A stretch of 22,268 bases of DNA from a virus. Location of the stretch: IMG/VR virus record IMGVR_UViG_3300048579_000065; one strand, given 5' to 3'. The notes under the pieces are model-generated. The model saw only the letters and a list, made by a program, of their open reading frames with translations. It was not told where the DNA came from and searched no databases. Positions 1 through 22,268 of the stretch are shown one piece after another (the stretch's first letter is position 1; every line of letters begins with the position of its first letter). A program made the position numbers and the translations under genes.

Positions 1-147
1 ACTATAATCATTGGAATATAGTTCTTATAATATAATAATTACAATAATGTATTTATAATAATAGATCTTATATACTTTAATTCTTAATAACTATGAAAGT
101 TAATATTGAAAGTTAACTTCTAAAGTTAACTTCTAAAGTTAACTTGT
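1..147. other. Candidate replication origin or control region (very AT-rich tract plus tandem palindromic repeats)
   Basis: Positions 1-95 are non-coding and very A/T-rich, with TATAAT at 3, 26, 31 and 54. Four 13-bp repeats follow, directly upstream of the SSB and polymerase genes. Origin function is inferred. Confidence 0.4.
96..147. repeat. Four tandem 13-bp repeats with palindromic core AAGTTAACTT
   Basis: aaagttaatattg (96-108), aaagttaacttct (109-121), aaagttaacttct (122-134), aaagttaacttgt (135-147). Confidence 0.9.
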
Positions 148-155
148 GGTATAAT
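141..155 (+). promoter_or_regulatory. Extended -10 sigma70-type promoter
   Basis: aacttgTGgTATAAT: perfect TATAAT at 150-155 with TGn; the same motif recurs at 194-208 and 6799-6813. Confidence 0.7.
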
Positions 156-193
156 AAAGTAGAAGGTAAGAAAATTTAATGTAATGAATTTTC

Positions 194-208
194 AAACTGT
201 GGTATAAC
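194..208 (+). promoter_or_regulatory. Second extended -10 promoter
   Basis: aaactgTGgTATAAC, about 30 nt upstream of the SSB start. Confidence 0.5.
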
Positions 209-239
209 AGAAGTATGTTGGATAAGTGAGGTAATGATA

Positions 240-1160
240 ATGAGTGTTTTGGACTTTTTGAATGAAGTGGCAGCTAAAAGTGATAGTAATTTCTCTGGAA
301 CTTTTTCAGGAGGTTTTGGACCTCAGAAGTTTATGCTTTCAGAAGCTGGAGTAGACTATTATCACAGTATTCTTTGGTCAGGCTTTGAACTTTGGACTCA
401 TAATGTAAAAGGATCTTTCAAACCTTCTCTATGCTTAAATAAGTATTATGGAGAATCTTGTCCAGAATGTGGTAAGGAAAGTAATTATCCAGTAGATGAA
501 AATGATCCAAGTAAAGGAAAGAGACTTACCAGACCTTCAAGAAATCGTTACATTGCTTCCTTTTGCCATAATAACAATGGTAAGACAAGATTGAGTAAGG
601 ATGGATCTGTTGTTTACAATGTTGAACCTGTTGTAGTTATAGAGATAAAGTGTGGTGAAGCTAATACTCAAACAGGGGCCGCTAAAAATAGAAACATTGA
701 ACCAATTCTCTTAGCTGAAAATCAAGATGTACTTTATGATGAAATCTTTGTTCTTAGAAGAGATATGGTCAAAGATCCTAAGACTGGAAAAGACAAGTCT
801 GTAAATAAACAGATTCAATTAGTTTCAGGTAAAGCTAAGCTCAATTATTCTATTATGTGTCATGAAGGTGATAAAGACAAAGGAATAACTGAGAAAGAAT
901 TGAAAGTTGCTATGCAAGCTCAAGAGTTAGTTAATCAAGTTCCTGAAGAAATCAAGGAAAAGTGGTTTGGACCTCCTGAAAAACAGATGGTAGTAGGAGA
1001 AAAGGTTGGTATAATATTGTCAATCATGGAACCAAACTCTGTCAGAAGAGATCTTTGGGAAGCTAAAGGAGCTATCTTTCCTCCTGAAGTTAAGAAGAAA
1101 GATACTAAAGAAGCTGAAAAGACATCATCTTCAGATATTGAGAAGGATGCTGAAGGTTAA
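240..1160 (+). CDS. T4 gp32-like single-stranded DNA-binding protein
   Basis: H-NVKGSFKPSL-C-LNKYYGES-CPEC resembles the gp32 His/Cys3 zinc site; acidic-ending tail (SSSDIEKDAEG); next to the polymerase. ATG 240 fits the GAGGT SD better than ATG 234. Confidence 0.65.
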   Translation: MSVLDFLNEVAAKSDSNFSGTFSGGFGPQKFMLSEAGVDYYHSILWSGFELWTHNVKGSFKPSLCLNKYYGESCPECGKESNYPVDENDPSKGKRLTRPSRNRYIASFCHNNNGKTRLSKDGSVVYNVEPVVVIEIKCGEANTQTGAAKNRNIEPILLAENQDVLYDEIFVLRRDMVKDPKTGKDKSVNKQIQLVSGKAKLNYSIMCHEGDKDKGITEKELKVAMQAQELVNQVPEEIKEKWFGPPEKQMVVGEKVGIILSIMEPNSVRRDLWEAKGAIFPPEVKKKDTKEAEKTSSSDIEKDAEG

Positions 1161-1207
1161 CTAAACCTAGATTCTGAATAAGCGTAAAACTTACGTTTAC
1201 TTATGCT

Positions 1208-1243
1208 GGCAGACCATAAGATTTAATAGTCTGCCTATCACTT
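1208..1243 (+). terminator. Intergenic hairpin, possible terminator or processing site
   Basis: GGCAGAC (1208-1214) pairs with GTCTGCC (1229-1235), weak T tail; a second weak hairpin lies at about 1180-1198. Confidence 0.4.
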
Positions 1244-1262
1244 TAATTCTTGGAGAAGTTTA

Positions 1263-1469
1263 ATGGAAATTGTTGATGATCTTAAAGGAATTGTTAAGAG
1301 TAAGGAGGTTTTTCATCTTGTAGTTTATGATGATAATGAAGATTTGTTAGATAGAGGCTACTTTGAAAGTATTAAGGATGCTAAAGACTGGGCTAACAAA
1401 CACTTTCCAGGAAGTCAATACAACTTATTTAAGATTGAACACTTTAGAAGGACTACATCTATAAAATGA
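1263..1469 (+). CDS. Hypothetical protein
   Basis: 68-aa ORF, GGAG SD, ATGA coupling to the next gene. Confidence 0.75.
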   Translation: MEIVDDLKGIVKSKEVFHLVVYDDNEDLLDRGYFESIKDAKDWANKHFPGSQYNLFKIEHFRRTTSIK

Positions 1470-1723
1470 CAAATGAGCACTCAATAGCTAGATTAAGTAA
1501 TGAGCTTAAAGAACTTAATGAAAGAGTAACCAAGCTTGAGGAAGATCTTAAGAGAAAGCTTGAAATAAAGCTTGAACCTCAAATTGAGATAGATAAACTC
1601 CTAAAAGATCAGATCTCTGAAGATAGAAAGCACTTACAAGACTTCAAAGACAAATTTAATAAATCAGTTCAAGAAATATTGGATTATAATGACTCAAACA
1701 CTAAGTCAAATACAGAAAGTTAA
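1466..1723 (+). CDS. Hypothetical coiled-coil protein
   Basis: Heptad-like L/E/K-rich sequence; coupled start. Confidence 0.75.
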   Translation: MTNEHSIARLSNELKELNERVTKLEEDLKRKLEIKLEPQIEIDKLLKDQISEDRKHLQDFKDKFNKSVQEILDYNDSNTKSNTES

Positions 1724-4184
1724 AACCTGGACATATATAACTACTGAGGCACAACTCATTCAAGTCTGTAAGGATTTGGATGATTATTGTGCTATATTTG
1801 AAGCTAAAAACAGGAAACCTAAGCTAGGATGGGACTTAGAAACATTTAATCCTAAAAAGCCAGGCTCTAAGAACATTAGGCCAATTAAAGGCTTAGATGG
1901 AGAGTATGAAGGAAGGATTAGATTATTATTGTTAGGTCTAGATCCTCAAGTAGAAGATCATCAATTCATTATTGATGTAATGAAGATTGGTGAAAAGGTA
2001 GTAGCCAAGCATGTTAACAGATTTCTAATGAAATGTTTGTTGATAGGCCAGAACAATATCTATGACCTTCCTTTCATTATAGAGTTCTTTGAGTGCTATC
2101 CTCCTTTTGTAAGAGATTTAATGTTAATGAGTCTCTTATTTTATGCTGGAGATAAGCTTTGTGTCAAAGGCTACAAGATAGATGATAGGCATCATACTTT
2201 GGCTGATCATTATGAGAACTTTCTAGACTATGGTTGGTTTATATCTAGGACTGGAATGGACTTTGAGCAATATAAGAGCTTTAAGAGTAGGAATCAAGGG
2301 TCTAATTGGGGCAATGAAATATTAGACAATGATCAGCTAGAATATTCTGCTGATGAAGTTTCTTTGTGTCATCCAACTTACATAGCAATGCTGGCTAAGC
2401 TCCAAGAGTTTATGAATAGACAGAATAAGCCAGGAATGTTAAACACATTCATTATGGAATGTGAAGCTTTAATGGAGTTTGCTGTCTCATCCTTAGTTGG
2501 GGTTCCTTATGACATTGAGTATGCTCAAGATGTATCTGATGTCTACCTTAAGGACATATTAGAGCAAGCTGAGAATACTTTAATGGTTTATCCAGAATTT
2601 TGGGAAGAAATTAAGAACGAAACCACCTTAGTTCCTCTTATGGATGGTAGTAAGATTAAGATTGGCTCTAGAAAGATTAGTGTGCCTTACTGTAGGTTTA
2701 TTAATATAGGTGGAAAGAATACAGCAGCCGGGGATGGCCAACTAACAAGGGCTTTGAAAAGAGCTGGCCTAACACTTCCAAATTCTCAACAAGGAACCTT
2801 TGTTCAATTACTTTATGATGTAGAGAAGGCTAAAGACCTTACAGATAAACAGAAAGATATATTGGCCAATGTTCTTAAATGGGTTAGGGCCAAAGGATCA
2901 CTACTTGATAGATATGGTTCAGAGGCCATGGCTGAACATCTACATGAAGATGGTAGATTCTATCCTCAGTGGTTTCAAATAGGAGCAGATACACAAAGAA
3001 CCTCATGTAAGAATCCTGCCTTACAGACTATTCCAGGTGGCTCTAAAGACAACTTCTTTGAAGATGGAGAGAAGATAGGAGAGAAGATTAGAAGAGGTAT
3101 AGCTTGCCAACCTGACAGAAGGATCATTGTAGGAGATTGGTCTAATCAAGAAGTCCGGCTAGCTTATCAAGTAAGTCAAGATCAATATCTTAAACTAGTC
3201 TTCCTTGAGAACAGAGATCAGCATTCAGAGTTTGCTAAGGAAGTGTTTCAGCTAGACTATTATCCAACTAAAACTAAAGGTGGAGAGATGAGGCAAGCTG
3301 GTAAGACAGCTTTCCTACAATTTCAATACTTAGGTGGCTGGAAGGCTACTAAAGAAGCTGTATATATGGATACTAAGTGTAAGGTACTCTTAGGTGATGA
3401 TGAGGCTAAAAACCTCAATAAGAAGCTTAAGGAACGTTATGAAGGTATGACAGACCTGGCTGAAAAATGTAAGCAAGAGGTATTAAAGGCTGTTGCACAT
3501 GTACAAACCTTAAGAGAGTTTGAGAATAGAAAGGACATCTTCATTGGCTTCACTAGACTCAAATACATTATGGATGATGGAACTAAGAAGGAGTATACAA
3601 GACTTAGGAGATTTCCATTACAGAAAGAACATGAGATGTTAATCAAACGTACTAAAAATAAAGAAGAGATTAATTCCTGGAAACTTAAGAATAAGAAGGA
3701 TATACTTTTCTTATTGAAGGTATATAACAAAGATAAGAAGGCCGCGCTAGTTACTACAAAGTTTGGAAAGTTAATTAGAAAAGGTAATTTTAGGTTTGTT
3801 GATACTTTACATAGAAACTACAGAAAGTATGATCCAAAGACTAAGAAGTATGATACTTGGAATAATGAGTTTAATAGGACTATCTCAGCAATTGTCAGAG
3901 AGTATTTCAACTTTCTTATGCAACCTGAAGGTGCTACAATGCTTAAAATCTCTATGATTAAGATTGGCAGAGCCTTTAGAGAAAAGGGCTGGCATCCTAA
4001 AAGAGATTGTGCTATAATAGCTGAATGTCATGACTCTATTATTGTAGAATGTAGAGAAGAGATAGCTGAGGAAGCTAGAGAGATAATGAAATATTGGATG
4101 GAGAAGGTAGCAGGCTGGGTAATAAGAGGAATACCAACACCTGTTTCAATTAAGATAGGTCCAAATTGGGGAGATGCAGAGTGA
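1689..4184 (+). CDS. polA: Family A DNA polymerase with 3'-5' exonuclease domain
   Basis: ExoI WDLET, ExoII QNNIYDL, ExoIII YSADE; TQRTSCKNPALQTIP; motif A GDWSNQEVRL, motif B RQAGKTAFLQFQY, NFLMQ, motif C ECHDS; C-terminal GPNWG. Confidence 0.95.
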   Translation: MTQTLSQIQKVKTWTYITTEAQLIQVCKDLDDYCAIFEAKNRKPKLGWDLETFNPKKPGSKNIRPIKGLDGEYEGRIRLLLLGLDPQVEDHQFIIDVMKIGEKVVAKHVNRFLMKCLLIGQNNIYDLPFIIEFFECYPPFVRDLMLMSLLFYAGDKLCVKGYKIDDRHHTLADHYENFLDYGWFISRTGMDFEQYKSFKSRNQGSNWGNEILDNDQLEYSADEVSLCHPTYIAMLAKLQEFMNRQNKPGMLNTFIMECEALMEFAVSSLVGVPYDIEYAQDVSDVYLKDILEQAENTLMVYPEFWEEIKNETTLVPLMDGSKIKIGSRKISVPYCRFINIGGKNTAAGDGQLTRALKRAGLTLPNSQQGTFVQLLYDVEKAKDLTDKQKDILANVLKWVRAKGSLLDRYGSEAMAEHLHEDGRFYPQWFQIGADTQRTSCKNPALQTIPGGSKDNFFEDGEKIGEKIRRGIACQPDRRIIVGDWSNQEVRLAYQVSQDQYLKLVFLENRDQHSEFAKEVFQLDYYPTKTKGGEMRQAGKTAFLQFQYLGGWKATKEAVYMDTKCKVLLGDDEAKNLNKKLKERYEGMTDLAEKCKQEVLKAVAHVQTLREFENRKDIFIGFTRLKYIMDDGTKKEYTRLRRFPLQKEHEMLIKRTKNKEEINSWKLKNKKDILFLLKVYNKDKKAALVTTKFGKLIRKGNFRFVDTLHRNYRKYDPKTKKYDTWNNEFNRTISAIVREYFNFLMQPEGATMLKISMIKIGRAFREKGWHPKRDCAIIAECHDSIIVECREEIAEEAREIMKYWMEKVAGWVIRGIPTPVSIKIGPNWGDAE

Positions 4185-4387
4185 GAGATTGCTTACTTGT
4201 TAAAGTATTTAAGTTTACAGGTGGCTATCCTGAAAAATTTACAGTTGTAAATTACAGACATTGGGAAACAGGTGAGGTTATACATCCTTCAAAGATTACA
4301 AATGCTAAGGTTATTGTAGATGTAGATACAGGAAACTTTATTAAGAATGTGTTTATGAAGCAGGATTTGACTAATGTTAACTTGTGA
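4181..4387 (+). CDS. Hypothetical protein
   Basis: GTG start overlapping the polA stop (GTGA), GGGGAG SD. Confidence 0.65.
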   Translation: MRDCLLVKVFKFTGGYPEKFTVVNYRHWETGEVIHPSKITNAKVIVDVDTGNFIKNVFMKQDLTNVNL

Positions 4388-4544
4388 AGACTTACCAAAT
4401 ACATTTGGAAAGTGTTGTTCAGCTTGCCATGGCCTTGAAGACCTTGCTGGCTGGACTAAGATAAAATTGAATGGCAAAGAATATGCTATATGCTGTAATA
4501 TAAGGAAACTTCTTAAGGAGAGTAAGGACGTGAAGCTTGATTAG
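4374..4544 (+). CDS. Small Cys-rich hypothetical protein (56 aa, not in ORF track)
   Basis: MLTCEDLPNTFGKCCSACHGL...AICCNIRK; AGGA SD; fills the gap between neighbours. Confidence 0.65.
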   Translation: MLTCEDLPNTFGKCCSACHGLEDLAGWTKIKLNGKEYAICCNIRKLLKESKDVKLD

Positions 4545-5280
4545 ACATCTAGTATTACCAGATTCTCACTCTAAACCTGGAGTAGATAATAAAAGGTACA
4601 CATGGGTTGGCAGAGCAGCTGTAGATTATGAAGTAGATAAGATAATCAATCTAGGGGATCTTTTTGATTTACCAAGTCTCTGTGCTTATGATAAAGGTAA
4701 GAAAGGATTTGAAGGTAGAAGATTAAGTAATGACATAGCAGCTGGTATAGATGCTATGGAGAAATTACTAGCCCCAATAGGCTCAAAGGTAGACCTACAC
4801 TACATTATTGGAAACCATGAGAAAAGAATATCTAGAGTAGCCGAGCTAGACTCAGAGCTAGATGGTACAATAGGACTGCATCAATTAAGATTAGATGAGT
4901 TTGGCTGGAAAGTGCATCCATTTAAGACTATAGCTTTTATAGACAATATAGCTTATACACACTACTTTACTTCAGGTCTTATGGACAATCCTATTGGTGG
5001 AGTGAATTTAGGAAGGTCAATCTTAAATAAGATGCATACTAATGCATTCCAGGGCCACTGCCATACATGGGATCTGGCTAACACAAGCCTAGCAAATGGT
5101 AAAAAAATATGGGGTGGAAGCTTAGGTTGCCTATTTGACCATAAGGAAGACTATGTATCAGCTCGTGCTCAGGCTGAATGGACTAGAGGTATAACAATAC
5201 TTGATATTGAGAATGATGAGATACAAGACATATCATTTGTGTCTCTAAATACCTTGAGAAGGAACTATGGAAGAAAGTAA
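4537..5280 (+). CDS. Calcineurin-like metallophosphoesterase
   Basis: PDSH, LGDLFD, GNHE, H and GHCH metal-binding motifs. Confidence 0.9.
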   Translation: MIRHLVLPDSHSKPGVDNKRYTWVGRAAVDYEVDKIINLGDLFDLPSLCAYDKGKKGFEGRRLSNDIAAGIDAMEKLLAPIGSKVDLHYIIGNHEKRISRVAELDSELDGTIGLHQLRLDEFGWKVHPFKTIAFIDNIAYTHYFTSGLMDNPIGGVNLGRSILNKMHTNAFQGHCHTWDLANTSLANGKKIWGGSLGCLFDHKEDYVSARAQAEWTRGITILDIENDEIQDISFVSLNTLRRNYGRK

Positions 5281-5482
5281 GGTACTTGAATCAAATAAGA
5301 TTTACAGACAGATTTTAGATGGTTTAAGATCCTCCTTCAAGAAAGATATTAGATGGTTTGGCCAGGCTAAATCATATGAACTTGACAGGCTAGCAGAAAG
5401 TTTGCTATACTTTTATCCAGAGCCAATAAATCCAAACAGCATTGATTGGTTTGAGAAGTGTGAAAAGGAAGGTTTAATCTAA
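5267..5482 (+). CDS. Hypothetical protein
   Basis: 71-aa ORF, AAGGA SD, overlaps the upstream stop. Confidence 0.7.
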   Translation: MEESKVLESNKIYRQILDGLRSSFKKDIRWFGQAKSYELDRLAESLLYFYPEPINPNSIDWFEKCEKEGLI

Positions 5483-5619
5483 TGTTTCAACCAAAGTTTG
5501 CTAAACATATAACCAAACAAAAAGATTGGGGAAAGAAGCAAAGGAAGTATAGGACAAGAAAGGGCTCTTACAAAACTTTGCTAAATAAGTATCAGGAAGA
5601 TTATGCAAGTAACAGTTAG
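5482..5619 (+). CDS. Small very basic protein (45 aa, not in ORF track)
   Basis: MFQPKFAKHITKQKDWGKKQRKYRTRKGSYKTLLNKYQEDYASNS; TAATG coupling, AAGG SD. Confidence 0.6.
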   Translation: MFQPKFAKHITKQKDWGKKQRKYRTRKGSYKTLLNKYQEDYASNS

Positions 5620-5866
5620 TGATAGTAAAGTTCCTGAAGAACCATGGGAAGATGGTTGGATCTTATATATAGATGATTCAGGAACAAACACAAGAGCGGG
5701 GCTATACTTACTTTCACCATATAATAGAGAAGAAAAGTTTATGTCTGGGCTAGGCTACAAGTATAAAATAGGTGGAAGTAGTCCATTGTTGTATACTAAA
5801 GAAATTGCTAAGACAATTAATTTAGTCACAATAGATAGTATAATAGGAGCAGGTAGAGTTGGATAG
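5603..5866 (+). CDS. Hypothetical protein
   Basis: 87-aa ORF, AGGA SD. Confidence 0.7.
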   Translation: MQVTVSDSKVPEEPWEDGWILYIDDSGTNTRAGLYLLSPYNREEKFMSGLGYKYKIGGSSPLLYTKEIAKTINLVTIDSIIGAGRVG

Positions 5867-6047
5867 TAAATGCCCATTAACAACTAAAGATCTTATAAGT
5901 GATGACACTGGACCTTTCTTACTTTGGTCAAGGCTAAATAACTTTGATAAATTAAGAAATTTAACATTAGTGTTTGATCTTGGTATTGATGATGTAAAAT
6001 GTAAGACTAGAGAGCTAGTTAAGGAGAAAGAAGATGGGACAATTTAA
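5859..6047 (+). CDS. Hypothetical protein
   Basis: TTG start, AGGAG/AGGT SD, fills the gap between neighbours. Confidence 0.55.
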   Translation: MDSKCPLTTKDLISDDTGPFLLWSRLNNFDKLRNLTLVFDLGIDDVKCKTRELVKEKEDGTI

Positions 6048-6426
6048 TGTTAAAGAATTTTTGCTAGAACCTGTAAATGAGGGTAAAATCTATAAGCCAG
6101 GTGGATCATGTGGGTGTATAAAGTATGCCTTTGACAAAGCTTGTAATAATGTGCTAGCTTATACTGGATATAGTAATAAAAAGATTCAGAATATGATGGA
6201 TATTGCTGAAACAATTTTAGTTAAAGGCTACCCACAAAAAGCTAAACTCTTTGTAGCAAGTTGTATGGAAAAATACTTTGATGGTTGCTGTGTAGAAAAA
6301 CTTTATGTGGGTGTTGTAAACCCCTTTCCATGGTCAGGTACAATTATCCCACCCTATAAAAATGTGTATACAAAACCAATAGTAGATAAAGTAAAGACAA
6401 GAATAAAGGAGACAGCCAATGTTTAA
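6034..6426 (+). CDS. Hypothetical Cys-containing protein
   Basis: 130 aa, AAGGAG SD, CGC and CC motifs. Confidence 0.75.
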   Translation: MGQFNVKEFLLEPVNEGKIYKPGGSCGCIKYAFDKACNNVLAYTGYSNKKIQNMMDIAETILVKGYPQKAKLFVASCMEKYFDGCCVEKLYVGVVNPFPWSGTIIPPYKNVYTKPIVDKVKTRIKETANV

Positions 6427-6733
6427 GAAAGTGATGATTGCAAGTATGTTAAGTTTGATGTCTTTTCAAGGTGCTCAAGCTGTAACATTAGATGAGTTCA
6501 AAGATGAAGTAAAAAAGACAACACAAGTGTTGCTAGACCAATTGGATCATCTTTCTCAAGTAGGAGAAACCTTGTCTGAAGAGGACTTGAATACACTAGG
6601 CACTGGTAAGACAGGATCTGGAGCAACAGAATTGGAAGTACTTAATAATGCTTTTGATGCATTAGTATTAAGTGCTAGTGAATTTCTTGACTATTTAGAA
6701 GAACCAGCCTGTGGTGAAGGTGGTTGTGAGTAA
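6419..6733 (+). CDS. Exported acidic helical protein with C-terminal C-x4-C
   Basis: Sec-type signal peptide MFKKVMIASMLSLMSFQGAQA|VT; AAGGAG SD; ends PACGEGGCE. Confidence 0.7.
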   Translation: MFKKVMIASMLSLMSFQGAQAVTLDEFKDEVKKTTQVLLDQLDHLSQVGETLSEEDLNTLGTGKTGSGATELEVLNNAFDALVLSASEFLDYLEEPACGEGGCE

Positions 6734-6742
6734 ATAAGTCTC

Positions 6743-6786
6743 TAAATCTAGTGTTGGTCTGAGAGATTAGGCTAGCACTAGGTTTA
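6743..6786 (+). other. 20-bp RNA stem-loop with GAGA (GNRA) tetraloop
   Basis: taaatctagtgttggtctga-GAGA-ttaggctagcactaggttta; fully paired only with five G-U pairs, so it is a + strand RNA structure. Confidence 0.75.
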
Positions 6787-6813
6787 CATTTCTGGCTAAA
6801 CTTGTGGTAGAAT
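6783..6813 (+). promoter_or_regulatory. Extended -10 promoter upstream of the RNR gene
   Basis: TTTACA (6783-6788), then aacttgTGgTAGAAT (6799-6813), the same motif as 141-155; the spacer is long (19 bp). Confidence 0.6.
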
Positions 6814-6847
6814 AACTCTATAAGTCAAAACCTAATAGGTCTTGCAC

Positions 6848-6876
6848 AAAGGGAATACAATAAGTGTTCTCTTTTT
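6848..6876 (+). terminator. Intrinsic terminator-like hairpin in the RNR leader
   Basis: aaagggaatac-aataa-gtgttctcttt followed by a T run. Confidence 0.5.
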
Positions 6877-6909
6877 ATTATCTCATAGTATCTTATTTAA
6901 GGAGATTGA

Positions 6910-8961
6910 ATGTTAAATTCTTCTTTTCTTTCTGTCGAATTTTTGTCTAAATATGAGAATGTACAGCCTAGAAACAAAGGAATATTGTTTGAACCAGTTT
7001 TTTATAGAACTTATTCAAGGTTCTTACCAGAAAAGAAAAGAAGAGAGACTTGGCTAGAAGTAATAACAAGAGTAGTCAATGCTAGTATGCCTCTATACAG
7101 TGGTCATAAAGGACAAGAAGACTTAATTAAGGAAGCTGAAGAATTATTTGACAGTCTATTTCATTTAGAGTCTTATCCAGCTGGAAGGACTTATTGGATT
7201 GCAGGAACAAAGGCTGCCAAAGAACTAGGTGAGTCTAGCTTTAATTGTTGTTATGCATCTATTGACTCTCTAGAAAAGTTTTCTCAGATTTTCCATCTTC
7301 TAATGTGTGGTTGTGGAGTAGGCTATGGAATACAGAAGGAAGATGTAGCAAAATTGCCTAAATTAAATGTTGGTGTGATGTTAGATCATAGTGTATACAA
7401 TCCAGTACCAAAATCAAGTAGATTACAAGAAACTACAACAATTGAATTGCATAATGGAGAGTTTGCTAGAGCATTCTACATTAGAATAGGTGACTCTAAA
7501 TTAGCTTGGGTACAGGCCTTAAGAGACTTCTTAAATATTCTGAAGATTAGTAATAAGTCTATTCTTATAAAATTAGATTATGATTCTATTCGTCCTGCTG
7601 GTGAAAGAATTAAGACTTTTGGTGGTAGAGCCGCTGGACCAGAAGGCTTAAAAGAAATGTTTAATGGTATTGTGAAAACAATACAAGAATGTAATGGAAA
7701 TCTAACACCAACAGCTTGTATGGATATTGCAAACATTATTGCTAAGAATGTATTGGTTGGTGGTGTTAGGCGTTCAGCTCAAATTGCTTTAGGATCAGAA
7801 GATGATGATGAGTTCAAGGATGCAAAAGTAGGTTTATTTACACTTCCTCATATGAAAGATAAGAGACATAGAGTAATGTCTAACAATTCTCTTGTATTTG
7901 TTAGGAAACCTAGCAAGACAAATCTCACATCAATGTTTGAAAGGATTAAGACATCATGGGAGCCTGGCTTTCTTAATTTTAAGGCTGCTAGTAAACGTAG
8001 ACCTTGGTTAGGAGGTGTAAACCCTTGTGGGGAAGCTTTGCTATCTGATAAAGGCAACTGTAACCTATCAGGCATCAACCTGATGGCTTTTGTTAAGAAT
8101 GGTGAGTTTAACTTACAAGCAGCAGAAAAAGCTATAAGGCTAGTAACTAGACTTGGACTAAGGCAGACTAATATTACATGGAGTTTGCCTGATTGGGACA
8201 CTGTACATAAGAGAGATAGATTGTTAGGGGTATCATTAACAGGAGTGATGGATGCTTTTGATAGTCTAGGAATTGAATTTGACTCAAATAAGGCTATTAC
8301 TATACTACAGCACTTAAATAACTCAGCAAATGATGAGGCTGAATTGTATGCCTTTGAAATGAGGGTTCCAAAACCTCTACTAGTTTGCCTCTGTAAACCA
8401 GAAGGTACAATCTCAAAGCTTATGACTGTTAGCCCTGGTATGGCTAGAGATAGAGCACCATTCTACATCAGAAGAATAAGAGTTTCTGAGTTAGATCCAG
8501 TGTGTAAAGCTTTGCAAGAGATTGGTGTACCTAATGAACCAGATGTTAGTAAGCCAGATAGGGTTGTATTTAGTTTTCCAATTAAAACTAAAGCTAAAAT
8601 ATCAGCAAATGATGAATCTGCTTTAAGGCAATATGAGAGGTATTTAATACTACAAAAATACTACTCAGATCATAATACATCATGCACCATTAATGTTGGT
8701 GAAGATGAATGGGAAGGTCTTGTAGATAAGATTTATGAAAATTGGGATGACACAATTGCTTGTGCATTTGCAGCTAAGGACTACTCACAATATCCACAAT
8801 TACCAGAGGAAGAAATTACAGAAGCTGAGTATCAGAAACTTATGATAAACTTTCCTGACTTATCATGTTTGTATGATATTATCAATAAGTATGAAATGGA
8901 ATATGAAGAGGAATTTGAACTTGATAATGAGTGTAAGTCCGGGCACTGTCCAATTCGTTAA
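6910..8961 (+). CDS. nrdJ: Class II (adenosylcobalamin-dependent) ribonucleotide reductase, monomeric RTPR-like
   Basis: RTYSR, PAGRTYW, FNC, LMCGCGVG, GGVRRSA, NPCGE, CNL, KPEGTIS; C-terminal CKSGHCPIR; no nrdB/nrdF partner gene; AAGGAG SD. Confidence 0.93.
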   Translation: MLNSSFLSVEFLSKYENVQPRNKGILFEPVFYRTYSRFLPEKKRRETWLEVITRVVNASMPLYSGHKGQEDLIKEAEELFDSLFHLESYPAGRTYWIAGTKAAKELGESSFNCCYASIDSLEKFSQIFHLLMCGCGVGYGIQKEDVAKLPKLNVGVMLDHSVYNPVPKSSRLQETTTIELHNGEFARAFYIRIGDSKLAWVQALRDFLNILKISNKSILIKLDYDSIRPAGERIKTFGGRAAGPEGLKEMFNGIVKTIQECNGNLTPTACMDIANIIAKNVLVGGVRRSAQIALGSEDDDEFKDAKVGLFTLPHMKDKRHRVMSNNSLVFVRKPSKTNLTSMFERIKTSWEPGFLNFKAASKRRPWLGGVNPCGEALLSDKGNCNLSGINLMAFVKNGEFNLQAAEKAIRLVTRLGLRQTNITWSLPDWDTVHKRDRLLGVSLTGVMDAFDSLGIEFDSNKAITILQHLNNSANDEAELYAFEMRVPKPLLVCLCKPEGTISKLMTVSPGMARDRAPFYIRRIRVSELDPVCKALQEIGVPNEPDVSKPDRVVFSFPIKTKAKISANDESALRQYERYLILQKYYSDHNTSCTINVGEDEWEGLVDKIYENWDDTIACAFAAKDYSQYPQLPEEEITEAEYQKLMINFPDLSCLYDIINKYEMEYEEEFELDNECKSGHCPIR

Positions 8962-8964
8962 GAA

Positions 8965-9171
8965 ATGTGGCTGAGTGAATACAGGAAGTTTTATTTAGCA
9001 GGCTGTCAAGACTCAAGGTTTAGACAGCAACTTGAGATTAAAATAGCACAAGTATTAAAAGTCTCTGAACTAACCATCTTGTCATTTTATGAAAGCCATG
9101 TTACTATAGAAGTATCAGGCCGGGCTAGAGAATTCTCTATACTAAACTTGATAGATAAGGGTAAGTGTTGA
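8965..9171 (+). CDS. Hypothetical protein
   Basis: 68-aa ORF filling the gap after the RNR gene. Confidence 0.6.
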   Translation: MWLSEYRKFYLAGCQDSRFRQQLEIKIAQVLKVSELTILSFYESHVTIEVSGRAREFSILNLIDKGKC

Positions 9172-9191
9172 ACTAGGAGGCATTAGCTAGG

Positions 9192-9467
9192 ATGGCTAAA
9201 TGGCAAGTAGGACCACCAACTAAGAAAGGCAGATATCATATTGCTTATATTGATGAGTTTGAATCAGATAAGCCAATTGTCTCTGAATGTACTTATGATG
9301 GTGAATCTGATTGGGTTGAAGGTATTTCTATAGTTACTAATAATCTTAATGCAGTAACTTGGACCCTATTTATTGATCACATTAAAGCTCATAAACCTTA
9401 TCCAACCATAACCAAACATTGGATAGAACATCTAGAAGAATACAAAAAGCCAGGAGTAAGGAAATGA
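9192..9467 (+). CDS. Hypothetical protein
   Basis: AGGAGG upstream; W-x3-PP-x3-G-x-Y start typical of small phage proteins. Confidence 0.75.
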   Translation: MAKWQVGPPTKKGRYHIAYIDEFESDKPIVSECTYDGESDWVEGISIVTNNLNAVTWTLFIDHIKAHKPYPTITKHWIEHLEEYKKPGVRK

Positions 9468-9724
9468 AAGGATTTACAGATGATATGTGTAGAAGACACT
9501 ATAGGATCAAGGGCTGGAAAAATGTCCTTAATATTATAGAAAAAGTCGATGGAACAGGACTTGATCTTAGGATACAGTCAGGTCATAATGAGAGATTTTT
9601 TGCTTGTAGATTAAGTAATGACAAAGTAAAGAAACTTCATAAACTTCTAGGTGCTTACCTGGAGAATGGTGCTCTACCAGTTCCTAAGGAGCAAGAACCT
9701 CTCAAAGAGGGTAAAATCTATTAG
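9464..9724 (+). CDS. Hypothetical protein
   Basis: ATGA-coupled start at 9464 with AGGAG SD. Confidence 0.7.
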   Translation: MKGFTDDMCRRHYRIKGWKNVLNIIEKVDGTGLDLRIQSGHNERFFACRLSNDKVKKLHKLLGAYLENGALPVPKEQEPLKEGKIY

Positions 9725-9977
9725 TAACTGTTATGTGTGTGGTAAAAAGCTTGAAAAGTGTCTAGCCTACTGTGGCTGGCAGTGTAAGGATGAGCGTAAA
9801 AGACTTGTTAAAGTTTTAATGACTCAAAAGCCAACAGGCTATTTACAAAGAGGAGCAAATGATGTATTATCAATGAGGTGGGATGTCTTGTATAAAGTAG
9901 CCCCGGCTGAGATTAAACAACTCATGCTAAGAATAGAAAGAAAGTTACCACTAAGTATAGGAAGGGAAGAGCATTGA
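9720..9977 (+). CDS. Small zinc-finger-like protein (start uncertain; ORF open from 9651)
   Basis: CYVC-x10-CGWQC; possible ATT start at 9720 behind GAGGG. Confidence 0.55.
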   Translation: MSNCYVCGKKLEKCLAYCGWQCKDERKRLVKVLMTQKPTGYLQRGANDVLSMRWDVLYKVAPAEIKQLMLRIERKLPLSIGREEH

Positions 9978-10162
9978 ACTATGATCCTAGTAAAGCCTTA
10001 GCTCACACCATCCTTTTATTAGAATCTCTTAGTAAGGGTAAGGATTTGGTCTTAACAAATGAAGAGTCAGTAGGTATTTTAATAAAGCAACCCGAGACTG
10101 TACAAGGCATTAAAGACTTTTTGCTAAGCCTTAAAGAAAGACTTGAGAATGAGGTCACATGA
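9974..10162 (+). CDS. Hypothetical protein
   Basis: TTGA-coupled start; ATGA coupling to the next gene. Confidence 0.65.
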   Translation: MNYDPSKALAHTILLLESLSKGKDLVLTNEESVGILIKQPETVQGIKDFLLSLKERLENEVT

Positions 10163-10914
10163 CAGCAATAGTAATTCCAGCTTGTGACATTAAAGAACAT
10201 AATAAGACAGACCTAGAAGCTCTGCTAGAATGTATTAAACCTGATGCTAATAGGTATTCAGCAGTGGTTGTATGCTTTGATGGTTGTGAAATAGAGTTTG
10301 TAGATTATTTTACACAAAAATTTGGCTTCATACATTCATTTCATAATAGAAAGAACAAGCTAGGCTTTAGCAGGAACTCTAATATAGGCTTAAGGTTTGT
10401 TAGAGATGTGATTAAAGATGATTGTTTCTTAATTAATCAAGATTGCTTGATACCTAGTTTTGATTATATGAGTTGCATACCTGGAGAAGGTCTTAGTACT
10501 CCTATTACAACAGAAGGATCATTATTAATCAAATACTTAAATCCAACTAGGACTAGATTAAATGATAAATTTGCATTCTATTGTCCACATTTTAGCTTAG
10601 GTTTACTTAATGATGTTGGGGTGCTAGATGAAGATCTCAAGAATTTATTCAGTGATGACTCTTATGTACTTAGGACTTTACTTCATGGCAAGTACCCTAT
10701 TGAATCAGTTGACATCAAGATTCACCATAAAGGAAGTCATATTAGCACTGAACAAGGTTGGGAATCAGGCTCAGGAACCTACAATCAAACAGACTTAAGC
10801 CTGGGGCTAGTCCAATACACTCTAAAATGGGACATGCTAGGAGTAAAGCATGAAAATATAATCAAGGAAGCACTAAAGAGGCACAAATGGAAAGAAGAAA
10901 TGAGGATAATGTAG
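10159..10914 (+). CDS. Glycosyltransferase family 2 (GT-A fold)
   Basis: AIVIPA, VVVCFDG, NKLGFSRNSNIGL, FLINQD, VGVLDE-x5-SDDSYVLR. Confidence 0.8.
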   Translation: MTAIVIPACDIKEHNKTDLEALLECIKPDANRYSAVVVCFDGCEIEFVDYFTQKFGFIHSFHNRKNKLGFSRNSNIGLRFVRDVIKDDCFLINQDCLIPSFDYMSCIPGEGLSTPITTEGSLLIKYLNPTRTRLNDKFAFYCPHFSLGLLNDVGVLDEDLKNLFSDDSYVLRTLLHGKYPIESVDIKIHHKGSHISTEQGWESGSGTYNQTDLSLGLVQYTLKWDMLGVKHENIIKEALKRHKWKEEMRIM

Positions 10915-11201
10915 TGGAAATTCTTGACTCATTAAAGGTTAAGGTTGAAGAATGGGCTTTCATAAAAGACCCTTATGATGCTAGTTATAAGGTCTTGGTT
11001 GGCAGGCTAGCTGAGGATCATCATAAGAGTGATCATCACTGTCATCTAATCAAGGGACATAGAATAGTTTCTAGTACAATTGAATTAAATACAATAGTAA
11101 AAATTAGAAATACTTGGTATGAACTAATTGGACCTGAAAGAAAAGAGACAATAGAAGAGATTAATAAAGAAAAAGGAATGTGTTTGGAGGCTGTAGATTA
11201 A
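10914..11201 (+). CDS. Hypothetical protein
   Basis: TAGTG-coupled GTG start with GAGG SD. Confidence 0.7.
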   Translation: MEILDSLKVKVEEWAFIKDPYDASYKVLVGRLAEDHHKSDHHCHLIKGHRIVSSTIELNTIVKIRNTWYELIGPERKETIEEINKEKGMCLEAVD

Positions 11202-11830
11202 TGTTAGAACTTACTGATAGAGAAAGAATCCTAACTAACCTTGTAAGACGGCTTTGTGACACTGTTAATAGTGTTGCCCATTATGTAGACAGATCGTCAG
11301 AGTTTCCAAATGACATATATCCTCTGACAGACTCCTTTAATAGAGAGATAAAGGTTGGAGATGTTGTTGTAGCTTGGTCTTCTGGCATTCATCCATTTAC
11401 AGTTGCTGAGGTGGTAAGTACAAAAGTTAATGATTCTTATGGAGGTTACAGAGCCAAAGACTTAGTAACAGGGCTAGAATGTGACATTGTTAATGATCAT
11501 GGAATTATACTTAAAAACTTTCGTAAACAAATGAGACATGAACTCTTAGTAGGAAAGGAAAGGATCTTCTACAAGAAAGTATTGAAAGCTATGTCTGAGA
11601 TTGATGATTGGCACAGGTTTGCTGACATTGAGTTTCAAGGAAAGGTGTGTAAGATTACTGTAAGAGAAAAGTATGGAGGGTCAGATGCTGAACCTTCTGT
11701 TCCTTATGAAGTAAGTCTTAAATGGAATGCTAGAATGTCTGTAAAGAAGCTTATAGAGGAGCTGGAAAAGCAAGGCGTTGGTAAAAGAGAGTTTGAAAAG
11801 GAGAAACAATCTGATGTCAGTAATGTGTGA
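11201..11830 (+). CDS. Hypothetical protein with a KOW/SH3-like segment
   Basis: TAATG coupling, GGAGG SD; REIKVGDVVV motif. Confidence 0.8.
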   Translation: MLELTDRERILTNLVRRLCDTVNSVAHYVDRSSEFPNDIYPLTDSFNREIKVGDVVVAWSSGIHPFTVAEVVSTKVNDSYGGYRAKDLVTGLECDIVNDHGIILKNFRKQMRHELLVGKERIFYKKVLKAMSEIDDWHRFADIEFQGKVCKITVREKYGGSDAEPSVPYEVSLKWNARMSVKKLIEELEKQGVGKREFEKEKQSDVSNV

Positions 11831-12389
11831 TTGGGAAATAAAGGCCGCTATTAATACTAGAGATCTTATTGTTGAACCATTTGATCCTTCTTTAATCAAT
11901 CCTGCTAGTCTGGATTTCCGGCTAGGCTCAAGCTTTACTATAACAGAACCAACAGGTAAGGTTAAAGTAAACCTGCATGGTAAGACAATTAGTGTAATTG
12001 ATCCTAAGAATAAGGAATCATTTAAGGATACAACCATAGAGACTGATGAGTATGTTTTGCTACCAGGCAAATCCATTCTTGGATGTACATTAGAATTAAT
12101 AGGACTCTCAGACACAATAGCTGCAAAAGTTTATGGAAAATCTAGCATTGGTCGTTTAGGTATAGATAATAGTTCAGTAGCAACATGGATAGATCCTGGT
12201 TTTGGGTTCAAAGAACCATCCTTTATTACATTAGAAATCTTTAATCAAAGTCAGCATAATATTAGGCTTACAGTAGGAATGAAGATTGGACAGTTAGTTT
12301 TCTTTAAGACCAATAAGGTTGGTAAATCGTATACAGAAACTGGTAGATATAATGGCCAACAGGCCGCTGAAGGTAGTAAAGGTATTTAA
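11814..12389 (+). CDS. dcd: dCTP deaminase (possibly bifunctional Dcd-Dut)
   Basis: INPASLDFRLG, GKSSIGRLG, IDPGF, ITLEI, GMKIGQLVF, GRYNGQ; ATG 11814 behind AAGGAG. Confidence 0.92.
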   Translation: MSVMCDWEIKAAINTRDLIVEPFDPSLINPASLDFRLGSSFTITEPTGKVKVNLHGKTISVIDPKNKESFKDTTIETDEYVLLPGKSILGCTLELIGLSDTIAAKVYGKSSIGRLGIDNSSVATWIDPGFGFKEPSFITLEIFNQSQHNIRLTVGMKIGQLVFFKTNKVGKSYTETGRYNGQQAAEGSKGI

Positions 12390-12405
12390 CTTTGGCAAAT
12401 ATTAC

Positions 12406-12576
12406 ATGGACAGTAGAGAAGAGGCCTTAATAAGAAAGATTCAAAGACTCTATGATGAACTAGCACAGGCTAGGAAGGATCTAATGCTTTATAGAAGAGA
12501 AAAGAGTCTACCTGGAGATGAGATTTATAGGAAAGAAGGAGCAAAGATTGTAGGTTATGGATCTAAGCAAGATTAA
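12406..12576 (+). CDS. Small coiled-coil hypothetical protein
   Basis: MDSREEALIRKIQRLYDELAQARKDL; start uncertain. Confidence 0.55.
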   Translation: MDSREEALIRKIQRLYDELAQARKDLMLYRREKSLPGDEIYRKEGAKIVGYGSKQD

Positions 12577-13129
12577 GTTTATAGAAAGCCCAAACAAGTC
12601 TAAAGGCCGTGCTGGAGCTAAGATTGAATACCTTATTATCCACTCAATGGCAGGGTACTTTCAAGGCTCTATCAGTTGGTTCAAGAATCCAAAGTCACAA
12701 GTAAGTGCTCACTACCTCATCTCACAGAAAGGTGAGATAGTACAAATGGTAAAGGATACAGACACTGCATGGCACTGTCATGGGTGTAATAAAAATTCAA
12801 TTGGGGTCGAGATGGATGACTTGAAAGACTCATCAAAACCTGGCTGGATAACTCCTAAACTATGGGAAGCAACAGTTAACTTGACAGCCACGCTAGCCTC
12901 AAAGTACAATATTCCTGTAGAAAAGATCTACACACATGGAGATCCTTATATCAGAAAGATTAATGGTCCTAAGTTTGCTCATAGTGACCCAATCTTATTT
13001 GATATAGCAAAGTTTAGAAAGGAAGTGAAGGAATGTCAATTATCCATGATAAAGAATACTACCTCTGTGGTAAAAGAGGTCAAACAGTCTGGACCCTCAG
13101 ATACAAAGATGGGAAATGGAAAAAAGTAA
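12557..13129 (+). CDS. N-acetylmuramoyl-L-alanine amidase (Amidase_2), probable endolysin
   Basis: IIHSM, SAHYLI, AWHC, NSIGVE, TH and HSDP zinc-amidase motifs; no cell-wall-binding domain. Confidence 0.92.
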   Translation: MDLSKIKFIESPNKSKGRAGAKIEYLIIHSMAGYFQGSISWFKNPKSQVSAHYLISQKGEIVQMVKDTDTAWHCHGCNKNSIGVEMDDLKDSSKPGWITPKLWEATVNLTATLASKYNIPVEKIYTHGDPYIRKINGPKFAHSDPILFDIAKFRKEVKECQLSMIKNTTSVVKEVKQSGPSDTKMGNGKK

Positions 13130-13245
13130 GAGGCACAAGTACAGTCTTTACCTTTTGGGGTTCAGCATCTGAGATAACAGAGAAGGAAGCAATGGATTTA
13201 ATAAACAAGTTTGGAGGCTTAAATGAAGTATCAACAAACAGCTAA
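13033..13245 (+). CDS. Hypothetical protein
   Basis: GAAGG SD; overlaps the low-complexity tail of the amidase. Confidence 0.65.
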   Translation: MSIIHDKEYYLCGKRGQTVWTLRYKDGKWKKVRGTSTVFTFWGSASEITEKEAMDLINKFGGLNEVSTNS

Positions 13246-13396
13246 AGTAGTGAAAGAACTCCTGGATGACTTGGAGTTGGGTACAACCATAACCATTAAA
13301 ACTAGGTCAGGTAGTTTTGTAATCATAGATAAAAACTCTAAAGTGGGCAAGAAGGCCCTGAAACATTGCCTAGAGACAATCTTGGAGGCTTGCTAA
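13223..13396 (+). CDS. Hypothetical protein (57 aa, not in ORF track)
   Basis: GGAGG SD; MKYQQTAKVVKELLDDL...; TAATG coupling to the next gene. Confidence 0.7.
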   Translation: MKYQQTAKVVKELLDDLELGTTITIKTRSGSFVIIDKNSKVGKKALKHCLETILEAC

Positions 13397-13623
13397 TGTT
13401 GACAGCTAGTGATGCTGTTGAATTATCCTACAAGATTAGGGCTAAAACAGTCTGGCAACCAGTAAATCAACTAATCACTGAAGCTTGTCAAAAAGGAGCA
13501 TGTGAATTATTCTTACCTACTTGCTATTATACGGCTGAGGAAGTTGCACATGCCAACAATCTCCTACAACTTGGGTTTCATGTTGAGAGTGTGAAGGGTA
13601 ATAAGATAAGGATTTCTTGGTAA
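13396..13623 (+). CDS. Hypothetical protein
   Basis: GGAGG SD, TAATG-coupled at both ends; MLTA...RISW. Confidence 0.75.
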   Translation: MLTASDAVELSYKIRAKTVWQPVNQLITEACQKGACELFLPTCYYTAEEVAHANNLLQLGFHVESVKGNKIRISW

Positions 13624-13919
13624 TGGGAAACAATAAGAAACAGTTACAAAACTTAATCAATAAGAATCTAGCCAAGCTTAATAGATGGTCACGACTAGAA
13701 CTTAGTAAGTGCAGCTATGATAATGGTGAAGAATCAAGGTATTGGAGAGATTATATGCTTCCTGCTAGCCTAGAAGATCTTAAAAACTACAGGGATGCTT
13801 ACATTAATTCTAAGCCTAGAACTGCACTTCAAGGTGCTGATATGTGCTACAGCATAAAATGTGAGTATGATGACATTTCTAAAGAAGCACTAGCTGGGCC
13901 TGCTGGTAAATTGCCATGA
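13623..13919 (+). CDS. Hypothetical protein
   Basis: TAATG-coupled start and ATGA-coupled end. Confidence 0.7.
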   Translation: MGNNKKQLQNLINKNLAKLNRWSRLELSKCSYDNGEESRYWRDYMLPASLEDLKNYRDAYINSKPRTALQGADMCYSIKCEYDDISKEALAGPAGKLP

Positions 13920-14173
13920 CAGAAGAGATTGACTGGGATCATAGATGGAGAAAGGCAGCTGTCTCTAGAATGAGAGGTGAGGATGTTCTTAAACATGGTA
14001 CATCCTTCTGTGCCATGTGTAATTGGAGAACAGGAGGGATGGCTTGGCTGTGTAACCTGTGTTATCCTTGTGATAAGTGTACATATCCTAAAAGCAACTG
14101 TCATTGTAATAATGAGAGGTTTAAGAAACACCTTAAGGACTGTGAGCAAGAGTCAGGGCTGAAACTAACATGA
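13916..14173 (+). CDS. Cys-rich zinc-finger-like protein
   Basis: CAMC...CNLCYPCDKC...CHC; ATGA coupling at both ends. Confidence 0.7.
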   Translation: MTEEIDWDHRWRKAAVSRMRGEDVLKHGTSFCAMCNWRTGGMAWLCNLCYPCDKCTYPKSNCHCNNERFKKHLKDCEQESGLKLT

Positions 14174-14679
14174 TAATTGAGAAAGAAAGGATAATATCCT
14201 ATACTGGACACAGGCCCGGACCTAAAATCTTCAAGTCAGACTATTATTCTGATGAGAACTTTAATACTCTTGTAGACTTTGCTTGTCAAGTCTTACTGAG
14301 AGAAAAGCCTGATTTATCAATCACTGGTGGAGCTTTAGGATGGGATCAGGCAGTAGCTCAGGCTAGCTTAAATTTAGCTATGCCATATGAATTACACATA
14401 CCATTTGAGGGCTTTGATTCTAACTGGCCTACTAAATCAAGAAACAGATTAAAAGATCTCATGGAAAGTGCTGAAAAAGTTAAGGTAGTATGTGGTTCCT
14501 ATTCTTTAGGTGCTTACCAGAAGAGGAATGAAAGTATGGTTGATACTTCTGATAAAGTAATAGCTTTGTTTGATTTTAGCTCAGGTGGTACAGCAAATTG
14601 TGTTAGCTATGCTAAAAGTAAAAACAAGCCAATAACACATGTGTACCATGCCTGGCTAGAGTATAGAGATGCAAAATAA
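14170..14679 (+). CDS. SLOG-superfamily YpsA/DUF1273-like protein
   Basis: YTGHRP, TGGALGWDQ, IPF, QKRNESMVD, GGTANCVSYA. Confidence 0.88.
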   Translation: MIIEKERIISYTGHRPGPKIFKSDYYSDENFNTLVDFACQVLLREKPDLSITGGALGWDQAVAQASLNLAMPYELHIPFEGFDSNWPTKSRNRLKDLMESAEKVKVVCGSYSLGAYQKRNESMVDTSDKVIALFDFSSGGTANCVSYAKSKNKPITHVYHAWLEYRDAK

Positions 14680-15301
14680 AGAAACCTTCCTAACTATCAT
14701 TGCTGTTACCTGTTCTGATCATTCAATACATCAGATAAGACAGTTTATAGCCGGGCTATACTGTCAAACAGATCCTAATTGGAAGTGTAAGATCTTCTAT
14801 GATGTTAATCAAGAAAATGATCCTAAAATCCACTACACCTTAGATGAGTTTGGAGTTGATTATGATTATTCAATGGGTCATAAGGACTATGATCGTAGAA
14901 TAGAGTTTGTCTTTGTCAATCCAGCGCTTGGTCAATACGGAAACCCAAATCGGTGGAGAGGGGTGCTAGAAACAGATACAGAATGGCTAACCCACACAAA
15001 TGTTGACAATCAAATGATACCAAGGTTTGTAGAGACTTTAAGAGAACATAAAGAGGACTGTGAGGTCTTGGCATTTCCCATCCTCCATAGCTATGCCAAC
15101 GGAAAATTCTATGAAGTATTAGATCCAATACCAAGAGTTGGTGATATTGACTATTGTTCTTTTATGATTAAAACAGACCTGATGAAACAGATAGGATTTC
15201 CTGCTCCTGAATGGTCGGGCTGTGATGGGCTTATTGCTGAGAAAGCAGCAGAGCTTGGTAGATGGAAAACAATTAGAGCATGTTTGTCAGTCCACTGTTG
15301 A
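14669..15301 (+). CDS. Glycosyltransferase family 2-like (GT-A fold)
   Basis: LTIIAVT, QTDPNWKCKIFYD, GQYGNPNR, WLTHTNVDN (DxD equivalent), IDYCSFM, DGL. Confidence 0.75.
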   Translation: MQNKETFLTIIAVTCSDHSIHQIRQFIAGLYCQTDPNWKCKIFYDVNQENDPKIHYTLDEFGVDYDYSMGHKDYDRRIEFVFVNPALGQYGNPNRWRGVLETDTEWLTHTNVDNQMIPRFVETLREHKEDCEVLAFPILHSYANGKFYEVLDPIPRVGDIDYCSFMIKTDLMKQIGFPAPEWSGCDGLIAEKAAELGRWKTIRACLSVHC

Positions 15302-15326
15302 CCAATTGTGCTTAACCATGTACAAT
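15298..15326 (+). promoter_or_regulatory. sigma70-type promoter
   Basis: TTGACC (15298-15303), 17-bp spacer, TACAAT (15321-15326), upstream of a GGAG SD and ATG 15351. Confidence 0.7.
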
Positions 15327-15350
15327 GGTAATACTGAAATGGAGAAAAGT

Positions 15351-15512
15351 ATGCTTGAAATATTCTTAGGATCTTTGTTTGGATTTTGTTTGTTTAACTT
15401 CTTAAATAGTAAGTTTAAGGACATTAAGTTTGGATCTGAGTTAGCACTTTTGATTATAGTGAGCATTTCAGTGGTGATGATAATCATTTCCTACACTTTG
15501 AAAGGTAAATAA
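15351..15512 (+). CDS. Small two-TM membrane protein
   Basis: MLEIFLGSLFGFCLFNFL and LALLIIVSISVVMIIISY hydrophobic segments; GGAG SD. Confidence 0.7.
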   Translation: MLEIFLGSLFGFCLFNFLNSKFKDIKFGSELALLIIVSISVVMIIISYTLKGK

Positions 15513-15658
15513 TGAAAGAAATAGTATATGAAACCTTGGAGACATTCCTTATAGCTGCTGTTATACTTATTTGGTTAAGTTTAATATGCAATAAACCAGC
15601 CGCTAAACCTTACATTCCTAGCTCGGAAGAGTACATAGTAAAGGAGATGCTGCTATGA
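15512..15658 (+). CDS. Small single-TM protein (48 aa, not in ORF track)
   Basis: FLIAAVILIWLSLIC; TAATG and ATGA coupling; AAGGT SD. Confidence 0.65.
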   Translation: MKEIVYETLETFLIAAVILIWLSLICNKPAAKPYIPSSEEYIVKEMLL

Positions 15659-15972
15659 GCATTTGTCCTTTTGATGTTGTTATTCATTGGAATGAGGAGT
15701 ATGAAGAACTTTCAATTGAAAAGGAATATGTAAAGACTCCTTTGCTAGACCATGAAAGGAAACCTATAAGAGGTACTTCAGTACTAGATGAAGAGTGTAC
15801 AAGTGCAGGAATAGATTATTGGTTCAAAGAATGCTTTGAAGGTAAGAAAACTGGACTTTATAGAGTTAAAGGAAGCTTTCAATACTCTCAAGACTACTAT
15901 GGAGATTGGGATTCAGGGTGTCAAATAGATTATTTTGAGAAGGTTAGGAGAAAGATATGCAAGGCAATATGA
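15655..15972 (+). CDS. Hypothetical protein
   Basis: AAGGAG SD, ATGA coupling. Confidence 0.75.
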   Translation: MSICPFDVVIHWNEEYEELSIEKEYVKTPLLDHERKPIRGTSVLDEECTSAGIDYWFKECFEGKKTGLYRVKGSFQYSQDYYGDWDSGCQIDYFEKVRRKICKAI

Positions 15973-16433
15973 GAACATCAACCATCTTATATGATGGAAC
16001 AGTAGTAGAGGTAGGTGATACCATTTCACTTAAGGGCAGTAATGGTAAGGTAGTTTCTATTGGACATAATGATCCTAATGGGATATATGATTTGGATGTT
16101 TTATTTGAGGATGGAACTGTTCGTGCTCTTTGGTCAAGAGCAGATAAAGAGATAAAGCTAATTAGCAAAAAGATAGATTTAGAAGAAGAAAATGAGAGAT
16201 TGAAGGAAGAAAACTCTTTACTTAAGAAGAGAATAAAAGAATTTGAGGATGATATTTGTTGGTGTTGTGCTGACATTCTTGGTGTTGAGGCATATGATTT
16301 ACCTCATAAGTGGCTTGACCTTCAAGGCATAAAGTGTTGTAGCAACTGTGGAGTATGTTATAGCATTTATGGAAATAAACCATGTAAAGGTAAATGTCCT
16401 CCAATATCATTAAGAGGATGTACTAATGATTAA
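15969..16433 (+). CDS. Hypothetical protein (SH3-like, coiled-coil and Cys-rich C-terminus)
   Basis: VEVGDTI...GKVVSI; LEEENERLKEENSLLKKRI; CWCC...CCSNCGVC...CKGKC. Confidence 0.75.
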   Translation: MRTSTILYDGTVVEVGDTISLKGSNGKVVSIGHNDPNGIYDLDVLFEDGTVRALWSRADKEIKLISKKIDLEEENERLKEENSLLKKRIKEFEDDICWCCADILGVEAYDLPHKWLDLQGIKCCSNCGVCYSIYGNKPCKGKCPPISLRGCTND

Positions 16434-16917
16434 CCTAGAAAGATTAGAGGCAGCTAATAAAATACTTGAGACAATTCCTTGCTCAACTAAGCCAAAGATG
16501 GTGGTTAAAGCTAATAGAGTTGCTTTAAGTTACTGGTCTAGCTGGTACAACAAACAAATAACTAAGGTGTGGACACCTCAAAGTAAAGGAAGCCATTATC
16601 CTAGCTGGCAGACTCCTTGGGGTGGAACTCACACTACAGCTATAAATCAATTGGTAAGATGGGTACAAGATAAGCCAGTCTATGGTATTGGAGTTTTTAA
16701 GTATTGGTCATCCATAGGACTTGGTAATCAGACTACTACAGATCTTATGGAGACTCTTGGCTATCCTAGTCAAAGCATTTGTGTATTATGTAAGAAGCCT
16801 TGTAAAGGATTAGATTGGTGGAGTCTAGGAGACTTGTCTGGACCTTGCTGTAGCTTTGGACAATGTGAAGATGATTGCAAGGCTGAAAGAAACAATCAGA
16901 GGGCTAATGTGTCATAG
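16426..16917 (+). CDS. Trp-rich hypothetical protein with C-terminal Cys cluster
   Basis: GAGG SD; PWGGT; CVLC...GPCC-x4-C. Confidence 0.75.
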   Translation: MINLERLEAANKILETIPCSTKPKMVVKANRVALSYWSSWYNKQITKVWTPQSKGSHYPSWQTPWGGTHTTAINQLVRWVQDKPVYGIGVFKYWSSIGLGNQTTTDLMETLGYPSQSICVLCKKPCKGLDWWSLGDLSGPCCSFGQCEDDCKAERNNQRANVS

Positions 16918-17035
16918 TGCTCATAAATGTATATGTAAAGCCTGTGTAAAATATCACAATGACAGCTGTGTAATTAGAATATTGTGTAAGTTTTGTAACT
17001 TTACTCTATGCTCAATCCTTAACAATCTTATTTAA
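16871..17035 (+). CDS. Small Cys-rich protein (54 aa, not in ORF track)
   Basis: MIARLKETIRGLMCHSAHKCICKAC...CKFC; eight Cys; fills the gap. Confidence 0.45.
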   Translation: MIARLKETIRGLMCHSAHKCICKACVKYHNDSCVIRILCKFCNFTLCSILNNLI

Positions 17036-17050
17036 GATATACTTTCTATT

Positions 17051-17269
17051 GTGAAGAAAATCATACTTAAGTTTCATATCAAGGCTAGCAATGGTAACAG
17101 AATCTATGTAGAGGATGAAGCCAAGCTAGATGAGTATGGTGATTACAGCGATAGAGACTTCATTTATTTGAAGGAAGGAAAGATACCAAGATCATTGATA
17201 GACGGAGAAATAGACGTAGATTCAATATCAGACGAGGAAATTGGGCAGGACTCTCTGGTTCAACTATAG
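17051..17269 (+). CDS. Acidic hypothetical protein, possibly the N-terminal part of a frameshifted gene
   Basis: GTG start 7 nt after TATACT with no SD (possibly leaderless); see frameshift finding. Confidence 0.55.
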   Translation: MKKIILKFHIKASNGNRIYVEDEAKLDEYGDYSDRDFIYLKEGKIPRSLIDGEIDVDSISDEEIGQDSLVQL

Positions 17270-17277
17270 CAAGACTA

Positions 17278-17484
17278 ATGGGCTGTAGTGCAATGCATGG
17301 GCTAGAACTGCTAAAATCTTGGAAGAATATATTAGGAAGGGAATTAGATTTTGATGACATTGGCGAACTTATACAAGAATACCGTAACAAGCAGGAACTT
17401 AAAGGTTCTTACAGTAGGTCTAGCAGCACTAATACTCAGTGCTTGCAACAGTTCTTGGAACAAGTTAGAAAAAATGAAGTTTGA
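17278..17484 (+). CDS. Putative HTH protein C-terminal part (frame open from 17155)
   Basis: Upstream in-frame sequence reads WAGLSGSTIARLMGCSAMHGLELLK, which is HTH-like; no SD at 17278. Confidence 0.45.
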   Translation: MGCSAMHGLELLKSWKNILGRELDFDDIGELIQEYRNKQELKGSYSRSSSTNTQCLQQFLEQVRKNEV

Positions 17485-17713
17485 TGACACTATTTTAAGA
17501 CATACTTATACCAGGCAGTATGGTATAGCAACTGGCTTACTTAATGTTTATACTATTTATGGCACTTATCAGTTGGCTGACACTAAAGTACCTCCTGGAA
17601 TAGCTCTTACTCCACAAGGCTTTAAGAGATATAACATTAAAGAACTTTTGACTAAAAATCCTGAATTGCTTTGTCCAGAGGCATTAGGAGCAGCTGAGGT
17701 ACAGAAATGGTAA
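17351..17713 (+). CDS. Hypothetical protein; lipoprotein if the upstream start is used, otherwise starts at 17474
   Basis: LKVLTVGLAALILSA|C lipobox in the extended N-terminus; alternative coupled ATG at 17474. Confidence 0.55.
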   Translation: MMTLANLYKNTVTSRNLKVLTVGLAALILSACNSSWNKLEKMKFDDTILRHTYTRQYGIATGLLNVYTIYGTYQLADTKVPPGIALTPQGFKRYNIKELLTKNPELLCPEALGAAEVQKW

Positions 17714-17973
17714 AGTTGTTTGGTAGTGAAATAACTCCTAGAGGTAGTAATCGTAAGTATGTCGAGCTAGATGATTTAGATAACCTGTTCACTATACTAC
17801 TTACTAAGAGTATAGGGCAATTTGCAAAAGAAACAGGAATACCTTATAATTCAATAAGGCATAGAGTTCATAAGTATTTTACTCAAGAAATGATTGATAA
17901 AATAAGAAGAGAAAGACGCTTCCACACTAAAAAGGCAGGTAAATTAGATGGATCTAGTAACGGAACTGATTAA
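17707..17973 (+). CDS. Helix-turn-helix DNA-binding protein
   Basis: SIGQFAKETGIPYNSIRHRV; basic C-terminus; GAGG SD. Confidence 0.7.
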   Translation: MVKLFGSEITPRGSNRKYVELDDLDNLFTILLTKSIGQFAKETGIPYNSIRHRVHKYFTQEMIDKIRRERRFHTKKAGKLDGSSNGTD

Positions 17974-18271
17974 GCAACCTTTGGTTCAAGGTCTTGTACT
18001 TAAACAAATAATGGATATTGTTAAGGTTTGGCTTAAGAAGGTTGATGATGAAGGTCTAGCCAAGCAGCATATTGGATGGCTGCAACCTAGCCTTGTATTC
18101 CTTACATTACTTACATCAGCTATAAGCCTAGCATTACAAGGTCAGTTGAGTTCTCTTGATTTAAGTCAACTCCAGGTTTACCTTTTGGCTGTAGTTCAAA
18201 CTTATGTAGGTGCTAAGGCCGCTGGAACTGTAACTACTCAGAAGGTTACTAACAAAGTTTTGGGTAAGTAG
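17948..18271 (+). CDS. Holin-like two-TM membrane protein
   Basis: 107 aa; TM segments WLQPSLVFLTLLTSAISLAL and LQVYLLAVVQTYVGA; basic tail. Holin role is inferred. Confidence 0.5.
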   Translation: MDLVTELIKQPLVQGLVLKQIMDIVKVWLKKVDDEGLAKQHIGWLQPSLVFLTLLTSAISLALQGQLSSLDLSQLQVYLLAVVQTYVGAKAAGTVTTQKVTNKVLGK

Positions 18272-18290
18272 TAGAATTATTCTATTACTT
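18266..18290 (+). other. Inverted repeat/hairpin over the stop codon of the holin-like gene
   Basis: aagtagtagaat-t-attctattactt (one G-U pair). Confidence 0.5.
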
Positions 18291-18307
18291 CATTAAGGTA
18301 TCCTTTA

Positions 18308-18547
18308 GTGTCTCAAGAAACCGTGCTAAATCTTGTACTATCTCAGTTAGAGGACCAAAGGGAAGACCTTAAAGCCCTAATACAGAAGGTAGATGCCTTA
18401 CAAACCACTCTAGGTACAGAGACACATCAACTTAAGATGGCTCAAGCTAAATGTGAGAACCGGTGGGGAATAATGGGTAAAGTATTAACACTAGGCCTAC
18501 CATCAACCGGCCTATTTGCTTGGATTAGTTCATGGCATCAGAAGTAA
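18308..18547 (+). CDS. Coiled-coil protein with C-terminal hydrophobic segment (XhlA/holin-accessory-like architecture)
   Basis: LSQLEDQREDLKALIQKVDALQ...; WGIMGKVLTLGLPSTGLFAWI; TAAGGT SD with GTG start. Confidence 0.55.
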   Translation: MSQETVLNLVLSQLEDQREDLKALIQKVDALQTTLGTETHQLKMAQAKCENRWGIMGKVLTLGLPSTGLFAWISSWHQK

Positions 18548-18550
18548 TGA

Positions 18551-19636
18551 ATGGAAATACTTTTATACTTAATAATAGCTTACCTGTATGGATCTCTGGC
18601 TGAGTTTGTGGCCCATAGATTTTTCATGCACAAGCCTTGGCTAAAGAGCATCTACAGGATGCATGGCCAGCATCATAGAGCCTATCCAACCCAATTTTTC
18701 AACAAACATAAGTCTAAAGAACATCAATTTAGCAATCTTGTTTTGTGCCTAGAGCACATGCTAGTATTTACATTACCAGCCGTGGCTATAACCTACCTAT
18801 TCAATCATACATTAAGTATAGTATTGTTATTATTTGGTATAGTGCATTTTCATTTCTATAATGAAGTTCATACAGCTATGCACACTAATAGTAGGTGGCT
18901 TCCAAAGTGGTTAGTGTGGCATCATTTCATGCACCACTCTCACCCTACTAAGTTTCTATGTGTTTCCTTACCATTCTGGGACTGGATTTTTAGAACCACA
19001 TGTAAGATGACTCCTAAAGACAAGGCTCATTGGAAAAGATTAAGTACACAAAAGAGTACAAAAACTGAGATAAAGTCTAAGATAATGGACCTTGATAATT
19101 GTGTGCTATCTACAAGATACCTTAAGAATGGTGCTGTCAGTGAGTTTCCAGGCTTTCTAATCAAAGTAGGTAAGAAACCTGTAATCTATTATGCTAATCA
19201 TATGAGCTGGAGAGATCCAATAATATTAGCCAAGAGACTTGGTGCTAGAACTATGGTACATCAGAATGTAATGAACTTTCTCTGGCTAGGACTTATATTA
19301 GGACCACTGTTTGGATTCTTTAGTGTAAACAAGCCAGGAAAGGTGGCAATAGATGGGGCATGGAAAGTCTTAACCAAGTATAAACAACCTATCTTAATAT
19401 TTCCTGAAGGATTAACTAACCTCTCAAATCAGCCAACTAGACCATTCAAATCAGGCCTGGCTAGAATAATTGAACAATCACCTGATAACATACCAGTCAT
19501 TGGTATTAAAATTGATTATGAACATTATATGCCAGCCTGGATAGAGAAATTTCCACACTGGATACAGTTCGTGCTAACTCTATTTCATCCTCACGCTTAT
19601 TGTCGATATACTATAAGTGAGTTAGAGGATTATTAA
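18551..19636 (+). CDS. Fusion of fatty-acid hydroxylase/sterol desaturase-family di-iron enzyme and PlsC-type lysophospholipid acyltransferase
   Basis: N-terminal His boxes HRFFMH, HGQHH, HTAMH and HHFMHH with TM helices; C-terminal ANHMSWRD (HX4D), IFPEG and RPFKSG; one uninterrupted frame. Confidence 0.88.
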   Translation: MEILLYLIIAYLYGSLAEFVAHRFFMHKPWLKSIYRMHGQHHRAYPTQFFNKHKSKEHQFSNLVLCLEHMLVFTLPAVAITYLFNHTLSIVLLLFGIVHFHFYNEVHTAMHTNSRWLPKWLVWHHFMHHSHPTKFLCVSLPFWDWIFRTTCKMTPKDKAHWKRLSTQKSTKTEIKSKIMDLDNCVLSTRYLKNGAVSEFPGFLIKVGKKPVIYYANHMSWRDPIILAKRLGARTMVHQNVMNFLWLGLILGPLFGFFSVNKPGKVAIDGAWKVLTKYKQPILIFPEGLTNLSNQPTRPFKSGLARIIEQSPDNIPVIGIKIDYEHYMPAWIEKFPHWIQFVLTLFHPHAYCRYTISELEDY

Positions 19637-19657
19637 TTTTATGAGGAAAGTCTGTAA

Positions 19658-20536
19658 ATGACTACAGCACTTCTGTTAGCGGGAGGTGGTAGCAGGTCAG
19701 CTATCTCAGCAGGCTCACTAAAGTACATAAAGGAGTCTGGAATAGTTCCTGATGCTGTTTATGGAGCTTCAGGTGGAGCATTAAATGGCATCTTGTACTT
19801 ACAAGATGAGATGGAAGAGCTTGAAAAGCTTTGGCTAAACATTAGTAATGATCAAGTCTATAAAAGCAAGATACTAAGCCTTTGGCAGGTGTTTACAGAT
19901 CAAGGCTCCATATACAACTCAAAGCCACTTGAGAAATTACTAAGAAAGTTATTTAACAAAGAGAAGATTGATTCTCTTAAAATACCATTTTATGTTGGAA
20001 CCTCAAATATAACTAAGCTAAGACCTGAGATTAGAGACATAAGAGGTATGGAGTATGAAGAACAGATTAAGTGGTTACTAGCCTCGGCTAGCCCTCCTAT
20101 CTTATTTCCTACTGTGCCTTTTAAGTTTGGTGATGAACTACATGATTTAGTAGATGCTGGCCTCTGCACAAATTATTTTATTAATCAAGCAATAAATGAT
20201 GGACATGACACTATAATCTGTGTGTCTCCTACAAACTTCCAATCAAAACCACCTAAAAACCTTCTAGATATAGTGCAGGCAACAATCTCAACGGCTACAT
20301 TTAATTATTTAGATAGAGAAATTAAGGCAGTTGAGAAGATTAATAAGATTATTGATATGGCCAACATAGAGCTTACTAATGACATTAGGAAAATTTCTCT
20401 TGTCTTGGTGAGGCCAAAACAACCATGGGACCAAGGACTAATTGATTTTAACTACAAGGTTGATAGGAAATCTTTAATTGATTTTGGCTATAACATAGCT
20501 AAGAGTGCCTTAAATGCAAAGAAAGGAAATCCTTAA
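19658..20536 (+). CDS. Patatin-like phospholipase
   Basis: LAGGGSR oxyanion loop, GASGG nucleophile elbow, ASASPPILFP, catalytic DAG; GAGG SD. Confidence 0.93.
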   Translation: MTTALLLAGGGSRSAISAGSLKYIKESGIVPDAVYGASGGALNGILYLQDEMEELEKLWLNISNDQVYKSKILSLWQVFTDQGSIYNSKPLEKLLRKLFNKEKIDSLKIPFYVGTSNITKLRPEIRDIRGMEYEEQIKWLLASASPPILFPTVPFKFGDELHDLVDAGLCTNYFINQAINDGHDTIICVSPTNFQSKPPKNLLDIVQATISTATFNYLDREIKAVEKINKIIDMANIELTNDIRKISLVLVRPKQPWDQGLIDFNYKVDRKSLIDFGYNIAKSALNAKKGNP

Positions 20537-21046
20537 ATGCGTGTAGACCTAAATAAGTTTAATAGGTCCAATCTTAATTCTGATCAAAAGTCAGCGCTAA
20601 TAGTATTAGCCCCACTAAGTCTTTTAATCTCAGATTGGATTATAGCAAAGTGTAGGTTCCTACAAAAACCAGGAAAATTGTATAGGAGTATCATTTTGGC
20701 TGATCTTCTAATAGAATCAGAGTTTATGACACATCCTGTTAGCAAAGAGTTCATTGGAACTAAGTGTAGTAATAACATCACTAAGATCAAGGCTGATAAT
20801 GATTGGAGAGGTAGAGTGATAGAGTACGAAAAGGAAGGATACAGATCTTACAGAGATTCTAGCCATTTTGCGTCTGATTACACTGACATCATTTGCTTTA
20901 CTAATAAATATGATGACACCTTAGCTGAGACAGACTATAAGTGTCAATTGACTAGATTTTCTACCTTCAAGCCTAATCCAAAATTGTATAATAGTAAGAG
21001 TGAAACTATTATAGAGTTCTATGGGTTAGGTGAATTTGATGGCTAA
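20537..21046 (+). CDS. Divergent GH73/FlgJ-like peptidoglycan hydrolase
   Basis: ILADLLIES (cf. AQAxLES), NNITKIKA..W.G (cf. NNLFGIKA), YRSY..DY (cf. FRxY), C-terminal IIEFYGLGEFD; YATD motif degenerate. Confidence 0.6.
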   Translation: MRVDLNKFNRSNLNSDQKSALIVLAPLSLLISDWIIAKCRFLQKPGKLYRSIILADLLIESEFMTHPVSKEFIGTKCSNNITKIKADNDWRGRVIEYEKEGYRSYRDSSHFASDYTDIICFTNKYDDTLAETDYKCQLTRFSTFKPNPKLYNSKSETIIEFYGLGEFDG

Positions 21047-22223
21047 AGAAAAAGACGAATTAGAAATACTTAAGAAAGAACTTAATATTGTTCCAGCTAC
21101 AAAGTATAAGAGAATCAGGCAGAAATGTGATTGCTTATCTTTTGGTGTGTTTCCAGTAGACTTTGCTATCAGTGAGATAGATGAAGATGGTTTTTCTGGA
21201 ATAAGAGAAAGAGACTGTTTTGAACTTCTAGGCCCTAACAATAGCCTCAAAACTGCCTTATCTATTCAGATGATTAAGAAAACTCTAGATAGGTATGGTC
21301 CTTACTCAGTTTTTGGTATTTGGACTGAGCCATTTGATCCTGACAGAATGGAGCAAGCTGGCATAGATCTTGATCAGATCCTCATGTATGAGCTTTATGA
21401 AATAGATGAGGAAACAGGACAAGTTAAGATTAAACAAGATATGGCTGAAGTGGCGTTTGCCTCAGCATTAGAATTGGCCAAAAATCCTAGAACCAGGCTT
21501 ACATTTATTGACAGTCTTTCGGCTGCTATGCCAAGCCTACAGATGTTTGATAAGAAAAATGTAAGAGATCTTGATAGTAATCCAGTAGCAGCATCTGCCA
21601 AGGTTGTAAATAACTTTGTTAATAAGTTCAAGAATCTTGCTGCAAGGTCGGTGCTAGGCTACATTTCACATTATAATGAACCAATAACCTTTGACATTCA
21701 ACAAGTCTTTATGGATCAGACTAAGATTCATACAAGAGGTGGTAATGGTAAAGATTTTGCTGCTGATGTGAGGATTCTATGTAACTCAACAATTAAGCTA
21801 AATGATGAAAAGCATTCAGTATTTGGCACTAAGCAAGGTGAGATGTATAATTGCACTTGGAAGATTATTAAAAATAAATACAGTCCAAGTGTTCCATACA
21901 GAACCCCTACAGGTGAATTTGATCCTAAAACTGGTAAGTTTAATGATGAAGAAACAATTATTAAATGTGCTTCATTTTTTGCTGAGAAAGATAAGCAGGA
22001 TGTTATTCATTCCAAGCTTGATCCTAAAGTCTATACAGGTGGCTCCTGGATTACAATTGGTAATGAAAAGTTCCAAGGCATAGATAAAGCCGAGGCTTAC
22101 CTTAAACAACATCCAGAGATAGTTGACAAATTGGCTAAACAAATGTATCCTTTGAATGGGCAGTTCTTTGAGGACGTTAGACCTAGTTTAGAGGAACTTA
22201 TGGAGAATGGTAGCCAAATTTAA
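21039..22223 (+). CDS. recA: RecA/UvsX-like recombinase
   Basis: ELLGPNNSLKT (variant Walker A), FIDSLSA (Walker B), TRGGNGKDFAADVRI, KIIKNK, GSW...FQG; ATG 21039 behind AGGTG. Confidence 0.85.
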   Translation: MAKEKDELEILKKELNIVPATKYKRIRQKCDCLSFGVFPVDFAISEIDEDGFSGIRERDCFELLGPNNSLKTALSIQMIKKTLDRYGPYSVFGIWTEPFDPDRMEQAGIDLDQILMYELYEIDEETGQVKIKQDMAEVAFASALELAKNPRTRLTFIDSLSAAMPSLQMFDKKNVRDLDSNPVAASAKVVNNFVNKFKNLAARSVLGYISHYNEPITFDIQQVFMDQTKIHTRGGNGKDFAADVRILCNSTIKLNDEKHSVFGTKQGEMYNCTWKIIKNKYSPSVPYRTPTGEFDPKTGKFNDEETIIKCASFFAEKDKQDVIHSKLDPKVYTGGSWITIGNEKFQGIDKAEAYLKQHPEIVDKLAKQMYPLNGQFFEDVRPSLEELMENGSQI

Positions 22224-22268
22224 CTTTCATCGAGGTGGCAGCTACCTCATGATCTTCAAAGACCATGA
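22207..22268 (+). CDS. 5' fragment of the next gene (runs off the window)
   Basis: ATG 22207 overlapping the recA end, GAGG upstream; MVAKFNFHRGGSYLMIFKDH... stays open to the edge. Confidence 0.4.
   Translation, partial: MVAKFNFHRGGSYLMIFKDH

Follow-up and report, generated by a model that had tools for sequence, protein, structure and literature searches.

The window, the whole 22,268-nucleotide stretch of DNA that was analyzed, comes from an uncultured tailed phage (contig of 112 kb). It encodes, on a single strand, a family A DNA polymerase, a class II RNR, a dCTP deaminase, an Amidase_2 endolysin and a UvsX-like recombinase, in agreement with the phage setting claimed for it by the initial annotation. 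The two genes under study are co-oriented ORFs of 361 and 292 aa separated by a 21-nt gap; the first encodes a fusion protein and the second a patatin. The initial annotation had described here two adjacent genes carrying three lipid-acting domains with intact motifs; ORF prediction, Pfam and motif location recovered all of them, and the FA_hydroxylase, Acyltransferase and Patatin profiles each scored above their cut-offs. The invariance of the catalytic residues in the alignments described below argues that the motif matches did not arise by chance. The features are as follows:

12557-13129: Amidase_2 endolysin (many PHROG lysis matches)
17948-18271, + strand: o107, a small protein with hydrophobic helices (ORF, hydropathy, conserved order)
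18308-18547, + strand: o79, a small protein, coiled-coil at the N-terminus and hydrophobic at the C-terminus (ORF, hydropathy, conserved order)
18551-19636, + strand: fusion gene, predicted bifunctional membrane protein with a putative di-iron hydroxylase/desaturase and an LPLAT domain (ORF, Pfam, family alignment, AF2)
18551-19045, + strand: domain of the FA_hydroxylase superfamily at residues 1-165, containing some three hydrophobic helices (Pfam PF04116, His boxes, Foldseek)
18614-18631, 18662-18676, 18869-18883 and 18920-18937, + strand: the four His boxes (motif location)
19046-19165, + strand: inter-domain linker, approximately residues 166-205 (alignment, split homologues, dN/dS)
19091-19102, + strand: LDNC motif with C184, invariant in the 20-member alignment
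19166-19636, + strand: C-terminal LPLAT (PlsC-superfamily) acyltransferase domain (Pfam PF01553, profile match, Foldseek)
19196-19216, 19400-19411 and 19445-19456, + strand: HX4D, FPEG and FKSG motifs (motif location)
19658-20536, + strand: patatin-like lipase gene, 292 aa, predicted soluble product (ORF, Pfam, alignment, AF2, fold match)
19682-19696, 19763-19777 and 20153-20161, + strand: GGGSR, GASGG and DAG motifs (motif location)
20537-21046, + strand: GH73-like (glucosaminidase-like) protein, 169 aa (Pfam below cut-off, FlgJ-type match, synteny)
21030-22223, + strand: UvsX/RecA-like recombinase (phrog_97 at E 5.8e-22, synteny)

Neither a megablast of the whole window nor a search with UvsX gave a match in INPHARED, and the class II RNR had only distant matches there (~38% identity), in Nodularia and Thermus phages. 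The small proteins o107 and o79 matched no family in Pfam or PHROGs, and a scan for consensus promoters and terminators returned background levels only.

The N-terminal domain of the fusion protein matched FA_hydroxylase (PF04116) at residues 8-149 with 33.0 bits against a cut-off of 31, a small margin with the full profile covered. Its His boxes, HRFFMH (residues 22-27), HGQHH (38-42), HTAMH (107-111) and HHFMHH (124-129), are of the same four types (HX4H, HX2HH, HX3H and HX2HH) as those of Scs7p/FA2H, the sterol desaturase family, CrtZ and OlsE. In an alignment of 20 family sequences, H38, H41, H42, H107, H111, H125, H128 and H129 were invariant and H27 was nearly so. The AF2 model of the fusion (pLDDT 84.6) matched the Scs7p hydroxylase in Foldseek (4zr1_B; probability 1.0, 161 columns, rmsd 3.7, TM by target 0.40). 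As modeled, this is a membrane-embedded domain of Scs7p-like fold and a putative di-iron hydroxylase or desaturase. It shares with the fatty acid hydroxylase superfamily (PF04116) a membrane-embedded helical bundle; however, the phage domain comprises only ~150 aa, has no cytochrome b5 domain and contains about three hydrophobic helices instead of four. It had no match in NCBIfam or PHROGs and was assigned to no subfamily. Its nearest look-alikes are small clusters of uncharacterized FA_hydroxylase proteins, 63-82% viral, and the clusters of its homologues carry only the names "fatty acid hydroxylase superfamily" or "sterol desaturase".

The linker that follows is under relaxed constraint (dN/dS 0.40). 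Its LDNC motif is where P0036 and P0039, two stand-alone homologues, terminate, and no short stand-alone homologues of the N-terminal domain were retrieved by a word-based search. P0036, corresponding to the hydroxylase half, and P0043, corresponding to the acyltransferase half, constitute a putative split pair; the longest contig listed for each measures 26,828 bp.

At residues 208-319, the C-terminal domain matched Acyltransferase (PF01553) with 44.3 bits against a cut-off of 23. It carries NHMSWRD (residues 216-222) and FPEG (284-287), of which H217 and D222 are invariant and P285 and G287 nearly invariant in the 20-sequence alignment; the conservation of E286 is complete only within the 7-sequence subset A2, S taking its place in a few members. 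The profile of the fusion family matched the Thermotoga maritima PlsC (5kym) with an E-value of 1.5e-11, and in Foldseek the domain matched GPAT1, PatA and PlsC. HX4D, the block III FPEG, FKxG and the block IV beta-strand are present both here and in PlsC/AGPAT (5kym); unlike these enzymes, the phage LPLAT domain is fused to an N-terminal membrane oxygenase. The assignment as a PlsC-type acyltransferase made in the initial annotation thus stood for the superfamily (HX4D, FPEG and fold) but failed for PlsC proper. The score against NCBIfam AGP_acyltrn (TIGR00530) was 39 bits, while the cut-off is 102.95, and in the profile alignment to 5kym the FLDR and FPEGTRS of PlsC were paired with cfsva and cpeGwae, so that the block II and III arginines correspond to non-basic residues (FFSVNK and FPEGLTN in the window sequence). 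Given this low score and the replaced arginines, identity with the PlsC equivalog was rejected. In LPLAT enzymes, the block II and III arginines bind the phosphate of the acceptor. Since the two PlsC-aligned arginines are absent, the sequence suggests that the domain is not a PlsC and that its acceptor is probably not lysophosphatidic acid; for the same reason, complementation of a plsC(ts) strain, which had been proposed earlier, is unlikely to work. A faint similarity (E 0.0024) to acyl-ACP:phospholipid acyltransferase of the Aas type was also observed.

The product of the second gene matched Patatin (PF01734) at residues 5-179 with 88 bits, the cut-off being 27.7, and contains the motifs GGGSR (residues 9-13), GASGG (36-40) and DAG (166-168). 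Among 13 patatins, S38, G40, D166 and G168 were invariant and the first G of GxSxG varied. The AF2 model (pLDDT 87.4) matched PlpD (TM 0.68-0.79), CapE/CapV and potato patatin, and neither a signal peptide nor a hydrophobic segment was detected. The protein is, as predicted from these features, a soluble Ser-Asp patatin with acyl hydrolase activity; its fold is like that of the bacterial PlpD, CapE and CapV, with no attached secretion or sensor domain. Identity as a CapV/CBASS effector was rejected, since the score against NF041079 was 28.8 bits, far under the cut-off of 200, and the window contains no cyclase; PADLOC returned a generic phospholipase effector match (36.6 bits). The patatins present in INPHARED gave only weak matches, with 24-28% identity. 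Catalytically intact patatins, considered candidate auxiliary genes, have been reported in the marine megaphage Mar_Mega_1 (PMC9723777) and in Arctic lake viruses (PMC9469726), and neither report mentions an acyltransferase partner for them.

The protein encoded immediately downstream matched Pfam Glucosaminidase with an E-value of 3.3e-5 (25 bits against a cut-off of 30.2), gave a FlgJ-type match and has the motifs ESxF, NNITxIK and YRSY in alignment A3. A membrane anchor or SAR signal was considered for this protein and rejected, given that its hydrophobic residues 18-39 align with where the GH73 domain begins and apparently form the first helix of that domain.

Among 1.84 billion representatives, the fusion family comprised 16 clusters at E<1e-30, all of unnamed metagenomic proteins whose contigs reach 122-126 kb; the two-domain forms among them measure ~370-440 aa. 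Every fusion-locus context examined consisted of dense, co-oriented small ORFs. No match to the fusion was obtained by tblastn against INPHARED; scans of IMG/VR with the fusion, P0028 and the patatin retrieved no relatives; and in PHROGs neither fusion half nor the patatin recovered a family, even at E<=1. A search of 185,579 GTDB species genomes with a single A2 peptide pattern, of limited sensitivity, found no relative; alignment A1 was too divergent for scans of this kind. None of the papers retrieved by literature searches dealt with a fusion of hydroxylase and acyltransferase or with FA_hydroxylase genes in phages. The fusion family, so far found solely on phage-like metagenomic contigs, looks phage-specific. 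The initial annotation knew of no phage with the complete combination; INPHARED contained no fusion, and phage patatins had already been reported (PMC9723777). The fusion family, which has no PHROG, no relative in a cultured phage and no named homologue, is the more novel part of this locus.

The order o79-fusion-patatin-GH73-like-UvsX is found in the window, in L001 and in L016/L005. Because three independently assembled lineages share it, the contig is not chimeric at this point, a possibility that had been raised for it. The gap between the fusion and the patatin is also 21 nt in L001, and L016 shows a 7-nt overlap of these genes, consistent with co-translation. Linkage in related genomes was nevertheless incomplete, as read over flanks of 1-10 kb, so that the absence of linkage, which the initial annotation had named as refuting its pathway, applies in part; on the fusion tree the adjacency is restricted to a single derived clade. 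In the sister lineage L002, DUF7873 replaces the patatin downstream of the fusion; six loci with more distant fusions (L003, L004, L011-L014), in genomes of roughly 120 kb, had no patatin within 8-10 kb on each side; and five related loci (L006-L010) carry the patatin in the same slot, with no fusion within flanks of 1-6 kb on each side. Judged by these flanks, the two genes do not form an obligate cassette, that is, one linked wherever either gene occurs.

The fusion occupies a variable slot directly after o79, which in relatives holds unrelated ORFs of 95-280 aa; the o107-o79 order itself is kept in L001, L002, L005, L006, L009, L015 and L016. Between the window and L001, the patatins are 55% identical and the flanking genes 80-93%, which argues that the patatin was replaced independently of its flanks; its identity matrix is also at odds with those of the neighboring genes. 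The adjacency of the two genes persists in three lineages down to ~55% protein identity. The same persistence, and an overlap like that in L016, would be seen for a functional pair as well.

Assembly error at a junction, or decay of the gene with its N-terminal half left untranslated, can hardly explain the fusion. The deposited gene call for this ORF (P0002) covers the C-terminal 209 aa only, starting at Met153, and the ATG at 18551 lacks a strong Shine-Dalgarno sequence upstream, both of which fit such an artefact. However, the frame is open through all 361 codons, the His boxes are invariant in nineteen homologues, mostly full-length, the junctions are common to the three independent assemblies, and the GC content is even across the region. 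The N-terminal half is coding, with codon-position mismatches of 29:11:62 relative to L001, and the dN/dS values obtained with this locus, which are approximate given that dS is near saturation, were 0.089 for the whole fusion, 0.065 for the N-terminal half and 0.064 for the C-terminal half. Both halves of the fusion are under purifying selection. A different possibility is that the two genes constitute a single minimal pathway, as the initial annotation had claimed, in which the patatin would deacylate host glycerophospholipids, the LPLAT domain would re-acylate the lysolipid and the di-iron domain would oxidize the chain, rewriting the membrane lipids during infection. The co-orientation and tight spacing of the genes, the three lineages that retain them side by side and the intact, conserved catalytic residues of both are consistent with this Lands-cycle-like scheme; a lysophospholipid acceptor would also fit the missing arginines, and the Aas-type match points in the same direction. 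On the other hand, each gene is found on its own, within the flanks read, in relatives or in phages further removed, the adjacency arose once, in an already collinear region and in a slot also used by unrelated ORFs, and the patatin allele was swapped without its fusion partner. The distribution of the genes does not support the claim of one pathway, and we regard this scheme as a tentative and rather doubtful account of the locus.

It is still less likely that the locus is an envelope or lysis module formed by the patatin and the GH73-like hydrolase after the membrane proteins o107 and o79, with the patatin attacking, for instance, the outer membrane at lysis or entry. The LysB esterases of mycobacteriophages, which attack membrane lipids, provide a model for this role, and the patatin-GH73-like order was conserved in all seven lineages with a readable downstream region (window, L001, L016, L006, L009, L008 and L010). 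In addition, the start of the GH73-like gene abuts the stop of the patatin gene, and small hydrophobic proteins are encoded upstream. Nonetheless, a canonical Amidase_2 endolysin lies 5.4 kb upstream, relatives have a Phage_lysozyme in or near the endolysin region, and the block is surrounded by replication and recombination genes. As for its supposed components, the Pfam match of the GH73-like protein is sub-threshold, with Q or R in place of the presumed catalytic Glu in L010 and L008; neither o107 nor o79 gave a match to a holin or spanin family; and the patatin has neither a signal peptide nor a hydrophobic segment. No publication on a role of phage patatins in lysis was retrieved from the literature. 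That the fusion would be an add-on to such a module, adjusting or protecting the inner membrane until lysis, seems to us similarly improbable.

The reading that we favor, with a probability of roughly 55%, is that these genes are real, intact and separable lipid-acting modules, the fusion being a predicted two-step enzyme and the patatin an older resident that it met later. From the fusion of the domains, the conservation of their active sites and the putative splits at the linker, we infer two consecutive steps on one membrane lipid. The four His boxes come after hydrophobic helices 1 and 3, and a likely N-out topology would place them at the cytoplasmic face, where the conserved linker would join the di-iron domain to the LPLAT domain. 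One step would be an O2-dependent oxidation, either a hydroxylation or a desaturation, and the other an acyl transfer to a hydroxyl acceptor, probably other than lysophosphatidic acid; candidate acceptors are a lysolipid such as lyso-PE, or a hydroxyl newly made by the first domain. The patatin would be an older resident of this phage group, always directly upstream of the GH73-like and UvsX genes and exchanged between phages by recombination, and the fusion gene would have entered the slot upstream of it a single time, in one sub-lineage, and have been retained since. Because the fusion presumably entered next to the patatin once and stayed, the patatin could deacylate lipids there and the fusion could then reacylate them. 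Such Lands-cycle-like cooperation is possible in these phages, and the function of neither gene requires it.

A more specific version of the two-step enzyme, which we consider speculative and improbable as it stands, is that an acyl chain of a membrane lipid is first hydroxylated by the di-iron domain, after which the LPLAT domain, lacking the two arginines, esterifies the new hydroxyl with a second fatty acid, yielding an acyloxyacyl lipid (estolide type) that the host cannot make. This version is drawn by analogy from ornithine lipids, on which two enzymes encoded by separate bacterial genes act: OlsA, an LPLAT O-acyltransferase that acylates a hydroxyl on an acyl chain and not a glycerol phosphate, and OlsE, a hydroxylase of the FA_hydroxylase family. 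The same two Pfam families make up the phage protein; they are fused only in the phage, and no specific similarity to OlsA or OlsE was detected. Were this version true, the fusion would be a phage-specific two-step membrane-editing enzyme with an OlsA-like logic, and in the sub-lineage of the window it could be fed by acyl chains or lysolipids from the adjoining patatin. Its possible uses would include superinfection exclusion, lysis timing and resistance to membrane-targeting defence effectors.

Two lessons for annotation emerge from this locus: adjacency within a collinear phage region led to a "pathway" being overstated, and the deposited gene call missed the whole oxygenase half of the fusion. 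To our knowledge, the lipid-altering genes of phages have been known only as single enzymes, namely desaturases, fabF and patatins. Here, an acyltransferase and a putative di-iron lipid oxygenase are covalently joined in one protein, with strong constraint on both active sites. If the two consecutive steps are true, this protein would represent a compact, virus-encoded membrane-editing tool and a tractable route to understanding why phages remodel bacterial membranes.

The lipid desaturases of cyanophages, and the fabF and stearoyl-CoA desaturase genes of pelagimyophages, alter host acyl chains and are treated as auxiliary metabolic genes (PMC7029224). Those enzymes belong to a different family, are single-domain and have cellular orthologues, whereas the searches run here found no close cellular counterpart of the fusion. 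Another parallel is the yeast Ole1-Slc1-Dga1 supercomplex, in which a membrane di-iron fatty-acid-modifying enzyme is reported to be physically associated with an AGPAT-family acyltransferase (PMC10302205). The yeast assembly is non-covalent, consists of separate eukaryotic proteins and uses another desaturase family, while in the phage a single polypeptide carries both domains. The coupling of the two activities is thus a known solution, and the resemblance is one of logic alone and not homology.

We found two co-stranded genes separated by 21 nt, followed by the gene of a GH73-like protein:

18551–19636, + strand, fusion gene, 361 aa, Pfam FA_hydroxylase plus Acyltransferase
19658–20536, + strand, patatin gene, 292 aa, Pfam Patatin
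20537–21046, + strand, GH73-like gene, assigned from a sub-cut-off Pfam score and motifs in alignment A3 (GH73-like proteins of the window and its relatives)

The initial annotation had placed the first two genes at exactly these coordinates and on a shared strand, and every motif that it listed was located in the products: HRFFMH, HGQHH, HTAMH, HHFMHH, NHMSWRD, and FPEG in the fusion, and GGGSR, GASGG, and DAG in the patatin. The HMM check it proposed (FA_hydroxylase, Acyltransferase, Patatin) assigned all three Pfam domains, to fusion residues 8–149 (33 bits, cut-off 31) and 208–319 (44 bits), and to patatin residues 5–179 (88 bits), respectively. The gene content of the window is that of a tailed phage, with genes for a family A DNA polymerase, a class II ribonucleotide reductase, a dCTP deaminase, an Amidase_2 endolysin, and a UvsX-like recombinase. 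Every gene has the same orientation, and dense small ORFs are packed into the gaps. GC content is level throughout the fusion–patatin region; the GC skew drops from ~+0.2 to ~0 at 18001–19500 (the fusion and the ORFs just before it), a change that may stem from hydrophobic codons in a membrane-protein gene or from the inserted gene having a separate origin. Elsewhere in the window, 14170–14679 encodes a YpsA/SLOG-family protein (PF06908, E = 3.4e-14) with a homologue in the related locus L006; SLOG domains bind nucleotide-derived ligands. A 163-aa ORF at 16426–16917 has a Cys-rich C-terminus (CVLCKKPC...CCSFGQCEDDC) and no family match.

The fusion is a genuine, complete gene. Its frame is open across all 361 codons, homologues of 362–424 aa cover 95–100% of it in alignment, and comparison with the 80%-identical homologue of locus L001 gave dN/dS values of 0.065 (N half) and 0.064 (C half), which are approximate because dS is near saturation, and mismatches by codon position of 29:11:62 over codons 1–152. 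The deposited gene call, P0002, contains only the last 209 residues, beginning at Met153 (~19007); since none of the di-iron hydroxylase domain is included, database annotation would show an acyltransferase alone. Across the family alignment (20 sequences, 29–80% identity), eight His-box histidines and the His and Asp of HX4D are invariant. The AlphaFold2 model (pLDDT 84.6) matched the hydroxylase domain of yeast Scs7p (4zr1, prob 1.0) with its N-terminal domain, and GPAT1, PatA, and PlsC with its C-terminal domain. From hydropathy and the model, the protein would have about three membrane helices, with all His boxes following helices 1 and 3; on this basis we infer an N-out protein whose catalytic centres both lie on the cytoplasmic side of the membrane.

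The fusion-family profile matched Thermotoga maritima PlsC (5kym, E = 1.5e-11); in this alignment, the PlsC arginines of FLDR (block II) and EGTR (block III), which according to the LPLAT literature bind the phosphate of glycerol-3-phosphate or LPA, fall on non-basic residues of the family, and the window's fusion reads FFSVNK and FPEGLTN at these blocks. Its NCBIfam PlsC-domain score was 39 bits against a cut-off of 103. Because of these two replacements and the low score, the domain does not pass as a bona fide PlsC, although it belongs to the LPLAT superfamily. It probably acylates a hydroxyl that has no free phosphate next to it; candidate acceptors include lysophospholipids other than LPA and hydroxylated lipids.

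When 1.84 billion representatives were searched exhaustively with HMMER, 164 proteins related to the fusion came up at E ≤ 0.001, 16 of them at E < 1e-30. Those of the 16 that have both domains measure about 370–440 aa, and the remaining matches cover one half only. All relatives with both domains are metagenomic proteins without a name; their contigs reach up to 122–126 kb, and each genomic context fetched was phage-like. No relatives were found in INPHARED or PHROGs, nor by pattern scans of IMG/VR and of GTDB species genomes. By language-model features, the closest neighbours of the N-domain are small (148–171 aa) FA_hydroxylase clusters that are 63–82% viral, one of them with 2,392 members. 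The stand-alone homologues P0036 and P0039 stop exactly at the conserved linker motif of the fusion (DxC), and P0036 tiles the fusion together with the acyltransferase-only protein P0043 (longest contig listed for each of the two, 26,828 bp), which hints at a natural split form.

The order o79 (a small upstream gene)–fusion–patatin–GH73-like–UvsX recurs in two independent assemblies, L001 (fusion 80% identical to the window's) and L016 (fusion 55%, UvsX 59%; fusion and patatin genes overlapping by 7 nt), the latter with 99.9% nucleotide identity to L005. This recurrence shows that the linkage is persistent and rules out a contig chimera, a risk raised in the initial annotation. A maximum-likelihood tree built from 21 fusion proteins recovers the window's subgroup as monophyletic (100/100), nested inside the longer forms of the family, with the patatin-adjacent fusions in one derived clade (85/77). 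Where this clade has the patatin, the sister locus L002 has another gene downstream of the fusion:

L002:11164–11901, after the fusion, DUF7873 gene, 262 bits

No patatin was found within 8–10 kb of six distant fusion loci (L003, L004, L011–L014), in which the fusion occupies another, conserved position between large genes. Five related loci (L006–L010) carry the patatin in the same syntenic position, before the GH73-like gene and UvsX; there the fusion's slot is filled by unrelated 95–280-aa ORFs without a Pfam match, and no fusion was found within the 1–6 kb covered on either side of the patatin. The linkage is lineage-specific: the expected adjacency across related genomes held in the window, L001, and L016/L005, and failed in L002, the six distant fusion loci, and L006–L010. 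The gene distribution does not bear out the earlier proposal that the two genes form a single complete lipid pathway. In L013, a HAD/PNKP-type phosphatase gene (9263–9709) overlaps the fusion by 4 nt and shows a faint lipin-like LNS2 match (E = 0.0048); this may be a further neighbour with a link to lipids, or no more than an enzyme for DNA-end repair.

The identity comparisons show that the patatin is mosaic and recombines as a module. The copies of the window and L001 (L001:2174–3052) share 55% identity, whereas their neighbours are 80–93% identical; relative to L006 (L006:6001–6867) the values are 74% and 48–53%, and the L008 patatin is 53–58% identical to the others, with neighbours at 21–29%. 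This mismatch with the flanks indicates that the patatin beside the fusion was replaced without its supposed partner. S38, D166, and G168 are invariant across 13 homologues, and the model (pLDDT 87.4) has PlpD, CapE/CapV, and potato patatin as closest folds; the protein is predicted to be an intact soluble Ser-Asp hydrolase. Its identity as a CBASS effector was contradicted by score and by context. Patatins in phage genomes have been reported earlier (one paper calls its own the first, PMC9723777; see also PMC9469726).

The patatin's constant neighbour, the 169-aa GH73-like protein, falls below the Pfam cut-off yet has the motifs ESxF, NNITxIK, and YRSY. The four closer relatives in A3 retain the putative catalytic Glu (IES), which is Q (L010) or R (L008) in the two most distant, where the protein may be non-catalytic. 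A membrane anchor was discarded, as the hydrophobic stretch appears to form helix 1 of the GH73 domain. Endolysin type differs among relatives: that of the window (Amidase_2, 12557–13129) lies downstream of dCTP deaminase, and Phage_lysozyme-family genes occur in or near that region in L002 (3085–3738, faint match) and at the starts of L006 and L009.

We favour, with a probability of roughly 55%, separable modules: a so far phage-only fusion that would act as a bifunctional lipid-tailoring enzyme, combining oxidation and acyl transfer, probably on the same membrane lipid, and an older recombining patatin that would move with the GH73-like gene, the two having met at a variable slot on one occasion. 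A deacylation/reacylation partnership of patatin and fusion in the window's sub-lineage would be compatible with their persistent adjacency, and the fusion's acceptor site could suit a lysophospholipid; however, each gene is found apart from the other in the compared loci and the patatin is replaced independently, and we consider this partnership unlikely. Weaker still, and rather improbable, is a lysis or envelope role of the constant patatin–GH73 pair, given a clear Amidase_2 endolysin 5.4 kb upstream and small upstream membrane proteins that match no holin family. An artefactual origin of the feature is essentially excluded.

The FA_hydroxylase and acyltransferase domain families and phage patatins are already known. 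The covalent oxygenase–acyltransferase architecture is, as far as our searches reach, uncharacterised as a conserved phage family, and a literature search found no paper on such a fusion. As an analogy, similar in logic only, yeast Ole1 is reported to form a complex with the AGPAT Slc1 (PMC10302205), which shows that coupling an acyltransferase with a di-iron enzyme that modifies acyl chains is an established arrangement.
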